A stretch of DNA of 60,981 nt, from assembly GCA_041653675.1 (NCBI GenBank), contig JBAZEY010000007.1, positions 1 through 60,981 of the forward strand, written 5' to 3'. Positions 1 through 60,981 of the stretch are shown piece after piece. The position numbers were made by a program, and so were the translations under genes. This DNA comes from Patescibacteria group bacterium (GTDB lineage Bacteria; Patescibacteriota; Patescibacteriia; XYB2-FULL-38-15). The notes under the pieces were generated by a model, which saw only the letters and a program-made list of their open reading frames with translations, made no database searches and was not told the origin of the DNA. The first letter of the stretch is position 1; each line of letters opens with the position of its first letter.

Positions 1-2
1 TT

Positions 3-1160
3 GTGGCTTTAAACCTGACTCAACAAATATTCGAAACAATGCAAAAAAGCAGTCACCCCCTGATTGCTTTCCGCAAAGACTGGAGCGGCGATGCCGTAGC
101 CACTAGTTTAGCATTGCGTTCCGTTTTTAAAAAACTCGGAAAACCTATGGTTGATGTTGCTTCCGACGGTTTTGCCGCACCTAAAAAATTAAACTTCCTC
201 TCTGAAGTCAATACCATAAAACCAGGCATTAATAATTTAAGAAAATTGATTATCAGCCTAGACGTAGCTCAAAACCGGATCGGCGACTTACATTATGAAA
301 TGAAGGGAGACAAATTAAATATTTTTGTCTCGCCGGAAGAAAAAAATCTTGACGCCAAAAATCTTTCCACTACCCTTTCCGATTACCGCTACGATCTCGC
401 CCTAATCTTGGACACGCCAGACCTTGAGTCGCTGGGTGCCGTTTATCATCAAAATTCCGATTTCTTCTATCGCACGCCAGTTGTAAATATTGATCACAGC
501 CCGTCGAACGAACAATTCGGCCAGATTAATCTCGTAGAAATGAATGCCACTTCCACCGCGGAAATTCTTTTTAACTTTTTAGAATCTTTGGACCCGCAAT
601 TAATTGATGAAGAAGTCGCGACTTATTTGCTAGCCGGCATGATTTCTAAAACCAGAAGTTTTAAATCTCCAAATGTCACGCCGCGAACCCTAGGCATTGC
701 CTCACAACTTATCGCCCGTGGCGCCCGGCGCGAAGAAATTATTAAAAATCTTTATCAAACAAAAACCATTGGCACCTTAAAACTTTGGGGTAGAGTTTTG
801 ATGCGTTTAAAAAATGACCCTTCGGCAAAGATCGTTTGGTCGCTTATAACGCGCGACGATTTTATCACTTCTGGCGCGGAAGTTGAGGAATTGCCAGAAG
901 TAATTGATGAGCTGATCGCCAATTCTCCGGACGCAAATATTGTCGTTCTTTTTTATGAAATTCCTTACCTTAATTCTCCGGAAACAAAAATTTGCTGTCT
1001 TGTAAAAACCTTGAAGGGCGCCACAGCCGACCGGCTTATTTCCCATACCGCTGAAGGAAGTAAAGATTTTAAACAATTCTGTCTTACCGGCATGCATCTC
1101 GCCGATGCGGAAAAAATAATTATAGAGGAAATAAAAATGAATCTCTTAATGAAAAAATAA
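3..1160 (+). CDS. DHH/DHHA1-family phosphoesterase-like protein (NrnA-like); may be 5'-truncated by the window edge
   Basis: 385-aa ORF. DHH-family motif order is recognisable but degenerate: SGDAVAT ~ DGDAxGS; NIDHS where DHH is expected; GMISKTRSF where GIxTDTGxF is expected. Confidence 0.55.
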   Translation: MALNLTQQIFETMQKSSHPLIAFRKDWSGDAVATSLALRSVFKKLGKPMVDVASDGFAAPKKLNFLSEVNTIKPGINNLRKLIISLDVAQNRIGDLHYEMKGDKLNIFVSPEEKNLDAKNLSTTLSDYRYDLALILDTPDLESLGAVYHQNSDFFYRTPVVNIDHSPSNEQFGQINLVEMNATSTAEILFNFLESLDPQLIDEEVATYLLAGMISKTRSFKSPNVTPRTLGIASQLIARGARREEIIKNLYQTKTIGTLKLWGRVLMRLKNDPSAKIVWSLITRDDFITSGAEVEELPEVIDELIANSPDANIVVLFYEIPYLNSPETKICCLVKTLKGATADRLISHTAEGSKDFKQFCLTGMHLADAEKIIIEEIKMNLLMKK

Positions 1161-1170
1161 TATCCATTTA

Positions 1171-1200
1171 AAAAAAACCTCGCGAATAGATTCCGCGAGG
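1171..1200 (-). terminator. Rho-independent terminator of purA
   Basis: Stem CCTCGCG/CGCGAGG (1178-1184 / 1194-1200). An A-run at 1171-1177 gives a T-run on the minus strand. Confidence 0.6.
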
Positions 1201-1247
1201 TCCCCCGATACTCCGGTTTGACCGGGGTATTTTTGTTTTTGTTCCTC

Positions 1248-2546
1248 CTAGCGCGCCAGGATCTGTCGGCGCACGATCGTGTGCTCCCGCTTGGCACCAG
1301 TCGAGACGAGATCAATCGGCACACCAAGAATGTTTTCCAGGTGGTCGACGTAGTTCCTCGCCATTTTCGACAGATCCTTGAACGAAGTGATGCCTGCGGT
1401 CGGCTCTTCCCAACCGCGAACCGTCTCGTAGACCGGCTGGACTTCTGCTTGCGCGGCAGGCGCGGCCGGCAGATGATGGATGATCCGCTCGCCGAGTTTG
1501 TAGGCGACGCAGACCTTGATCTCGGGCAGTGCATCCAAAACATCAAGTTTGGTCAGGGCCAGACGGTCCACTCCGCCAAGCTGGATGGCTTCCTTGACCT
1601 GGACGGCGTCGAACCAACCGCAGCGCCTCGGCCGGCCGGTCGTCGTACCGAATTCCTTCCCGCACCTCCGGAGTCCTTCGCCAACTTCGTCCTTGAGTTC
1701 GGTGGGAAACGGTCCTTCTCCGACACGGGTCGTGTAGGCCTTGACCACCCCGACCACCGAACTGATGCGATGGAAATCAAAACCCGCACCGAGCGCCGCC
1801 TGAGCCGCGAGAGTGGACGAGGAAGTCACAAACGGGTAGGTGCCGTGGTTCACGTCGAGCATCGCACCCTGCGCGCCTTCGAAGATGATGTTCATGCCCT
1901 GCTCGTAGAACCGGTTGGTCATCCGGGAAACAGATCCGACAAAAGGCAGAATGTCGGCCACTCCTTCTCGGATATCGGCAGCCACATCTTCCTTTCGCAA
2001 CTCGGGAACGCCGTAACCGCGACGCAGAGCGTTGTGGTGATCTAGCAGCACGTCGAGTCGCGAATCCAGATCGCGCGGGTCGGCCAGATCGCAAAATCTG
2101 ACTCCCCGGCGAGCGACCCGGTCTTCGTAGGTCGGGCCGATCCCTCGACCGGTCGTGCCGATCTTGCCCTTGCCGCTTCGTTCTTCGCTCAAACGGTCAA
2201 GCTCAATGTGAAGCGGCAGAATGAGCGAAGCCCGTTCCGAAACGAGAAAGTTCTGACCGGAAATTTCGATGTCGAGCTTCCGGAGATCATCAATCTCCCT
2301 GCGAAGCGTCCGCGCGTTCACGACCACGCCATTCTCGATCGCGCAGAGAACATGACGTCGGACAACACCCGACGGAATGAGATGCAAGACGATCTTCTCG
2401 TCGCCGATGACGACCGTGTGGCCGGCGTTGTCGCCGCCCTGAAAACGGACGACCATGTCGGCGAACTCGGTCAGGATATCCACGACCTTGCCCTTGCCTT
2501 CATCGCCCCATTGGGTGCCCACGACCACGATTGCCTGACCTGCCAT
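1248..2546 (-). CDS. purA: adenylosuccinate synthetase
   Basis: N-terminal GTQWGDEGKGK P-loop, GHTV, TTGRGIGP and GTTTGRPRRCGW motifs. Start trimmed to the ATG at 2546 (MAGQAIVVVGTQWGDEGKGK), preceded by GGAGGAG. GC is much higher than the flanks. Confidence 0.95.
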   Translation of the reverse strand: MAGQAIVVVGTQWGDEGKGKVVDILTEFADMVVRFQGGDNAGHTVVIGDEKIVLHLIPSGVVRRHVLCAIENGVVVNARTLRREIDDLRKLDIEISGQNFLVSERASLILPLHIELDRLSEERSGKGKIGTTGRGIGPTYEDRVARRGVRFCDLADPRDLDSRLDVLLDHHNALRRGYGVPELRKEDVAADIREGVADILPFVGSVSRMTNRFYEQGMNIIFEGAQGAMLDVNHGTYPFVTSSSTLAAQAALGAGFDFHRISSVVGVVKAYTTRVGEGPFPTELKDEVGEGLRRCGKEFGTTTGRPRRCGWFDAVQVKEAIQLGGVDRLALTKLDVLDALPEIKVCVAYKLGERIIHHLPAAPAAQAEVQPVYETVRGWEEPTAGITSFKDLSKMARNYVDHLENILGVPIDLVSTGAKREHTIVRRQILAR

Positions 2547-2707
2547 CTTCTCCTCCTCTCGGCTCGCCATAGTAGGCGGCCTTCCCCCCCTTGTTTTTGA
2601 TTTCCAAGTAACCAAAAGAAAGTTATCACAAATTGAGAAAAATGTAAATTGGGGTAGACTCTTGATTTTTTAAACTAATCATATAAAATGTTATTAGACG
2701 AACTTAT

Positions 2708-2784
2708 GGGCGGCTAGCTCAGCTGGTTAGAGCGTTACATTGACATTGTAAAGGTCACAGGTTCGACTCCTGTGCCGCCCACCA
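2708..2784 (+). tRNA. tRNA-Val (anticodon GAC), CCA encoded
   Basis: Hand-folded cloverleaf: acceptor GGGCGGC/GCCGCCC, D arm GCTC..GAGC, anticodon stem TTACA/TGTAA with loop TTGACAT, T arm ACAGG-TTCGACT-CCTGT, then ACCA. Confidence 0.9.
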
Positions 2785-2820
2785 AAAAATCCGTCGCCAA
2801 TTTGGCAGACGGATTTTTTT
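2785..2820. terminator. bidirectional hairpin terminator (tRNA-Val / rubrerythrin)
   Basis: ATCCGTC..GACGGAT stem, flanked by an A-run upstream and a T7 run downstream. Confidence 0.6.
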
Positions 2821-2838
2821 ATTTCCTAAATTTATATC

Positions 2839-3399
2839 CTAGTAATTCTGGCACCACGGTTCGTAGAAAGCGCGCGGTTCATTGCAGGCCGGACACTTTG
2901 CCGGCGGTTCGGTTCCTTCGTGAATATAGCCGCAATTCAAACATTTCCAGCGAATCGGTTTCTCGGTCTTAAAGACAGCTTTGGCCTTAACTTTTTCAAT
3001 TAAAATTCGATATCGTTTTTCATGCTGTTCTTCTACTTCACCAATTTCTCGAAACATATCCGCAATTTTATCCTCACCTTCTTCACGGGCAATTTTTTCA
3101 AAACCCGGGTACATCTCATTCCATTCCCACTTTTCTCCCGCCGCGGCTGCTTCAAGATTTTCAGCCGTGCTTCCAACCGGCGGCACGCTAAAATTTTCTA
3201 AATTAGTGGCTGGCTCGCCTTCCATAAAACTCTGTTCACGCTCGGCGTGCTCCATTTCATTAGCCGCCGTCTCTTCAAAAATTCTCGCGATTCCCTCGTA
3301 TCCTTCTTTTCTTGCTTTCATGGCAAAAAAAGTATATTTGTTGCGGGCCATTGATTCTCCGGCAAACGCCCGCCGTAAATTTTCTTGGGTTTTAGACAT
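2839..3399 (-). CDS. rbr: rubrerythrin
   Basis: Ferritin-like diiron domain (NLRRAFAGESMARNKY.., EExxH repeats) plus a C-terminal rubredoxin-like CLNCG..CPAC. Confidence 0.9.
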   Translation of the reverse strand: MSKTQENLRRAFAGESMARNKYTFFAMKARKEGYEGIARIFEETAANEMEHAEREQSFMEGEPATNLENFSVPPVGSTAENLEAAAAGEKWEWNEMYPGFEKIAREEGEDKIADMFREIGEVEEQHEKRYRILIEKVKAKAVFKTEKPIRWKCLNCGYIHEGTEPPAKCPACNEPRAFYEPWCQNY

Positions 3400-3410
3400 A
3401 AAATAAAAAT

Positions 3411-3572
3411 TTAAATTTGTTCTTCCTCTCCTTCGGCTTCTTCTTCCTCTCCTTCCATTATTTCCATCTCTTCTTCACAGCAAACCAAAGTTCCTCCGCC
3501 AACCTCCATCACGGTTATTTCGTTTCCGCAGACATTGCAGTGATACTTTTCTCCGATGTTTTTTACTGCCAT
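3411..3572 (-). CDS. desulforedoxin-like small protein (53 aa; not in the supplied ORF track)
   Basis: Hand translation gives MAVKNIGEKYHCNVCGNEITVMEVGGGTLVCCEEEM.. This matches the desulforedoxin signature C-x2-C ... GGGTLVCC. It has an acidic C-terminal tail. Confidence 0.8.
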   Translation of the reverse strand: MAVKNIGEKYHCNVCGNEITVMEVGGGTLVCCEEEMEIMEGEEEEAEGEEEQI

Positions 3573-3593
3573 AAAATAAAAATTAAAAAATTA

Positions 3594-3809
3594 TTATTCT
3601 TTGCCGTTTAAACAATAGTATCCGGACTTAAGGTTGTTTTCCTGATGCACAACGCAATTCATGCAAACACAGCCGCTCATCGGCACCTCGCAGGAACTTT
3701 TGTCTTTGCCGCAAAAAAGTTTTTGGTGGCTGCCGCGCATGCACATATTATAGCTCGGGCACGGTTCACAGCCGCACTTTACAAAATTTTCTTGGTTGTC
3801 TTGAACCAT
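3594..3809 (-). CDS. Cys-rich DUF2769-like protein
   Basis: Pattern CGCEPCPSY..FCGK..C..GCVCMNCVVH..LKSGYYC resembles DUF2769. Start trimmed to MVQDNQ. Confidence 0.5.
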   Translation of the reverse strand: MVQDNQENFVKCGCEPCPSYNMCMRGSHQKLFCGKDKSSCEVPMSGCVCMNCVVHQENNLKSGYYCLNGKE

Positions 3810-3826
3810 GTTTTTAAAATTAATTA

Positions 3827-4615
3827 TTATTCGCAAGCCGGAATAATTTTTTTGTAATCAAATTTTGTTTCGGAAAATTTTATCACATTATTGGCTACCG
3901 CCCGAACAAATTCACGAGTTTTTTTGTCTGCTTTAAAATATGGCTTGTCATCCTCGGTTTTGTATTGCGCACCGTGCGTCGTGTAGGTTATGCCAAATGG
4001 GGCTAAAACACAACCCATATTTTCTAAATACATCAAAATGTCAAAAGCCGTTTTATAAGCGCCGTCTTCGTGGCCGTTTACAATTATACCACAGGTTTTT
4101 CCAAGCATCGGCGTCGTGCCGTTCACCAAAAACATATTTTGTAATGCCGTCAGCCGATCAAGAAAATGTTTCAGGAGCGCCGGCATATTATTCCAATTTA
4201 TTGGCGAAACAATTATAAATCCCTTGCACTTTTTAAGCAAAGTATAAAAATATTTCATGTCGTCGTCTTGATTTCGGCAAGGATCGTGGCAGAGATTTTG
4301 AAACATGGAATAACAATGCCAACACATATCGACTCTATACTCGGACAAATTTATTACCTGATATGATTTTTTTTGTTCTTTGAAAACCTCGGCAACCATG
4401 TCCGTGAAAAGTCTGGTATTATGTGCACGGTGCTTTGAGCCATTAATAATCAAATAATCCGCCGGCTTTAAGGCCTTAGCCCGTTCTGAAGACGGCTTAA
4501 CCGGCATCAAATCAAATTCTCCCGCTTCCGAACCGCAGCGCGGGCAATTTTTCGGCGGCTTATCGCCAGAATGAATAAAACCGCAATTGTTACAAACCCA
4601 CATTTTTTTAACCAT
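3827..4615 (-). CDS. rubredoxin-like zinc ribbon fused to a flavodoxin-fold / iron-sulfur-flavoprotein-like reductase
   Basis: N-terminal WVCNNCGF..CPRCGS. Flavodoxin-like core (LIINGSKH.., IIVSPINWNN). Compact Cys cluster CWHCYSMFQNLCHDPC. Confidence 0.65.
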   Translation of the reverse strand: MVKKMWVCNNCGFIHSGDKPPKNCPRCGSEAGEFDLMPVKPSSERAKALKPADYLIINGSKHRAHNTRLFTDMVAEVFKEQKKSYQVINLSEYRVDMCWHCYSMFQNLCHDPCRNQDDDMKYFYTLLKKCKGFIIVSPINWNNMPALLKHFLDRLTALQNMFLVNGTTPMLGKTCGIIVNGHEDGAYKTAFDILMYLENMGCVLAPFGITYTTHGAQYKTEDDKPYFKADKKTREFVRAVANNVIKFSETKFDYKKIIPACE

Positions 4616-4621
4616 ATAAAT

Positions 4622-5071
4622 TTATTTTACAATTATCCGGCCGGTCATGTTTGGATGCGGTACACAATGATAGGGATAAACCCCGGGCGTTTCAAATTTT
4701 TTGGTGAAACTTTGGTCTTTACCAAAAAGTTCGCTGCCCCAGTCCTCGCCCGTCACGGTGTGGTTCGCTGAATCGCGGTTTGTCCAGGTAACTTCTCCTC
4801 CCGCGGCAATCGTCACACTCGGAGGACTAAAAGAAAAATTCTGAAGTAAAACCGTGGCTGTTTTAGGAGACTCTTCGGCGGGCTGATTTACGTTGACCGA
4901 TGACGGAACATTAGCGTTTTCATTTACCGGCGGAACAACGTTATTTGTTATAGGAACATTTTCCATCGGCACGTTCGCCTCGGGCGCTGGAGTAGACGTT
5001 TCTTTATAACAACCCGCGCCGGCTAAAATTAAAACTGCTAAAACAAAAAATACTAGGCTAAAACTCTTCAT
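4622..5071 (-). CDS. cupredoxin (plastocyanin/amicyanin-like) lipoprotein
   Basis: Signal peptide with lipobox LAGAGC. Type-1 Cu ligand pattern H..(YHCVPHPNM). Confidence 0.75.
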   Translation of the reverse strand: MKSFSLVFFVLAVLILAGAGCYKETSTPAPEANVPMENVPITNNVVPPVNENANVPSSVNVNQPAEESPKTATVLLQNFSFSPPSVTIAAGGEVTWTNRDSANHTVTGEDWGSELFGKDQSFTKKFETPGVYPYHCVPHPNMTGRIIVK

Positions 5072-5078
5072 AACATAA

Positions 5079-5333
5079 TTATTTTATCCCAAAATTAAAA
5101 AACCAAATTCCCAGACCATAATAGGCGTGCACCAGAGCGACAATTAAAAGCAGTGTCGCGTTAATTTTATGGAGTTTTAGGAGATTCATTCTGCCGCGGC
5201 GCACCATCATTATGCCGAGATAAATTTGGAAGAGCAAAAGCACTCCCAAAATAATCCCCAGCCAAACATTAATTGGCCGGCCAAAAAGAATAGGCACTGT
5301 TGTTAAAAATTCCATAAATTTTTTAATTACCAT
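5079..5333 (-). CDS. small two-TM membrane protein
   Basis: 84-aa hydrophobic ORF packed between the cupredoxin and SOR genes. Confidence 0.4.
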   Translation of the reverse strand: MVIKKFMEFLTTVPILFGRPINVWLGIILGVLLLFQIYLGIMMVRRGRMNLLKLHKINATLLLIVALVHAYYGLGIWFFNFGIK

Positions 5334-5340
5334 CTACCAG

Positions 5341-5658
5341 TTACACACTTTCCCAAAGTCCGTGGATATTACATTCTTCCCGCGCCATCAAAATATCTTC
5401 CGGTTTTAAATCCGGAATTTCAAAAACAATCTCAGCTGGTTTGCCAACTTCAAGATTTTTCCGCTCTACCACCGCCTTATTCCGATAAAGTTCAATCCAA
5501 TTAATATGATGTGCTTCTTCCGTTGGATGCGGCACGAGCCCGACCTTCACCGAAACTTCGCCACTTCCCTGCCTTAAAATCACTGGCGTATGTTTTTGCT
5601 CAAGCTCGGTCGGATTCATAAAATCTTTCATTTTTTGAACTTCCATATTTTTATCCAT
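5341..5658 (-). CDS. sor: superoxide reductase (1Fe-SOR / neelaredoxin-type)
   Basis: EQKHTPV, HPTEEAHHINWI and CNIHGLW motifs give the 4 His + Cys ligand pattern of the desulfoferrodoxin ferrous-iron-binding domain. Confidence 0.85.
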   Translation of the reverse strand: MDKNMEVQKMKDFMNPTELEQKHTPVILRQGSGEVSVKVGLVPHPTEEAHHINWIELYRNKAVVERKNLEVGKPAEIVFEIPDLKPEDILMAREECNIHGLWESV

Positions 5659-5759
5659 TTAATGATTATTTTTCCATTATACCACAAAAAAGACGTGAAA
5701 AAAATAAACTCAGCGCGAGCCAGACGCGATAATTTTTCCTTATTTTATTTTTAACTTCT

Positions 5760-6899
5760 CTACCTTTTCTCAAAAAACATTTGAGAAAGCGCTACCCATA
5801 GACCGCCGAAAGCGGCCGCGCCAAAAACAAGACAGAAAGCCCAGCCAAGAATGGGAATCAATCCGATTAAACTCATAAGTACAATACCGACCACAACCGT
5901 CTTCCAATTAAAGTGAAACTCTTTCTTTTTTGAAAAAAGTTTCCAAATCAAACTTCCGAGTGCCATGCCCGCCAAAGCCGGACTTAAAACCATAAAGAAA
6001 AAGTGCAAAAGCAATCCGCCTACGCCAAGCACGCTGCCAATTATCGTGATAAAAGAAATAACCGCGGCGATTGGCAAACAAATCCCGATAGCCACGCCGA
6101 TCAGTAAATCCCAACCAAATTCTTTCAAATTTCTTTTAACAAATTCTTCTGTCTGGCGGCGGAAAATCCAATAAAGAAGCAACCCGACCAAGAGGACCGA
6201 CAAAAATTTCAAAAGCCAAACACCCCAGAAGATTCCCCAAAATGCATTTTTATTTTCTCTTACCTGACTCTCAATTTTTTTAAAATCAACCGCTCCCCCA
6301 ATCACCGCTGCCGGATCAATTTGGGCTGCTTCCGCAGCTTCATAAGAAAGCGCGCCCGTAATTTTTGCATCAGGGCCAATCGTTAATTTTCTAACTTTAG
6401 CAAAAACATCGCCTTCAATTTTTCCATTAATAACTGCCTCGTCTCCATAAATTTTAAGGCCGCTCTTTGTTTCACCGGAAAAAGTCACCATTCCGCCCGC
6501 CAAGGCCACATTCTTTCCAAAAGTTGCTTCTTCCGAAATGCTCACCTGGCCGCCCGCCACGACTGCTTCTCCGCCCACTGTCCCACCGATCATTACTGTC
6601 CCGCCGGCCGCCCGAATATCGCCGCCAACTAAACCAATTAAACTCACTGTCCCGCCGGCCGCTGCCACATCATCTCTCACCTCGCCGGTGAAAAGAATTG
6701 TACCTCCGACCGCGATAAAATCTCCTTCAATTTTTCCCCCCAAAATTACGTTGCTCCCGGCAGTATAAAGATTGTCGGAAATTGTTTTATCCTTGCCTAA
6801 GGCAAATTCTTCTCCGGTCCTAAACTCCGCCGCGCCAACCGGGCTCACAACCAAAACCATGGCTGCGATTGCCAGGCATACAAAAATTTTCTTTTGCAT
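5760..6899 (-). CDS. bactofilin-like beta-helix repeat domain fused to a polytopic membrane domain
   Basis: Signal/TM segment. Repeated G-x-V/I-x-G-G motifs (GGTVSLIG.. GGTVMIGG..). The C-terminal ~170 aa contains 4-5 predicted TM helices. Confidence 0.5.
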   Translation of the reverse strand: MQKKIFVCLAIAAMVLVVSPVGAAEFRTGEEFALGKDKTISDNLYTAGSNVILGGKIEGDFIAVGGTILFTGEVRDDVAAAGGTVSLIGLVGGDIRAAGGTVMIGGTVGGEAVVAGGQVSISEEATFGKNVALAGGMVTFSGETKSGLKIYGDEAVINGKIEGDVFAKVRKLTIGPDAKITGALSYEAAEAAQIDPAAVIGGAVDFKKIESQVRENKNAFWGIFWGVWLLKFLSVLLVGLLLYWIFRRQTEEFVKRNLKEFGWDLLIGVAIGICLPIAAVISFITIIGSVLGVGGLLLHFFFMVLSPALAGMALGSLIWKLFSKKKEFHFNWKTVVVGIVLMSLIGLIPILGWAFCLVFGAAAFGGLWVALSQMFFEKR

Positions 6900-6929
6900 A
6901 CTCGTGGTAGTTAAATTAAAAAAAATTAA

Positions 6930-7166
6930 TTAAGAATTATTTTTACTTTTCTTTAAAAGTATAGCGCTAAAAATAAAAGCTGTGGCAAAAAACAACGCGC
7001 CAAAAAAACACGGCGTTAAAAATGGATTTGGGCTAAAATAAGTCGGACAACCCAGGGTGCAAGTCCTCGCGTTTAACCAATTATAAAGTTCGTACGCAAA
7101 ATTTCCCCAAGCAAAAAGCGTGCCCAAGAGTAAAACGACAAACTGCGCGATGATAATTTTTCTCAT
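6930..7166 (-). CDS. small membrane protein with a CTLGC motif
   Basis: 78-aa ORF with two hydrophobic segments. Confidence 0.4.
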   Translation of the reverse strand: MRKIIIAQFVVLLLGTLFAWGNFAYELYNWLNARTCTLGCPTYFSPNPFLTPCFFGALFFATAFIFSAILLKKSKNNS

Positions 7167-7180
7167 AAATTTATTTTAAA

Positions 7181-7693
7181 TTAATTATTACCGTTCATTA
7201 TCTTTTTTCTCGGGCCCAAATGTTTAGGCAAAGCCTGCCAAAAATAGAAAAGAATCAACATATCAAAAAAGAGTATAATCATTTTTAAAAGAGAAAAATT
7301 AACCGCAAGCTCATAGACGCCGTAAACGGCCACGCCGGAGAAAAAAATTACGCCGATGTCGCGGACAATCCACAAACGATACCAAACGCCGATGGCTAAA
7401 ATAATTTTTATCGCCCCTAAAATAATTAAAACCCATCCGACGGCGAGGGAACTTTTAACCCACCCGGCGTGCGAAAGCAGCCAATTGATAAAAATATCTT
7501 GCGGATCCTCGGCAAGCTCTTTGGTAATCCACACACTGATAAATTCACTGGTCGCCACGTGGCGAACGACATAGACTAAAAATAAATCCAGAGAACCCAA
7601 AACTATTTCCACTAACCCAAAAATTCCTTTGTAGGCGACAATTAAAATCAAACCCAGCGGACGTTTAAAATATTGATCAAGTTTTTGAAGCAT
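7181..7693 (-). CDS. polytopic membrane protein (DUF2127-like)
   Basis: 170 aa with 4 hydrophobic helices. Confidence 0.45.
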   Translation of the reverse strand: MLQKLDQYFKRPLGLILIVAYKGIFGLVEIVLGSLDLFLVYVVRHVATSEFISVWITKELAEDPQDIFINWLLSHAGWVKSSLAVGWVLIILGAIKIILAIGVWYRLWIVRDIGVIFFSGVAVYGVYELAVNFSLLKMIILFFDMLILFYFWQALPKHLGPRKKIMNGNN

Positions 7694-7711
7694 TAAATTT
7701 AATTTGGAAAA

Positions 7712-8326
7712 TTATTTCGTTTTCAAAATAATTTTTTGTTCAGTCGGTTTATCCTGGCTAACTTCGACTGTCGGCGTATCATCCGAATGTTCCAAATTTG
7801 TAGGGAAATTGCTGTCATTAAAAAAGATAACGTACTTTCCTGGTTTGATATTAAAAGTTGCGACGCCCGCGTTATCTGTTTTAACAAACCCTCCCTCTGC
7901 CGGCGGCCCAGCAGTTTCTCCGACATCAACTTCTAAGTCTTTTACTGGTTCATCTTTATCCGTGACCACCATCACTCTTAAGACCGCGTCGCCCTTGATA
8001 CTCGGCCCCTGTTGATTGTCTTGATATATCAAAAAATAAAGGCCGACAAAGCAGAGAATGATAATTAAAAAAATCGTCACATCAAGGCGCCAACGAAATT
8101 TCGAGGTGAACATAAAATAAAGCCCAGCGAGAATAATCGGATCAATAATGAAGGCTACCGGAAACGTAATTATAAACAGAAACATTATAAGCGGTGACTG
8201 GCTAGTCGAAAGCGGCACGCCTACAAAAATAAAAATAATGAGCCCGATGCCGAAAACATAACGAAAAATTCTCGCGGCCGAGAGCCAATAATTTTTTTTA
8301 ATTTGTGGGGTCAAAATTTCCGGCAT
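7712..8326 (-). CDS. membrane protein with a C-terminal carboxypeptidase-regulatory-like / Ig-like domain
   Basis: N-terminal TM helices, then VMVVTDKDEPVKDLEVDVGE..TDNAGVATFNIKPGKY. Confidence 0.45.
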   Translation of the reverse strand: MPEILTPQIKKNYWLSAARIFRYVFGIGLIIFIFVGVPLSTSQSPLIMFLFIITFPVAFIIDPIILAGLYFMFTSKFRWRLDVTIFLIIILCFVGLYFLIYQDNQQGPSIKGDAVLRVMVVTDKDEPVKDLEVDVGETAGPPAEGGFVKTDNAGVATFNIKPGKYVIFFNDSNFPTNLEHSDDTPTVEVSQDKPTEQKIILKTK

Positions 8327-8341
8327 AAATTGGATATTAAA

Positions 8342-8581
8342 TTATATTATTCGTTTACGCAAAGAAACAAAAAACACGGCAAGCGCCGCGGCAAAAGAAA
8401 CTAAATTTAAAATGGCGAGCGTCGTAAGCCCAGAGAGAAAGCCATCCACCACGAGGAGCAACACGCCCAGGGCGTAAATTGCGACAAAAGCCGGCCAAAC
8501 TTCTTTTTTACTGACAAGCATTTTTCCTAACTGCAAAATCCAAGCCAAAATAATTAGTAAGAGACCAAAATTCGTAAGCAT
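8342..8581 (-). CDS. small membrane protein
   Basis: Hydrophobic ORF. Start trimmed to MLTNFGLL to avoid overlap with the upstream gene. Confidence 0.4.
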   Translation of the reverse strand: MLTNFGLLLIILAWILQLGKMLVSKKEVWPAFVAIYALGVLLLVVDGFLSGLTTLAILNLVSFAAALAVFFVSLRKRII

Positions 8582-8585
8582 AATT

Positions 8586-8828
8586 TTATCTCCGCCGAGA
8601 AATTTGCCAAACTGAAGCAAGAGCGGAAAGAGTCGCGACAAGGAAAATTACTGAAAGCACGTTCTGCGGCACGCCCCAGCCGTAAAGTTTTGCAAGATCA
8701 TAGAAAACATAGATCGCGAAAGTGAACGCCAGGCCGTACATGTACGAACGGCCTCGAAACGCGGCCACGGCCGAAAGAAGCGCGACCAGACCTTCAATGG
8801 CGATTGAAATGAGAGGAATGAATTCCAT
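8586..8828 (-). CDS. small membrane protein
   Basis: 80-aa ORF with 3 hydrophobic segments. Confidence 0.4.
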   Translation of the reverse strand: MEFIPLISIAIEGLVALLSAVAAFRGRSYMYGLAFTFAIYVFYDLAKLYGWGVPQNVLSVIFLVATLSALASVWQISRRR

Positions 8829-8854
8829 AGAAAAAAGTTAAATTATCTTATATC

Positions 8855-8869
8855 ATTATCCCAGAAAAT
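8855..8869 (-). promoter_or_regulatory. putative extended -10 promoter (minus-strand TGGGATAAT)
   Basis: The 15-nt ATTATCCCAGAAAAT is identical to 22813-22827. Both copies lie 24-27 nt upstream of a minus-strand start codon. Confidence 0.35.
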
Positions 8870-8942
8870 TGGCACTAAGTCAAAATAAAAAACCGTCTCT
8901 CCTCCCCCAACGAGAAACGGTTTTGTTTCGGCTCTTTGTTTT

Positions 8943-11375
8943 CTACCAGCCGCAGCCAAGGCGACCAAGAAAAATTTCCCTATACATATCGGGGCCCCGG
9001 CAGTCAGCCCAGGCGGGAATATATTCGTGGCCAGTCCAAACCAAGGATGGCCGCTCATGGTATGGGCAAGGGGAAAATAATATTTCAGAAGAAAGCCTGC
9101 GCCCGTCCCTGTCTACACGCATGAGATAACCTCGTTCATATGTGCTGGATACTTCTTGCCAAAAAAGTCCGTATTCTACGCCATTCCAAACAAGGGTTGG
9201 GTGACGAGACAAATCAACTGTATTAGTAAGTTGTGCCGCCGCACCAATTACGGCCCCGCTCTCATTAACTTTACCGAGATAAATTTCATAGTTGCCTGTG
9301 GTGTTGCCAGTCCAAACCAATGAGAAGATTGAACCATTCCACACAAGGTCAGGGTAGGTTGGATCTCCCATCTCGGCAAGCGATTCTACAACAGTAACAC
9401 CGCCGATTGGCGAACCAGTGGAGGTGAAACGGCTAAAACGCACCTCCTGACCCCCCGAAACCGACGCATTCCAGACCAAACCATACGCCGTCCCAGTCCA
9501 AACCATCTTTGGACAGCATTCTTGAATGGCTGGATCTGCGGCAATGGCAAGCTCTGAACCAATTTCGTCTCCACTCGCAGCAAACCTCGCAAAGTAAATG
9601 TCACCATTTTCGCCGTTTGTGAAAACAACACCAAATTCAGTCCCAGTCCAAACCAAGGATGGTTCATAACTAGATGTAGAATTTAGTGCCGCCGTTACTT
9701 GGATATCACCGATGACTTTCCGACCGACTGAGTCGATGCGAGTGAAATAGATATCTCTAGTTATTGTTGAACGCCAATCGGACCACGCAAGGGCATATTC
9801 CGATCCGGTCCAAACGAGAGTTGGAAAATCAGATTGCTCCGCAGCTGTTGTGATTCTGACATCACTCCCGATCTCAGTGAGCGATGAGTTTACCCGAGCA
9901 AAATAAATTTCGGTTGGGTAGTAACGCCAATCTACCCACGCAACTCCAAGTTCAATCCCAGTCCAAACAAGGGATGGGGAATTTGAGGCTGAATAGAGTG
10001 CACCCGCAAGAACGCGCTGATCGTAAATGTATTCCCAGGCCGCGGGATTCAAGTCGTCACAATCGCTGCCTCCACAAAGATCATCCGCGTAGGTGTCGCC
10101 GTCTCGATCGCGGGCAACGTTTTGGCAAAGTCCAAAGAAGCAGACGTCTTCGGTACAGTCATTCGTGTCGGCGCAAGCAAGTTCAGCCGGAGTTTCATCA
10201 GTCTCGCCGTCGCAGTCGTTGTCCACGCCGTCACAAACTTCAGTCGTGCTGGGAATCTCCTCACAGATTGTGTAGAGACCCTCCGTGGTACAGATATAAG
10301 ATCCTCCGCAAGGAGATGTTCCACAGGCCAACCCAAGCTCTGGCCAGTCTTCGTCAGTTTCCCGGTCGCAGTCGTTGTCCAGGCTATCACAAAGTTCGGG
10401 AGACGGCGCGCCGAGAACCGCATTGCAAATACTGCCGCCAACTAGCGGCTCGCATTCCCAAACGCCGCTCGCCCGGCACTCGCCAAATCCGCCTTCGCAG
10501 GCGACGCCAAGCAACGGCCAGTCTTCGTCAACTTCGCCATCGCAGTCGTCGTCAAATGAATTGCAGCGTTCAGCGCGGACCTCGTGGTCGCCTTCGCAAA
10601 TCGTACCGCGATGAAGCGGCTCACAAACCCAGACCCCCGTCCGCTCGCAAAGCGGCGTTGGCCTGAAAGTGCAAGCGTCGCCAATCAAGGGCCAGGTTTC
10701 GTCGGTCTCGCTGTCGCAGTCGTCATCCAGGCTGTTACAGAGTTCTGTCGCGCCGGGATGGATGTCCGCGTTCGTATCGTCGCAGTCGCCTTCGGAAACT
10801 GTCCACGTGTCGCCGTCGCTGTCTTCGTCGACCCACGCTGTTGGCGGACAATTCACCCAAAGGCGATTCGCGCCACAGTTCGGGTAGGCCGGACTCTCGC
10901 CGTACGGATCAATCTTATGGCCGCTTGCGTCGCGGGCTTCAAAGTGCAAGTGCGAACCAGTTGACCAGCCGGAATTGTCACCAGTCCCCAAGAGTTCGCC
11001 AGCCCTGACTTCGTCACCCACACCAACTTCCAGCGTTCCTATTTTCAGGTGACCATAGATGGTGTGGTAGCCATTGTTGTGACGGATCTGCACATAATTG
11101 CCGTACACCCGTCTTCCGTGGTAAGTATTTACCCAGCCATCTTCCGCGATCTCGACTACGCCTTCCGCGGCAGCAAAGATTCCATCGCCGTCATCACGGA
11201 CGTCATAGTCAATACCCCCATGGCAAGAACCCGAAGGATTGCGGTAGCCGCAAAAACCGACGGTAATGACTGGCGTTCTCGTGATGGGCAAATACAAGAA
11301 TTCTTCTGCCCCTGAGATGTGTGGAAACAAAAACCAGGTCACCAAACACAACACACCCCATCTGAGATTTTCCAT
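8943..11375 (-). CDS. secreted M23 metallopeptidase fused to MopE-like Cys-rich modules and a 7-repeat propeller-like C-terminus
   Basis: Signal peptide. M23 motifs HGGIDY and GSHLHFE. Four modules C[ND]xxD[DN]DCDxExDE. Seven ~45-50-aa repeats P-x-LVWTG-x-E-x-G-x-W ... IYFARV. High GC. Confidence 0.8.
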   Translation of the reverse strand: MENLRWGVLCLVTWFLFPHISGAEEFLYLPITRTPVITVGFCGYRNPSGSCHGGIDYDVRDDGDGIFAAAEGVVEIAEDGWVNTYHGRRVYGNYVQIRHNNGYHTIYGHLKIGTLEVGVGDEVRAGELLGTGDNSGWSTGSHLHFEARDASGHKIDPYGESPAYPNCGANRLWVNCPPTAWVDEDSDGDTWTVSEGDCDDTNADIHPGATELCNSLDDDCDSETDETWPLIGDACTFRPTPLCERTGVWVCEPLHRGTICEGDHEVRAERCNSFDDDCDGEVDEDWPLLGVACEGGFGECRASGVWECEPLVGGSICNAVLGAPSPELCDSLDNDCDRETDEDWPELGLACGTSPCGGSYICTTEGLYTICEEIPSTTEVCDGVDNDCDGETDETPAELACADTNDCTEDVCFFGLCQNVARDRDGDTYADDLCGGSDCDDLNPAAWEYIYDQRVLAGALYSASNSPSLVWTGIELGVAWVDWRYYPTEIYFARVNSSLTEIGSDVRITTAAEQSDFPTLVWTGSEYALAWSDWRSTITRDIYFTRIDSVGRKVIGDIQVTAALNSTSSYEPSLVWTGTEFGVVFTNGENGDIYFARFAASGDEIGSELAIAADPAIQECCPKMVWTGTAYGLVWNASVSGGQEVRFSRFTSTGSPIGGVTVVESLAEMGDPTYPDLVWNGSIFSLVWTGNTTGNYEIYLGKVNESGAVIGAAAQLTNTVDLSRHPTLVWNGVEYGLFWQEVSSTYERGYLMRVDRDGRRLSSEILFSPCPYHERPSLVWTGHEYIPAWADCRGPDMYREIFLGRLGCGW

Positions 11376-11385
11376 TTTCCCTTTC

Positions 11386-11985
11386 CTACTCTACCTCGGT
11401 GAGGTTGGCGATCATGTTCTCGGCCGTGGAAACGTAACTTGTGCCGTCCGGCACAAACACCCTCAAGACGCCATCACGAAGTGGAACTATGTAGACCCTG
11501 TCATTCTGCTCGAGAATGTTAGAGTAGTAAATAATTTTTTTTACTGCTCTGCTCCCGAGCGTTACATCTTCGGACGAAACAACGTCCGTATAGTCCGCCA
11601 TCGCATTTTCTACCGTCCCAGTATCACGGAAAATCATAATCGGAAACAACGGTTCTGGCGGCAAGGTACCTGGCAGTTCTTGATCTGAGAAGGCGAGCGT
11701 CACTACTTCCTCGCCCTCAACTGTCTCACCGTACTCGTGGTACTGCCAACCCGTGGGGTAAATGAAATTCACACCCCACCTCATATTCTCGTACTCCGTC
11801 CAACCGGCCGGAACTTCTCCGGTCGCATCAGGCGTGACTTCTGGCGTGTTGTCCTGGGAAGAGTCAGACACTTCGTTCGTGTCTGAGTTTGTATCGGTGG
11901 GCGCCACGGAATTTTTTCCGCAACCCCAACCGACCAACACCAACGCGCCAATGATCGCCACTACGAAAACGATTCCCTTCTTCAT
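11386..11985 (-). CDS. lipoprotein of unknown function
   Basis: Start trimmed to MKKGIVFVV. Lipobox-like LVGWGCG. Stop lies 10 nt before the M23 gene start, so likely the same operon. Confidence 0.55.
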   Translation of the reverse strand: MKKGIVFVVAIIGALVLVGWGCGKNSVAPTDTNSDTNEVSDSSQDNTPEVTPDATGEVPAGWTEYENMRWGVNFIYPTGWQYHEYGETVEGEEVVTLAFSDQELPGTLPPEPLFPIMIFRDTGTVENAMADYTDVVSSEDVTLGSRAVKKIIYYSNILEQNDRVYIVPLRDGVLRVFVPDGTSYVSTAENMIANLTEVE

Positions 11986-12162
11986 CTTCTTTTCTCCTTC
12001 CCCGCTACTCGCGGGATTGTTTCCGCCTCTTCGGCGGATTGTTAAAAAGAGCCGACCTTTTATCCCTCCTTTAAAAAGGTTAATCATAGATTTTTCTGAA
12101 TTTAAAAATTAAAATTTTTTATTTTATAATTTTATCATAAAAAAACAAAAACTCGCACTCCG

Positions 12163-12534
12163 CTACCAATCGGCAATTACTTCCTGACCCTCTTCTTCGT
12201 CTTCCTCAATCGTTTCTCCCTTTTTCACTCCGGTCCAATCAACTCTAAAAATCATATTATTAAACTCTTTAAACCACCGACGATTTTCCTTCCCTTCCGC
12301 CGGTTCATACCAAAAAGCAAACCCGTGATATATACCATTTTCATCCGGCGTCTTGTTCCAAATGGTCTTTGTTCCCAAGCTCTTCACCTCGCCCTGCTTG
12401 CCATGCAAAACTGTCTCCGAACAAATCTCCAGATCACTGCGACCGGTCACCTCGTGCATTTTTTGAATTACTTTTCCCTCCGTCATTAGCTGGCTTTCAA
12501 CTTGTGGCTCCTCGCGATCTCTTTGTTCGCTCAT
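12163..12534 (-). CDS. acidic hypothetical protein
   Basis: 123-aa ORF with no recognisable motif. Confidence 0.45.
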   Translation of the reverse strand: MSEQRDREEPQVESQLMTEGKVIQKMHEVTGRSDLEICSETVLHGKQGEVKSLGTKTIWNKTPDENGIYHGFAFWYEPAEGKENRRWFKEFNNMIFRVDWTGVKKGETIEEDEEEGQEVIADW

Positions 12535-12606
12535 ATTATTTTTTAAATTTAAATTAAAACTGTTTTTATTTTATAATTTTACCACAAAAAAATTATTAAA
12601 CAAAAA

Positions 12607-12640
12607 CCCCGCCCTTCGTGAAAGGCGGGGTTGCTTTATA
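12607..12640 (-). terminator. Rho-independent terminator
   Basis: CCCCGCC..GGCGGGG stem. On the minus strand it is followed by TTTTTGTTT. Confidence 0.6.
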
Positions 12641-12655
12641 ATTATTCATTATCCG

Positions 12656-13354
12656 TTACTCAACCACTATCGTCCCCACAATTCTGTCCACCACCCCATC
12701 CAAATCAAATGTCTCCCGCTCAGCCGCGCACTCGCTCTGTTTTGGATCATCATAATTCAAACATTGCGGATAGCGCAAAACGAAATTTAAGGAAATTAAT
12801 TTTCCGTCTCGCGCCGTAGTATATGTATATGTTGTGTAAGTGCTGCCTGCCGCGCCTTCGCTTAAAGCCGCAACACAATAAACTCTGTCGTCCACCATTC
12901 TCCGCGCCACTCTCGCCGGAAAACTGCTCTCTGCCGGAGTTTCCGCGCAAGAAAATTCTCCCTCGGCAATTGTGACCGTCGGCGGCCACTCAGCAACACT
13001 AATATATTTTGCCGTCAAAGTTTCCGGATATTGAAATTCAAAGCCATTGCCACTCGAAATTTTCCAGCCGGGAGATAAAGGACAAGGAGAAAATTCGCAA
13101 TTCGGCGGCACCCGGCCAACAGAACTTCCGTCCGGACAAATTTTGGCTTCGAGTGTACAGGCCACCGGCTCGGGACAAGGCGCGAATTCGCAACTCGGCG
13201 CGACTCTTGAAACATAACTTCCGTCAAAACAAAGTTTGGCGTCAGCCGTACAAAAAACCGGCTCGGGAGTTTTCTCTCCAAAAGCTTGCCAAAGGAAAAG
13301 CCCGCCCGCTGCCAAAATTAAAACTACAATAAGCGCGACTAAAATTTTGTTCAT
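12656..13354 (-). CDS. secreted protein with two tandem Cys-motif repeats
   Basis: Signal peptide. CTADAKLCFDGSYVSRVAPSCEFAPCP followed by CTLEAKICPDGSSVGRVPPNCEFSPCP. Confidence 0.6.
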   Translation of the reverse strand: MNKILVALIVVLILAAGGLFLWQAFGEKTPEPVFCTADAKLCFDGSYVSRVAPSCEFAPCPEPVACTLEAKICPDGSSVGRVPPNCEFSPCPLSPGWKISSGNGFEFQYPETLTAKYISVAEWPPTVTIAEGEFSCAETPAESSFPARVARRMVDDRVYCVAALSEGAAGSTYTTYTYTTARDGKLISLNFVLRYPQCLNYDDPKQSECAAERETFDLDGVVDRIVGTIVVE

Positions 13355-13640
13355 ATCCCGTTAGAAGCCCTTGACGAAAAAAAATTTTAAGCGATTGGTG
13401 AGATAACGTTTTCCCATTCCAGACTTAAGATATCTTTCTCGCACACGAGCATCTTCTCTATTTAAACTTATTTCACAATAAATTAATTTCCATGGAGCCC
13501 CGAATTTAGTAGCTATGTTTTTTCTCGCATTATGGCTTGAAATTCTTTTTCTCAAATCGCAAGTTGAACCTGTATACCATTTCCCTGTTTTATCGCTTCT
13601 AAGAAGATAGACAAACCACATAGGCTTCTAACGGGACATA
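13355..13640 (-). mobile_element. inverted-repeat-bracketed GIY-YIG cassette
   Basis: Perfect 14-bp inverted repeat: TCCCGTTAGAAGCC (13356-13369) and GGCTTCTAACGGGA (13623-13636), extendable to ~17 bp. It encloses the GIY-YIG ORF exactly. Confidence 0.55.
13361..13621 (-). CDS. GIY-YIG nuclease family protein (86 aa)
   Basis: MWFVYLL..GKWYTGSTCDLRKRISSHN gives the GIY / YxG / R..H..N motif order. Confidence 0.8.
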   Translation of the reverse strand: MWFVYLLRSDKTGKWYTGSTCDLRKRISSHNARKNIATKFGAPWKLIYCEISLNREDARVRERYLKSGMGKRYLTNRLKFFFVKGF

Positions 13641-13678
13641 CGTATTTCAATTATCAATTTCTATTTACTAATTATTAA

Positions 13679-14188
13679 TTACTTCAAAATCTCTGTATTC
13701 GGCAAAGTGGAACTTATTTTTTCCAAATCGGCCGCGGAAATATTATTATTGCCCGAGACGTCAAGAATTTCGAGCTGCGTTAAATTTCCAATTTCGTAAG
13801 GCAATCCGGTCAGTTGATTGTTTGATAAATTTAAAATTTTCAATTTTTCCAACTGCCCGACTTCAGCCGGCACGCCGGTAAATTTGTTGCCGCTCAAATT
13901 CAAAATTTCCAAATTTTTAAGCTGTCTTAATTCTGCCGGAAGCGCCCCGGTTAAATTATTTCCCGAGAGATTTAACTCAGTGAGATCGGTCTGATTAAAA
14001 ACACTCATCTCCACCCTGGTCAGCCCTTGATTGCTTAAATCCAAATAATTCCATTCCGCGGGAACATTCGCGTTATCATTTGCATTGCCATTAACATTTC
14101 CATTTTGATTTTCCGCAAAACATCCGGCTCCGAGCAAAACAAGCGCGAAAGCCGCGATGAGTAAGGGAAAAATAAATTTTTTTGGCAT
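13679..14188 (-). CDS. leucine-rich-repeat lipoprotein
   Basis: Lipobox LGAGC. About five LxxLxLxxNxLxGxxP repeats. Confidence 0.75.
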   Translation of the reverse strand: MPKKFIFPLLIAAFALVLLGAGCFAENQNGNVNGNANDNANVPAEWNYLDLSNQGLTRVEMSVFNQTDLTELNLSGNNLTGALPAELRQLKNLEILNLSGNKFTGVPAEVGQLEKLKILNLSNNQLTGLPYEIGNLTQLEILDVSGNNNISAADLEKISSTLPNTEILK

Positions 14189-14277
14189 AATAGTAAAGTT
14201 ATTTTAATTAAACGTAGAATTATTATAACAAATCTGGATTAATCTTGCATTAAAGCTCCGCGGCAGAATTTTACCAA

Positions 14278-15732
14278 TTAACAATTCCTCCCTGCCCGTC
14301 TTCCCCGTCTTCTTCTTCCACCGCCGACTTTCTCGTCCGAAGATATCTCGTCGGACACCGGACGCTCCGATAAATTTTTACCGCCGCAAGCGCCAATAAA
14401 ATTATTATGCGCTTCTAAAATATTGTCAGGGGTCATTTTGAAAAATTCTCCCGCTGTCCCAACCGAGCCAGCGCGAAATTCCTCGTCTTTGGCCAAAATT
14501 TCCGGATGCACCCGAAAGGCGCGCTCATTCCAACCGAGAAGATAAATGCCCGAAAGTTTTCGAACCCGCGAGAGCGCGACATAGCCCTGCCCAAATTCAA
14601 AAACATCGGAAAGATCCATTACGGCTTCGTCCAAACTCATCCCCTGACTTTTGTGCACCGTAATCGCCCAAGCAAGACGAAGCGGCAATTGGGTAATCCG
14701 AGCGCGAATTTCTCCATTTTCCTCAACCATCCAATCCATCGGCAAAACTTTTATCCGCCTTCCGTCTCGAGTCGCGACAATCGGCTGGCCGCTCTCTTTA
14801 TCAAAACCCAAGACCTCGCCCAACGTGCCGTTAACAAATCCCTCTTTCAAATTATTTTTCGTAAACATCACCGCCGCGCCGATTTTTAGATAAAGCGTTT
14901 CCGGTGAGAGACATCCTTTTTGAAGCGCCGCGACTTGCGCTCTCGGGCCTTGCGACGACATTTCAAAAACTTGCGGCTCGCCAAAAATTTTCCCGAGCAT
15001 TTTATTGTTAATACTATCCACGTCGGCATTCAGAGAAAAAAGTTTTGGTACGCCATCCGGCGCCTGATTGGGTTTTATTTTTCGCGTTTCAAGAGAACGA
15101 AGATGATTATTGGAAAAAACATTTCGTCTGATTGATGAAAGAATTGAAAGAAAACTCCCGTCGTCTTGACGATGCTGTTCGGTAAGATAGCAAACAGCCG
15201 GCTTGGCCTGCCCCCAGGCCGGAGAATCATACGCAAAACGAACCCTGGGTTCGTCAATTAATATTCCCTGCCGGTCGCCCTCCGCCTCAAACTTTACAAC
15301 CGGCGGAAGCTGAAAAAAATCTCCGACCAAAACTATCTGCATGCCGCCAAACGGTTCCGCGTTCTGTTTTATTTTTCGACAAACAACATCAACCATGGAA
15401 AGCGTCCCGGCGGCGAGCATTGACACTTCATCTATAATCAAAACTTTGGCGCGGCGGACGCGCTTTTCAATATGCTCGTTTAAAATAATCCGGCCAAGGT
15501 CGCGCTTGTCCAGTTTTGTTTTAATTCCTATTCCGCTCCACGAATGAATCGTCACCCCGCCGAGATGCGTCGCCGCGATTCCCGTTGAAGCCGTGATCGC
15601 CGGATCAATTCCCCGCTCATTTAAATATTTTACGTATTGATTCACCGTATGCGTTTTTCCGCTCCCCGGCTCGCCAGTCAAAAAAACATTCGCGCCGGTT
15701 TTAAGTATTGAAAGCGCTTCTTGTTGCGTCAT
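14278..15732 (-). CDS. PIF1/RecD-like SF1 DNA helicase
   Basis: Walker A GEPGSGKTH, Walker B LIIDEVSM, and a C-terminal TVHKSQG motif. Start trimmed to MTQQEAL. Arg-rich tail GGGRRRRGRRAGRNC. Confidence 0.8.
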   Translation of the reverse strand: MTQQEALSILKTGANVFLTGEPGSGKTHTVNQYVKYLNERGIDPAITASTGIAATHLGGVTIHSWSGIGIKTKLDKRDLGRIILNEHIEKRVRRAKVLIIDEVSMLAAGTLSMVDVVCRKIKQNAEPFGGMQIVLVGDFFQLPPVVKFEAEGDRQGILIDEPRVRFAYDSPAWGQAKPAVCYLTEQHRQDDGSFLSILSSIRRNVFSNNHLRSLETRKIKPNQAPDGVPKLFSLNADVDSINNKMLGKIFGEPQVFEMSSQGPRAQVAALQKGCLSPETLYLKIGAAVMFTKNNLKEGFVNGTLGEVLGFDKESGQPIVATRDGRRIKVLPMDWMVEENGEIRARITQLPLRLAWAITVHKSQGMSLDEAVMDLSDVFEFGQGYVALSRVRKLSGIYLLGWNERAFRVHPEILAKDEEFRAGSVGTAGEFFKMTPDNILEAHNNFIGACGGKNLSERPVSDEISSDEKVGGGRRRRGRRAGRNC

Positions 15733-15764
15733 TTGATTATTATCTATTCTGAGAAATAAAAAAA

Positions 15765-16475
15765 TTAAAACTTGATGTATTTTTCCCAATATTCAAAAAG
15801 TTCTTTCGTCGCCCGTAAATCGCCGACATTGTATTTCGCGATATCGGCGTATCTTTTTTCCTTAAATAATCTGCCAACATCATCTCCCGTTACTCCTCCG
15901 GCCTTCGGACTTTTTATGCCAAAAGCCCGGCTCCAAAGATGCAAACTGCCGTTCTTCCGCACGGCTCCGTAAAAAGATAGTTGATCAAATAAATCAATAT
16001 GCTTGGCGTCAAATTTTTGGCTATTCAAATACCGATTAGACATTAAGTCCTTGCTGGGCCTGATTCCATGAACCGCCGAGCGCACAGTCAAAAATGGCAC
16101 ATCAAAACTTCGGCCGTTAAAACTTACAAACTCTTGATATTGCGCCGCCCCCGCCCAAAAATTTTGGAGCATTTCCTTTTCCGTCATTTGTTTAAACTTG
16201 ATTCCATCTTCCTCAAATTCTGGAATACTTTCTCCCGGCGCCTGAAAATATACGGCTCCTTTATTTTTTTCATTATCCAAAACGCCGATGGCCACAATCT
16301 CCCCGGTCAACGGCGAAAAACCCAACCCGTTTTTCAAGTCATCAAGCGCGACCCGATATTCATCTTCCCCGGAAGATTCTTTTTTGATCCAGCGAGTTAA
16401 AATTTCTTGCGTGGTTAGATCAAGCGCGTCAAAATCCTCGCCGATGGTTTCTATGTCAAAAATAAGTTTGGACAT
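15765..16475 (-). CDS. RNase H-like / DnaQ-like 3'-5' exonuclease domain protein
   Basis: Exo I-like motif LIFDIETIG and a downstream acidic motif (..DLFDQL..). Start trimmed to MSKLIFDIE. Confidence 0.6.
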   Translation of the reverse strand: MSKLIFDIETIGEDFDALDLTTQEILTRWIKKESSGEDEYRVALDDLKNGLGFSPLTGEIVAIGVLDNEKNKGAVYFQAPGESIPEFEEDGIKFKQMTEKEMLQNFWAGAAQYQEFVSFNGRSFDVPFLTVRSAVHGIRPSKDLMSNRYLNSQKFDAKHIDLFDQLSFYGAVRKNGSLHLWSRAFGIKSPKAGGVTGDDVGRLFKEKRYADIAKYNVGDLRATKELFEYWEKYIKF

Positions 16476-16488
16476 GGTTTTTAATAAG

Positions 16489-17235
16489 TTATTTCTTCGC
16501 CTCAACTTTTAAACTTTCCAACGCCGCACCCTGATATTGTCTTTTACTAATATCCTTATCTTCCGACAAAATTTTAACTTTAAATCCCGCGTTCTTTATA
16601 AGTTTTAAATAATCATTTTTTAATAGTGCCCCGCCAACGCATCCGGCGATTAATTCTTCATTACGCCTTTGCGCCAAGGAAAGTTTTTTCAGCAAGACAA
16701 TATCTGAAACATACATTCTGCCTCCGGTCTTCAACACTCTGTACGCTTCGCCAAAAACTTTTTCTTTGTCCGGGGCAAGATTTATAACGCAATTGCTTAT
16801 CACAATATCAATTGAATCATCATGAACGGGCAAGTGTTCAATGTCTCCCAATCTAAATTCCACATTTTTATAACCATATTTTTTGGCGTTAGCCCGCGCC
16901 TTGTTAATCATCTCTTCTGTCATATCAACTCCGATCACCCGGCCGGAACTTCCCACTCTTTTCGCCGAAAGAAAACAATCAAAGCCCGCGCCGGAACCCA
17001 AATCCAAAACAACATCACCCTCTTTGATTTTTCCCATGGCCACGGGATTGCCGCAGCCAAGGCCGAGATTCGCGTCCGCGACAGATTTTATTTCCTTGGC
17101 GGAATATCCGATGCTTTTTGATATTTTTTCGTTATCAGTTTTGGAATCGCAACCGCAACTGCAGCCACAACTTTTCCCCGCCGCGATTTTGCCGTAAAAA
17201 TTCTTAACGATTTTTTTGATTTTATTTTTCTTCAT
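16489..17235 (-). CDS. arsM: arsenite S-adenosylmethionine methyltransferase-like
   Basis: [30 protein letters not shown] and AGCVGGA. The three Cys positions typical of ArsM are present, plus an N-terminal CGCSCGC. Confidence 0.75.
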
Positions 17236-17271
17236 TTTTATAAATTATTGTTTAAGGACAATTTTTTATCC

Positions 17272-17300
17272 TTGACAATGTGGATAACTCTTGTTATTAT
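17272..17300 (+). promoter_or_regulatory. sigma70-type promoter TTGACA-17 nt-TATTAT
   Basis: TTGACA at 17272-17277, a 17-nt spacer, and TATTAT at 17295-17300. Confidence 0.55.
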
Positions 17301-17306
17301 GGTTAT

Positions 17307-17381
17307 GTAGTCGCAAGACTGCCCTGCCCGCGGATGCGGGAATACTATCCGCAAGATCTAGCTCTAAAGGCTAGATTTTTG
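17307..17381 (+). ncRNA. candidate ~75-nt small RNA (unknown family)
   Basis: Lies between the consensus promoter and an intrinsic terminator (ATCTAGC-TCTAAAG-GCTAGAT-TTTT). Contains AGTC-GCAA-GACT and CCCGC-GGAT-GCGGG hairpins. GC-rich relative to the flanks and has no ORF. Confidence 0.4.
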
Positions 17382-18026
17382 CTTTATACGAACAAGATTT
17401 TCTTTTATATCTTGTGCGTTTATAACCAAATCGCTATTTGCCTTCAATGGATATTGCACGAAACCACCTTTAATCAATATAATTTTTTTACGATTATTTT
17501 TCAGAAATTTTATTAAACTGATAAAATCGGCATCGCTTGAAAAAATACAAAAAGTATCATATTTTGCCAAAAGACGAATGGCATCGACGCAAATTTCTAC
17601 ATCAAAATTACATTTTGGCAAAAAAATAAAATTTCCTTCTCCATCATGCTGAATCCGCCTAGTAGTTATATCTCCATCTTCCAGGCGGTGTTTAATCTGT
17701 TGCATGGGTTTCGTGAAAACCATTTTCTCCCCAAAAATATATTTTGTTTTACCGAGAAACTTCAATGACTTTTCATTTTGCGGGTTATGTCCATAATAAA
17801 ATCTGACGTGTTCGGAAAAACATTTCGCAAAATTAAATAATTTTTCTAAATCAATAGACAACTCTTTATCTCCGTCTAAAATATTATTTTCCCAATCTCT
17901 AACATCATCGTCAAACCATTTATCCACATTGGCAAAATCAATAAAAACAAAAATCTTACCGAATTTTTCATCGTCAATTTTCAACTTTTCTTTAATATGA
18001 CAATTTCTAAACTCTTGCAAATCCAT
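17364..18026 (-). CDS. NYN (LabA-like/PIN-like) domain protein
   Basis: IFVFIDFANV .. FCIFSSDADF pattern typical of NYN domains. Confidence 0.65.
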   Translation of the reverse strand: MDLQEFRNCHIKEKLKIDDEKFGKIFVFIDFANVDKWFDDDVRDWENNILDGDKELSIDLEKLFNFAKCFSEHVRFYYGHNPQNEKSLKFLGKTKYIFGEKMVFTKPMQQIKHRLEDGDITTRRIQHDGEGNFIFLPKCNFDVEICVDAIRLLAKYDTFCIFSSDADFISLIKFLKNNRKKIILIKGGFVQYPLKANSDLVINAQDIKENLVRIKQKSSL

Positions 18027-18061
18027 ATTTTATAAATTTACGAACAATTTTTCTCCTTACC

Positions 18062-18688
18062 CTATTTCACGACAAACGCCTGAGTCATTTCTTCAAACTC
18101 GCCAACATAATTCTGCCACAGCTCTTCCAGGGTATTGTAAGAAAGTACCCAAAGATCATTTCCCTCTCCCCATACGGCAACCATAAGCACGTGAAAATCA
18201 ATGCCGCTTTTTTTGAAAGTCACCTCTGTGGCGTAGGCCTCGCGCCCGTTTAGTGTTAAAAAATTCTCGCGGGAAAAAACCGCATCGGGAATCGCCGAAC
18301 GCAATTCATTTTTTAAATATTCCGCGACTTGTTCTTTAGTTTTTCCTTCCGCGGAGTCATATGAAACAGCGAAATATGTCTGAAAATTCATTTTCTTCGC
18401 CTCTGGATTAGTGATATTTTCATTTCCTTTGACAATCATTGCCGAAACGCCGGTCATGGCCGGAACCGAGCGCCAGCCCGCGGGATAGTTTAGGGAAAAA
18501 TCGTCAGTGGCAAAAACATTTTCACTCGTCGGAGGAAGATTTTGATTTGAATTATTTTCCAAAATTCCGGAGAGGTTTAAATTATTTTCTCCGAGGATAT
18601 TGCTCTCTGTAGTTAAAAACCAATAGGCCATCGCGGCGAGGACAAAGATGACGATGATGGTGATTAAAAGGGAGAAGGGTTTTTTCAT
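18062..18688 (-). CDS. membrane-anchored secreted hypothetical protein
   Basis: N-terminal TM anchor and a ~170-aa globular domain with no clear motif. Confidence 0.5.
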   Translation of the reverse strand: MKKPFSLLITIIVIFVLAAMAYWFLTTESNILGENNLNLSGILENNSNQNLPPTSENVFATDDFSLNYPAGWRSVPAMTGVSAMIVKGNENITNPEAKKMNFQTYFAVSYDSAEGKTKEQVAEYLKNELRSAIPDAVFSRENFLTLNGREAYATEVTFKKSGIDFHVLMVAVWGEGNDLWVLSYNTLEELWQNYVGEFEEMTQAFVVK

Positions 18689-18749
18689 GGGGGTTTAAAT
18701 ATTATTTAAATTTTACGGACGATTTTTTGCCTCGCGCCAACAATTTATT

Positions 18750-18974
18750 TTAGAGACTAGTTGGTCCGGTCGGACCACTAGCCGTGATTTCCGCCGTCGT
18801 GGTAGCGCTTATATTTGTTTGCAACGGATAACCAAAATCGTCTTGCGCACGATGAGTCTCCGGGGAAGTCTTTTTCTCTAAAAGACATTCTCTTTTACAA
18901 ACAGACGGCAGGGTCTCTGCACTAATAAAGATTGCTAACAAACTACCCAATAATCGTTTTAAAAAAAATTTCAT
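18750..18974 (-). CDS. small secreted hypothetical protein
   Basis: MKFFLKRLLGSLLAIFISA signal-like N-terminus. Confidence 0.3.
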   Translation of the reverse strand: MKFFLKRLLGSLLAIFISAETLPSVCKRECLLEKKTSPETHRAQDDFGYPLQTNISATTTAEITASGPTGPTSL

Positions 18975-19184
18975 ATCTTTAATCAATTATCTTTCTTTAA
19001 ATTATCTCCTAAAATTACTTCTAAGTCAACCAAAACAAAACAGGCGATTAAGCCTGTTTTGAAAATAATTTCGGCGATCGCGAGTTGGATAAAATTTTAC
19101 GCCCCACCGGGTAATAACTGATCTCACAAATGTTCTATATCCAGCGACACATAAAAAAATCCGCACGCTCTATCCCTTTTGAAA

Positions 19185-19388
19185 TTATTTTTTCTTACCG
19201 TACGGAGAACGATTGATCGGCTTGAGACTAATTCCTTTTTCGGAAGCCATGTTACTCACTGCACCCGGCGTTCTACCTAATTTTAATCCAATAACCCTTG
19301 TCGGCGTATTCTGTTTTGACAGCTGTTTTAAGGTAGAGACCTCTTTACTAGTCCATTGTTTACCGGAATTTCTATTATATTTTGCCAT
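19185..19388 (-). CDS. small basic HTH/Myb-like protein (67 aa)
   Basis: The ATG at 19388 is preceded by GGGAGGTGA. Sequence WTSKEVSTLKQL..TPTRVIGLKLGRTPGAVSNMA. Confidence 0.5.
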   Translation of the reverse strand: MAKYNRNSGKQWTSKEVSTLKQLSKQNTPTRVIGLKLGRTPGAVSNMASEKGISLKPINRSPYGKKK

Positions 19389-19417
19389 TTTTATCACCTC
19401 CCTTCTTCTATTGATTT

Positions 19418-19561
19418 TTAATCTTTATTTTTTACTCCCTTAACCATTTCGTTTGAACCGCAATGAGGGCAAGGCTGTACCACCGCGCCATCATCATCAG
19501 TTTCAAAATACTCATCACAATTTCCACAAGAAACTTCACTTTTTTTGTTATCTTCGTTCAT
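19418..19561 (-). CDS. zinc-ribbon mini-protein (47 aa; not in the ORF track)
   Basis: Hand translation gives MNEDNKKSEVSCGNCDEYFETDDDGAVVQPCPHCGSNEMVKGVKNKD, i.e. CxxC..CxxC. It lies directly upstream of the 19388 gene. Confidence 0.45.
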   Translation of the reverse strand: MNEDNKKSEVSCGNCDEYFETDDDGAVVQPCPHCGSNEMVKGVKNKD

Positions 19562-19624
19562 AAATAATACAAATAATTATTATAGTTACTACTCTTACCT
19601 TTTATTTTGGGAACGTAACTGCCA

Positions 19625-19780
19625 CTACGCCCTCGATTCTAAATCATACACTCTGGATTCCAATTCTTTGATCTGCCGTTGCAGTTCTTGGATTGTTCTA
19701 TTATTCTCAAGCGGGCAAAGATTGGAGCCGGCGTTAGCGCATGTCGAACACATCGACCATCCAAAATTGCATTTTGGCAT
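19625..19780 (-). CDS. possible Cys-rich/coiled-coil mini-protein (51 aa)
   Basis: Hand translation gives MPKCNFGWSMCSTCANAGSNLCPLENNRTIQELQRQIKELESRVYDLESRA. No obvious SD sequence. Confidence 0.25.
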   Translation of the reverse strand: MPKCNFGWSMCSTCANAGSNLCPLENNRTIQELQRQIKELESRVYDLESRA

Positions 19781-19861
19781 ATTGTTTTAGCGTGTTATAA
19801 TTAATTTAGGACTGGAGCGGCTTGAGCGGGGATAAATTTATCCTCCACTCAAGCCGTTCTT

Positions 19862-20134
19862 TTAGGTTCTGTTACATTCCGGGTTGTACCTACTAATTAA
19901 CGCTCGCTCCCTGCTTTCAGAAAAAGTGGTCACTTCATAAGAAAAAAATCTTATGTTCTTCCTCTGGAGACAAGGGTTATTTGGATCGGGATGTTGCGAT
20001 AATCTTTCGCGAAGGTTGTCGGCCCGACCCGCATAGACAATTCCTTGTTCTGAAGCAGTCTCTGCCAGGAGATAAACTCCCTCAGAGGTTGGAACCTTGT
20101 CTATGTCTCTCAAAAAGTCATACCAGCCGTTCAT
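19862..20134 (-). CDS. GIY-YIG-like domain protein (90 aa)
   Basis: GVYLL..GIVYAGRADNLRERLSQH, with an SD-like AAGGTAAGAG upstream. Confidence 0.6.
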   Translation of the reverse strand: MNGWYDFLRDIDKVPTSEGVYLLAETASEQGIVYAGRADNLRERLSQHPDPNNPCLQRKNIRFFSYEVTTFSESRERALISRYNPECNRT

Positions 20135-20233
20135 AAATAAAATCTCTTACCTTTCGGCTATTAATTATTAAACTCAGTTTTAGAAAAATCCGACTTTAAT
20201 TTTCCGTGACTGAAACAAATATATTTTATAATT

Positions 20234-20839
20234 TTATTTATTTTTTATAACGTCTTCGACAATGCCTTGGATCATGGCCTCTTCTTTAATATAAATCGGT
20301 TTGTATGTTGGGTCCGTTGATTTCGGTTCAAGAACGTAAACGTTGTCTTTCTTCTTAAATATTTTTATGGTGGCCTCGTCCCCAATTAATGCAACCACCC
20401 TTTGCCCGAAGTCGGCATAATTCTGTCTTTTAATTAAGACAAAATCACCACTGTTTATTCCCGCCCGGTTCATGCTTGTCCCGGCAGCACGTAGAAAAAA
20501 ATAATCTTGATAATTTCCACGAATTTTACTCCTTTCGTAAGGAATGTAAGCTTCAATGTCTTGTACTGCGAGAATCGGTTTGCCACAAGCAACATTACCA
20601 ACCAATGGAATACTTACCATTTTTTGTAGGCTTTCCCTTATCCTAAGGCTCCTCGATTTGTGTTCGTCAGAGAGCAGGGCGCCTTTTTTCTTCAGAGAAT
20701 CTGTGTGCCGCTGAACAGAGCTCGTGTTTTTATAGCCCAAATATTCCTTAATCTCATTCAAAGTCGGCGGAACTCGCTTAGCCAAAGATAGATCTTTAAT
20801 CGCGGCCAAAATTTCCTTTTGTTTGTTGGTAATTTTCAT
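20234..20839 (-). CDS. lexA: LexA-like repressor (wHTH + S24 peptidase)
   Basis: N-terminal wHTH (LTNKQKEIL-type). Cleavage-site region GNVACGKPI. Catalytic Ser in AGTSM and a downstream Lys (ATIKIFKK). Confidence 0.8.
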   Translation of the reverse strand: MKITNKQKEILAAIKDLSLAKRVPPTLNEIKEYLGYKNTSSVQRHTDSLKKKGALLSDEHKSRSLRIRESLQKMVSIPLVGNVACGKPILAVQDIEAYIPYERSKIRGNYQDYFFLRAAGTSMNRAGINSGDFVLIKRQNYADFGQRVVALIGDEATIKIFKKKDNVYVLEPKSTDPTYKPIYIKEEAMIQGIVEDVIKNK

Positions 20840-20865
20840 AAAAGCTGTCCTTACATAATTACTTA

Positions 20866-20879
20866 ACCATAATTATGGT
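20866..20879. promoter_or_regulatory. perfect 14-bp palindrome ACCATAATTATGGT upstream of lexA (candidate operator)
   Basis: Located 27-40 nt upstream of the lexA ATG at 20839. Confidence 0.4.
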
Positions 20880-21014
20880 AGCACAGAGGCTAAATAAATG
20901 CAATATCTTACCCCAAATAGCGTAAACTCTGCCGCAAAAAAAATCACCGCCGTCGGTTCTTTATTACTAAGACGAATAAAAACTAAAAATGTTACACCCT
21001 TGCAGTATTCTTGT

Positions 21015-21178
21015 TCAAATTTCAGGTTTAGATAATATTTTATCAATTTCTTTCATCAACTTCTCGGTCTCAACTAGCACTACAATAATTTTCTGATAAT
21101 GCTCGATGTCGGCGTTGGTGAGATTGCGGCCTTTGCGATCTTTCAACCATTTCTGCGCCGGCTGGATGCGTACTTCAT
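21015..21178 (-). pseudogene. C-terminal remnant of a type IIG / Eco57I-MmeI-like R-M enzyme
   Basis: Frame reads ..AQKWLKDRKGRNLTNADIEHYQKIIVVLVETEKLMKEIDKILSKPEI* with no upstream start. An in-frame stop lies just upstream, inside the REase gene's 3' end. Confidence 0.5.
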
Positions 21179-21945
21179 TTTTCCAAAATCCTAAATTTCC
21201 CCGATTTTACTAACTTGATACTGTTATAATTTTCCGGATCGGTAAATTCAAATTGCCAAATCGAATAAACATCTTCTCCGTGATTTTTATCAAAAAAAAG
21301 TGTGACAACCTTCTTCTTTGTTCGCTCCTGCCACTGTCTAAATGGATAAAAAAGCTGACGAATAATTACATTTGTAGCACTAAAATTTTTTGCCTCAATC
21401 AATACAATCTGTTTTTTTCCTTCGTAGCCAGCATCAACTTCTGTCTGCACACTAGAAACTTTAATTTTTTGTTTACCAACCATAAACTCAAAATCTGGTG
21501 TATATTTTCTGCCCCTTATCGTGAGTACAAGCGAAGGATCGTCCATAAAAGTACGAATCAAACTCGCGGCATAGGCGTAATCAAGGTGCTGCATCTCAGA
21601 ATCACCAATTTTTGTCGTTTCCAGCTGGAAACCAATTTTTGAAGGATAAACCGTAACTTCCTTTTTTATTTCGGGAATGTCCACATATCCCTCACCCTTT
21701 ATAATATTATAAAGTCCGTTCTTTATTGGGAGTAGAAAAAGATTATTTTTAATAAAGACATCCGGTCTGTCTTCTCGACTATCCTGTTTGCATAAAATAC
21801 GTACTTCTTTTTCGCCAGTCTCTTTAAACTTTTGACACGATCTTTTTATTTGTGTTGCCGAAATTAAAAATGGCGACTTATCAAAGTCATGATCTAAAAT
21901 TTTATAATCATCAAAAATTTTTTTCCACGATTTACTATTTGCCAT
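21175..21945 (-). CDS. type II restriction endonuclease (PD-(D/E)xK)
   Basis: Lies immediately downstream of the MTase (4-nt gap). Candidate catalytic motif ..YTPDFEF..(x)..VLIEAKN. Confidence 0.6.
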   Translation of the reverse strand: MANSKSWKKIFDDYKILDHDFDKSPFLISATQIKRSCQKFKETGEKEVRILCKQDSREDRPDVFIKNNLFLLPIKNGLYNIIKGEGYVDIPEIKKEVTVYPSKIGFQLETTKIGDSEMQHLDYAYAASLIRTFMDDPSLVLTIRGRKYTPDFEFMVGKQKIKVSSVQTEVDAGYEGKKQIVLIEAKNFSATNVIIRQLFYPFRQWQERTKKKVVTLFFDKNHGEDVYSIWQFEFTDPENYNSIKLVKSGKFRILEK

Positions 21946-21949
21946 ATAA

Positions 21950-22789
21950 TTAAATAGATTTATTTTTTAAGTTATGATCTAACTCTTCAAACCGTTTTAT
22001 CGACAAATCCAAAAATTTTGGATCGGTGTCAACGCCAATAAATTTCCTACCCAAAAGATGAGCGAGAATCCCCGTCGTTGAACTCCCCGTAAATGGATCC
22101 ACAATTAAACTATCCTTTTTTGTACTAGCGAGTACAATTCTTTTTAACAAATCCTCCGGCTTTTGTGTAGGATGCTTACCAAATATTTTTTCGGCTGCTT
22201 TCGGCGTACCGATTGCCCAAACTGAACGCATCTGTGTATTTGGTTTTTTTAAAAAATCTCCTGGCCATTTTCCGTTTTTCATTAATGCGTAATCAAAAAG
22301 GTGTTTTGCTTTCTGATCTTTTCTTGCCCAAATAAGTGTTTCGTGGCTAGCAGTAAAAAAACGACAACTTAAATTCGGGGACGCATTCGGTTTGAACCAT
22401 GCAATATCATTTAAAATACGAAAACCAGTAAATTGAAGTGCAAAACCACATTGATAAATAGAGTGATATGTCCCACTAATCCAAATCGTACCTTGTGGCT
22501 TTAAAACTCGTTTAGCGGCTTGTATCCATTCTCGATGAAATTCAAAATCTTTTTGAGGACCATTGCTTTTATCCCACTCTCCTTTATTAACGCTCACTCG
22601 CCGTCCGGCGTGAACGGTAAAACCACCGTTAGACAAAAGGTACGGCGGATCGGCAAAAATCATATCGACAGAATTTTCTGGGAGTTGCCCTAAAATTTTT
22701 AAACAATCAGTGTTGTATAGCACAAAATTACCTTTAACAAAATAAGGCCTGTCTTTTACTGACGTTAAAATTTTCTTTTTTATTTCCAT
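21950..22789 (-). CDS. beta-class DNA methyltransferase (N6-adenine or N4-cytosine)
   Basis: Motif IV FADPPY lies N-terminal to motif I DPFTGSSTTG. Also SHETLIWA and HPTQKP. Confidence 0.85.
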   Translation of the reverse strand: MEIKKKILTSVKDRPYFVKGNFVLYNTDCLKILGQLPENSVDMIFADPPYLLSNGGFTVHAGRRVSVNKGEWDKSNGPQKDFEFHREWIQAAKRVLKPQGTIWISGTYHSIYQCGFALQFTGFRILNDIAWFKPNASPNLSCRFFTASHETLIWARKDQKAKHLFDYALMKNGKWPGDFLKKPNTQMRSVWAIGTPKAAEKIFGKHPTQKPEDLLKRIVLASTKKDSLIVDPFTGSSTTGILAHLLGRKFIGVDTDPKFLDLSIKRFEELDHNLKNKSI

Positions 22790-22812
22790 ATCTATTGATT
22801 TAACTTTTTCTA

Positions 22813-22827
22813 ATTATCCCAGAAAAT
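22813..22827 (-). promoter_or_regulatory. putative extended -10 promoter (minus-strand TGGGATAAT)
   Basis: Same 15-mer as 8855-8869, located 24 nt upstream of the MTase ATG. Confidence 0.35.
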
Positions 22828-22846
22828 CGCTTTGAAGTAAAGGAAC

Positions 22847-22873
22847 TAAAAGCGCGGGGAAAAATCCCCGCAC
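22847..22873 (-). terminator. Rho-independent terminator
   Basis: GCGGGGA-AAAA-TCCCCGC hairpin. Near-identical ~30-nt copy at 23983-24014. Confidence 0.55.
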
Positions 22874-22904
22874 CTATGCTTTATTTTAATTCTCCCTCTT
22901 AAAT

Positions 22905-23924
22905 TTATAACCTCGCTGATAAAATTGGGTCCCCTATCGTATAGTTTGTAAAGAAAGCCTCGGGCACATCTTCAATTTTCTTGTTCCAGTCTGATCCATA
23001 GAGCGCGGCGGCGGTTTCTCCGGATTGAACCCAACGCAAGACTCCGCCTTTTTCCACGGCATAAACTTTGGGATCGGTCTGCATTTTTACCATCTTCACG
23101 CCCGGACGAAAAGTCACATTCCCTCCGAAAGGAATTGCCGCCAGTTGAACGGGAGTGACGGTGAGAACTCCGGTAAAGTTTGTATACCAAGTGAAATATG
23201 TTTTGTTGTTGGGAAAGACATAGCGCCGGCTGTCGGCGCCGCAATAATAAACCGCGGTCGAGGTCGAAACTTTTAACCTTGATCCGGAAATGCAAAGCAC
23301 GGGCGGGGGGATGGAAACAAGGCTCTTGTCGGTATTAATATCCGGACTCTCGCCTAGCGCGTCGGCGACGCTGTAACTGCCGGGATAACGCGCGGCCACT
23401 AAACTTAAATATGGATTAATCGCCGTGCCGTCGGGCAGGCGAATTTCAAAATGCAGATGAGCGCCGACATTTTCGGCGTTGCCGCTGTCTCCCATCCAGC
23501 CGATAAGCTGGCCTTTTGTGACAAGCGCGCCGTGGACTATGCCCGGGGCGTAGGCGTTCGCCGTGCCGCCCAAACCGTCATCGGTTCCGGGCGTATCATT
23601 GTTCACATGCAAATAATGATAGGTATAACCATCGAGGTCTATCAAGGTAATGGCATAACCATAATCAGCTTCGGGTTCTACTATATAGCTCACTCGTCCG
23701 TCAATCGCCGAATAGAGCGGCATCATTTTTTGGCCCATGAGATCAATACCTTCGTGCGAATGTCCATAACGGGCATCGCCAAAACTGTCGGTGAAGGTGA
23801 CCGAGGGATCGGTCGGAAAAAAGATTGACCTCGTTTCCGCGGCAAAAACGCCGGGCACCTTAAAGCCGAGGGCGCTTGAAGCCAGAAGAAAACTGGCGGT
23901 AAAAATTATGAATATTTTTTTCAT
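22905..23924 (-). CDS. secreted M23 family metallopeptidase
   Basis: Signal peptide; HEGIDL and GAHLHFEI motifs. Confidence 0.85.
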   Translation of the reverse strand: MKKIFIIFTASFLLASSALGFKVPGVFAAETRSIFFPTDPSVTFTDSFGDARYGHSHEGIDLMGQKMMPLYSAIDGRVSYIVEPEADYGYAITLIDLDGYTYHYLHVNNDTPGTDDGLGGTANAYAPGIVHGALVTKGQLIGWMGDSGNAENVGAHLHFEIRLPDGTAINPYLSLVAARYPGSYSVADALGESPDINTDKSLVSIPPPVLCISGSRLKVSTSTAVYYCGADSRRYVFPNNKTYFTWYTNFTGVLTVTPVQLAAIPFGGNVTFRPGVKMVKMQTDPKVYAVEKGGVLRWVQSGETAAALYGSDWNKKIEDVPEAFFTNYTIGDPILSARL

Positions 23925-23982
23925 AAATTAAAAACTGATAAATTTCGCACTAATTTTATTATACCATTTTTATTTTCTAAAC

Positions 23983-24009
23983 AAAAAGCGCGGGGAAAAA
24001 TCCCCGCGC
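23983..24009 (-). terminator. Rho-independent terminator
   Basis: GCGCGGGGA-AAAA-TCCCCGCGC hairpin with a flanking A5 run (T5 on the minus strand). Confidence 0.6.
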
Positions 24010-24030
24010 CTATATTTTTCTTTTTCTCTT

Positions 24031-25605
24031 TTAATTCCCCGTTCTCATGGGCAGCGCCGGTTCTGTAAGCGGTTTGCTTTCCAAAATCGCCGGAGGAGTA
24101 ATTGTATTGTTTGCTTCCGCGGCGTCCAAAATTTCTTTCACCAGCGGAATTACCACCACTTCTTTATTGTAATATTCATCCGCCTGGCCTTTATCAATTA
24201 CCGGGAAAACAAGAGCCGGAACGAGAAGATCGTCATTTTCCGTATCCGCGTATTTAAAATATCTCATATACTGAATTTCCGGCGTGCCGAGCTTTACTTC
24301 CACTTCTTTCACTTCAAAATTTTCCACCGGATAATCTCCCTGGGGCCAGAGGTCTCCTTGCAAGGCAAACTTCATCACCCGCTCCTTATTCGTTTCCATG
24401 GCGTAATTTGAACTTTGATAATTTTGCGTTTGAAGGCCATAGAGGCTCGTCACTTTCATGGTCCTGATATTTATATTCACGGAAAATCCCACCTGGCTGT
24501 AGCCGCCCTGCTCCCAAGCTTCTTTCCCGTTTACAAGCAAGGGGTACAAAACCGTCATCGTGTCGGGAATCCAAACATCCGCGGCTGGAACATTTATATA
24601 TCCCAGTTTAGAACTCTGGCTAACTTTTGGCGCGCCATAATTTCCCCGGTCAATTCCGTAGCGGGTCATAAAATTATTGGCTGCCTCAATTAATTTCTCA
24701 TCAGAGGGCACATCAGACTGGCTCAAACGCGGCAAAGAGCCATAATCTACCGGCATAGTTCTCTGCCAATTTTCATACATGGAAACCATTCCTTCGTAAG
24801 GATTAAAATCAACAAGATATCCGCCGTCCCGATCTTCGGCGAGCGAGAGGGTTTGAACTTTAACATTGCTCAATTTGCTAGGATCAAAAAGTCCAAAACT
24901 AATTTTGTCCAAAACTGAATTTAAATTTTCGCTGCCATAGCTTTTTAGCCGTTTCAAAACCGCGACTTCGCTTGCCTCGGGCAGAGAAAAATCTTCGCCG
25001 ACATAGACATAGCTATATTTTGTCGCGTATTGCGGCGGCATCATTTTTATGTCCGGCACAGAGGCGTTCGTTCCTCCGCCTCCGCCCAATCCCAAAGCCG
25101 GACGGGAAGTAGAAGACGGAGCTTGCGGCGAGGCAATCGGCGCGGTGACACCCAAAGAACTATCCGATTCAGCACCGACTAAACCTTGGCTTGAACCTCC
25201 AAGATCACCAAACGCCCGCTCGCCGGTTTCTTCCACTCTCACTCCCTTAGAAAAATTCGCCAAAGGATTTCCCGCTCCGAATTCTGGCATACTAATCCAA
25301 CCGTTTTGCACGGCCGGCACGACAATAATTACCGCCAGGACAATCGTCGCGGCCGCTAAAGATAATCCCCGCCAGAAAACCAAATTTTTCCAAAGCGACG
25401 GCCGAGCACTTCCCGCTTTTTCTAATTCCTCGGCCCGCGCGAGCAATTTCATTTTCAATTCTTGCCGAAAATTTTCATCAAATTTATCCTGGGGTTTATT
25501 GGCAATCATTTTAGCCATAGTGGCCTCCAATTCTTTTTGATATTTTTTTAAACCCGGATCAATGATAAAGAGTTCGTTTAAAATTTCTTGGATTATTTTT
25601 TCCAT
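24031..25605 (-). CDS. putative anti-sigma factor / membrane-anchored extracytoplasmic protein
   Basis: Downstream of the ECF sigma gene. ~90-aa cytoplasmic N-terminus, a single TM (LSLAAATIVLAVIIVVPAV) and a large extracellular domain. Confidence 0.45.
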   Translation of the reverse strand: MEKIIQEILNELFIIDPGLKKYQKELEATMAKMIANKPQDKFDENFRQELKMKLLARAEELEKAGSARPSLWKNLVFWRGLSLAAATIVLAVIIVVPAVQNGWISMPEFGAGNPLANFSKGVRVEETGERAFGDLGGSSQGLVGAESDSSLGVTAPIASPQAPSSTSRPALGLGGGGGTNASVPDIKMMPPQYATKYSYVYVGEDFSLPEASEVAVLKRLKSYGSENLNSVLDKISFGLFDPSKLSNVKVQTLSLAEDRDGGYLVDFNPYEGMVSMYENWQRTMPVDYGSLPRLSQSDVPSDEKLIEAANNFMTRYGIDRGNYGAPKVSQSSKLGYINVPAADVWIPDTMTVLYPLLVNGKEAWEQGGYSQVGFSVNINIRTMKVTSLYGLQTQNYQSSNYAMETNKERVMKFALQGDLWPQGDYPVENFEVKEVEVKLGTPEIQYMRYFKYADTENDDLLVPALVFPVIDKGQADEYYNKEVVVIPLVKEILDAAEANNTITPPAILESKPLTEPALPMRTGN

Positions 25606-25737
25606 ACCCCGTTAGAAGTCTGTTTTCCTCGGAAAACTTAATCCGAGTGGCAAACTTCTTTTTTTTAATAAACCCCGTTCCCGTCAAGAGAAAAATTTTA
25701 AAGAAAATTTTTCGTCAAGGACTTCTAACGGGGCATA
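25604..25737 (+). mobile_element. 134-bp ORF-less (MITE-like) derivative of the GIY-YIG cassette
   Basis: Inverted repeat ATACCCCGTTAGAAGTC / GACTTCTAACGGGGCAT. The inner right end TTTTTCGTCAAGGACTTCTAA encodes ..FFVKDF*, matching ..FFFVKGF* of the 13361 gene. Confidence 0.5.
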
Positions 25738-25749
25738 CATTTTTTAAGA

Positions 25750-26316
25750 TTAAAGATTTAAAAGTATAAAAAGTAAAAACGCGGCTGCTCCCATTTCCGC
25801 CCGGAGCTTCCCTATCTCGCGGGAAAAAATCATTTTACAATTTGCTTCGGAAAGTCCGGCGATTTCGGAAATTTCCCGATAAGACATTTCTCCCCAAAGC
25901 CGCATCATGATAATTTCCCGATGCGCCGGGGAAAATTTCGTTAAATATTTTTTTACCTCATTCAATTTTTCTCGCGCGTCTAAATCAACTTCTAAATTTT
26001 CCGAAGCGGCCAAATCCCAAACATCTTCAATGTTTTCACTCGGCCGGGCGGCTCGATAATGATCAATCACTGCGTGGCGGGCAATGCCATAAAGCCAGGC
26101 GGAAAAACTCCCGCGGCTAATTTTGTATCCGCTGATATTTTCCAAAACTTTCATAAAAATATCAGAGACTAAGTCTTCAGCCGTTTCTTTATGATAAGTT
26201 TTGTAATAAACGAAGCTGTATATTTTTTTTACATACGCCTCGTAAAGCGCGCCAAAACCCTCAAAGTTTCCGGCTTGGCAGGCTATGATAATTTGTTTTT
26301 CTTGGATTGAATCCAT
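25750..26316 (-). CDS. ECF-type RNA polymerase sigma-70 family factor
   Basis: Region 2 (ETAEDLVSDIFMKV..; SAWLYGIARHAVIDHYR) and region 4 (MSYREISEIAGLSEANCKM). Confidence 0.85.
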   Translation of the reverse strand: MDSIQEKQIIIACQAGNFEGFGALYEAYVKKIYSFVYYKTYHKETAEDLVSDIFMKVLENISGYKISRGSFSAWLYGIARHAVIDHYRAARPSENIEDVWDLAASENLEVDLDAREKLNEVKKYLTKFSPAHREIIMMRLWGEMSYREISEIAGLSEANCKMIFSREIGKLRAEMGAAAFLLFILLNL

Positions 26317-26479
26317 AAAATTCCGGAATTAATGAAGCTTCTACTCTTATCTACGTTTTAAAAACAAAAAGGTAACAACTGATTTAATTGTATCACAAAA
26401 AGAGTCGGCTGCCTTGACTCTTTTAAAAATTTGAACTTAAATATATTGATTGGGGGTACTTTTGGTAAAGGAGGAACCA

Positions 26480-26818
26480 ATGACACTCAAAGAACTCGCG
26501 GCGAGAGGCGATCTCGTGAACCGAATCTTCCGGGCGCACGAAGAATCCAAATTCGCTTATCGCGGAATTGTCGCGAAAGTGGAAATCGAAAAAAACTGTG
26601 TTATTTTTTCCCTTGTAAACTACGCCCGACGTTTTGAGGGAAAGCCAAGGCACAGCACATGGAAGCATCTCCAAGACACGGAAATTGGTTTTGGGGGGAA
26701 AACGACAATCCAGATCGTGGACGAAATCATCACCTTCTCTCTGCCTAAGGTCAGCCGCATTTACCTCTATCCTGCGGGAACAAAAGTGGAGGAAATGGAA
26801 CATGCGCCGCTCGCCTGA
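26480..26818 (+). CDS. hypothetical protein (112 aa), high-GC cassette
   Basis: The ATG is preceded by AAAGGAGGAACCA. Start trimmed to MTLKELAARG. Overlaps the next ORF by 17 nt. Confidence 0.5.
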   Translation: MTLKELAARGDLVNRIFRAHEESKFAYRGIVAKVEIEKNCVIFSLVNYARRFEGKPRHSTWKHLQDTEIGFGGKTTIQIVDEIITFSLPKVSRIYLYPAGTKVEEMEHAPLA

Positions 26819-27176
26819 TTGGAAAGCAAATGCCATCATTCTGCTCCTGGCGCTCGGAGTGGGCGCGCTCTACGGCATCACATCCGGATTCATTTTCTGG
26901 CTCTTCGGCTGCGAGAATGCCGTAGAAATCGGAGAAATTGTTTCTACTGCAGCCGGCGGTCTCGCGCTTCTTGCGGCGCTTCTCTTCATCGCCTACATCC
27001 TCGCTCCGAGAAATGAATTTGAACAACCGCTTAGTCAACTCGAACGCGGATTCGTCTGGCTGGCCGGTATCTCCCTCTGTATCCTTATCGCAATTCCTTT
27101 TGTCGCGAGGGCACTCGGGCGATTCTTGTGCCGCGTCTTTGGGACAAACGCACCCCAGGAGGAAAAAACTCAGTGA
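26802..27176 (+). CDS. membrane protein (124 aa, 3-4 TM), high-GC cassette
   Basis: MRRSPDWKANAIILLLALGVGALYG... Followed by a terminator at 27185-27214. Confidence 0.5.
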   Translation: MRRSPDWKANAIILLLALGVGALYGITSGFIFWLFGCENAVEIGEIVSTAAGGLALLAALLFIAYILAPRNEFEQPLSQLERGFVWLAGISLCILIAIPFVARALGRFLCRVFGTNAPQEEKTQ

Positions 27177-27184
27177 CCACACCC

Positions 27185-27214
27185 ACCGCGAACACATCTT
27201 CGCGGTCTTTTTTT
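27185..27214 (+). terminator. Rho-independent terminator
   Basis: ACCGCGAA-CACATC-TTCGCGGT followed by T7. Confidence 0.65.
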
Positions 27215-27216
27215 AT

Positions 27217-27251
27217 AAAAAAAGCGCCGCAAGCATCGCTGCCTTTGGCGC
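27217..27251 (-). terminator. Rho-independent terminator (convergent)
   Basis: GCGCC..GGCGC stem preceded by an A7 run (T7 on the minus strand). Confidence 0.5.
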
Positions 27252-27260
27252 AAGAGTTCT

Positions 27261-27455
27261 TTACTCTTTTCCCCTCCTTACTGCCCGGTGGATTTGAGGG
27301 AGCACTTCTCTTTGCCCCCGACACTTGACGCACACCCCAGCTCGGTAGCGGCCACCGACAGGAAGCCGGCAATCATCACACCGGCAAATTCCCCGGCCGT
27401 TGCAATGGTCGCAACGAACCGTCGCACTCGCGTTGGAGGTTACGTCATTTTTCAT
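27261..27455 (-). CDS. Cys-rich mini-protein with a DnaJ-type CxxCxGxG zinc finger (64 aa)
   Basis: The ATG is preceded by AAGGAGAG. Sequence CDHCNGRGICRCDDC..CVKCRG. Confidence 0.5.
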   Translation of the reverse strand: MKNDVTSNASATVRCDHCNGRGICRCDDCRLPVGGRYRAGVCVKCRGQREVLPQIHRAVRRGKE

Positions 27456-27536
27456 GCCTATCTCTCCTTGGGTAGCGAATAGTTGGCGCGCCTGGTAATT
27501 GCCCTTCCCGCCAACCGCCAAGCCCGTCGCAGAGTT

Positions 27537-27740
27537 CTACATCATCCCCCGCGTTTGCTTCATGGTAAAGGCCATGAGTCCGTCAGGCTCGCGCGGCGGC
27601 GGCTTGGGCGTGGGCGGCGGACTTGCGTAGAGCACAATGTCCCACCCGCCCTTGTGGTCGCAGAGGGGGCACCCTTTTCCCCCGCAGGACCTGCAAGTTT
27701 GCCAAACCGACGCTTCCACCTTCCCCTTCACTCTCGGCAT
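27537..27740 (-). CDS. mini-protein with a double CxxCxGxG-like zinc finger and a Pro-rich tail (67 aa)
   Basis: The ATG is preceded by GGAAGGAGAAACAAGGA. Sequence CRSCGGKGCPLCDHKG, then PPPTPKPPP. Confidence 0.5.
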   Translation of the reverse strand: MPRVKGKVEASVWQTCRSCGGKGCPLCDHKGGWDIVLYASPPPTPKPPPREPDGLMAFTMKQTRGMM

Positions 27741-27804
27741 TCCTTGTTTCTCCTTCCCTTTCCTTCAGAAAAACCTCTGATCCCATGCCGAACACAATAT
27801 CAAT

Positions 27805-27833
27805 AAATTATCACTGAAAAATTTCTTTGTCAA
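27805..27833 (-). promoter_or_regulatory. sigma70-type promoter TTGACA-17-TAATTT driving the zinc-finger mini-genes
   Basis: Minus-strand TTGACA at 27828-27833 and TAATTT at 27805-27810. Confidence 0.5.
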
Positions 27834-27898
27834 GATAAAATTTCATAGAAAACAAAAAAGTCTGCCACAAGACAGACTTTTTATTTATTCTTTTCTAA

Positions 27899-28672
27899 TT
27901 ATTTTTCAAGGCCAAATGTAACAGACACCGTCGCGGATATTTCCTTTTCTTTTGTCGACAAATCGTAGGCGCCGTAATCAGCCACATCAGTTGAGTTCGG
28001 CGGTAAAATCTGGATTACACCGGTCTTCGCCGTGGTCGGTTCGCCGACTTTCAAACCCGACCCGTTCGCGATCGCCTCGGCTCGAGTTTTCGCGTCCGCG
28101 GTTGCCGCGGCAAAAAGTTCTGGGCGAAGTTCGGTCAATTTTGTGTAATAATATTCCGTCCGTTGATATTCTGGAACAAGGCCCAGGGCAACGAATTTTT
28201 TTGTTTCATTGGCCAGGCGGTCGACTTTTTCTATATCATAACTTTCTACTCTAAGCTCTACTCGGACATTGTAGCCAATAATATTTTGCGTGTAGCCGTA
28301 GCCGGGTAATTGTTCATAAACCGCGTCTGTCTGCACGGGCAAAAAAGTAATGCCTTTCGCGTCAATGCCGAGGTCTGTTACAATTTTAGTAATTTTTGTT
28401 TTATCGCTCGCGATTTTATCAATTGTCTCCGCGAGATTTTCAATCGTCGCCCGACGGGTAAAATTTGTTGTCCATTTTGCAAGATCCGCTTCCACTAATT
28501 TTTTTGTGGAACCTGTGACAGTCAGCCCGCCTGTCTGGCGGCTCTGATAAAGTTTGTCTCCCAAAAAATAAAGCCCGCCCAAAAGCGCGAGGCCAAGGAC
28601 AATCGCCGCCGCAACAAGTCCGCCGCGGCAGCATGATTTTGTCTCACAGCATTCTTTTTTCTCTTCTGCCAT
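27899..28672 (-). CDS. SIMPL (DUF541)-like membrane-anchored protein
   Basis: Cys-rich N-terminus (CCETKSCC), a TM segment, then a GLTVTGS..-type SIMPL-like domain. Confidence 0.5.
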   Translation of the reverse strand: MAEEKKECCETKSCCRGGLVAAAIVLGLALLGGLYFLGDKLYQSRQTGGLTVTGSTKKLVEADLAKWTTNFTRRATIENLAETIDKIASDKTKITKIVTDLGIDAKGITFLPVQTDAVYEQLPGYGYTQNIIGYNVRVELRVESYDIEKVDRLANETKKFVALGLVPEYQRTEYYYTKLTELRPELFAAATADAKTRAEAIANGSGLKVGEPTTAKTGVIQILPPNSTDVADYGAYDLSTKEKEISATVSVTFGLEK

Positions 28673-28690
28673 AAATTTAAAATTAAATAA

Positions 28691-29827
28691 TTATTTTCTT
28701 TCTAAATTAATTACGACTATCTCCGGCCTAGCAAATGTTCTCATTGTTATTCCCCAAGCTCCGAGTCCACTTGAAGTATAAATCGCGAAATTTTCTTCTT
28801 GACGCAAACCATAATCATAACCACGGAAAATAATTTTTCCCAAAATGCCAAATGGAAAAACCTGGCCTTCGTGAGTGTGTCCTGAAAGCATTAAATCTAC
28901 CCCCGCGTTTTTTGCCCGATCAACCTCAAGCGGGCTGTGATAAAGAAGAATCGACGGCTCTTCGGGATTAAAATTTTTAATTCCCCCAATCGCCGCTTCT
29001 ATGTCTCGTGCCTCACTCCCCTCGGGAAAACTCACGCCAACAATTTGCAAACCATCTAGCATTACCACTTCATCTTTTAGAATTATGGTTTTAGTCGAGT
29101 CCAGAGCTTCATACGTTCGCTCTAACCCAAAATATGTTTCATGATTGCCGGTCACAAAATATGTTCCACTCGGGGCTTTTAGGCTGTTCAACGGCGAGAC
29201 GGATTGAGTTAAATTTTTTCCATCCATTCCGTCAATCAAATCTCCCGTGATAAAAACTATTTCTGGATTTAAAACATTTATCTTGTCCACTGTTTCTTGT
29301 AAAAACTTTTTCCCAAAAACATGCCCCAAATGCACATCGGAAATTTGAACTGCTTTTTTTCCTTGCCAGGCAACGGGTAAATTTTTTATGCTCACTGTAA
29401 TTTCTTTAATTTTTGGATGGTAAGCGTTCCAAACGCCATAAATTGAAAAAAATAAAGCTGCCACTATAGCAATAACACCGACAATTTTTAAGTTTAATTT
29501 CTTTTTAAAAATTTTACCTATCAAGACCGCGCCCCATCCAAAAGCGAGCGCGATGTCCAAGTTTAAGGCTAAGCCAAGCCACAGGCCGGCGAGAAAATAA
29601 AAAATTCTCGTTCCGCCGTTTGCGCTAACATGAGCCAAAAGAGTCGCCACTTCAAAACTAATGGCTCCTAAAAATAAGACTATAGCTAATTGTCTTTTTG
29701 CCCGTTCCTTACTCCCGAGATCAAAAAAATTTTTAGCGGAATAATAAATAAAAAAATGGCCGATAAAAACCATGGCCAAAAAGGTCGAAAGGAAGGTTGC
29801 AACTAAAATTAAAATGATGAGAGGCAT
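28691..29827 (-). CDS. membrane-bound metallophosphoesterase
   Basis: N-terminal TM helices. Motifs SDVHLG, GDLIDG, GNHE and GHTH. Confidence 0.85.
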   Translation of the reverse strand: MPLIILILVATFLSTFLAMVFIGHFFIYYSAKNFFDLGSKERAKRQLAIVLFLGAISFEVATLLAHVSANGGTRIFYFLAGLWLGLALNLDIALAFGWGAVLIGKIFKKKLNLKIVGVIAIVAALFFSIYGVWNAYHPKIKEITVSIKNLPVAWQGKKAVQISDVHLGHVFGKKFLQETVDKINVLNPEIVFITGDLIDGMDGKNLTQSVSPLNSLKAPSGTYFVTGNHETYFGLERTYEALDSTKTIILKDEVVMLDGLQIVGVSFPEGSEARDIEAAIGGIKNFNPEEPSILLYHSPLEVDRAKNAGVDLMLSGHTHEGQVFPFGILGKIIFRGYDYGLRQEENFAIYTSSGLGAWGITMRTFARPEIVVINLERK

Positions 29828-29923
29828 ATCTTTATAATAACATTTTTTTCTTAAAAACTAAACTTAAAAGACCCTCAGGGGTCTTTATTTAAAAAAATAT
29901 CTAAAATATTTTTGCTACAAAAA

Positions 29924-31117
29924 CTATTGGCCTATCTCTTTTGCGAGTAATTCCTTCCCCTTTTCCGCCCATTGGCCTTCTTCATAATATTCCATTTCCA
30001 AAATATAATCTGAAATAATATTTTCGCGCTCTGACTTTTCAGAAAGAGTTGATGTATACATTTCCAATACATCATATTGCACCGCCAACCTTTTATCTTT
30101 ATCTTCTATTTGAAGCCAAATATTATTTTCAAATGCCCATAAGGAAAAATCCGGATCGTCCATGCTCTCGCGAATTATTTCCAATAATTTTGTCTGGGTT
30201 TCTTCTTGGGTAATGCCAGAAAAATCCGCTCCGGGGAGTAAATCTTTTATCGGCCTTATCATTGAATCGAGATACTCGTCGAGATTTTTTTCATCATACG
30301 GAATATCTTGTACCATATATGCCGGCTTCATCAAAAGATGAATGCGCTCTGCATGATTAGGCAAATCTATAACTGAAAGCGCATCAACGAGCGCTTGAGC
30401 TTCGGCAAAAGATAAATCAGTTTTTATCATCTTATATATGATGTACTCCAATGCCATGTTCATGCTTGAATTTTCTTCCGGGAGAAACCGCACCATCATT
30501 TGTTTTATAAAAGTGGAATGATTGTGCGCCCGCTGCGGTTCACCAATCGCATAACCCTGCCGCTGCCGAAGCCATTGAAGAGTTTCCGTGGTGGGCAGGC
30601 CAAAATATCTAAAAATCCCAAGCGCTTCAGAAAATCCGACGACGACAATATAATCTGCTTTTTGGCCAAGAATTTTTTCTATCTGCGTAATGCCATATTC
30701 AAGCCCGCCCACTTCGCAAGATTTTGACACATAATAATCTGACGGCAAATATTTACCGCCCAGCGGCAATGGCGAGTATGTTCCGCGCGGTACAGCAGTA
30801 ATCGTCACTTCTTGTTTTTTCTCATCAATATTAATAAATTGGATGGCGTCGCAATGACCCTTCGTATCGCCCGTTCTTCGATCAAGTCCAATAAATAATA
30901 TTCGAACTACACTATCGTCACCAAAGGGATTGACCGGCTCATTTTTTTCTGCTTCACTCCGACGGGATTCCAAAAATTGATTAATTTCCTTATTTAATGA
31001 CTCTTCTTTTTCTCTCTCTGCTGATTGAGCTTGGTAAAAATAAATTCCCCTCGCCACAAACCACGCGCCGAAGCCAAGAACAATTATTACTAAAATAATT
31101 AAAATTATTTTTTTCAT
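29924..31117 (-). CDS. LCP (LytR-CpsA-Psr) family protein with a C-terminal extension
   Basis: TM anchor. ILFIGLDRR..HCDAIQFINID..TITAVPRGTY resembles the LCP core. Confidence 0.6.
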   Translation of the reverse strand: MKKIILIILVIIVLGFGAWFVARGIYFYQAQSAEREKEESLNKEINQFLESRRSEAEKNEPVNPFGDDSVVRILFIGLDRRTGDTKGHCDAIQFINIDEKKQEVTITAVPRGTYSPLPLGGKYLPSDYYVSKSCEVGGLEYGITQIEKILGQKADYIVVVGFSEALGIFRYFGLPTTETLQWLRQRQGYAIGEPQRAHNHSTFIKQMMVRFLPEENSSMNMALEYIIYKMIKTDLSFAEAQALVDALSVIDLPNHAERIHLLMKPAYMVQDIPYDEKNLDEYLDSMIRPIKDLLPGADFSGITQEETQTKLLEIIRESMDDPDFSLWAFENNIWLQIEDKDKRLAVQYDVLEMYTSTLSEKSERENIISDYILEMEYYEEGQWAEKGKELLAKEIGQ

Positions 31118-31208
31118 GTTAATATATTGTACCCCATATTACATAAATAACAACACGAAAGTCAATGGATAATAAAAAACCGCCTCATCGGCGGAAATTT
31201 TTTGCAAA

Positions 31209-31279
31209 TGGACCGTGGGAGAATCGAACTCCCGCCTTCCGGATGCAAACCGGATGCACTACCACTATGCTAACGGCCC
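31209..31279 (-). tRNA. tRNA-Ala (anticodon UGC), no encoded CCA
   Basis: Hand fold: acceptor GGGCCGT/ACGGTCC with the G3:U70 identity pair, anticodon loop TTTGCAT, T loop TTCGATT. Confidence 0.9.
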
Positions 31280-31313
31280 AAGTTATAAATTATGATATAA
31301 TGATTTAACGCTT

Positions 31314-32090
31314 ATGTCAATAAAACTTATCGTTTTAGGCAGCGGGCCATCGGAGGAAATTCCGCGATCGGGTTGCCGCTGTTCCGCTTGTCTTGATGCG
31401 AAAAAACCAAAAAGTAAAAGCCAACGAACAAGGAGTTCGGTTATTTTGGAGTGGCATAAGAAAAATATTTTGATTGATTGCGGTCCGGATTTTCTAAAAC
31501 AAATAAAAAGAGAAAAAATTGGCACAGTAGACGCGGTACTTTTAACCCACGGCCACGCGGATGCAGTCGGTGGATTAAAAAAATTACCGCTAGATGGCCC
31601 GCTAAAAATTTTTACGGAAAAACAAACTTTAAAATATGTTAAAAGAATTTACGGAAAAATTCCACCGGGCGAAATTATAAAACCTGGCCATTCGCTAAAA
31701 ATTTTGGGGATAAAAATTATTCCGTTTCGCGTAAAACATGCTCTCCGAGAAAAAACTTTCCCGACTTTGGGATTTAAAATTGGCCCGCTAGTTTACGCCT
31801 CGGACGTTAGCTCTGTTCCCAAATCTTCAGAAAAATATTTTAAAAACGCTAGAGTATTATTTTTAGACGGCGCCATGTGGCTCGGTACAAAGATGATTTG
31901 GCACTTGTCAGTTGAACAATCAATTGATTTTGCTAAAAAATTTCACGCTAAAAAATTATACCTAACGCAAATCGGCCACAATTATCCGCCGCATAAAATT
32001 GCCCAAAAAGAAATCAACAATCACTGCCGAAAAAATAAAATTAATTTTCCGGTTATCCTGGCCTACGACGGTTTAAAAGTCAAAATTTAA
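31314..32090 (+). CDS. MBL-fold metallo-hydrolase (PhnP-like)
   Basis: N-terminal CRCSAC and the THGHADAVGG motif. Confidence 0.75.
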   Translation: MSIKLIVLGSGPSEEIPRSGCRCSACLDAKKPKSKSQRTRSSVILEWHKKNILIDCGPDFLKQIKREKIGTVDAVLLTHGHADAVGGLKKLPLDGPLKIFTEKQTLKYVKRIYGKIPPGEIIKPGHSLKILGIKIIPFRVKHALREKTFPTLGFKIGPLVYASDVSSVPKSSEKYFKNARVLFLDGAMWLGTKMIWHLSVEQSIDFAKKFHAKKLYLTQIGHNYPPHKIAQKEINNHCRKNKINFPVILAYDGLKVKI

Positions 32091-32299
32091 AAACCATATT
32101 CCGCCGCCGCAAACTCCTTGCTAAATCGGGAGTTTTTTGTTACAATAAACATAAATCTTAATTTACCCCCACACCTAAAACACATTTCTTAACCAATTTA
32201 TGTGGGGGATTAAATCTTTATGTCTAATCTAGTCTACGCGCACAAAAAACGATTAGGTGTGAGGGTTTAATTTTAATTTCAGAAATACATTAAATAATT

Positions 32300-35128
32300 A
32301 TGGCGAATATCAATTTCCCCCAAATGGAAGAAGAAATTCTAAAATTTTGGGAAGACAATAAAATTTTTGAAAAATCTGTAAATAAAAAAGCGCCGCACGG
32401 CGACTATGTTTTTTATGACGGTCCGCCGTTTGCGACGGGCACGCCTCACTATGGCCATATCGTCGCGAGCTTGATGAAGGATGCCGTCCCGAGATATTTT
32501 ACAATGCAAGGTTATCGCGTGGAGCGCCGATGGGGCTGGGATTGCCACGGATTGCCTATTGAAAATATTGTTGAACAAGAATTAAAAGTCACAAGCAAAA
32601 AAGATATTGAAGAAAAAATCGGCGTGGATAAATTTAATGAACTCTGCCGCAGCAAAGTTTTGATGTTCGCTGACGTTTGGAAAAAATTTATTCCCCGCAT
32701 CGGCCGCTGGGTAGATATGGACAATGCCTACAAAACAATGGATTTGGATTATATGGAAAGCATTTGGTGGGTTTTTAAACAACTTTGGGATAAAGGTTTG
32801 ATTTACGAAGGCCATAAGTCAATGCACATTTGTCCGCGCTGCGAGACAACTCTTTCCCAATCAGAAGTAAGCCAGGGGTATAAAGATACTGAAGATTTGG
32901 CCGTGGTCGTGAAGTTTGCCCTGACTGACGAGCCAAATACTTTTGTTTTGGCCTGGACAACTACACCCTGGACCTTACCTGGAAATGTTGCTTTAGCTGT
33001 CGGCGCGGATATTGATTATTTAAAAGTAAAAATTGGCGAAGAATATTTTATTTTGGCAAAAGCCACTGCGGAAAAAATTCTATCCGGAAAAGAATTTGAA
33101 ATAGCAAAGACACTAAAAGGCAAAGATCTTGTCGGAAAATCTTACGAACCACTTTTCCCCTATTTTGATAATCCGGAAAATCGCGAAAGAGGTTTTAAAA
33201 TTTATGCCGCCGATTTTGTCGCCACCGAAGAAGGAACAGGCGTTGTCCATATTGCTCCAGCTTTTGGCGAAGATGATTTGAGACTCGGGAAAAAAGAAAA
33301 CTTGCCTTTTCTCCAACATGTTGATTTTTCCGGCCGATTTACTTTGGGAGTTAAAGATTTTGCCGAAGATCTAGTAAAACCGGCTGCCAACCCGGGGATC
33401 ACTGATAAAAAAATTGCGGAGTGGCTCGAAGAACACGGCAAACTTTTTTCCAAAGAAAAATATACGCACAGTTATCCTTTTTGCTGGCGCTGTGATACCC
33501 CCCTTCTCAATTATTCCACCTCCTCTTGGTTTGTTAAGGTAACAGACATCAAGGAAAAAATTTTAAAATTAGCAGAAAAAATTAATTGGATTCCGGAACA
33601 TATTAAAGAGGGCCGTTTTGGGAATTGGCTGGAGGGCGCCGAGGATTGGTCAATTTCTCGCCAAAGATATTGGGGCTCGGTTTTACCTATTTGGCGATGC
33701 AAATGCGGTGAATTGCATGTCTTGGGAAGCCGCGAGGAGTTAGAAAAATTTTCCGGCAAAAAGGTGGATGACTTACATAAGCACACTGTCGACAAATTAA
33801 TTTTAAAATGCGAAAAATGCGGCGGCGAAATGCGGCGCGTCCCCGACGTTTTGGATTGCTGGTTTGAATCTGGTTCAATGCCTTACGCCCAAATGCATTA
33901 TCCGTTTGAAAATAAGAAAAAATTTGAAGAAAATTTTCCGGCTAAATTTATCGCTGAAGGCGTTGACCAAACCCGCTGCTGGTTTTATTATCTTCATGTT
34001 TTATCCACGGCGATTATGGATGACGTCGCCTTTTTGAATGTTATCGCGAATGGCATAGTCTTGGCCGAAAGCGGACAAAAAATGTCCAAACGTTTAAAAA
34101 ATTATCCTGATCCGACCGAAGTAATTGACCGCTATGGCGCCGACGCGCTTCGCTATTATTTGCTTACCTCGCCGGTTATGAAAGCGGACACTTTAAATTT
34201 TTCCGTGAAAGGCGTTGATGAAATGTTTAAAAAGTTGATCATGATTTTATGGAATGTCTTTTCTTTTTATCAAATGTACGCCACGGATAAAGTTAAGCCT
34301 GTGGCAAAATCAAAAAATATTTTAGACCAATGGATCGTTTCAAAATTGCAAATCTTGCTTCAAACTGTGACTGAAAATATGAATGCTTATGATTTGGTTG
34401 CGGCAAACCGCCCAATCATGGATTTCGTAAACGACCTTTCGACTTGGTATCTCCGCCGAAGCCGCGACCGCTTTAAGGGCGATGATAAAAAAGATAAAGA
34501 CGCGGCGCTTGGAACACTAAAATATGTTTTATTGACATTCAGTAAAATTATCGCGCCGTCAATTCCTTTTATCGCGGAAAAACTTTATCAAGAGTTGCAC
34601 GGTCCGGAAGAATCTGTTCATCTTGAAACTTGGCCAGAATTTGAAAAGAAATTAGTTAATCAAAAAATCTTGGACCAGATGGATTTATCCAAAAAAATTG
34701 TTGAGGCCGGACTCGCGGCGCGCGCGGCGGCTGGAATAAAAATTAGACAACCGCTTGCTTCCTACTCCACGACTCTCGCTAAAGAAATGCCAGCGGAATA
34801 TATTGAAATTGTTAAAGAGGAATTAAATATTTTAGATTTAAAATTCGGTGAAGATAAATTGGATACGGAACTGACCGAAGAATTAAAAGCTCAAGGTTTA
34901 GTCCGCGAAATTGTCCGCACGGTTAATTCTCTCCGGAAAGAAGCCGGACTTTCGATTGGCGACCGCATTAATCTTTATTACGACGGAACCGCGGCGGAAA
35001 AAATCATGGCGGATTTTGGCGAAAAAATTAAAAAAGATACTTTAAGCGATAATTTAGAAAAGGGCCATGCCGAAGTTATGGGGCAAAAAGAAATTGAGGG
35101 TATCTGGCTTGGCATTAAAAAAATATAA
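32300..35128 (+). CDS. ileS: isoleucine--tRNA ligase (type 2)
   Basis: FYDGPPFATGTPHYGHI (HIGH region), GWDCHGLP and KMSKRLKN (KMSKS). Confidence 0.95.
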   Translation: MANINFPQMEEEILKFWEDNKIFEKSVNKKAPHGDYVFYDGPPFATGTPHYGHIVASLMKDAVPRYFTMQGYRVERRWGWDCHGLPIENIVEQELKVTSKKDIEEKIGVDKFNELCRSKVLMFADVWKKFIPRIGRWVDMDNAYKTMDLDYMESIWWVFKQLWDKGLIYEGHKSMHICPRCETTLSQSEVSQGYKDTEDLAVVVKFALTDEPNTFVLAWTTTPWTLPGNVALAVGADIDYLKVKIGEEYFILAKATAEKILSGKEFEIAKTLKGKDLVGKSYEPLFPYFDNPENRERGFKIYAADFVATEEGTGVVHIAPAFGEDDLRLGKKENLPFLQHVDFSGRFTLGVKDFAEDLVKPAANPGITDKKIAEWLEEHGKLFSKEKYTHSYPFCWRCDTPLLNYSTSSWFVKVTDIKEKILKLAEKINWIPEHIKEGRFGNWLEGAEDWSISRQRYWGSVLPIWRCKCGELHVLGSREELEKFSGKKVDDLHKHTVDKLILKCEKCGGEMRRVPDVLDCWFESGSMPYAQMHYPFENKKKFEENFPAKFIAEGVDQTRCWFYYLHVLSTAIMDDVAFLNVIANGIVLAESGQKMSKRLKNYPDPTEVIDRYGADALRYYLLTSPVMKADTLNFSVKGVDEMFKKLIMILWNVFSFYQMYATDKVKPVAKSKNILDQWIVSKLQILLQTVTENMNAYDLVAANRPIMDFVNDLSTWYLRRSRDRFKGDDKKDKDAALGTLKYVLLTFSKIIAPSIPFIAEKLYQELHGPEESVHLETWPEFEKKLVNQKILDQMDLSKKIVEAGLAARAAAGIKIRQPLASYSTTLAKEMPAEYIEIVKEELNILDLKFGEDKLDTELTEELKAQGLVREIVRTVNSLRKEAGLSIGDRINLYYDGTAAEKIMADFGEKIKKDTLSDNLEKGHAEVMGQKEIEGIWLGIKKI

Positions 35129-35129
35129 T

Positions 35130-36086
35130 ATGACTATAAAACAAATTTTTGATTTGGCGATAAAAATGGGAATTGATTCCGACTTGCGCGGCAAGGCGGC
35201 GGTTTTGAAAATGTTGAAAAGAAAAAAAGAACAATATGAAAAAATGGGCAAAGAACAAAAAGAGGAGTTTGACCCTGAAGCACTTACTAATCCATACCTC
35301 GACAGCCGGATTCATTTTGACTCCGGAAAAAATCCGATTAAAAAAATTCTCGCCGGTATAGATATGGAAAGCGGCGAAGTTCTTTTAGCCGACAAACTCA
35401 GTAATATTGATTTGGTTTTAGCTCATCATCCGCGCGGAAAAGCCCTAACTGACCTGGCGGACGTGATGCATCTGCAGGCTGATGTTTACGCCCAATACGG
35501 CGTGCCAATCAACGTTGCCGAGGCAATCCAGAAAACTCGGATTGAAGAAGTTGCGCGCGGCGTAAATCCCGTCAACCACTACCGCCCGATTGATACCGCC
35601 CGCCTTTTAAAAATCAGCTATATCAATGTTCATACACCCTGTGATAATTTAGTAGCAAATTTCTTAAAGAAAAAAATTACCGCGGCCAAACCGGAATACG
35701 TTGGAGAAATTTTAAAATTATTAAAAGAAATTCCTGAATACAAAGAAGCAATAAAACTTGGCGCCGGCCCGCGGCTTTTTGCCGGCCATCCGGAAAATCA
35801 CTCTGGCAAAGTTGCTGTCACGGAAATCACCGGCGGGACTGAACCTTCCTCAAAAATTTATGAAAAACTCGCCCAGGCCGGAGTCGGTACTATTATCGGT
35901 ATGCATCTGTCCGAAGAACACAAAAAAGAGGCTGAGGCGGCGCACATCAACGTTATCATCGCCGGACATATGTCCTCCGACTCGCTTGGCATGAACTTAT
36001 TTTTAGACGAACTCGAAAAGAAAGGAATTGAAATTATCCCCTGCTCCGGTTTAATCCGTATTAAAAGATTCAAATCAAAAAAATAA
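35130..36086 (+). CDS. Nif3-like dinuclear metal center protein
   Basis: Start trimmed to MTIKQIFDL. Motifs DLVLAHHP and IIAGHMSSD. Confidence 0.65.
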   Translation: MTIKQIFDLAIKMGIDSDLRGKAAVLKMLKRKKEQYEKMGKEQKEEFDPEALTNPYLDSRIHFDSGKNPIKKILAGIDMESGEVLLADKLSNIDLVLAHHPRGKALTDLADVMHLQADVYAQYGVPINVAEAIQKTRIEEVARGVNPVNHYRPIDTARLLKISYINVHTPCDNLVANFLKKKITAAKPEYVGEILKLLKEIPEYKEAIKLGAGPRLFAGHPENHSGKVAVTEITGGTEPSSKIYEKLAQAGVGTIIGMHLSEEHKKEAEAAHINVIIAGHMSSDSLGMNLFLDELEKKGIEIIPCSGLIRIKRFKSKK

Positions 36087-36090
36087 ACCT

Positions 36091-36645
36091 ATGATTTCCT
36101 ATCTCAAAGGAAAAATTATTTACAAAGGCGACCACTTTGCTATTTTAGAAACGGGCGGAGTGGGCTTTAAAGTTTTTTTGCCGGAGGCATATCTTTTAAA
36201 ATCTAAAACTGGAGAAATTATTGAAGTTTTCACTCATGAATATGTCCGCGAAGACAGCCGCGATCTCTATGGTTTTGGCACAGCTGAAGAATTAAGATTT
36301 TTTTGGCAATTGATTGATATTTCCGGCGTTGGTCCAAAGATGGCACATAGATTAATCTCTGCATATAAATTAGAAAAACTAGAAAAGGCTATTTCCGAAG
36401 GAGATTTGGGAATTCTAGGAACCATCCCTGGCGTGGGCAAAAAAACCGCCCAAAAAATAATTTTGGAATTAAAGGGAAAACTCGTAACCGGGAATTCCAT
36501 TTCGGGCGATAATGAAATTGTGGATGCTTTGGTTCGCCTGGGATATTCCAAAAACGAAGCGCAAGAGGCGGTTGGAAAAATCGGCGAAGAGGTGGAAGGC
36601 GCGGAAAATAAAATTAAAGCGGCCCTGAAAAATTTGGGTAAATAA
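36091..36645 (+). CDS. ruvA: Holliday junction branch migration protein RuvA
   Basis: MISYLKGKI..VGFKVF OB fold and two HhH motifs (ISGVGPKMA, IPGVGKKTA). Confidence 0.9.
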   Translation: MISYLKGKIIYKGDHFAILETGGVGFKVFLPEAYLLKSKTGEIIEVFTHEYVREDSRDLYGFGTAEELRFFWQLIDISGVGPKMAHRLISAYKLEKLEKAISEGDLGILGTIPGVGKKTAQKIILELKGKLVTGNSISGDNEIVDALVRLGYSKNEAQEAVGKIGEEVEGAENKIKAALKNLGK

Positions 36646-36647
36646 AA

Positions 36648-37601
36648 ATGTTTGAAGTAAAACAAATCGACGACAAAATTAAGTGGAATAATTTTTTATT
36701 AAACCAGCCAACCCAGACTGGAATTTTTTTACAGAGCGCCGAATGGCTTGATTTTCAGGAAAATTTTGGACACAAAATTTACCGCCTTGGGTTTGCTGAC
36801 GAAAAAAATGACCTCAAGGCGATTTGCGGCGTGATCCAAAACACTCTGCCCTTCGGGAAAAAATATTTATATATCCCAAGAGGCCCAATTAGCGCAGAAA
36901 AAGTAATGATCGATGAGATAAAAAAAATCGCCCAAAAAGACGGTGCTATGTTTTTAAAAATAGAACCGCTCGTAGAAATTCCGCTTCCTTCATTGCGGCT
37001 CGTTACACCCGTTCAACCTAAACAAACACTTATTCTTGATCTCGCGAAGTCGGAGGAAGAACTCCTCGCGGCAATGCATGAAAAAACTCGCTATAATATT
37101 CGTCTAGCCGAGAAAAAAAATCTTATTTTAAAAAATGAATCACTTGAGGATTTTTGGAAATTAATGGAAGAGACAACTGCCCGCGATAAATTTCATGCTC
37201 ATCCAAAAAAATATTATGAATCAATGTTAGAAAAGATAAACGGCGATGGAAAAAAAGAAATGCGCGTGGAGCTTAGGGTCGCTTATTTTGAAAATCATCC
37301 AGTTGCCGCGGCCATCATCGGATATTTCGGCGACACGGTCACCTATCTTCACGGCGCGTCATCTTATGAATATCGAAATTTAATGGCGCCATACTTTCTG
37401 CACTGGGAAATTATAAAAGAAGCAAAAAAACTCGGCTACAAATTTTATGACTTCTGGGGAATTGATGAAAAAAAATGGCCGGGCGTGACCCGTTTTAAAA
37501 AAGGCTTTGGCGGGTTTGAAATAAATTATCCCGGCACTTTTGATTTGCCAATCAATAAAATTTGGTATAAAATCTACAATCTGGCGAAAAAGATATTATA
37601 A
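36648..37601 (+). CDS. FemAB-family peptidoglycan bridge-formation peptidyltransferase
   Basis: FLQSAEWLDFQ.., TRYNIRLAEKK, YLHGAS. Confidence 0.8.
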   Translation: MFEVKQIDDKIKWNNFLLNQPTQTGIFLQSAEWLDFQENFGHKIYRLGFADEKNDLKAICGVIQNTLPFGKKYLYIPRGPISAEKVMIDEIKKIAQKDGAMFLKIEPLVEIPLPSLRLVTPVQPKQTLILDLAKSEEELLAAMHEKTRYNIRLAEKKNLILKNESLEDFWKLMEETTARDKFHAHPKKYYESMLEKINGDGKKEMRVELRVAYFENHPVAAAIIGYFGDTVTYLHGASSYEYRNLMAPYFLHWEIIKEAKKLGYKFYDFWGIDEKKWPGVTRFKKGFGGFEINYPGTFDLPINKIWYKIYNLAKKIL

Positions 37602-37682
37602 AGGGCATCCGCCCTGTGTTGACTGCGCTCGCTCGGAAATGAAAATAAAATTTTCACTTCTCTCGCTCGCTTGTCAATAAAA
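37598..37682 (+). repeat. copy A of a ~85-nt conserved two-hairpin element
   Basis: ATAAAGGGC-ATCC-GCCCTGTGTTGACTGCGC..TCGG-[11-bp hairpin 37636-37660]-CTCGCT..CAATAAAA. Homologous to the reverse complement of 57286-57374. Confidence 0.55.
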
Positions 37683-37697
37683 TCGCGTTAAACTTTT

Positions 37698-37769
37698 GCT
37701 CCCATAGCTCAACGGATAGAGCGCAAGCCTCCGAAGCTTGAAATAGAGGTTCAATTCCTCTTGGGAGCA
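37698..37769 (+). tRNA. tRNA-Arg (anticodon CCG), no encoded CCA
   Basis: Hand fold: acceptor GCTCCCA/TGGGAGC, anticodon stem CAAGC/GCTTG with loop CTCCGAA, T arm AGAGG-TTCAATT-CCTCT. Confidence 0.85.
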
Positions 37770-37864
37770 TTGGCCTGCCGCGATTTTTTGTTTACTTGAC
37801 GATTTGTCGAAATTTTTGTTAAATAGGGATGGTCGCTTGGATCAAGGGGGGAAGGAGGACAGGA

Positions 37865-38230
37865 ATGGATGGAATGCCTGACGTAAAAGCTCTAAGACGA
37901 ATGCGCTACGCCGCTCACCGCTGCGCCGTCTGCGGCAAACTCTGCCAGAAGCAGCCAGCCAAGTGTCCCGGCTGTGGCTCGCTGAAATTCGAATCGATTT
38001 CCCTTCAGGCGCCCGAATACTGCAAGGCGTTCGGCCACTATTTCGAAGAAGAACCAATTCCGAATAGCGAGCGAAGAGAGGAACTTCATGGAACGATGAG
38101 GCCGAGGAAGCTCGAGCTGGCCGCCATGAGTCTCAAGTTTCGCCAGTCCTGCCGCCGCTGCGGCCACAAAACGACGGTACGGAGGATTCCGCAGACCGAG
38201 ACGCGGCCGGCCGAGAATCCACCCAAGTAG
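37865..38230 (+). CDS. zinc-ribbon protein (121 aa), high-GC cassette
   Basis: The ATG is preceded by GGAAGGAGGACAGGA. Sequence CAVCG..CPGCG .. CRRCGH. Confidence 0.5.
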   Translation: MDGMPDVKALRRMRYAAHRCAVCGKLCQKQPAKCPGCGSLKFESISLQAPEYCKAFGHYFEEEPIPNSERREELHGTMRPRKLELAAMSLKFRQSCRRCGHKTTVRRIPQTETRPAENPPK

Positions 38231-38238
38231 CAACCACA

Positions 38239-38276
38239 CCGGCAGAACTCTCATAAAGTTTCTGCCGGATTTTTTT
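38239..38276 (+). terminator. Rho-independent terminator
   Basis: CCGGCAGAA..TTCTGCCGG stem followed by T7. Confidence 0.65.
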
Positions 38277-38283
38277 ATAAAAT

Positions 38284-38311
38284 AAAAAAGGGGCGAACTT
38301 TTGGTTCGCCC
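38284..38311 (-). terminator. Rho-independent terminator (convergent)
   Basis: GGGCGAAC-TTTTG-GTTCGCCC preceded by A6 (T6 on the minus strand). Confidence 0.6.
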
Positions 38312-38326
38312 ACCCCCCCTTCTTCT

Positions 38327-38557
38327 TCAATGCTGCTGGCCGTTCGGCAGCCAGGGTTCGCCACTCACGTACTGGACGTCAAGCACCTTCCCGCAATTCC
38401 GTTCGGCTCTCTCACTCCAACAGCGCGAGATTGTCTGCCAGACGAAGCAAGTCGCAACCCAAGGGAAACGCACGGGCGCGAGCGCCAGGTTGATGGCGCC
38501 GCCGAAAGTCTTCCGGAGTTCTTCTACTTGCTGCATTAGCCACATTGCTTTTCTCAC
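38327..38557 (-). CDS. hypothetical protein (76 aa), high-GC cassette
   Basis: The GTG start overlaps the upstream TGA (GTGA), which suggests translational coupling. Confidence 0.4.
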   Translation of the reverse strand: MRKAMWLMQQVEELRKTFGGAINLALAPVRFPWVATCFVWQTISRCWSERAERNCGKVLDVQYVSGEPWLPNGQQH

Positions 38558-38769
38558 TTTCCGCGGCTGAGTTTGCCAAGCCGCTGGATAATGAGTTCGG
38601 CGTCGTGCATGCTGAGCTTACGCCGCTCGAAACGCAAATCGCCGTAGACATCCCGGCCAAGCTGTTCCATGAGATACGCGTTGGCGTCTTTCCAGTCGGG
38701 AGCCTCCCCACTTTTCCCGGAAAAATCACCTCCGATCGGCGCTCCGCCTTCCTGTCCAAATCGACACAT
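38554..38769 (-). CDS. hypothetical protein (71 aa), high-GC cassette
   Basis: The ATG is preceded by GAGGGAGGG. Start trimmed to MCRFGQEGG. Confidence 0.45.
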   Translation of the reverse strand: MCRFGQEGGAPIGGDFSGKSGEAPDWKDANAYLMEQLGRDVYGDLRFERRKLSMHDAELIIQRLGKLSRGK

Positions 38770-38871
38770 TGTTAGCCCTCCCTCTACCATAAACTTAATT
38801 TACAATCATCAATCTGTCAACACAAAACCCGCCTCATCAGCGGGTTTTTACTTTTTTATTTATTTTAATTT

Positions 38872-40914
38872 CTACCTTACAATTCCCTTGCCTTCAGCTC
38901 CAGGATCTCCATCAAGATTAGAAGTCAGAGCCTCCCCGGTCTTTGTAATTATTGCTCCAGTTGATTTATCAGTAGCCGTTAGGTTTGTTCCTAAAAGCAA
39001 AGTCAGAAGTTTTCCTCTTTCCGCCGCCGTCGGCGAAACCGTCACCTCGAAATTGACTCCCAGGGCGTTAACATCAAGCGGCATTCGATTTAATGTCCAC
39101 GTTACTTCATGTGTCGCCTCGTCAAATTTCAATTCTCCGGCAGTGATTTCATACTTATTTGACCACTTAATATTTTCTGGCAGAGCAGCGCTAACTTTTA
39201 AATCGGTAATTTCATGAAGAGAATTGGCCACATCCCAAAAAATTCTATAAGCTGTAGTTTCTCCGACTTTAGGCGGCAAGGGACCGTTCCCTACAGCAAT
39301 ATTATCATCATTAAAATAACGCGCCCCGGTTTGTAATTTTAGATCACTATTTATTTTGAAAGTAATCGCGTTACTTTGAATTGTCTCCCCTGTAACACCC
39401 TCTCCATTTTTCCCAATCTTGACTTCTACCCAACTTTTTACCTCAAAATCTTTCGTGCCCCAATCTTGAAATTCCGAGAACGGTTTTATTCTTAACTGAA
39501 AATTAATTGTTTCTTCCGCGCCTGGAGCAAGGCTTGCTAACTTACTTATTTGACGCTTAGTCCAGGTGATTGTTCCCTGGCGTAATTCCGGAGAAAGTTG
39601 AGTGCCGAGCACCACGCCATCAAAATCATCCTTCAGGGTCGTCCAGTCTAAAATCATTTTATTATTTCGCGAAGTAGATTCAAAAACTATTTTTATCTCA
39701 ATATCAGAGAGATTTGTTTTGTCTTTATTTTGATAAACAATGGCGTAATTTAAAGTATCGCCGAAATTTTGCGCGCGATCCTTAGAATCACCGTTCAAGA
39801 TGAGTGTTGGGAGAATCGCCCCGATCAAGACATTCGTCTTAAAAGAATTTTCTTTTTGTAAATAAAATTTATCTCCTTTCATAAAACCAATCTGCACTTT
39901 AAATTCCCTTTCGCCCTCGGCCTGCGGACCAAACGAACCGCTAAAATCTATTTCTTGCTCTTTGCCCGGCGCTGCTTCCAAAACCTCCCAACTCATCACT
40001 TCTTTTTCCCCTTGCTTTTCCTTGAAAGAAAAATCTACCGGAGCAACCACGGAAATTTTTATTCCCTGAAGCGCGGTCTCTCCGATGTTTTTGTATTTTA
40101 TTTTAAATGGCGTTTCTTTGTTGGTTAAAATTCTCTCCGGCCCGGAAAGAGACACTTCTAGGAGAGAGTTTTCTATTTTTGTTACGGCCGTGGTTACCTT
40201 TTGAAATTCGGAATTAAAATCCGCCGGTTTATAAGTCAAAACCGCTTGAAGTGTTTGAAGCGACTCTTCCGCACCAAAAAGTGTTCCACTAATTTTTATT
40301 TCTCCTTCTTTTCCCGCGGCAATGCTTCCGATTTTCCAAATATTTTCCTCGCCGGAAGAAGCCGGCTCTGTCCCGCTCAAGGAAAAATCGCTTGGTAACC
40401 TGACGCTAATTTCTGCCTGCCCAAGGGGAACCGTTTCATTATTTTTATATTTGATAAAAAATTGTATAGCTTCTCCTCCTGCGGCCGTGTCCGGCGAAAC
40501 TATTTCCAACATAACATTTTCTCCACTAAAAGCTCTTCCTCGCCCGAAAAAGAAAAATCCAGCCCAAGAAAGCGCCGCTGCGCCAACAAAAAATATCAGC
40601 GCACCTACCACAAATCTTTTTAGTTTACTTCTTTTCTTATGATAAATTCTTGACATATCGGCATTTTCTCCATCTTGATCTTTGTAAATTTCCCTCAACT
40701 CCTTTTCTAATTCTTTTTTTTCTAAACGCTTATCCCTTCCCCCATGAAGGGCTGGACGTCGGATATCTCCAATCATTTTTTCTTCTTTCGCGGCGGGCAA
40801 TTCCCCCATTTCTTTCGGCGCTTCAATCATCTTAGTTTCCCTGCTCTTGGCACTCACGGCTTTTTTTGTCGCCCGACTTTTAGTTATTTTTTTCTTCTCC
40901 TTTTTTTCTGCCAT
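38872..40914 (-). CDS. membrane-anchored surface protein with repeated Ig-like (DUF11/CARDB-like) domains
   Basis: Lys-rich N-terminus, a single TM, and repeated ~100-aa beta-rich modules (..Y.I.Y.N.G...). Confidence 0.55.
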   Translation of the reverse strand: MAEKKEKKKITKSRATKKAVSAKSRETKMIEAPKEMGELPAAKEEKMIGDIRRPALHGGRDKRLEKKELEKELREIYKDQDGENADMSRIYHKKRSKLKRFVVGALIFFVGAAALSWAGFFFFGRGRAFSGENVMLEIVSPDTAAGGEAIQFFIKYKNNETVPLGQAEISVRLPSDFSLSGTEPASSGEENIWKIGSIAAGKEGEIKISGTLFGAEESLQTLQAVLTYKPADFNSEFQKVTTAVTKIENSLLEVSLSGPERILTNKETPFKIKYKNIGETALQGIKISVVAPVDFSFKEKQGEKEVMSWEVLEAAPGKEQEIDFSGSFGPQAEGEREFKVQIGFMKGDKFYLQKENSFKTNVLIGAILPTLILNGDSKDRAQNFGDTLNYAIVYQNKDKTNLSDIEIKIVFESTSRNNKMILDWTTLKDDFDGVVLGTQLSPELRQGTITWTKRQISKLASLAPGAEETINFQLRIKPFSEFQDWGTKDFEVKSWVEVKIGKNGEGVTGETIQSNAITFKINSDLKLQTGARYFNDDNIAVGNGPLPPKVGETTAYRIFWDVANSLHEITDLKVSAALPENIKWSNKYEITAGELKFDEATHEVTWTLNRMPLDVNALGVNFEVTVSPTAAERGKLLTLLLGTNLTATDKSTGAIITKTGEALTSNLDGDPGAEGKGIVR

Positions 40915-40937
40915 ATTTTTGCTTTAATTATTTTAAT

Positions 40938-43289
40938 TTAGTTTGCTGATATAAAACCAAATAAATAAAACTTGTCTCTATCCAGCTTGTTTTCCGATCC
41001 TATCGACGCTGCTTTAACTTCTACATTGTCTCCCGATTGCCAAGCTGGCTGCCAACTCTTTGGAAAAGTTAAATCACTAACAAAAGTTGACAAGACTCCC
41101 GATTGTTTCTGAACTAACAATTGGTACGTGGCCGCTGCTTCCCCTTTTTGCCCTATTTTTCTGGAAAGGTTATCCCACCAATTTTTCTCTGAAACGGGAA
41201 GAGAAAGTCTAAAGGGCAAGATATATTCTAAGGTGACCGTGGCTGTTTCTCCGGGGTCAACTTGAACCCAATTCCCAAAAACTGTTTTGCCCGATTCACT
41301 GGAAATTACAGTTCCGCTTGTCGCGTCAATCAAAGCGCCGCTCTCACTCTCTCTTACGTCGGCGTCTATTTTATAGTCGCTTTCCGGTTTTTCAAACAAA
41401 TCTGCCGGTGGTGCTTCAAAACCAGTTGACGAAACAAGGGTGCTTCCAGCCGGAACATAAACTCTCAAATAATCAACATTTCTCACCCCGGTAAATAATT
41501 CTCTCTTAATCCCCTCGTGCGCTCTCGTGATAGTCAGCCTATTTTTAACATATCCGCCCTCTACAATATTCGTCTCAAGATTAACTGTTTGTTTTATAAC
41601 CCGATCGGTTTTTTCTCCAGCGATATTGGTATTAACCACTGCCAAATAGTCTGTTTTTTCCGGAACTGCTTTTATTTCACCACCCCAATCAAAATTTTTG
41701 ATCTCATGTTCTATCTCCGGCGACGCAGAATAAAGTAAAATATCTTTTTGGCTCAACGCCCGAAGAAGCATTGCTAAAATTTCGCCAAATTGTTTCGGTT
41801 CGGCGGCAAGCAATTTAGCTATCAGTTTCGGCGCCATATCACTCAAAATTTTCTTTGGTTTATTTTCCGCCTTGTCATATTCTATTTCTACGGATTTTTG
41901 AATTTCTTCAATAAAATTTTCTTTACTCAAAATTTTTCCGTATTCCGGCATTTCAATCGGGCCGACAATGGCTAGCAGGTCGGCGACTAAATCGGCGTTC
42001 ACGGCGAGAACTCCGTCAACGGTTGGCCCGCCGCTTTTTTCATAAAACCATTTTATTTTCTGCGCGGAGGTTGGAAAATCAAAAAACCAATTCGCATCCT
42101 GAAGCTGCCATCTCGCCGCGATAAGCTGCAACGGTCCGGGAGAAACAATCCTCTCTTTTAGAGATCCTTGAAAATCATAAGATCCGCCGCCCGGCACCTC
42201 CATATTTTTTATTTCACCTCGATCAAAATCTACCAACGCCAAACTTCCAATAAATCCTCCTGTCGGCCTCACTTCTCCAGGATTTTGAAAAACTACTAAA
42301 TATCTTTTATCCATTTCGTCTCCCAAAAATTTTATCATTAGATCCGAAACGGAAATCAAATTTTTCATACTGGAAACGAGCTGCGGTAATTTTCCCTGCA
42401 AAATTTGGAAAACTTCTCGTTTATCCTCTGGCACGGCCTGAATTTTTACGGCGTACATTTTATCTGAAGCCAGGGCCACGTCCGGCAAAATTGCCGATAA
42501 ATTGTTTCTTAAAATTTTCAATTTTTCTGTCAACTTTTTATCACTCTCTGCGGCAGAAAAATCAGCCAAATTTCTTAAAACTTTTTCCCCAGCCAGAGTT
42601 AATTTTTCCCCGGCAAAAAGAAGTGCCTCTCCCGCTTCCAGCTTTTGCCCCTCGCCAGGCATAGCTCGAAGAAGATTTAAAACGATTGAATTAATTTGTC
42701 CAATTTCTTCGCCTGAACGAGAAAAGGCCCGCGCGGCCTCGCTAAAATTATCCGCTGCGCCATAAAAATCTGCGCCGGAAATTTTTACACCGCCGGCCGA
42801 TAAATTTGCGTAAGCTTCTTCAGCTGTCTGCAAGGTCGCCTTTTCGGTTTCCCGAAGCGATTCATAATAAGAAAAGGTCTGGAGCGGAAGAATAAAAAGA
42901 AAAGCTAGCGCCCCAAAACTTAATAATTTTTTACAATCAGCAAAGGCAAAACTTAAAAATTTAAAAAATCTAGGAATAGATAAAATTCCTAAGCCAAAAT
43001 TTCTAAATAATTTCTCTGGGCCGCGGAAAAAAAATAAAAAAAAGTTTTTAATGCTTCTTACGAGAGCAATTCTTGCCCGAACAAAAGTTAATCTATTTAT
43101 TTTTGCTCTCTTGACTGGAGTTTCAAATTTTATTGGAGGTTTCGATTCTTCTGAAAAACTCGTCCCCTCATTCTTTTCTATCATCGCTTTTTTCAAATCT
43201 AAAACATGCGGCGACGGATGTTCGCCAAGATGAGGAGAACTCATTCTTGCCCCCAAAACTTTTTCAGTTTTTTTAATTTTTGCCGACAT
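40938..43289 (-). CDS. DUF4012 domain-containing membrane protein
   Basis: Characteristic NPGEVRPTGGFIGSLALVDFDRGEI segment. Adjacent to the glycosyltransferase cluster. Confidence 0.7.
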   Translation of the reverse strand: MSAKIKKTEKVLGARMSSPHLGEHPSPHVLDLKKAMIEKNEGTSFSEESKPPIKFETPVKRAKINRLTFVRARIALVRSIKNFFLFFFRGPEKLFRNFGLGILSIPRFFKFLSFAFADCKKLLSFGALAFLFILPLQTFSYYESLRETEKATLQTAEEAYANLSAGGVKISGADFYGAADNFSEAARAFSRSGEEIGQINSIVLNLLRAMPGEGQKLEAGEALLFAGEKLTLAGEKVLRNLADFSAAESDKKLTEKLKILRNNLSAILPDVALASDKMYAVKIQAVPEDKREVFQILQGKLPQLVSSMKNLISVSDLMIKFLGDEMDKRYLVVFQNPGEVRPTGGFIGSLALVDFDRGEIKNMEVPGGGSYDFQGSLKERIVSPGPLQLIAARWQLQDANWFFDFPTSAQKIKWFYEKSGGPTVDGVLAVNADLVADLLAIVGPIEMPEYGKILSKENFIEEIQKSVEIEYDKAENKPKKILSDMAPKLIAKLLAAEPKQFGEILAMLLRALSQKDILLYSASPEIEHEIKNFDWGGEIKAVPEKTDYLAVVNTNIAGEKTDRVIKQTVNLETNIVEGGYVKNRLTITRAHEGIKRELFTGVRNVDYLRVYVPAGSTLVSSTGFEAPPADLFEKPESDYKIDADVRESESGALIDATSGTVISSESGKTVFGNWVQVDPGETATVTLEYILPFRLSLPVSEKNWWDNLSRKIGQKGEAAATYQLLVQKQSGVLSTFVSDLTFPKSWQPAWQSGDNVEVKAASIGSENKLDRDKFYLFGFISAN

Positions 43290-44397
43290 TTTGGTAAATT
43301 TGCAAAGTTTTCACGGCTAAATTTTCCCAACTATATCTTTTTACCCGCTCCAAACCTAATTTTATAAGATTTTGTCGCGTCAATTCATCCGTCCAAACAA
43401 ATTTTATTTTTTCTATCATCTCCTCTTCGTTTCTCGGATCAAAGTAAATCGCGGCGTCTCCATAAATTTCCGGGAGACAGGAAGAATCTGAAGCGGCAAG
43501 CGGCAAGCCATAACTCATAGCCTCAAGACCAGGCAGACCGAATCCTTCCACAAACGAGGGAAAAATATAAAGGCGCGCGTTTCGATAAAGATCGGCTAGA
43601 ATCGCCTCCGAAACAAAATCAGTAAAAATCACGTCTCTCTCAAGTGTCTTCCCTCTAATATCCTCCTTCATTCTTTTGTAAAAATAATCCTCGCGGCCAA
43701 CGAGCACTAACTGGCAATCTAAATTTAATTTTGAAAAAATTTTTAAAAATCCTTCTAAATTTTTATGCGGATAAGCATTACCAACGTAGAGAAGATATGG
43801 TTTTGTGATTCCAAACTTTGCTAAATGTTTTTTCTCTGGCATTTTCAGTTGGCCGTATTCCACGCCATCGCAAGCTTCATAAGTTACCTCTACTTTTTCC
43901 GGATTTATTTTGAAAAATTTTACCAATTCCTTTTTTGTACATTCGGAAACGGTGATAATTTTTTTCGCCCGCCGAAGACCAAGACCTATCACGATCCGAT
44001 AACCAAAATATTTTATTTTATAAAATAATGGTCCTAAGGTGGTCGCTCGCGGCGTTGGGAATTGAAGTAAAATTAAATCATGAATCGTGGCGACAAATTT
44101 CTTCGGACAAAAAATGGGAATATTAAAGTGCGGAAAATGAACTAGATCGAGTTTTTCACGGCCGATGACAATCGGCATCATAATTTGCTCTTTCAAACTA
44201 TACCAGGGATAGTCGGCTAAAACTTTTTTGAAATTGGAAACTTTGGGAGTGTAATAATCCCAATTTTCTTTCCGCAAAAAAATTATGTATTCATTTTGGG
44301 AATCAAGTTTTTCCAGATTTTCCACCAACCGCTCCACATACCTACCCAAACCCTTGCCCACCGGCCCAAAAAACCTCGCGTCAATGCCTATCCTCAT
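43273..44397 (-). CDS. glycosyltransferase family 4 (GT-B)
   Basis: MRIGIDARF.. N-terminus and a C-terminal E(x7)E-type FPSFVEGFGLPGLEAM. Confidence 0.85.
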   Translation of the reverse strand: MRIGIDARFFGPVGKGLGRYVERLVENLEKLDSQNEYIIFLRKENWDYYTPKVSNFKKVLADYPWYSLKEQIMMPIVIGREKLDLVHFPHFNIPIFCPKKFVATIHDLILLQFPTPRATTLGPLFYKIKYFGYRIVIGLGLRRAKKIITVSECTKKELVKFFKINPEKVEVTYEACDGVEYGQLKMPEKKHLAKFGITKPYLLYVGNAYPHKNLEGFLKIFSKLNLDCQLVLVGREDYFYKRMKEDIRGKTLERDVIFTDFVSEAILADLYRNARLYIFPSFVEGFGLPGLEAMSYGLPLAASDSSCLPEIYGDAAIYFDPRNEEEMIEKIKFVWTDELTRQNLIKLGLERVKRYSWENLAVKTLQIYQNVGKN

Positions 44398-44477
44398 ATA
44401 CATTATTATAGCAAAAAAACTCACACACGTAAAAAGAGGGCCTTTTCAGCCCTCTTTATGTTTATTTTATCCAACGA

Positions 44478-45626
44478 TTACTTATTAATTAGCGATAAAA
44501 ATTCATTTGTGGCCTTTGCCCAGCTGAATTTTTCCGCTTGCGCTTTGCCTTTTTCAATTAAACTGTTTCTCAAATTTTCATCGGTCAAACACTTTGCCAT
44601 TGTCTTAGTCATTTCCGCCGGGTTATAAGGATCAACCATTATCGCCGCCTCGCCCATAACCTCGGGTAGCGAAGAATTTGTGCTTACAATAACCGGCGTT
44701 CCGGCTCGAGCGGCTTCAAGCGGCGGAAAACCAAAACCTTCGTAAAAGGATGAATAGACAAAAAGTTTTGCCAATTTATAAAAAACAAATTTTTCTTCGG
44801 GCGCGATATAATTTATAAACTTTATATCATCGCGCGACGGGCTTTTTTCCGCCCTCGCCCAAATTTTTTTATAAAGCCATCCGCACGGACCGACAATTAC
44901 GAGTTTATAATCAGCCCTGTCCTCTTTTTTAAAAATTTCAAACGCCCGGATTAATCCTTCAATATTCTTTCTCGGCTCTAATGTGCCCAAAAATAAAATA
45001 AATTTTTCCGGAAGATTATATTTTTTCTTGACCATCTCGGCTTCTAAAATATTCTCGCTTCCACCGACACCCGAATAAATTACATTCACTTTTTCTGCCG
45101 CCACTTTATATAATTCCATCAAATCTTTTTTTGTATTTTCCGAAACAGCAATCATTTCGTCGGCGCCGCGGATTAATTTTTTAGGATTTATAAACCAATG
45201 CCACGTTCTTCGTTTCCAAGAAAAAAACTGAGGAAAAAATTCAAAAGATAAATCATGAACGGTGATTATTTTTCGGAGGCCAGACGACAGAGCAACAAAA
45301 TTTAAATGAGGAATAAAGAATACATCCAATTTATTCACTAACCCTAAACTATGAACTATCAACCGATCTATCTTCGGCCACTTTAAAAATTTAAAACAAA
45401 AATTTAATAATTTATTAGGCCAGTGAAATTCACAAAAATGGACATTAGAATATTTTTTCCACTCGCTCAAAAAATCTTCCCCTACTTTTTTCCACGAATT
45501 ATAAAAAAGATAATATTGGTTTTCTCTATCAATATCAAAAATGGCGCCGAGAAGTTGATAAGTGTACTCCCCAACGCCACTCCGTTCTTTTTCAAGTAGT
45601 GACCTTATGTCAATGCCAATATTCAT
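44478..45626 (-). CDS. glycosyltransferase family 4 (GT-B)
   Basis: MNIGIDIRSL.. and SSFYEGFGFPPLEAA. Confidence 0.85.
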   Translation of the reverse strand: MNIGIDIRSLLEKERSGVGEYTYQLLGAIFDIDRENQYYLFYNSWKKVGEDFLSEWKKYSNVHFCEFHWPNKLLNFCFKFLKWPKIDRLIVHSLGLVNKLDVFFIPHLNFVALSSGLRKIITVHDLSFEFFPQFFSWKRRTWHWFINPKKLIRGADEMIAVSENTKKDLMELYKVAAEKVNVIYSGVGGSENILEAEMVKKKYNLPEKFILFLGTLEPRKNIEGLIRAFEIFKKEDRADYKLVIVGPCGWLYKKIWARAEKSPSRDDIKFINYIAPEEKFVFYKLAKLFVYSSFYEGFGFPPLEAARAGTPVIVSTNSSLPEVMGEAAIMVDPYNPAEMTKTMAKCLTDENLRNSLIEKGKAQAEKFSWAKATNEFLSLINK

Positions 45627-45627
45627 A

Positions 45628-46728
45628 TTATTTGCTCCGAAATTCCTGCCAATTTTTTTCTATATAACTTTTTATTTTATCCTTAAAAACCGCCGTATCA
45701 AATTGCGCCGCGTGCGCCCTGATTTCTTCCGGTCTGTATTCTTCTGGATTAAATCTTATAATTGTATGCGCGAGCGATTCCCAACTTTGATCTGGAAAAA
45801 AAATTCCTGTTTTTCCTTCAGCTACGGTTTCCATCGCGCCACCTTTTGGATAAGCAATGACCGGCCGGCCAGAAGCCATAGCCTCAATTACCATTAAACC
45901 AAAATCTTCCTCTTGCGGATGAATAAAGGCAATACATTTTCCATACAATTCCTTTTTTTCTTCATCAGTTACTTTTCCCAAAAATTCAATGTTAGCCTTA
46001 GCCATCTCTTTTAATTTTTTAAATTCTGGACCTTCACCAAAAATTTTTAACGGAATTCCCAGTTTGTTAAAAGCCTGAACGACCAAATCAAATCTTTTAT
46101 ACGGTACAAGCCGCCCGCCGGCTAAATAATATCTTTTTTGAGCGGAAGAAATTTTAAATTCCGAGATGTCAACTGGCGGATAAATTACTTCACTCTCCCG
46201 ACCATAATATTTACAAATTCTCTTTTGCACGGTTTTGGAATTGGCGACAAATTTATCAACTCGCTCAGCCGCCATCCTGTCCCATATTCTAAGTTTCGGA
46301 AGCATTAAGGATACTGCCTTTTTGACAAGAGACCCGTGCGACAATTCTTTAATATAAAGATGTGTGTCGGTCCAAAGATATCTTGTCGGCGTATGGCAAT
46401 AACAAATATGCAAACTGTCCGGCCGGGTAATCACGCCCTTAGATAAAGCGCTTGAATTTGAAAGAACTACGTCGTAGTTATCCAACTCGTGTTTTTCCGT
46501 AGCCAGCGGCATTAAGGGCAAAAACCATTTAAAATTTTTTACTCCTCCGGGGATTTTTTGGATAAAGGATGTCTTGATATTTTTCCCCTCGAACTCCTTA
46601 CCCATTTTTTTCTTATCATAAACCAGGGTATAAACCGGAGATTCTGGAAAAATTTCCCGAAAAACTCTTAGCACCCTTTCTGCCCCTCCATCTTGCGTCA
46701 AGTGATCGTGGACCAAAGCAACTTTCAT
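45628..46728 (-). CDS. glycosyltransferase family 4 (GT-B)
   Basis: MKVALVHDHL.. and PQEEDFGLMVIEAM. Confidence 0.85.
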   Translation of the reverse strand: MKVALVHDHLTQDGGAERVLRVFREIFPESPVYTLVYDKKKMGKEFEGKNIKTSFIQKIPGGVKNFKWFLPLMPLATEKHELDNYDVVLSNSSALSKGVITRPDSLHICYCHTPTRYLWTDTHLYIKELSHGSLVKKAVSLMLPKLRIWDRMAAERVDKFVANSKTVQKRICKYYGRESEVIYPPVDISEFKISSAQKRYYLAGGRLVPYKRFDLVVQAFNKLGIPLKIFGEGPEFKKLKEMAKANIEFLGKVTDEEKKELYGKCIAFIHPQEEDFGLMVIEAMASGRPVIAYPKGGAMETVAEGKTGIFFPDQSWESLAHTIIRFNPEEYRPEEIRAHAAQFDTAVFKDKIKSYIEKNWQEFRSK

Positions 46729-46732
46729 AAAT

Positions 46733-48142
46733 CTAATCCCCTTTACCAAATAAAACGACTAAGGGGGTTTTAAACAAAATATACAAATCAAGTTTCAGCG
46801 ACCAATTTTCAATATAGTACGCATCAATTTTTACCTCTTCTTCAAAATCCAGATCGGCACGACCTGAAATTTGCGCGAGCCCTGTGATGCCCGGCTTTAC
46901 AATCAAAACTTTTTTGTGATGTTTTTTATATTTTGCCACCTCTTCGGGCAAATGTGGCCGCGGGCCGACTAAACTCATTTTCCCAGTCAACACCAAAAAA
47001 AATTCTGGTAATTCATCAATGCTGAAGCGTCGGATAAATTTTCCTACGCGTGTCACCCGCGGATCATCTTTAATTTTAACAAGAGGACCCTTCCGAAAAT
47101 CTTTTTCGGCTAACTCAGTATAACGCAAACTGTGCATTCCCGGCTTCATTGACCGAAATTTAAAATAATGAAACGGGATGCCATTCTGACCGACTCTTTG
47201 AACTGGAGAATTGTCATCCAATTTACTCCAAAAAACTGGACCACGCGAATCAATCTTGATAGCAATAGCCGTTAAAATCATTATTGGAGAGACGATGATT
47301 AGTAAAATTAAAGAACCAATTACATCGAAAATTCTTTTGTAAATTCTTCCCCACCCTTCGAGTCGAGTTCTCTTAATTTCCGCCACAGGCACGCCGGCAT
47401 AATCGCGAATATCAATTTTTGCCGCCTGCACGGAAAAAATGTCAGCCGAATATTTAAAAACAATATGGTGTTCATTGCAAAAATCAATGAGGGATAGCGT
47501 TTCCTCGCGAGTAGCTCCGCCCTGCGCCTGAATTATCTCGTCAATTCCAACTGCCTGACAGATTTCCTCGAGCTCCTTAGCCACTTCATCGTCAAATTTT
47601 TTATATCTCTTAATAACCTTCAAGCCAAGTCCTGAATTTTTATAAAACTCATTAACTAAAATATCAGCTGCCTTGTCTTCACCGATGATCACAACTCGAT
47701 GGACACCAACGCCGCGGCGGAAAAGCGCCCGCTGAACAAAACGAACTGCTAGTCGGCCGAAACTCACAAAAATAATGGCAAAAATCCAGGCGGCAAGAAT
47801 TATAAAACGGGAAGAAAATAATTCACGATTGAAAAATATTAAAACAATAATAACACCCAGCCCCGCGGAACATGCTAAAAATATTTTGGCAAGCTCATCC
47901 AAAATCCGCCGCGTTCCGCCGATTGTGTAAAGTCCGGAGAGGGCGAAAATAGCAAGCCAAATAAAACCAGTAAGGGCTGCTATATTTAAAAAATTTCCGA
48001 AAGGCATTTCATAAATAATCGGACGCAGCGCGGCAAAAGTCTCAAACCTTAAAAAATAAGCAGCCAGAGCTGCCACAATAAACATTAAAAAATCCAAGGG
48101 GACTAAAATGACGGAAAAAATAAGTTCTGATTTTTTGAGCAT
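46733..48142 (-). CDS. undecaprenyl-phosphate sugar phosphotransferase (WbaP/EpsB-like priming transferase)
   Basis: N-terminal TM helices. C-terminal bacterial sugar transferase domain (SLVGPRP, KPGITGLAQ). Confidence 0.85.
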   Translation of the reverse strand: MLKKSELIFSVILVPLDFLMFIVAALAAYFLRFETFAALRPIIYEMPFGNFLNIAALTGFIWLAIFALSGLYTIGGTRRILDELAKIFLACSAGLGVIIVLIFFNRELFSSRFIILAAWIFAIIFVSFGRLAVRFVQRALFRRGVGVHRVVIIGEDKAADILVNEFYKNSGLGLKVIKRYKKFDDEVAKELEEICQAVGIDEIIQAQGGATREETLSLIDFCNEHHIVFKYSADIFSVQAAKIDIRDYAGVPVAEIKRTRLEGWGRIYKRIFDVIGSLILLIIVSPIMILTAIAIKIDSRGPVFWSKLDDNSPVQRVGQNGIPFHYFKFRSMKPGMHSLRYTELAEKDFRKGPLVKIKDDPRVTRVGKFIRRFSIDELPEFFLVLTGKMSLVGPRPHLPEEVAKYKKHHKKVLIVKPGITGLAQISGRADLDFEEEVKIDAYYIENWSLKLDLYILFKTPLVVLFGKGD

Positions 48143-48174
48143 ATATTAGATAATAAAAGTGATGCCCTAAAATT

Positions 48175-48612
48175 TACCCGAGTAACTATAAGCCGGATTC
48201 TGTGCCCGTCCGACTTTTGGCCGGAGGGCGGTAACCATCTATCTAGATCCGCGATTGCTCGCGGACTCAAGCGGCTGTTTTTGGCCTTGCACCGGATAGG
48301 TGTTTTCCACGGCGCCTGTCACCAGGCTGTCCCGCGTGAGCTCTTACCTCACGATTTCAACCTTACCTCCGCCTTTCGGCGGATCGGCGGTGTATTTTCT
48401 GTTGCACTGTCCGTGGGCTTCATTAATTGATGTTCGATTAAGCTCTATCCGCCGCGTAAACGGCAAATATAGCACAAACAACAAAACTTACTCCCCGTCG
48501 CTGTTAGCGACTATCTCTCTTTCGGCTTTATGCCGAAACGGTGTCCGGACTTTCCTCTCTCTTTTCCCCGATTTTAAACGGAAAAAGGAGAGCGATTACC
48601 CATTACTCGGAT
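48175..48612 (-). ncRNA. rnpB: RNase P RNA (bacterial type A-like)
   Basis: The minus strand contains GAGGAAAGTCCGG (CR-I) and ACAGAATCCGGCTTAT (CR-V). P1 pairing is CCGAGTAA / TTACTCGG at the two ends. GC-rich island. Confidence 0.9.
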
Positions 48613-48693
48613 AAATTTTAAGGTACCAAAATATCCTTTAAAATATCACAAATTTATAATTTTGTCAACCCCCCTCTATCCAATCTTGGCGGC

Positions 48694-50469
48694 TTATTTT
48701 TGCTTAATTTTTTCAACAATTTCTGGTTTTGTAAGGTCTAACTTTATCCCTCTTTTCTCCGTCCACCGTATAAGTTCTTCCGCATGTTTAATATGCTCGC
48801 CTTTTTCTTCGGGACTAGACCAATCATACCAACGCAATATCTCTTCTAACCCCTTCTGACCGGCAACAGTAATTTCTGGTTTTGAAAAATCTAACACCGC
48901 ACCCTTCTTTTCAACAAAAGCGATATACTCTTCAATCTTTATATCTGTCCTTCCATGGCGCAATACTGATTCTAATCCATTCTGAAAAATAGTATCCATT
49001 TCTGGTTTATCAAAAACCAAGGGAAGAGCATTCTTTCCTGCCCAATCTATAATTTCTTTGACACGACCGACACCACCGAAAGATAATTCATACTCTAGTC
49101 CTTTTTGGCAGGCGGCTATAAATTTTGGGGACGTAATCTCCAAATTAATTCCTTTCCCTTTCGCCCAATCTATCAATATTTTAACGCTTTCAACATCCCC
49201 CGAGGACATCGCTCTTTCCAAAATATCCAAATAGCCAGAAATAATTTCAGGACGCCCAAAATCAAACGGCTGATTTATTTTTTTTGCTAACACAATTAGT
49301 TCTTCAATCTGGGAATAGTGATCTCTCCACGTCAGGTGTGGCAGCAACTTCTCTAGCCCTTTTTGCAGAGCAGAATCAATATTGATAGTTACGCCTACTT
49401 TTTTTGCCCAAGAGATAATTTCTTCGGCCGTGGGAAGGCTAAATGAATAAGGGCCAAATCGATATTCCAAACTTTCTTGAAGAGACGAGGCAACTTCCGG
49501 CGCAGATAGATCAACGTTAATATTTTTTCTTTTTGCCCAATTTGCAATTCTTCTTGAATAAGGAAAACCAGATTGCAAACCATCTTGGCAGGCCGCGGCA
49601 ATTTCTGGTCTAGATAAATCCAAAGTTACACCCTTTTCTTCAGCAAACTTAATTATTTTTTCAGCGTCATCCGCTGCTCCCCCCGACAAACTACCTTCTA
49701 AACCTTCCTGACATACTGAAAATAGTTCCGGACCGGTAAGGGTAAAATCAATCCCCTCGTCACTCATAAATCCGATGAGCCTCTTAAACCCAGTCATGGC
49801 TCCCGTAGATAAAAGTTTTTTTAGGGCCTCTTTAAAAATAAAACTTAAATCAATATCCATCCCTTCTTCTCTTGTCGAGTCAATAATTTTTTTAATATTG
49901 GAGATCTGAACTGCTGGAAATAAATTATTTGTTAATTTTTTCTCTATTTTCCTCTTTGGCCTTTCTCTCTCTTCTTTTGCCGTTTTTCTAAGGGTTTCAG
50001 CAAATTTAAAATATTCTAATTGTTTATCGGGGCTAATATATTTTAATACATACAAGGTTTCATCATTTACGGCACGATCGTGAGCATCTTCCAGACCGGC
50101 TTCAACATATTCTATTTCTCTAATCTCGTGGAACATTATCACCTCTTTAAAGTCATCCGGGGCTTGTTCGTCTTGATATATCCCTGTTTCGGGCAACAAC
50201 ACCTGGCGCAACTCTAAACGTAACGACAGACCGATCCCGCCTCCGGCCGATCCCCCCGAATTTAATGCAAAATAAGATTTTTCGCTTTTCGCGATTTTAT
50301 AAACTTGCTCGCCCAACTTCACTTCATAGCTCCCCTTGGATTCTCCAACAATCTCAACTCTGGGAAATCTCACCGTTTCCCTAATATATTGTTCGGCACC
50401 CTCGCCTCTTTCCTCCTCGGGTACCTCATACGGCATTGATCCCCCTTCCATCCCCTTTTTTCCGATCAT
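48694..50469 (-). CDS. large protein of about 10 tandem ~40-aa helical repeats (unknown family)
   Basis: The repeat unit is ..EEIIxWAKKKGIxLDLSxPEIxxAxQKGLExxL... Confidence 0.6.
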   Translation of the reverse strand: MIGKKGMEGGSMPYEVPEEERGEGAEQYIRETVRFPRVEIVGESKGSYEVKLGEQVYKIAKSEKSYFALNSGGSAGGGIGLSLRLELRQVLLPETGIYQDEQAPDDFKEVIMFHEIREIEYVEAGLEDAHDRAVNDETLYVLKYISPDKQLEYFKFAETLRKTAKEERERPKRKIEKKLTNNLFPAVQISNIKKIIDSTREEGMDIDLSFIFKEALKKLLSTGAMTGFKRLIGFMSDEGIDFTLTGPELFSVCQEGLEGSLSGGAADDAEKIIKFAEEKGVTLDLSRPEIAAACQDGLQSGFPYSRRIANWAKRKNINVDLSAPEVASSLQESLEYRFGPYSFSLPTAEEIISWAKKVGVTINIDSALQKGLEKLLPHLTWRDHYSQIEELIVLAKKINQPFDFGRPEIISGYLDILERAMSSGDVESVKILIDWAKGKGINLEITSPKFIAACQKGLEYELSFGGVGRVKEIIDWAGKNALPLVFDKPEMDTIFQNGLESVLRHGRTDIKIEEYIAFVEKKGAVLDFSKPEITVAGQKGLEEILRWYDWSSPEEKGEHIKHAEELIRWTEKRGIKLDLTKPEIVEKIKQK

Positions 50470-50491
50470 ATTTTAGAAAATTAATATTTTT

Positions 50492-51472
50492 TTATCCTAA
50501 CCCCGTCTTCTTTTTAACCTCGGCTAATGTTTCCGCCGCTAACTTTCTTGCCTTTTCTGCCCCAACCCGCAAAATCTCTTGCACTTTCCCCGAGTTCTTT
50601 TCTAGTTCTTTTCTTTTTTCACGGAAGTCCGCAAATTCGTCAGCAATATTTTTCGCCAAGATCTTTTTGCAATCAAGACAACCAAACTTCGCATGGCGAC
50701 AAGAATCCGCCACCATTTTTATCTGCTCGGGCAAGGACAAAATCTTATGCAAATTATAAATGTTACAAATTTCTGGCGTACCGGGGTCAGTCGCCCGTTT
50801 TCTCGCCGGATCTGTCACGGCCGGGGCTAGTTTCTTCCAAATTTGCTCTGGCGTATCAGAAAGCAAAATTCCCCCGCCGCCAGTCTTACTCATTTTTTTT
50901 GTTGGATCATCAAGAGACATTATTCGCGCTCCTTTTGTCAGCGCTTCTTTTGGTAAAGGAAAAGTTTTGCCAAACATTTTGTTAAATCGATTGGCAATTT
51001 CCCGCGCGAGTTCAATGTGCGGCAGTTGATCTTCTCCAACCGGAACAATATTTGATTTATAAATTAAAATATCCGCGGCCATCAAAACCGGATACGACAA
51101 AAGTCCAAGGTTTACATATTCCGGATGAAGAGCAATTTTTTCTTTGAAAGTCGGCACGCGTTCAAGCCAAGACACCGGCGTGATTGTTCCTAAAATCCAA
51201 GCGAGCTCCGTGTGCTCCGGAACGCGCGACTGAATTATCAATGTACTTTTTTTCGGATCAATCCCGGCCGCCAGATAATCTAAAACCACCTCGTATTTTT
51301 CCTTCGTCATTTCTTTCGGATCGTACGGCGTTGTCATGCCATGATAATCAACCACGGCAAAAATACAATCAGCCTCGTCCTGAAGTTTCAGCCAATTTTC
51401 AATCGCGCCAAAATAATTGCCGATGTGCAATCTTCCTGATGGCCTTATCCCCGAAAAAACGCGTGGTTTCAT
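50492..51472 (-). CDS. trpS: tryptophan--tRNA ligase
   Basis: SGIRPSGRLHIGNYFG (HIGH) and KMSKT. Start trimmed to MKPRVFSG. Confidence 0.95.
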   Translation of the reverse strand: MKPRVFSGIRPSGRLHIGNYFGAIENWLKLQDEADCIFAVVDYHGMTTPYDPKEMTKEKYEVVLDYLAAGIDPKKSTLIIQSRVPEHTELAWILGTITPVSWLERVPTFKEKIALHPEYVNLGLLSYPVLMAADILIYKSNIVPVGEDQLPHIELAREIANRFNKMFGKTFPLPKEALTKGARIMSLDDPTKKMSKTGGGGILLSDTPEQIWKKLAPAVTDPARKRATDPGTPEICNIYNLHKILSLPEQIKMVADSCRHAKFGCLDCKKILAKNIADEFADFREKRKELEKNSGKVQEILRVGAEKARKLAAETLAEVKKKTGLG

Positions 51473-51495
51473 AATCCGCACTAACAATTATTAAA

Positions 51496-52407
51496 TTAAA
51501 ACTTTTCAAAATTTAGATGACAATTCTGCGGCATGTCTGGTGGACTGTCTTGGGGATTCCATGTTACTATCACTTTTCCGTCTCCCAAATCAAAGATAAT
51601 ACGCGGTTTGATCTGCATGTCATCCGAAGACAATTTGTCATACGCTTCTTGCGTGTAAACCGCGTCAAGTCCGCTTGATAAATCTTGAGGCCAGCTTTCT
51701 GAACCAGGCACAAAGGTACTATATGCTTTTAGTGCGCCCTTCGGTATATCTGTTGTTTTAACTTTAAAGTCATAATAGTCCGCGCATTCTTTTGCCGTAG
51801 CTATCACCCTGAAACGATAAGTGTCGTCTTGAAATAAAATGTTTGTCGGGGTCGGTTTCAGTGTTAACTGAAAATAATCGCTCTTTGCTTCATCTGGCGC
51901 GCAAAATACTCCATCCACCCAATTTAATTGATATTTCTGATTTTCATCAAGCGAAATCACACCAAATAAGTTAAACCAATTTTCCGGGTCACCGGTTGGT
52001 TCGTAGGTTAATTCAAAATTTCCGCTGGCATCAGCTTTATCCCCCAAAGTCAACATATCTGCTAAAGGGAAACAAAAAGGATCCATTTCGCCGACTCCGA
52101 CTAACCAAACCGTAGAACCTGGCGCGGCTTTACCTATAATTCTTATTCCTTCCGGGGAATTTTCCACTGTCGCTCCACTTTGTGGAGAAGTTATGATTGG
52201 TTTAATAATTGTAGTTTGGGCTGGAGTCACTTCTGACGTAGTTTCTTCCACTTCATTCAACAATTTATTCTGCCAATAATAAACTCCGCCGCCCGCGATA
52301 GCAGCCGTTACCACCACGGAAATTATTACCGCAAGAATGGTGTGGCTTTTTTTCGTCTCAGGCAACTCCAAACCTGGCTGATTTTCTACAATTGGCTGAT
52401 TTTCCAT
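51496..52407 (-). CDS. membrane-anchored secreted hypothetical protein
   Basis: N-terminal TM (ILAVIISVVVTAAIAGGGVYYW). Confidence 0.5.
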   Translation of the reverse strand: MENQPIVENQPGLELPETKKSHTILAVIISVVVTAAIAGGGVYYWQNKLLNEVEETTSEVTPAQTTIIKPIITSPQSGATVENSPEGIRIIGKAAPGSTVWLVGVGEMDPFCFPLADMLTLGDKADASGNFELTYEPTGDPENWFNLFGVISLDENQKYQLNWVDGVFCAPDEAKSDYFQLTLKPTPTNILFQDDTYRFRVIATAKECADYYDFKVKTTDIPKGALKAYSTFVPGSESWPQDLSSGLDAVYTQEAYDKLSSDDMQIKPRIIFDLGDGKVIVTWNPQDSPPDMPQNCHLNFEKF

Positions 52408-52424
52408 AACAATTTAGTTAATTG

Positions 52425-53003
52425 TTAATTGAGCTTCAGCGTTGGTTCAACAACATCACGAACTTCTTGGCATCCATGTGGTTTTCCCGAACCATCATCA
52501 AAACCTGTCCCACAGGCTTTAACAAAGAGGAGCCAATTATCATTTAGCATTGTAGGGTAGGCGTCTCCGCCCGCGGCGCATTGATCAAAGTCTTTTTTGA
52601 ACTCATCAAGTGAAGAATAGCCTGCTTTGTTTGGCAGTAGAGTTACAACAAAAACGCCAGAATCTTGGGTTTCACCTTGATATGTAAAGTTATAAACGGT
52701 TCTGGTCGCACCGCTGAATTTGGAGACCAAATTACTAAAGTAGGTCGATGTTTGATTATTGCCACACTCTTCTGCCATTAATACCAATTGATAAGCGGAG
52801 TAAGGAAAGGACGCTGTTTCTTTTGAAACAGAGACGGAGACGCCGCTTGTTGAATAAGCCAGAGGTTCTTTTAACTCCCCCTTGTCCGCGGTTGTATCAG
52901 TTTGTACGACTTTGCTTTGTTGCCACCAGTAAACTCCACCACCGACAACAATTGCGGTGATGATGACGGCGAGGGCAATTACCCACACGTTGTTTTTTCC
53001 CAT
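52425..53003 (-). CDS. membrane-anchored secreted hypothetical protein
   Basis: N-terminal TM (VWVIALAVIITAIVVGGGVYWW). The anchor has the same style as the downstream gene. Confidence 0.5.
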   Translation of the reverse strand: MGKNNVWVIALAVIITAIVVGGGVYWWQQSKVVQTDTTADKGELKEPLAYSTSGVSVSVSKETASFPYSAYQLVLMAEECGNNQTSTYFSNLVSKFSGATRTVYNFTYQGETQDSGVFVVTLLPNKAGYSSLDEFKKDFDQCAAGGDAYPTMLNDNWLLFVKACGTGFDDGSGKPHGCQEVRDVVEPTLKLN

Positions 53004-53083
53004 AGTGATTTCTGGTTAATGTTAAGCGAAGTATATTTTAAATGAAGGAATTAAAACCGCCTAATTTCGGCCAACTGTTTCTA

Positions 53084-54835
53084 TTATACCTCAATTATCA
53101 CCGGAAGCACCATTGGCCGGCGCTCGGTTTTGGTAAAGAGGAATTGGCCGATATTGTCGCGGATTTTATTTTTGATGAAGACATTATCCGCCGCGGATTT
53201 CGGGTCGCGGTCGGAAATCAGTTTTTTCACTTTAGCGCGAACCTGTTCAATCAATTCCTTGCTCTCGCGCATATAAACAAACCCGCGGGAAATAATATCC
53301 GGACTACCGATCAAATAACCTGTCCTCGCGTCAACCGTAGTAATGATCACAATCATGCCGTCTTCAGCCATCATCTTTCGATCGCGAAGCACGACTTGGC
53401 TCACATCGCCGACGCCAAGACCATCCACCATCACGTAATCCGTTGGAACGCGTTGCGGCGTAAGCCGGCCCACTGTGCCGGAAAGATCTTTTCCTCCCGC
53501 CTGAAATTCCATCACCTGGCCGTTGTCGGCGACAAAAATATTTTTGGGATCAAAACCAATGCTTTCGGCGACTTTCGCGTTCATCCGCAAATGCGAATGG
53601 CTGCCTTCAATGGGAATAAAATATTTTGGATTAACTAAGCGGACCATCAATTTAATATCTTCTGCTTTAGCGTGGCCGCCGGCGTGAATGTCCATCATCT
53701 TATAATGAACAACGTCCGCACCTTTGCGATAAAGCGTATCTTTCAGCCGCTGGATTGTCCGCTCGTTTCCCGGAACAACCGAAGAAGAAAAAACAACCGT
53801 ATCTTTCGGTTCAATTCTAACAAACCTATGCTCTTCATTGGCAATGCGCATTAAAACCGCGCGCTCCTCTCCTTGCGCGCCGGTGCAAACAATAATTATT
53901 TTTTCCTGCGGATGATTATGAACATCGGCAATATCAATCAGTGTCCCTGGTTTCACTTTAAGGTAGCCGAGCACCTTCATAATTTCCACATTGGTCTTCA
54001 TACTAAAACCGTCAACCGCGACTTTCTTTCCCATCTCTTCAGCAATACGAATAATTTGCTCAACTCTTGAAAGCAGTGAAGAAAAAGTTCCAATGATAAT
54101 TCTGCCCGGAGCTTTTTCAATCAAGATTTTTAAATTTTTTCCGATTTCCTGTTCGGAAATTTGGTGGCCTTCTTCCGGCGCGTTTGTGCTGTCGGACATT
54201 AAAGCCAAAACTCCCCGCCGACCAATCTCAGCAATTTTTGCAAAATCAGCCGGGCGCTCATCAACCGGAGTATAATCAAATTTCCAATCGCCGGTGTGTA
54301 TCACTGTCCCAACCGGAGTATGAACCACTACTGCCACGGAGTCGGGAATATTATGATTAACATGAATAAATTCTACTTTGAATTTTCCCAAAGTTAAAAC
54401 ATCCTCTTCTTTCACCACCGCCAAATTCAATTTCCCGCTTTTGTAGTCCTCCTGGCGTTTTTTAATAATCGCCAAAGTCAATTGCGTTCCATAAATTGTC
54501 GGATTGCCAAGTCGCGGAACAAGGTGCGGAATTCCTCCAATATGATCGTAATGGCCATGAGTAATAATTATGCCGCGGATATTTTTTTCTTTCCCTTTCA
54601 AATAAGAAATGTTGGGAATAATATAGTCAATTCCGGGCATATCTTCTTCCGGAAACTGCAAACCCATATCAATTAAAATGATATCGTTTTCATATTCCAA
54701 AAGAGTCATGTTGCGCCCGACTTCCTCAAGGCCGCCGATTACAATCACTTTTAGTTTTGGTACGCTCGGACCTTTGGCATAAAATTTTCCGCCGGCCTGG
54801 CTTCTTTGTCTTTTGTTTTTTTTATAATACATCAT
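53084..54835 (-). CDS. rnj: ribonuclease J
   Basis: MBL motif THGHYDHIGG, a beta-CASP region and a C-terminal domain. 583 aa. Confidence 0.9.
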   Translation of the reverse strand: MMYYKKNKRQRSQAGGKFYAKGPSVPKLKVIVIGGLEEVGRNMTLLEYENDIILIDMGLQFPEEDMPGIDYIIPNISYLKGKEKNIRGIIITHGHYDHIGGIPHLVPRLGNPTIYGTQLTLAIIKKRQEDYKSGKLNLAVVKEEDVLTLGKFKVEFIHVNHNIPDSVAVVVHTPVGTVIHTGDWKFDYTPVDERPADFAKIAEIGRRGVLALMSDSTNAPEEGHQISEQEIGKNLKILIEKAPGRIIIGTFSSLLSRVEQIIRIAEEMGKKVAVDGFSMKTNVEIMKVLGYLKVKPGTLIDIADVHNHPQEKIIIVCTGAQGEERAVLMRIANEEHRFVRIEPKDTVVFSSSVVPGNERTIQRLKDTLYRKGADVVHYKMMDIHAGGHAKAEDIKLMVRLVNPKYFIPIEGSHSHLRMNAKVAESIGFDPKNIFVADNGQVMEFQAGGKDLSGTVGRLTPQRVPTDYVMVDGLGVGDVSQVVLRDRKMMAEDGMIVIITTVDARTGYLIGSPDIISRGFVYMRESKELIEQVRAKVKKLISDRDPKSAADNVFIKNKIRDNIGQFLFTKTERRPMVLPVIIEV

Positions 54836-54884
54836 AAAATAAGTTTATAAAGTTTAAGGTTTATAAAATTTTAAAATTCTTTAA

Positions 54885-54967
54885 TGCCCAGGGGGAGAGT
54901 CGAACTCCCATGAGCTTGCGCCCACAGCGTTCTGAACGCTGCGTGTATACCATTTCACCACCTGGGC
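54885..54967 (-). tRNA. tRNA-Leu (anticodon CAG), type II with a long variable arm
   Basis: Hand fold: acceptor GCCCAGG/CCTGGGC, anticodon stem CAGCG/CGCTG with loop TTCAGAA, variable arm TGGGC-GCAA-GCTCA, T arm GGGAG-TTCGACT-CTCCC. Confidence 0.9.
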
Positions 54968-54971
54968 AAGA

Positions 54972-56768
54972 TTATTTCCACTGTCTTTTTGTTTCTTTGT
55001 ACCAATTTGAAATTCCGGCGAAACGGTCGCTCGGAACATTAATGCGCGCGACGTCAATCCCAAAAACCAGAGCGCTAACAACATAAGTGTAGCGAGGGCT
55101 ATAAAGAAAAATGGCTGGGATATCGTCGGCTAGAATATTTTGAAATTCTAAATATTTTTTGGCGCGCTCTTCCGGGTTATCCGTTTGTCTCGCTTCTTCC
55201 AAAAGTTTGTCAACATTACGATTGGCGTAAAGAGAGAGGTTTAATCCGGGATCTTCGGCTTGAGAAGAATGCCAGAAAGGATATGGATCCGGATCAAAGC
55301 CCAAAATCGTTCCGAGCATTAATGCCTCGTAGGCGCGCGGGCGAATAATTTCTCGCTGGATTTTTGTTGAAGAAACAATATTTAATTCTGTTTGTACCCC
55401 GATCGCTTCCCAATCGGTTTTTATCATTTCCGCGACTTTCACATACTCCGGCCGGTCAACAGTCGTTAAAATTATTTTTAAAACCTTGTTATCTTTTTTG
55501 CGGAAAGTTTCACCCTCTGCCAATTTAAAACCTGCTTTTTCTAAAATATCCTTGGCAAAACCCACGTCAAGGGCAATTTTTTTAATCTCTTCTGAATAAC
55601 CGACGTACCCCGGCAAAATCGGGCCATCAATCACTTCTCCCTTTTGGCCAAAAACATCGGCAACAATTTTTGCCTTGTCCACGCTCAAAGCCAAGGCCTT
55701 GCGTACCGAATCATTTTTTAAAAATTCATTATTCTTCTCGTCAAAAAATATCGTCGTGTATTGAGGCAAACTCAAAAAATATTTATTGAATTGCTTGCTC
55801 TGGAGGACGCTCTCCAGCTCTCCCGGTAAAAAACTCACGCCTTCAATATTTTTATTTTGCAGAGCGGTTAACGCCGAATCGTAATCCGGGTAAAATTTAA
55901 AGATCAATTTTTCCAAATATGGCTTTTTGTCGTAAAAATTTTTACTCGCGACCAAGGTGTAAACCTTAATACTGCCATTTTTATCTTTGGTCAAAGATTT
56001 AAATTCAAACGGGCCGGAGCCGACCGGTTTGATGTTGTACTCAGCTAAATTCGCGCTTTGCGCCGGGATGTCATACCAAAGATGCTCTGGCAAAATGCCG
56101 AAAGTCAACATTCCCAAAAATGGCGCGTAGGCTTCGCCTAAAGTAAACCTTATGGTTTTATCATCAACTTTTTCCGCTGTAATACCGCGAAAACCGGAAT
56201 AAAGCGGGCTTCGGAAAAGCGGATCCTTGATTAGGGAAACCGTAAAAACAACGTCCGATGCCGTTAATTTTTCTCCATCATGCCACGCTAAATTATCTTT
56301 TAGATAAATCGTGTAAACCTTTTTATCTTCGCTCACTTCAAAGCTATCAGCCAAGTCGGGTTTAAGTTCTTGCGCGGTATTGTATTTGAAAAGTCCAGAA
56401 AAAATCAAATGTGATAAATCCATATCAACATCATTTGTCTGCGCCAAGATGGGGTTAATATATCGCGGCTCACCAACTAAACCCTCAACATATTCTCCGC
56501 CAAAATCAGGAACTTTTTCCATTTTTTCCAAACTAAATTTCACCCCTAAAAAACCAAAGCTCGCGAGCAAAATAATAAAAAGCCCCAATAAAATAAATTT
56601 TTCGGAACGAACTAAATATTTGGGAAGATACTTCAACTGGCTAAAAGTCGGCACTCTTGATTTTGACAACGCAAAAACTAATTTTTTATCAAAATCAGTC
56701 TGCCTTCTTATGGCCAGATGCTCATTCTTTTCTTCTTTTTTAAAACGACTCAAAAAAGATTTAATCAT
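54972..56768 (-). CDS. ABC transporter substrate-binding protein, family 5 (Opp/Dpp-like), TM-anchored
   Basis: 598 aa with an N-terminal TM anchor. SBP_bac_5-like core (..LAWHDGEKLTASDVVFT..). Confidence 0.8.
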   Translation of the reverse strand: MIKSFLSRFKKEEKNEHLAIRRQTDFDKKLVFALSKSRVPTFSQLKYLPKYLVRSEKFILLGLFIILLASFGFLGVKFSLEKMEKVPDFGGEYVEGLVGEPRYINPILAQTNDVDMDLSHLIFSGLFKYNTAQELKPDLADSFEVSEDKKVYTIYLKDNLAWHDGEKLTASDVVFTVSLIKDPLFRSPLYSGFRGITAEKVDDKTIRFTLGEAYAPFLGMLTFGILPEHLWYDIPAQSANLAEYNIKPVGSGPFEFKSLTKDKNGSIKVYTLVASKNFYDKKPYLEKLIFKFYPDYDSALTALQNKNIEGVSFLPGELESVLQSKQFNKYFLSLPQYTTIFFDEKNNEFLKNDSVRKALALSVDKAKIVADVFGQKGEVIDGPILPGYVGYSEEIKKIALDVGFAKDILEKAGFKLAEGETFRKKDNKVLKIILTTVDRPEYVKVAEMIKTDWEAIGVQTELNIVSSTKIQREIIRPRAYEALMLGTILGFDPDPYPFWHSSQAEDPGLNLSLYANRNVDKLLEEARQTDNPEERAKKYLEFQNILADDIPAIFLYSPRYTYVVSALVFGIDVARINVPSDRFAGISNWYKETKRQWK

Positions 56769-56855
56769 TAGATTTACTAATCTTAAACAACGACTCGCTC
56801 TCTGTTTGTCGTTTTCCTCCGCCCTCCACCTGAGATTTTGCGCCGGAGCTTATAC

Positions 56856-57068
56856 TTATAAAAGAAAGCTAGCTAAAGCGGCGCCGAAAAATATAATTGA
56901 GAGAATAATAGTCGCGACGTACAGCTTCTTTTCAATCCCTCTCTTTGTCTGATAAACCGCGCCTTCTCCACCAAAAACTCCGCCAACGCTCGCTCCGCGG
57001 CTTTGCAGAAGAATTACTACCATTAATAAAACCGAAGCGACAATCTGGATAATATTGATGTATTTCAT
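56856..57068 (-). CDS. secG: preprotein translocase subunit SecG
   Basis: 70 aa with 2 TM segments and LLQSRGASVGGVFGG. Confidence 0.8.
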   Translation of the reverse strand: MKYINIIQIVASVLLMVVILLQSRGASVGGVFGGEGAVYQTKRGIEKKLYVATIILSIIFFGAALASFLL

Positions 57069-57124
57069 ATAAATTTAGAGAAAATTCTATTATTCTATAA
57101 TCCTACCAAAACAGCCTGTTTTTG

Positions 57125-57265
57125 TCAATCAGAACCCTTTTTGCTCAAAATTTCCCTTAATTTAAAAACCCCACGGCCACTAACCTTATGGCGGCGGCGC
57201 TTTTTCTTTTCTCGTCTTTCCTTCGTTTTTTCCAATTTTTTTTCTAATTCTTCGTGGTACCCCAT
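57125..57265 (-). CDS. possible highly basic mini-protein (46 aa)
   Basis: Hand translation gives MGYHEELEKKLEKTKERREKKKRRRHKVSGRGVFKLREILSKKGSD. No SD sequence. Confidence 0.25.
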   Translation of the reverse strand: MGYHEELEKKLEKTKERREKKKRRRHKVSGRGVFKLREILSKKGSD

Positions 57266-57285
57266 ATTAATAATTTATGGTATAC

Positions 57286-57374
57286 TTTTATTGCCGAGGA
57301 TAGCGAGTGAGGAAAAAGTGCCGCGTACTTTTTCCTCCGAACGGCGCAGGCAACACAGGGCCTTTACCCTTTAT
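57286..57374 (-). repeat. copy B of the ~85-nt conserved two-hairpin element
   Basis: The reverse complement aligns to 37598-37682. There is a perfect 11-bp hairpin GAGGAAAAAGT/ACTTTTTCCTC at 57309-57337. Confidence 0.55.
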
Positions 57375-57413
57375 TGTAGCACATTTAAATAATTCGGTTT
57401 TGGCATAAAAATT

Positions 57414-58157
57414 ATGGAGGAGAATTTTACGGAAGAAATTTCTAAAAAATGGTATAAAAAATGGTGGGGCGTCATAATTCTTATTGTGAGCGGCCTGATT
57501 TTGAGTTTTATTTTAATTATCGGCGGCCAAGCCCTTTATTATTATCGCCAAATTAAAAGTGGAAAACTGCCCTTACCGAGCGAAATAATGTTTCAAAAAT
57601 CCAATACCGCGACCGCTTCCACCAGCGCGCCCGATCTTTCTAAACTAAATCCTCCAGGCGAGCCGGCATCATCCCCCTCCGCGCCCACGACTATCGTTGG
57701 ATTTTTTGATTTTGAGTGTCCCTACTCTAAAGAGGCTTATACCGCGATGCGCCAAGTGCAAACTGCCTACGGAGACAGGGTCAATTTTGTTTTTAGAAAT
57801 TTTCCTCTAACCGACATCCACCAAAATGCCATGTCTGCCGCTATTGCCGGAGAATGTGCCCATGCCCAGGATAAATTTTGGTTAATGAGTGATAAAATCT
57901 TTAATGGCTCGGCTCTTACTCGAGAAAACTTTGAACTTTACGCCTCGGAGATTGGCCTGGACGCGGAGCAGTTCGCCAAATGTTTTGACGGCTATCAAGG
58001 AAAAGGCGCCGCTCTGAAAGATGCCACAGACGGCCAGGCTTTGGGGGTTGTTGGAACTCCAACTTGGTTTATCAATGGCGAAAAAATTGAAGGCGCTCTC
58101 TCCGCGAACGACTTTAAAAAAATTATTGATTATCTTTCAGCTCAAAAAACTCTTTAA
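57414..58157 (+). CDS. DsbA-family thioredoxin-fold protein, membrane-anchored, with a CPYS active site
   Basis: TM anchor. FFDFECPYSKEAY where DsbA-like proteins carry CPYC. Confidence 0.75.
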   Translation: MEENFTEEISKKWYKKWWGVIILIVSGLILSFILIIGGQALYYYRQIKSGKLPLPSEIMFQKSNTATASTSAPDLSKLNPPGEPASSPSAPTTIVGFFDFECPYSKEAYTAMRQVQTAYGDRVNFVFRNFPLTDIHQNAMSAAIAGECAHAQDKFWLMSDKIFNGSALTRENFELYASEIGLDAEQFAKCFDGYQGKGAALKDATDGQALGVVGTPTWFINGEKIEGALSANDFKKIIDYLSAQKTL

Positions 58158-58163
58158 TTTTAT

Positions 58164-58781
58164 ATGATTGAAATACGTTTGCATGGACGCGGCGGCCAAG
58201 GCACGGTTACTGCCGCGGAACTTCTCGCCGAAGCCGCACATCTCGACGGAAAATTCTCTCAAGCTTTTCCTTCTTTTGGCATTGAACGCCGCGGCGCCCC
58301 AGTTGAGGCTTATGCGAGAATCTCTGACAAACCCATCACCCTTCACTCAAAAATTTACCAGCCAGACTATCTTATTATCCAAGATCCTACGTTGATTAAT
58401 CTAACTGAAGTGCGCCAGGGCGTCACGGCAAAAACCTTTATCATTATAAACACGGAAAAATCTCCCGCGGATTTCAAAAAAATTTTTGGGAAAAATAATA
58501 TTCAAACAATCCCCGCGACACAAATCGCTCTTGCGATTTTAGGAAAACCGATTATTAATACTATTTTACTCGGCGCCTTCGCGGGCGTTTGCGGTTTGTT
58601 TAATCCCCAATCCTTGACTGCGGCTATCACGGCACGCTTTAAAAAAGAAATTGCCGAAAAAAATTTAAAAGCCATGAATACCGCGTATTGCCATTGCAGC
58701 GCAGACTCGGAATATTGCTTCACGGCGGAAAAATGTAAAATTTCCATGGACGGCGGACAAAAATTTTCTGTCACTTGCTAA
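58164..58781 (+). CDS. porG: 2-oxoacid:ferredoxin oxidoreductase gamma subunit
   Basis: MIEIRLHGRGGQGTVTAAELLAEAA. The C-terminal ~25 aa form a Cys-containing extension. Confidence 0.85.
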   Translation: MIEIRLHGRGGQGTVTAAELLAEAAHLDGKFSQAFPSFGIERRGAPVEAYARISDKPITLHSKIYQPDYLIIQDPTLINLTEVRQGVTAKTFIIINTEKSPADFKKIFGKNNIQTIPATQIALAILGKPIINTILLGAFAGVCGLFNPQSLTAAITARFKKEIAEKNLKAMNTAYCHCSADSEYCFTAEKCKISMDGGQKFSVTC

Positions 58782-58784
58782 AAT

Positions 58785-59069
58785 ATGCCAGACAAAAAAA
58801 CAACTGATCTCTTTTTTAAACCCGGCACGACGGTCGTGAATAAAACCGGTGCCTGGCGAGTTTATTATCCGACCGTTGACCACGAAATTTGTATTGGCTG
58901 CGGCACTTGCGATCGCGTTTGCCCGGAAGGAGTTTGCTTTTCTACCGGACAAAAAAATTCCAAAGGCCTGACTTTCTATGACCGCGATTTAGATTTTTGC
59001 AAAGGTTGCGGTCTCTGCGCTAAGGAATGCCCAGTCAAAGCTATTTCTATGCACTTTGAGGAAAAATAA
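58785..59069 (+). CDS. porD: 2-oxoacid:ferredoxin oxidoreductase delta subunit (2x[4Fe-4S] ferredoxin)
   Basis: CIGCGTCDRVCP and CKGCGLCAKECP. Confidence 0.85.
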   Translation: MPDKKTTDLFFKPGTTVVNKTGAWRVYYPTVDHEICIGCGTCDRVCPEGVCFSTGQKNSKGLTFYDRDLDFCKGCGLCAKECPVKAISMHFEEK

Positions 59070-59072
59070 TTT

Positions 59073-60218
59073 ATGAAAAAATTTTTGGAAGGATCTCGCG
59101 CTATCGCCGAAACTATAAAACTCTGCCGTCCCGGCGTAGTCGCGATTTATCCTATTACTCCCCAAACTCATATCGTAGAAAATCTTGCGGAATTTAAAAC
59201 TCTGGGCCAAGCCGATTTTGAATATTTAAAAATGGAAAGTGAAATGGCCGCGGCTTCCGCCGTTCTAGGAGCCTCCGCCGCCGGAGCGAGAACCTACACG
59301 GCCTCGGCTTCTCAAGGAATGCTTTTGATGACTGAAGTTTTATTCAATATTGCCGGTCTAAATTTACCTGTTGTAATGACTTGCGCCAATCGCGCGATTT
59401 CCGCGCCGATTAATATATGGAATGACCACCAGGACGCGATGACCATGCGCGACGCCGGATGGATAATGCTTTTCGCCGAAGATAACCAAGAAGCTTCCGA
59501 TCTCCATATCCAGGCATACAAAATTGCGGAGCAGGTAAAGCTGCCCGTTATGGTTTGCGTGGACGGGTTTAGTTTGACGCATACTTTCGGACCGGTTGAT
59601 TTGCCTGACCAAAAATTAGTAAGTAAATTTTTGCCCCCGAGAAAAACCTTGTCGGGCCAATACCTTAATCCCAAAAACCCCGTAAGTCTCGGCGGAATTT
59701 CCTCACCAGAAAGTTATGTTATTTCAAGAAAAACTCTCCATGAAAATTTAATTGCTAGCAAAAAAATAATTAAGAGTACGGCGACGGAATTTAATAAATT
59801 ATTTTCCGGAAAAAAAGCAGGCGATGGATTTATAGAATATATTGGCCCCAAAAATCCTAAATTAATGATTGTCGCGATGGGCTCAATTTTAGGAACAATC
59901 CGGGCAACTTTTGAAAAAGAAAAAATCTCTAACGAAGTCGGCATTTTGAAAATTAAATGTTTTCGCCCCTTTCCCGACGAAGAAATTTCCAAAACAATTT
60001 TGCGGGTGAGGCCGAAACACGTCGCCGTCCTTGATCGCTCCATCTCCTTGGGACAAGGCGGCGTTCTCGCGAGTGAAGTAAAAAATCTCTGTCCCATCGG
60101 CATGGTTTCAAATTTCATCGTCGGCTTGGGAGGAAAAGATGTTACTCCGGAACATATTGAAAAAATTGTTAAGCTAAGTCTCACCGACAAAACCTGTACT
60201 ACTCGCTTTTTTGTTTAA
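59073..60218 (+). CDS. porA: 2-oxoacid:ferredoxin oxidoreductase alpha subunit
   Basis: GSRAIAE..YPITPQT N-terminus; 381 aa. Confidence 0.85.
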   Translation: MKKFLEGSRAIAETIKLCRPGVVAIYPITPQTHIVENLAEFKTLGQADFEYLKMESEMAAASAVLGASAAGARTYTASASQGMLLMTEVLFNIAGLNLPVVMTCANRAISAPINIWNDHQDAMTMRDAGWIMLFAEDNQEASDLHIQAYKIAEQVKLPVMVCVDGFSLTHTFGPVDLPDQKLVSKFLPPRKTLSGQYLNPKNPVSLGGISSPESYVISRKTLHENLIASKKIIKSTATEFNKLFSGKKAGDGFIEYIGPKNPKLMIVAMGSILGTIRATFEKEKISNEVGILKIKCFRPFPDEEISKTILRVRPKHVAVLDRSISLGQGGVLASEVKNLCPIGMVSNFIVGLGGKDVTPEHIEKIVKLSLTDKTCTTRFFV

Positions 60219-60244
60219 TTACAATTTTTAAAATCTATAATTTT

Positions 60245-60373
60245 ATGCCTAATCTCGACAAAGTCCTCCAAATTTTACCAAAAATCTTCTTGGGCGTCCT
60301 GGTTACTCTTTTTGTTTTCCAGGTCGTTGGATTCTTTGTTATTTTTTATCTCTCAAGCCAGGCTCTAAAATAA
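60245..60373 (+). CDS. possible single-TM mini-protein (42 aa)
   Basis: Hand translation gives MPNLDKVLQILPKIFLGVLVTLFVFQVVGFFVIFYLSSQALK. Confidence 0.3.
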   Translation: MPNLDKVLQILPKIFLGVLVTLFVFQVVGFFVIFYLSSQALK

Positions 60374-60377
60374 AAAT

Positions 60378-60981
60378 ATGGCGCGAAAATTAATAAAATT
60401 TATTTTACTTCCGGCACTTGCTTTGATGCTGCTCATTTCCGCAACTCCAGTTTTAGCCCAAACAACTGAATCAAGCTCTCAATGCTGGTCAAAGTCCGAC
60501 TGCGTTTCAAAAACGGAAAACTGCGCGGCATGTTTTGAACCGCAGGAAACTTTTTGCGGCACGGGGCGTGGTTTCTGCTATGCTAAACCCGTGCCCGCGA
60601 CTTTGGAAATTTCCCTTGGCGGCTTAAGCGAAGTTTCTGATCCGGCTCAATATATTTCCCAACTTTATCAATGGACAATTTCTGTCACGGGAATTTTAGC
60701 CGGCATCATGATTATGATCGGCGGACTTCTCTATCTCACGGCCGGCGGATCGCCCGAGCGCGTTTCAAATGCCAAAAGTTATATCAGCAATGCCTTAATC
60801 GGTTTAATCTTGGCTTTGACTTCTTACTTTTTATTGCAAACCGTAAACCCGGCACTTTTAAATTTAAGATTCCCTAAAGTTCCTCTTGTCCAAGCCGTGG
60901 TTCCCCCCTCTGATTTTTGCGAAGACTTGGCGGAAAATTCCGATATTCAAATTACTTCTTCAACCGGAGGAACCAAATGCG
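60378..60981 (+). CDS. TrbC/VirB2-like pilin-type membrane protein, 3'-partial (runs off the window; not in the ORF track)
   Basis: Hand translation is open to the window end. Signal peptide, a Cys-rich segment (CWSKSDC..CAACFEPQETFCG..FCY), then two TM helices with ..AKSYISNALIGLILALTSYFLLQTVNPALL. Confidence 0.6.
   Translation, partial: MARKLIKFILLPALALMLLISATPVLAQTTESSSQCWSKSDCVSKTENCAACFEPQETFCGTGRGFCYAKPVPATLEISLGGLSEVSDPAQYISQLYQWTISVTGILAGIMIMIGGLLYLTAGGSPERVSNAKSYISNALIGLILALTSYFLLQTVNPALLNLRFPKVPLVQAVVPPSDFCEDLAENSDIQITSSTGGTKC

Follow-up and report, generated by a model that had tools for sequence, protein, structure and literature searches.

A 281-bp mobile DNA element carrying a stand-alone GIY-YIG nuclease gene at a host start codon in Patescibacteria

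The window, by which is meant the whole stretch of 60,981 nucleotides of Patescibacteria DNA analyzed here, contains two units bounded by the same inverted repeats (Table 1). Unit 1 is 281 bp long as read from the sequence, carries a small GIY-YIG nuclease gene, and lies directly ahead of a gene encoding a hypothetical protein, referred to below as the host gene. As stated by the original prediction, the nuclease open reading frame (ORF) is enclosed by a perfect 14-nt inverted repeat, which on the forward strand reads TCCCGTTAGAAGCC on the left and GGCTTCTAACGGGA on the right. The left arm contains the TAA stop of the nuclease gene (13361-13363), the right arm is 1 nt away from the nuclease ATG (13619-13621), and the ATG of the downstream host gene is found at the outer edge of the left arm, 1 nt outside it. 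The last nuclease codons, GGC TTC TAA, fall within the 3' terminal inverted repeat (TIR). The repeat can be extended to 17 nt at 94%, yet the one-mismatch extension, AT[A/G], previously counted as part of the repeat, is instead a nearly palindromic 4-bp duplication, TATG, present on both sides of the unit. The ATG within the upstream copy is read into the TIR as a mini-ORF whose stop is located 6 nt ahead of the nuclease ATG. A clear Shine-Dalgarno sequence was not seen in this copy. RNA folding of unit 1 predicts a 19-bp stem that joins the two TIRs (z = -4.6) and that could influence expression. Other identities were considered for the locus and rejected. The bases flanking the arms are unpaired, and ARAGORN and Rfam find nothing there that would suggest a tRNA or anticodon-loop fragment. 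Likewise, there is no predicted terminator-like site, and promoter-like matches are weak only.

Table 1 Features of the two inverted-repeat units and their host genes
Feature	Position	Strand	Remarks
Unit 1, upstream target-site duplication copy, TATG on minus	13637..13640	-	Captured copy of the host start codon; the empty site (L099/L100) has a single TATG
Unit 1, 5' TIR in element orientation, TCCCGTTAGAAGCC on minus	13623..13636	-	
Unit 1, three-codon mini-ORF ATG TCC CGT TAG	13628..13639	-	Captured host ATG read into the TIR; read directly from the sequence
Unit 1, 86-aa GIY-YIG nuclease ORF, Slx1/UPF0213-like clade	13361..13621	-	Pfam PF01541, dN/dS, AF2 model, Foldseek, HMM
Unit 1, 3' TIR, GGCTTCTAACGGGA on minus	13356..13369	-	
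Unit 1, downstream TATG duplication copy	13352..13355	-	Its ATG (13352-13354) is the host gene start codon
Host gene, 232-aa secreted or membrane-anchored hypothetical protein	12656..13354	-	Its start codon is the insertion target
Unit 2, 127-bp non-coding MITE-like derivative with 14-bp TIRs CCCCGTTAGAAGTC / GACTTCTAACGGGG	25607..25733	+	Same TIRs and TATG duplication as unit 1
Unit 2, duplication copy, CATA on + / TATG on -	25603..25606	-	Contains the start codon (25603-25605) of a 524-aa gene (24031-25605)
Unit 2, second duplication copy	25734..25737	-	12 nt past the stop of an ECF-type sigma factor gene (25750-26316)

Comparison with relatives identified empty sites for both window copies. 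In a closely related strain, both sites hold exactly one TATG and no scar, and the sole difference from the window is the element together with one TATG copy. The empty site of unit 2 was found in three samples (L091, L092, and L093), where the ortholog is 97% identical, while that of unit 1 was found in L099 and L100, which share a contig with L091. The samples JGI 3300014208, 3300037810, and ERZ27247358 contain both alleles. Orthologs of the host gene in L099 and L101 have the same ATG start without the element. Unit 1 is a mobile DNA element of 281 bp, and its insertion duplicates a 4-bp target. Among 72 homologous loci from other species, 44 display a perfect 4-bp duplication directly bordering the TIRs (chance 1/256 each), and 7 further loci match at three of the four positions. 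The 13-14-bp TIRs, the 4-bp target-site duplication, and the empty sites are those expected of an insertion sequence (IS) and, with scores of copies at unrelated sites, bear out the earlier suggestion of an unrecognized mobile cassette. The unit 1 insertion is shared with the fairly divergent relatives L001-L008, and the unit 2 insertion with L094. Because the element at the unit 1 locus is present in the more distant relative L001 and absent from closer ones, it may be long-lived and only rarely mobile.

The anticipated second, shorter copy with the same termini is unit 2, with arms CCCCGTTAGAAGTC at 25607-25620 and GACTTCTAACGGGG at 25720-25733. Its orientation is inverted relative to its host genes, a feature that, like the duplication and the start-codon logic described below, was absent from the original prediction. 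The 11-mer CCCGTTAGAAG occurs exactly four times in the window, confined to the four arms of units 1 and 2, with a chance expectation of 0.71 even when one mismatch is allowed. In this single case, the unit resembles a deletion derivative rather than an uninvaded target, as it retains the 3' end of the nuclease gene on the + strand (KFFVKDF*, a 25-nt match at 96%). The non-coding derivatives range from 37 to 131 bp, including minimal TIR-loop-TIR units of 37-53 bp, and a 29-bp TIR-T-TIR palindrome was seen once (L033). A perfect 4-bp duplication surrounds 12 of 13 short derivatives, and the interiors of the short units other than unit 2 are unrelated to one another. Unit 2 and 12 other short units are short and non-coding, with TIRs and a duplication as in the coding parent, and represent miniature elements of the MITE type; unit 1 is coding, hence not a MITE. 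Nested and tandem insertions are also present.

Elements of this family are typically 274-285 bp and are found across dozens of species and many lineages. They are common in ultra-small (CPR/Patescibacteria) bacteria. Each encodes a single gene, a stand-alone GIY-YIG nuclease of the Slx1/UPF0213 type of ~86 aa, the coding sequence of which extends into both repeats. The TIRs are 13-14 bp and follow the form N-CCCGTTAGA-NNN. In 81 distinct elements, TIR positions 1-13 are complementary at 96-100%, and even the variable positions 1, 11, 12, and 13 are complementary in 96-99%, compared to 45-60% expected. In 460 kb of sequence, paired TIRs delimit units of three size classes (37-53, 100-140, and 260-330 bp), and all longer pairings are cross-pairs between separate elements. 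The original prediction had allowed that the repeat might occur nowhere else and that orthologs might carry the nuclease gene without it; instead, inverted repeats flank essentially every homolog examined, and the gene stands without them only at truncated or degraded loci. A profile search at E <= 1e-10 recovered 2965 clusters at 50% identity. An exact look-up of the window's own nuclease gave no match, and a metagenome scan for the 20-mer of the window subfamily recovered a single locus, the gyrB site already represented by L009, and no new sites. P0052 was encountered on many contigs, all of which represent one locus in different samples and are uninformative on multi-site spread.

Surviving copies are overwhelmingly located on host start codons. 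Most often the target is TATG or (A)TGAA, situated where housekeeping genes, including gyrB, pyrG, dnaJ, pgk, murC, and tsaD, have their true N-termini. In ORFs that start at the element junction, Pfam domains begin at residues 1-10 (CTP synthase, DnaJ, PGK, MurC, CofD, and an epimerase), and gyrB likewise starts at the junction. As background, ORF starts account for only ~9% of TATG and ~7% of ATGAA sites in the window. The perfect duplications among the 72 loci include 23 TGAA and 10 TATG; counting four short derivatives, there are 27 TGAA sites, preceded by A in all except one (26/27). The window's subfamily targets TATG, and the host ATG is restored by the downstream duplicate. The commoner subfamily inserts at TGAA within ATGAA, and the last base of the TIR (A or G) combines with the duplicated TG to form an ATG or GTG start, ATG being rebuilt with the terminal pair T..A and GTG with C..G. 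The captured ATG is in frame with the nuclease ORF in 18 of 23 TGAA-class copies, and the three-codon mini-ORF occurs in all TATG-class copies. Nuclease N-termini in databases fit this arrangement, as MNPVR, MSPVR, and MDPVK correspond to TGAA, TGAG, and TGGA targets, respectively. One TATG insertion was found within an ORF (L031). Instead of targeting, selection could account for the whole start-codon bias, if insertions elsewhere in a compact genome are lethal.

The 86-aa protein matches the Pfam GIY-YIG family PF01541 over residues 1-68 (E = 4.4e-14, 53 bits against a cut-off of 22.6), placing it in the superfamily, and no other Pfam family matched the unit 1 ORF. Residues Y5, Y16, R26, H30, E62, and N76 are invariant in 32 homologs and are presumed to be catalytic, as known from I-TevI and UvrC. 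Together with these residues, the AF2 model (pLDDT 86.5) displays the beta-beta-alpha-beta-alpha fold of the superfamily (E2-9, E15-20, H23-31, E44-52, H55-66, and H68-81). Between copies at different host loci, dN/dS is 0.07-0.17 (about 0.1), indicating purifying selection. By both sequence and structure, the nearest proteins are those of the Slx1/UPF0213 (YhbQ-like) clade, with no auxiliary domain: profile matches include 1zg2 (E = 2.5e-7), Slx1 4xlg (E = 3.9e-4), and 1ywl (9.8e-3), and Foldseek places UPF0213 and Slx1 structures at ranks 1-9, 1zg2 and Slx1 being the best, and I-TevI at rank 10. With only 86 aa in total, the protein lacks the C-terminal DNA-binding module and family model of a homing endonuclease; it scores 26.6 bits against the 56.05 cut-off of the NCBIfam intron-endonuclease model TIGR01453, and Rfam detects no group I intron or rRNA insertion context in the window. 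A phage origin was also rejected, as only four distant relatives (40-47% identity) are found on viral contigs.

It is considered probable that these units form a family of minimal TIR elements at start codons that, beyond being demonstrably mobile, are moved by their own GIY-YIG nuclease, whose autonomous action and chemistry we infer. Such an element would receive the host promoter, ribosome-binding region, and ATG through the upstream duplicate. The nuclease may then be translated by either of two routes, i.e., in-frame fusion of the captured ATG, giving ATG AAY CCC GTT AGA (MNPVR...), or, as suggested for the window copy, translational coupling through the three-codon mini-ORF opened by the captured ATG. 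Since the nuclease stop either overlaps the host ATG or precedes it by 6 nt, translation of the host gene would proceed by termination-reinitiation. In this way, the element would parasitize the expression signals of the host gene and leave the gene intact. The nuclease probably recognizes paired or symmetric ends, with probable cuts in a 4-nt stagger at the element/flank junctions and the target, and joining may be carried out by host ligase or repair, which would also account for scarless excision and for tandem copies sharing one duplication. Non-coding derivatives would be mobilized in trans. With a confidence only slightly better than even, the more specific proposal can be made that the Slx1-like nuclease is the sole enzyme of a new class of prokaryotic DNA transposon, at ~280 bp the smallest autonomous mobile element, which makes staggered hydrolytic cuts at paired 13-bp ends, leaves joining to the host, and captures and regenerates the start codon, so that it spreads harmlessly through essential genes in the smallest bacterial genomes. 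Transposase activity is not known for any GIY-YIG nuclease.

A 4-bp duplication flanking TIRs is classically the mark of a DDE transposase and is typical of DDE-type IS families. Characterized GIY-YIG enzymes hydrolyze DNA and leave short 3' overhangs, which alone yields no 4-bp duplication, and the 86-aa protein has no separate DNA-binding domain, which argues against self-mobilization. The unit may instead be a non-autonomous TIR element, i.e., a MITE with a passenger gene, moved in trans by a conventional (e.g., DDE) transposase from another part of the genome, with the GIY-YIG gene as cargo or active in addiction or repair. Mobility extends to short non-coding units that share these ends, so the ends alone suffice in cis, and an IS200/IS605-type Y1 transposase gene is found near one locus (L116). 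However, Y1 transposases do not produce TIRs with duplications, and neither a transposase-encoding partner nor a larger, IS-sized unit with the same termini was found in 460 kb comprising the flanks of known copies and the window. Moreover, no coding sequence other than the ORF consistently accompanies the ends, the ORF overlaps both TIRs in every copy examined and is under strong purifying selection, and the length of the unit is nearly constant at about 274-285 bp. Mobilization by a conventional transposase is regarded as unlikely.

The original prediction also offered a homing endonuclease acting on a palindromic hairpin. Here, TIR-TIR units would spread by other means, and the gene would enter them through a cut at the palindrome centre, followed by copying from a filled unit. 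The minimal TIR-loop-TIR units and the 29-bp palindrome could represent such targets, and GIY-YIG restriction enzymes can recognize palindromes as oligomers (PMC2241918). Yet the retained nuclease 3' end marks unit 2 as a likely deletion product rather than a virgin target, the interiors of other short units are unrelated, the hosts are diverse, and the palindromes, themselves with duplications, would still require an unexplained transposition mechanism. Arm homology of 13-14 bp is also too little for recombination-dependent homing, leaving this scenario quite improbable. Very improbable is that the unit is a now-immobile, domesticated feature, in which the repeats pair at the RNA level in a long-range stem that serves processing or controls translation of the downstream gene and the nuclease has a host function such as repair. 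The predicted stem between the arms, the persistence of both insertions in fairly divergent relatives, and the strong conservation of the protein would fit, but the sites are polymorphic for presence and absence between closely related strains, and there are many unrelated host sites as well as non-coding and nested copies; domestication of some copies is possible, yet does not explain the family as a whole. As for a chance palindrome or terminator-like hairpin flanking an ordinary gene, short palindromes are frequent in intergenic DNA, and nothing else is in its favour. The recurrence of these arms at another locus and beside nearly all homologs examined, the duplications, the empty sites, and the missing terminator-like prediction at unit 1 refute it, leaving its probability negligible.

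A TIR element of this kind shares features with several known systems. Bacterial IS and MITEs (IS5- and IS1182-type with 4-bp duplications; Correia, RUP, and ERIC-like) resemble it in their TIRs, fixed-length duplication, empty and filled sites, short non-coding derivatives with shared ends, and nested or tandem copies. In contrast to IS, the element is organized to occupy a start codon, and its only ORF, which overlaps both TIRs, encodes a GIY-YIG nuclease and none of the recognized transposase classes (DDE, DEDD, HUH, serine, or tyrosine). To our knowledge, even the smallest IS is more than twice as long as the whole ~280-bp unit. The GIY-YIG homing genes I-TevI and T4 Seg likewise place this catalytic domain on a selfish mobile gene, sometimes free-standing between host genes. 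These have large C-terminal DNA-binding domains and home to one cognate allele by double-strand-break repair without TIRs or duplication, whereas here a bare catalytic domain occupies dozens of unrelated host genes. The poor fit to the intron- or intein-borne GIY-YIG pattern and to an IS with a conventional transposase, noted at the outset, is upheld. REP/RAYT systems (REPtrons) and IS200/IS605 also combine a tiny single-domain nuclease gene between inverted palindromic repeats with many dispersed non-coding copies, and may offer a further parallel in depending on DNA secondary structure. RAYT and TnpA are HUH Y1 enzymes without target-site duplication or true TIRs, and RAYT genes are usually single-copy; in place of a Y1 enzyme, subterminal hairpins, and a missing duplication, the present element has a GIY-YIG enzyme and a duplication.

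The structure-specific nucleases Slx1 and UPF0213 (YhbQ, BH0048) are nearest by sequence profile and fold and are minimal stand-alone domains, but are regarded as cellular repair or recombination factors, and Slx1 needs Slx4. Prokaryotic Slx1-like proteins have been described as minimal stand-alone domains without mention of inverted repeats (PMC1564403), and the literature yielded no report of flanking repeats or mobility for Slx1/UPF0213 proteins. Rickettsia palindromic elements, and other repeats tolerated within or beside genes, are likewise small palindromic selfish DNA that persists in a compact genome because insertion leaves gene function intact. In contrast, Rickettsia palindromic elements are non-coding and lie in frame within ORFs, while the element described here has an enzyme and captures and regenerates a start codon. 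Penelope-like retroelements use a GIY-YIG endonuclease for integration and generate short duplications (PMC8557442). Those elements are, however, eukaryotic, several kb long, and dependent on a reverse transcriptase, which is absent here. In CPR bacteria, GIY-YIG ORFs have been reported in non-intron insertions of rRNA genes (PMC11270868), and GIY-YIG genes are among the predicted donations of Patescibacteria to other bacteria (PMC12455944).

Full-text literature searches found no description of such an element. It is apparently undescribed and may be the smallest self-mobilizing transposon, with a new type of enzyme. Should the nuclease mobilize the ends of its own element, the few transposase types would gain a new catalytic class, autonomous mobile elements would have a new lower size limit, and a function would be assigned to the large, uncharacterized bacterial family of stand-alone Slx1/UPF0213-like GIY-YIG proteins. 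Even without autonomy, capturing and restoring a start codon is a distinct selfish-DNA strategy in extremely compact genomes, and a 280-bp element with a 4-bp target is a possible compact tool for insertion or tagging. Comparisons of CPR genomes will read these units as horizontally transferred GIY-YIG genes. Finally, gene callers will place the starts of adjacent host genes wrongly, a change from an ATG to a GTG start being one signature, and the fused nuclease N-termini (MNPVR...) are partly host-derived.

The open reading frame of unit 1, the 281-bp coding element at 13356-13636, matches the GIY-YIG Pfam model (E = 4.4e-14). As originally predicted, it lies within an inverted repeat, one arm contains its TAA stop codon and the other is 1 nt away from its ATG, and the start codon of the neighbouring gene falls 1 nt outside the left arm. 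The proposed second copy was also recovered as the arm pair of unit 2, a non-coding unit at 25607-25733. However, the apparent one-mismatch extension of the repeat is actually a nearly palindromic TATG duplication, which the original prediction overlooked. Across the 61 kb of the window, the arms' 11-mer core is found at four places, all of them arms of units 1 and 2; even with one mismatch permitted, the expected number of matches is 0.71. On the opposite strand, unit 2 matches the nuclease gene's 3' end and its arm over 25 nt (96%), and is thus a deletion derivative of 127 bp that is inverted with respect to the neighbouring genes. In element orientation, the layout of the window copy and of close homologs found via the nuclease protein sequence is TATG-YCCCGTTAGAAGCC-T-ATG[ORF]GGCTTCTAA-CGGGR-TATG[host gene], with gyrB as the host gene at database loci L009 and L106.

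Coordinates of features in the window and at compared database loci (L numbers)
Feature	Location	Strand	Remark
Left arm, unit 1	13356-13369		TCCCGTTAGAAGCC; perfect 14-nt inverted repeat
Right arm, unit 1	13623-13636		GGCTTCTAACGGGA; perfect 14-nt inverted repeat
Nuclease ORF, 86 codons	13361-13621	minus	bracketed by both arms
Arms, unit 2	25607-25620 and 25720-25733
Host gene, unit 1	12656-13354		232 aa
Host gene, unit 2	24031-25605		524 aa
Tandem duplication	13080-13265		93 nt, 73% identity
RNase P RNA (class A)	48173-48611
Window tRNA genes	2708-2784; 31208-31280; 37697-37770; 54884-54968
tRNA genes with element-derived 5' nt	L045 2759-2829; L055 838-908; L051 2356-2426; L085 3031-3103
Insertion within a nuclease ORF	L031 2373-2500		at TATG
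Non-coding unit at a nuclease ATG	L029 2345-2510		TGTG duplication
Longer units	L053 2459-2770; L057 1582-1880; L071 2056-2366		299-312 bp
Head-to-tail units	L019 263-520		CTTG duplication in common
TIR-T-TIR palindrome	L033 2750-2800		29 bp
Lone right end	L090 2480-3449		same TTTA flank as complete element

A discrete unit with terminal inverted repeats (TIRs) inserts with a 4-bp duplication, its absence can be scar-free, and non-coding derivatives exist. Orthologs of both window host genes were followed into relatives. A strain with a 97%-identical ortholog of the 524-aa gene is present in three samples (L091-L093) and reads ...CTTAAAAAATG TATG GAAAAAATAATCC after the sigma-factor gene, without an element; the window has the same flanks, but with TATG, the 127-bp unit and a second TATG between them. 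Upstream of the 232-aa ortholog, L099 (on the contig of L091) and L100 read ...GATAATTGAAATACG TATG TATAAA, again without an element, at the place where the window carries TATG, the 281-bp unit and TATG. Both empty sites are exact and without scar, and the tetranucleotide is present once at each. L094, a more distant relative (76% ortholog), holds the same short unit at the site of unit 2, but the site is empty in L095 and L096 (73%), indicating scarless loss or repeated gain.

Scanning one genome per species yielded 80 loci, mainly in Patescibacteria of many lineages. Both arms were located at 72 of these, with a unit typically of 274-285 bp; at 44 of the 72, the four bases directly flanking one arm recur next to the other (chance, 1/256 each), and three of four match at seven more. 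The flanks of the surveyed loci contain 13 short units with the same arms (37-131 bp), 12 of them with perfect 4-bp duplications. Over 460 kb, the TIR pairs group by size into 37-53, 100-140 and 260-330 bp, and an IS-sized unit bounded by two ends of its own was not seen. Among 81 distinct elements, the ends are 96-100% complementary at positions 1-13; positions 2-10 (CCCGTTAGA) are nearly invariant, while positions 1, 11, 12 and 13 are variable yet co-vary (96-99% complementary vs 45-60% expected), so that complementarity itself seems to be maintained. Longer units in bins labelled as non-CPR bacteria (L052, L053, L054, L057 and L071) retain the CCCGTTAGAG arms without the 4-bp duplication, and all have GACATC(G/C) to the left and GTNCGCACCGTNCAGGA to the right as conserved flanks. 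A larger conserved repeat may enclose these units, or they may represent a different sub-type.

The element sits where its duplication and a TIR end rebuild the signal that was disrupted. The commonest perfect duplications at the 72 loci are TGAA (23) and TATG (10), and TGAA sites total 27 once four short derivatives are included. With TATG targets, the host ATG is contained in the duplicate. At TGAA sites, the tetranucleotide of the empty target is preceded by A 26 times out of 27, making the target ATGAA, and the host start after insertion consists of the last TIR base and TG, a terminal pair T..A giving ATG and C..G giving GTG. Such junction codons open real genes with Pfam domains from residues 1-10, namely those for CTP synthase, DnaJ, phosphoglycerate kinase, a MurC-type ligase, CofD, an epimerase and a cytidylyltransferase; TsaD too begins at a junction, with its domain match starting further in. 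This bias is extreme, as ORFs of 100 codons or more begin at just ~9% of the TATG sites in the window and at ~7% of those with ATGAA. The insertion inside another element's nuclease ORF (L031) argues that the tetranucleotide rather than the start codon itself is recognised, and harmful insertions would be purged by selection in these very compact genomes. At L029, a non-coding unit sits at the start of another element's nuclease ORF.

In 18 of 23 TGAA-class copies, the captured upstream ATG shares the reading frame of the nuclease, forming ORFs of 91-95 codons in 16 of these. Hence, many database proteins start with MNPVR..., MSPVR... or MDPVK..., their second codon being partly host-derived (TGAA, TGAG and TGGA targets). 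In every TATG-class copy, the window's included, the captured ATG opens ATG YCC CGT TAG, a mini-ORF that stops 6 nt upstream of the nuclease ATG. The host ATG follows the nuclease stop codon by 6 nt or, in the other subfamily, overlaps it as ATGA. From this arrangement, we infer that translation may be coupled by termination-reinitiation. The minus-strand RNA of window 13340-13650 has a predicted 19-bp closing stem, arm to arm (MFE -82.8 kcal/mol, z = -4.6), which would sequester the start of the mini-ORF and some of the host start region.

The same restore-by-duplication logic extends to TTGA targets that re-create a TTGAC -35 box (L034, L038 and L060). TTGA duplications are found at these loci and at L012 and L026, with the downstream copy reading TTGAC in the right flank; at L034 and L038, a TATAGT- or TAGTAT-like hexamer follows TTGAC by ~16-18 nt, which suggests insertion in, and restoration of, a -35 promoter box. 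In four tRNA genes, the first 4-5 nt consist of the TIR end GGGG or GGGC and the duplication, so insertion in the tRNA 5' end regenerated the gene. Among odd copies, L019 carries two non-coding units, the L033 palindrome lies within an element's 3' end, and the lone right end at L090, ~700 bp downstream of a complete element, pairs with the left end of that element over 16 nt; it may be a remnant with one end only or belong to a composite arrangement.

The nuclease is conserved among 32 homologs (66-87% identity; mean column identity 73%), with Y5, Y16, R26, H30, E62 and N76 invariant, and comparing copies from different host loci gives a dN/dS of 0.07-0.17. Profile searching of 1.84 billion cluster representatives retrieved 2965 at E <= 1e-10, and viral contigs held four distant relatives only. 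The AF2 model (pLDDT 86.5) displays a GIY-YIG fold with two C-terminal helices, and the nearest solved relatives by sequence and fold are UPF0213 BH0048 (1zg2) and Slx1, then I-TevI and UvrC; against the intron-endonuclease model, the nuclease scores under the cut-off. Prokaryotic Slx1-like proteins are minimal stand-alone domains (PMC1564403). The homologous nuclease P0052 is represented by one identical 93-aa copy in many groundwater samples (L107-L116), always between two small overlapping genes (65 and 94 aa) beside HicAB or ParE toxin-antitoxin genes; at L116, an IS200/IS605-type Y1 transposase gene lies ~1 kb away.

With moderate confidence, we consider the nuclease to be the element's own enzyme, as it is the sole gene always travelling with the ends, overlaps them and is strongly constrained; its relatives are structure-specific, which fits ends with conserved pairing. 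Far more tentatively, cuts staggered by 4 nt could be made at the junctions and target, and joining might be left to host ligase or repair. Such a route would account for scarless empty sites and for head-to-tail copies with one common duplication (L019, L045 and L040). Copies within one genome tend to have the same tetranucleotide or its complement, which staggered cutting and host joining would also account for. The single duplication of head-to-tail copies and the tetranucleotide sharing would also be explained by a sequence preference in conventional strand transfer. The main rival is an undiscovered conventional transposase acting in trans.

The element behaves like IS and MITE families but encodes no recognised transposase, their defining feature. 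It has its domain type in common with homing endonucleases, yet is without their DNA-binding extension and single cognate site and has TIRs and a duplication; like REP/RAYT and IS200/IS605, it pairs a tiny nuclease with palindromes, whereas enzyme class and duplication differ. Among the closest published remarks, GIY-YIG ORFs of CPR rRNA insertions lie outside introns and are not homing-like (PMC11270868), and Patescibacteria are predicted donors of GIY-YIG genes to other bacteria (PMC12455944). Full-text literature searches, of incomplete coverage, returned no description of such an element, and, given these differences, we place it outside the known kinds, with putative autonomy.

The tandem duplication within the 232-aa host gene codes for two Cys-rich protein repeats. 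Finally, the RNase P RNA and four tRNA genes of the window represent ordinary chromosomal content and fit a Patescibacteria-like genome (42.6% G+C).

Follow-up and report, generated by a model that had tools for sequence, protein, structure and literature searches.

A 127-bp MITE at the start codon of the gene that follows an ECF sigma factor gene in a Patescibacteria genome, with ends shared by small units encoding a GIY-YIG nuclease

What is the DNA that parts an ECF-type sigma factor gene from its partner by 144 nt, when the two genes are normally spaced by 13 nt? The question arose from the window, that is, the whole stretch of 60,981 nucleotides of Patescibacteria DNA that was analysed. 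The sigma gene (25750-26316, minus strand, 188 aa) lies upstream of the intervening DNA. Its product matches Sigma70_r2 (3e-18), r4_2 (8e-07) and TIGR02937 (95 bits, for a cutoff of 43), and the ECF sigma half of the sigma/anti-sigma pair proposed in the initial annotation therefore stands. The other half is less firm. The downstream gene (24031-25605, minus strand) encodes a 524-aa membrane protein with no Pfam or NCBIfam match; we call it a putative anti-sigma factor on the basis of its position, an N-terminal segment with a membrane helix, and conserved synteny, the gene always following the sigma gene, with which it is paired in nine lineages.

In a sister lineage, represented by three samples (L120, L121 and L122), the 524-aa protein is 97% identical to that of the window and the flanking genes share 95.5% nucleotide identity. 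The junction there reads ...CTT TAA tcttaaaaaatgt ATG gaaaaaataatcc, with an intact 13-bp spacer. Compared with it, the window is identical on both sides and carries 131 extra bases, consisting of a 127-bp element and a second TATG. This exact surplus places the element at 25607-25733, and the length of 134 bp given previously has to be corrected to 127 bp plus the duplicated CATA. The single TATG of the sister lineage is found twice in the window, on the minus strand at 25603-25606 (left copy) and 25734-25737 (right copy), each reading CATA on the plus strand. The start codon of the 524-aa gene (25603-25605) is the insertion target; the spacer has grown from 13 to 144 nt, and both flanking genes are left intact. 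The 2-nt spacing between repeat edge and start codon remarked upon earlier does amount to two bases, but these are the last base of the inverted repeat and the T of the duplicated TATG. Contigs from two public runs (X1 and X2) show the filled form too, as does L133, an independent contig from JGI. In a contig from a third run (X3), belonging to a relative about 87% identical, position 25602 is joined to 25734 and the 131 bases 25603-25733 are skipped; the comparison of the three runs covers assembled contigs only.

Spacers of 13 to 30 nt, short as the initial annotation had expected in relatives, occur in seven of nine orthologous loci: those of the sister lineage and of six further lineages (L124/L125, L126/L127, L128, L129, L130 and L131). 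An insertion into the spacer between the sigma gene and the downstream gene, and with it the past mobility of the element family, is thus borne out by these empty sites, together with the CATA-flanked ends that family members share. L123, from a more distant Falkowbacteria genome, is occupied at this site by a copy 90% identical to that of the window and oriented alike, with a spacer of 141 nt. This might suggest that the operon has a conserved cis-regulatory leader or structured RNA here, or that a mobile element has been domesticated and retained in such a role. Indeed, the RNA fold predicted for the region is strong (-50.5 kcal/mol, z = -5.5), and the element stands at the same place in two lineages, with compensatory change. 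A spacer of ~140 bp common to relatives had been named beforehand as the mark of such a leader, but L123 alone has one; the reading fails because the nearest relative, for all its 97% identity, and six other lineages are without the element. In addition, the same type of element is found at unrelated genes in many genomes, and Rfam yielded no match at gathering score, the best sub-threshold hit (E = 0.4) reaching 20 bits for a cutoff of 93. We consider a regulatory leader highly improbable.

Since the L123 copy shares both site and orientation, the gain was either recent, or old and followed by precise loss. In the second case, the insertion would have preceded the split between the window lineage and Falkowbacteria JACRNW01, and the sister lineage and others would later have lost it precisely, with one TATG left behind. 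The window and L123 copies are indeed mutual nearest relatives (interior identity of 88%, versus at most 77% to others, including L104 from L123's own genome). Of their 13 differences, 11 fall outside stems and the two in the inverted repeat are compensatory (C-G to T-A), and the element and the flanking coding DNA are about equally conserved. Moreover, Tn10 and Tn5 are well known to excise precisely, by way of short direct repeats on either side of inverted repeats. Such a history would nevertheless require at least two precise losses on the sister-lineage contig, where the sites of the short element and of a full-length relative (see below) are both empty, and losses in L126 and L131 as well if L123 branches outside both. 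In addition, unpaired positions differ by about 18% between the two copies, whereas four-fold degenerate sites of the flanking genes differ by 27-40%. At a second shared site (L104 versus L132), identity reaches 97% in the element but 83-85% in the flanks and 61% at their four-fold degenerate sites, so that copies can be far younger than the split of their hosts and yet occupy the same site. An old insertion is rather unlikely in our judgement. That diverged lineages have related copies at the same gene starts (window/L123 and L104/L132) may point to a preference for particular sites, as in homing. We also considered, and rejected, an L123-like donor from which the element would have spread by homologous recombination: the window flanks are those of the sister lineage up to the duplication, differ from those of L123, and show no sign of co-conversion.

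The 127-bp element ends in perfect 14-bp terminal inverted repeats (left arm CCCCGTTAGAAGTC, 25607-25620; right arm GACTTCTAACGGGG, 25720-25733). With the flanking bases, the arms extend to 17 nt (25604-25620 and 25720-25736), 94% complementary and separated by 99 nt. The 61-kb window contains exactly four copies of the core motif CCCGTTAGAAG, against 0.71 expected by chance even with one mismatch allowed: two at the ends of the element (25608-25618 and 25722-25732) and two at those of a GIY-YIG cassette (13357-13367 and 13625-13635). The claim of a repeat-ended element with the same core as the cassette is thus upheld. From the right end inwards, the element contains a subterminal motif, GTCAAG (25714-25719; CTTGAC on the other strand), which also occurs at the 3' end of the GIY-YIG gene of full elements; a subterminal A/T hairpin (25690-25713), recognized as inverted repeat I12 and in folds, in which GAAAAATTTT and AAAATTTTTC enclose the loop AAAG; an internal copy of the terminal motif (25673-25679; CCCCGTT on the plus strand, AACGGGG on the gene strand), recognized as direct repeat D1 and in the family alignment; and a second inner hairpin (25628-25647) in which CTCGGA and TCCGAG are separated by an 8-nt loop. 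This last hairpin is predicted by folding and reads CTCGGG/CCCGAG in L104 and L132, a compensatory change. It replaces the hairpin GTTTTCC-TCG-GGAAAAC drawn earlier, in which one G had been counted twice.

The element was rightly described as devoid of coding capacity, the only ORFs overlapping it being spurious ones of 40-42 aa. No promoter-like or terminator-like site is predicted within it, and its TTGACG motifs have no properly spaced -10 box. A search of phage records and viral contigs for a phage or virus vector gave no match. Repeat I6, in which part of the interior is complementary to the host flank, was set aside as fortuitous, nothing similar being seen on inspection of the second shared site (L104/L132).

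The element belongs to a large, Patescibacteria-wide family whose ends are CCCCGTTAGAAG...CTTCTAACGGGG. A pattern scan matched at least 119 stretches; among the matches listed, about 85 copies in the Patescibacteria loci examined have the same ends and mostly lie on start codons. In at least 69 elements, nearly all from metagenome-assembled genomes (MAGs) of Patescibacteria, the core is exact at both ends. Among the matches listed, 50 of these 69 have identical 4-bp flanks, which are TATG/CATA in 43 cases and TATA, TGGA, TGAG or CATG in the others; the preference for TATG is partly built in, because the scan pattern required YAT beside one end. Eight copies found outside this selection have the duplications CATA (three times), TATG, TGGA, TGAG, TGAA and TAAA. 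Away from TATG both flanks change together (TGGA/TGGA, TGAG/TGAG, TGAA/TGAA), which means that they are true duplications. The association with start codons is marked. Of 40 elements flanked by a TATG duplication among the matches listed, 38 have an ATG there that begins an ORF of 100 codons or more, compared with 24% for TATG sites at large in these loci (p = 5e-21). The two orientations relative to the host gene are about equally frequent, which speaks against a "restriction and ligation" model in which the TATG overhang is fixed.

Several copies may be present in one genome (e.g. MGEK01 and JACRNW01), and the short ones lie beside many unrelated host genes across many genomes. They have a common architecture, consisting of an inverted repeat, CYTGRC, an A/T hairpin, the internal TAACGGGG, a second hairpin and the second inverted repeat, and dozens of copies in other lineages (Saccharibacteria, Uhrbacteria, Nealsonbacteria and other MAGs) are built in this way. 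The internal copy of the terminal motif is kept in most short copies, and the A/T hairpin keeps its position across the family while its closing bases covary. Small, non-coding, bounded by terminal inverted repeats, flanked by a duplication of what is single at the empty site, and present in multiple dispersed copies, the 127-bp element has the features of a MITE. Its insertion, the target duplication and its membership of the family are observed; that it is a mobile, non-autonomous insertion of this end-defined family is, in our opinion, very probable.

Which enzyme could move it? A full-length family member of 281 bp (13356-13636, minus strand), with the same inverted-repeat core and CATA on either side (13352-13355 and 13637-13640), lies 12 kb away. 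It contains an ORF (13361-13621, minus strand) for a GIY-YIG protein of 86 aa, the presumed mobilizing nuclease. Its site too is empty in the sister lineage, on the contig (L154/L155) that is empty for the short element, and conversely genome JACRNW01 carries a full element (L115) at a site empty in the window. Full-length units elsewhere likewise have 4-bp duplications (TGAA in L152, TAAA in L134), and in L134 the two arms covary (AGAAAC/GTTTCT). The short element had been assigned to the family of this cassette, rightly so given the identical 11-14-nt ends and the same flanking CATA. It had further been described as an internally deleted copy of it, which is a different matter. The ends are common to both, over ~26-34 nt on one side, where 25 of 26 contiguous nucleotides agree (TTTTTCGTCAAGGRCTTCTAACGGG), and ~15 nt on the other. 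Past the inverted repeat, the similarity extends for only ~11-20 nt, beside one end. In the formal alignment with shuffled controls proposed by the initial annotation, the interior without its terminal 15 nt scored 22 against the full element, a score reached by 168 of 2000 shuffles (p ~0.08), hence not above the shuffled level. The inverted repeats of the two elements differ (GTC versus GCC), and the interior has the architecture of the short copies of Saccharibacteria, Uhrbacteria, Nealsonbacteria and other MAGs. The supposed coding remnant, ..RKFFVKDF*, is accounted for by the conserved cis-acting end, which overlaps the C-terminus NRLKFFF of the nuclease. A simple internal deletion of the copy at 13356-13636 can thus be practically discounted as the origin of the short element.

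The 86-aa protein matches PF01541 over residues 1-68, and its predicted fold is that of a bare GIY-YIG domain, closest to UPF0213 (BH0048) and to the structure-specific nuclease SLX1. Among 29 homologues, a set of Tyr, Tyr, Arg, His, Glu and Asn residues is invariant, as is the C-terminal NRLKFFF. The only coding elements with the family ends, among the matches listed, are GIY-YIG units of ~280 bp: the window copy, the intact L115 and the frameshifted L069. The partners found with the ends of the MITE encode nothing but this GIY-YIG nuclease, a candidate transposase. Shared ends and co-occurrence are what links the nuclease to the 127-bp element, and we give about an even chance, at best, to the idea that the nuclease of the ~281-bp units mobilizes it.

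If so, events could be pictured as follows. The geneless element would be moved in trans by the single-domain nuclease, which would recognize the 14-bp inverted repeats together with ~20 nt of subterminal sequence or hairpin and cut at the element boundaries. The TATG holding the start codon of the gene after the sigma gene would be opened with a 4-bp stagger, and host repair and ligation would complete integration. The downstream copy still supplies the ATG because the TATG is duplicated on insertion. To our knowledge, GIY-YIG enzymes are hydrolytic nucleases without strand-transfer activity, so that integration needs a joining step that this scheme leaves unexplained. We suggest, tentatively and at somewhat less than even odds, that prokaryotes harbour a class of DNA transposons not described so far, to which the element belongs as a non-autonomous member and whose sole protein is a bare SLX1/UPF0213-like GIY-YIG nuclease of ~86 aa. 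Members of such a class would duplicate 4 bp, prefer TATG start codons and lend their own end to the host gene as its new 5' flank. No paper describing a GIY-YIG-linked MITE or transposon in Patescibacteria was found in the literature.

Alternatively, the element might be a MITE of a conventional insertion-sequence family, with, for example, a DDE transposase encoded elsewhere and the GIY-YIG gene as a passenger or selfish add-on. Classical insertion sequences, IS5-like elements among them, typically have inverted repeats of 14-17 bp and duplicate 4 bp, and we know of no GIY-YIG enzyme that transposes DNA. Yet the ~85 elements (matches listed) in the loci examined include no partner of 0.6-4 kb with these ends, and the GIY-YIG gene is the only ORF between such ends. 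This ORF also fills the full element from end to end, with its stop codon inside the inverted repeat and its C-terminus over the cis-acting end, a tight arrangement for a passenger. A conventional transposase thus appears improbable.

Several known systems resemble this one in part. Bacterial MITEs include the Correia elements (CREE/NEMIS) of Neisseria, ERIC and RUP. Correia elements are co-transcribed with their neighbours, and the RNA stem formed by their repeats is cut by RNase III. The 127-bp element is like these in its size class (100-160 bp), terminal inverted repeats, short duplication, lack of coding capacity and intergenic location, and, as a prediction, in co-transcription with neighbouring genes and a stem formed by its repeats. 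It has no sequence similarity to them, however; its family duplicates 4 bp with a preference for TATG and start codons, where they duplicate TA, and the coding relatives identified encode a GIY-YIG nuclease in place of a known transposase. IS200/IS605 elements, whose non-coding derivatives are called PATEs, and REP elements with RAYT transposases are likewise small; they have subterminal hairpins, a target tied to a tetranucleotide and precise excision, and their derivatives without coding capacity are moved in trans. But IS200/IS605 and REP/RAYT have an HUH tyrosine transposase, no terminal inverted repeats and no target duplication, whereas the present family has perfect inverted repeats and a true 4-bp duplication, at non-TATG sites as well. 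GIY-YIG homing endonucleases (I-TevI and the free-standing Seg type) share the catalytic fold (the predicted structure compares with the I-TevI catalytic domain at a TM of ~0.5), selfish spread and recurrence at the same site across lineages. They differ in having a separate DNA-binding domain and one long target, without inverted repeats or duplication. The nuclease described here is a bare 86-aa domain below the TIGR01453 cutoff (26.6 bits versus 56), its elements occupy many unrelated sites, and the flanks in the window show no co-conversion.

A further parallel is with the Ssn nucleases, which have flanking NTS/SRM hairpin repeats and whose IS-like architecture was remarked upon by the authors themselves (Chenal et al. 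2025, PMC11893778). That paper reports no target duplication, empty site or transposition, and does not mention Patescibacteria. As in Ssn, a single-domain GIY-YIG protein of ~90 aa (86 aa here) is encoded by a gene bracketed by its own repeat, with many non-coding copies of the repeat per genome; Ssn enzymes cleave single-stranded DNA site-specifically beside theirs. SRMs, however, are local hairpins of 20-50 nt, whereas here two arms of one long-range inverted repeat enclose 100-250 nt; the short copies nonetheless carry a subterminal A/T hairpin. Ssn nucleases belong to CDD family cd10448; the best structural relatives of the window nuclease are UPF0213 and SLX1.

Should the nuclease prove to move these elements, it would represent a new enzyme class for DNA transposition, its ~281-bp autonomous unit would be the smallest known and set a new lower size limit, and the small GIY-YIG proteins that are widespread in the ultra-small Patescibacteria (CPR) would gain a role. 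With its filled and empty forms, the locus would then lend itself to a before/after comparison, provided by nature, of how such an insertion rewires a sigma/anti-sigma module. For annotation, the element accounts for a "leader" of unusual length that might pass for a riboswitch, and it shows how mobile DNA can borrow or rebuild a start codon in these genomes. The locus itself, in which a sigma gene and its partner are parted by a strong predicted RNA stem, constitutes a natural experiment, in an unculturable organism, on the stoichiometry of sigma and anti-sigma. A search for RNA-seq runs that include this locus found none. In a read-through mRNA, the two arms would form a stem of ~19 bp, and the fold pairs the AUG of the downstream gene in its base. 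A Shine-Dalgarno motif precedes only 4 of 44 genes here, and gene leaders are A/U-rich and open. On these grounds, it is about evenly balanced whether, as predicted, translation of the downstream gene and its coupling to the sigma gene would drop or come to require RNA processing.

The ECF-type sigma factor gene (25750-26316, minus strand) and the 524-aa gene downstream (24031-25605, minus strand) are separated in the window by a non-coding element that reads on the plus strand ...TTCC CATA, CCCCGTTAGAAGTC, 99 nt, GACTTCTAACGGGG, CATA CATT..., with arms placed by a repeat finder at 25604-25620 and 25720-25736 (17 nt, 94% complementary). Relatives were found by a search with the 524-aa protein, and the DNA of nine lineages was fetched. 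Three contigs from three samples (L120-L122) represent one sister lineage, identical to the window at 97% in the 524-aa protein, at 95.5% of nucleotides in the flanking genes and at 87-92% of four-fold degenerate (synonymous) sites. At the site these contigs read ...AATCTT TAA tcttaaaaaatgt ATG gaaaaaataatcc...; the flanks are the same and the window carries 131 additional bases, namely a 127-bp element and a second TATG. The short element therefore extends from 25607 to 25733, and TATG (CATA on the plus strand) is its true target-site duplication. With this empty site, and with spacers of 13, 13, 16, 13, 17 and 30 nt between the two genes in six further lineages, the insertion proposed in the initial annotation, which expected a shorter spacer in relatives, is borne out; the exception is L123, from the Falkowbacteria genome JACRNW01, where the site is filled. 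In public run X3 a contig passes straight from 25602 to 25734, and the filled site recurs in contigs of two other public runs and in the independent JGI contig L133. The 524-aa protein, in which a membrane helix comes after an N-terminal segment, gave no family match; its gene lies next after the sigma gene in all relatives examined, and an anti-sigma function is plausible. The window and L123 each retain the two genes undamaged, and thus the insertion is tolerated by the host.

L123 and the window share 76-79% identity in the 524-aa protein, and the element has the same orientation in both. The two copies are 90% identical overall and 88% in the interior, and each is the other's nearest relative among the copies found; L104, another JACRNW01 copy, is only 76-77% identical in the interior. 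Their 13 differences fall mostly in loops and linkers, and the two that fall in the inverted repeat compensate each other (C-G to T-A). A tree of the sigma factor and the downstream protein pairs the window with the empty sister lineage (support 100/100), leaving L123 outside this pair at a trichotomy. Transfer by recombination from an L123-like donor was rejected: the window flanks follow the sister lineage as far as the duplication and differ from L123. We lean slightly towards recent or independent gains at a preferred site, since unpaired positions of the two copies differ by about 18%, against 27-40% at four-fold degenerate sites of the flanking genes. A pair of short-subfamily copies that occupy the start codon of a gene for a HAD-type hydrolase, L104 (1490-1614) and L132 (1694-1819, a JGI contig), argues in the same direction: the elements are 97% identical, the flanks 83-85% and the four-fold degenerate sites 61%, with identity falling sharply at the element boundaries, a pattern that points either to recurrent insertion at the same site or to very strong constraint. 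A single old gain followed by precise loss would account for the shared orientation and mutual closeness of the window and L123 copies, and is rather unlikely.

On the gene-strand RNA the arms are predicted to pair as a stem of about 19 bp (-50.5 kcal/mol, z = -5.5), with the downstream AUG paired to the upstream TATG copy at its base. A Shine-Dalgarno motif precedes only 4 of the 44 long genes of the window, whose leaders are A/T-rich; many have a T immediately before the ATG, and TATG start contexts are common. The 13-nt spacer of the empty allele, itself devoid of a Shine-Dalgarno motif, suggests that the two genes are translationally coupled there. Given such coupling, the scarcity of Shine-Dalgarno motifs and an AUG held in the stem base, the insertion would uncouple translation of the downstream gene and probably lower it, unless the RNA stem undergoes processing, as in Correia elements, which RNase III cuts. 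Inside the short element neither a promoter-like nor a terminator-like site was predicted.

The window has four occurrences of the 11-mer CCCGTTAGAAG (chance expectation 0.71 even with one mismatch), two of them at the ends of the short element and two at those of the GIY-YIG cassette (13357-13635). That cassette, the full element (13356-13636, 281 bp), is also flanked by CATA, so the two are indeed of one family; it contains a single ORF of 86 aa (PF01541, 4e-14) with its stop codon inside the inverted repeat. The short element had initially been read as an internally deleted cassette that still encodes a remnant of the nuclease. Formal alignment upheld the likeness of the ends, about 15 nt at one and 25 of 26 contiguous nt (TTTTTCGTCAAGGRCTTCTAACGGG) at the other, and did not extend it to the interiors, which are not significantly similar once the ends are removed (p ~0.08). 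The supposed peptide is in fact the cis-acting end, which in full elements overlaps NRLKFFF, the invariant C-terminus of the nuclease. Short copies follow a conserved plan of their own: between the two inverted repeats lie, in order, CYTGRC, an A-tract/T-tract hairpin, an internal TAACGGGG and a second hairpin that is variable. A strict automatic test detects the A/T hairpin in at least 24 of the 51 copies, and inspection by eye reveals it in most of the rest; its closing bases covary (GCAG/CTGC, GGAG/CTCC, GGCAT/ATGTC, CGAA/TTCG). Taken together, the shared ends, the lack of significant similarity between the interiors and this plan place the short element in an old short lineage that propagates independently; it did not arise here by local deletion.

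Scanning a single genome for each species with a pattern built from the end consensus gave at least 119 matching stretches. Among the matches listed, single ones outside Patescibacteria lack a partner end and are chance matches; for those within Patescibacteria, a second end, either exact or carrying 1-2 mismatches, lies at a distance of 70-200 bp. Identical 4-bp flanks border 50 of the 69 listed exact-core elements, and 43 of these 50 are TATG/CATA (others include TATA, TGGA, TGAG and CATG), a bias partly built in by a pattern that required YAT beside one end; copies found without this constraint have duplications of CATA, TATG, TGGA, TGAG, TGAA and TAAA. In 38 of the 40 listed elements with a TATG duplication, an ORF of 100 codons or more starts at the ATG; the same holds for only 24% of TATG sites overall in these loci (p = 5e-21). 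The two orientations with respect to the host gene occur at about equal frequency.

In every structural respect the short element corresponds to a bacterial MITE; the partners with matching ends encode only a GIY-YIG nuclease, a candidate mobilising enzyme. IS200/IS605-type and homing-endonuclease models were rejected, each failing on defining features. The nearest published system is Ssn/NTS-SRM, whose authors remark on its IS-like layout; the repeats they report are local hairpins, neither a duplication nor an empty site is shown, and Patescibacteria are not covered (PMC11893778). No account of a MITE or transposon linked to a GIY-YIG gene turned up in the literature searched.

In none of the fetched loci do such ends enclose any ORF other than the GIY-YIG gene, which is seen in the window copy, in L115 (intact) and, with a frameshift, in L069; a longer partner with the same ends was likewise not found in these loci. 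Close homologues of the nuclease, mostly of 85-86 aa, number hundreds across Patescibacteria lineages (66-87% identity), and all 29 homologues aligned retain the catalytic residues Tyr, Tyr, Arg, His, Glu and Asn. The predicted structure is a bare GIY-YIG domain (mean pLDDT 76), nearest among solved folds to UPF0213 BH0048 and the structure-specific nuclease SLX1, then to the I-TevI catalytic domain. We infer that this nuclease may mobilise the family; being hydrolytic, it would need a further joining step for integration. For the full element of the window (13352-13640) the sister lineage has a perfect empty site, ...gaaatacg TATG tataaa... (L154/L155; L154 1469-1503), on the same 20-kb contig that is empty for the short element. 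Conversely, in L115 (6785-7065, JACRNW01) an intact full element occupies the TATG at which the orthologue of window gene 11386-12087 (minus strand) starts; the window is uninterrupted there (12085-12095, ...cagaaaaatc TATG ata...). Each form is thus polymorphic for presence or absence between lineages with about 95% identity, and the two travel together. Full elements elsewhere likewise carry 4-bp duplications. In L152 (395-670) a full element with a TGAA duplication splits the host ATG, and the holin-like gene downstream now starts at a GTG rebuilt from the element's terminal G and the TG. In L134 (401-975) two different small GIY-YIG genes, of 86 and 91 aa, lie in tandem beside a bAvd-type gene (bAvd being an accessory protein of diversity-generating retroelements); the first has arms that covary (AGAAAC/GTTTCT) and, at the upstream gene's stop codon, a TAAA duplication. 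The window also holds a second, distant GIY-YIG-like ORF of 90 aa (19819-20134) without CCCGTTAGAAG ends, locally similar to the cassette protein (38% identity over 34 residues, E = 1e-4) and followed by a long near-perfect palindrome.
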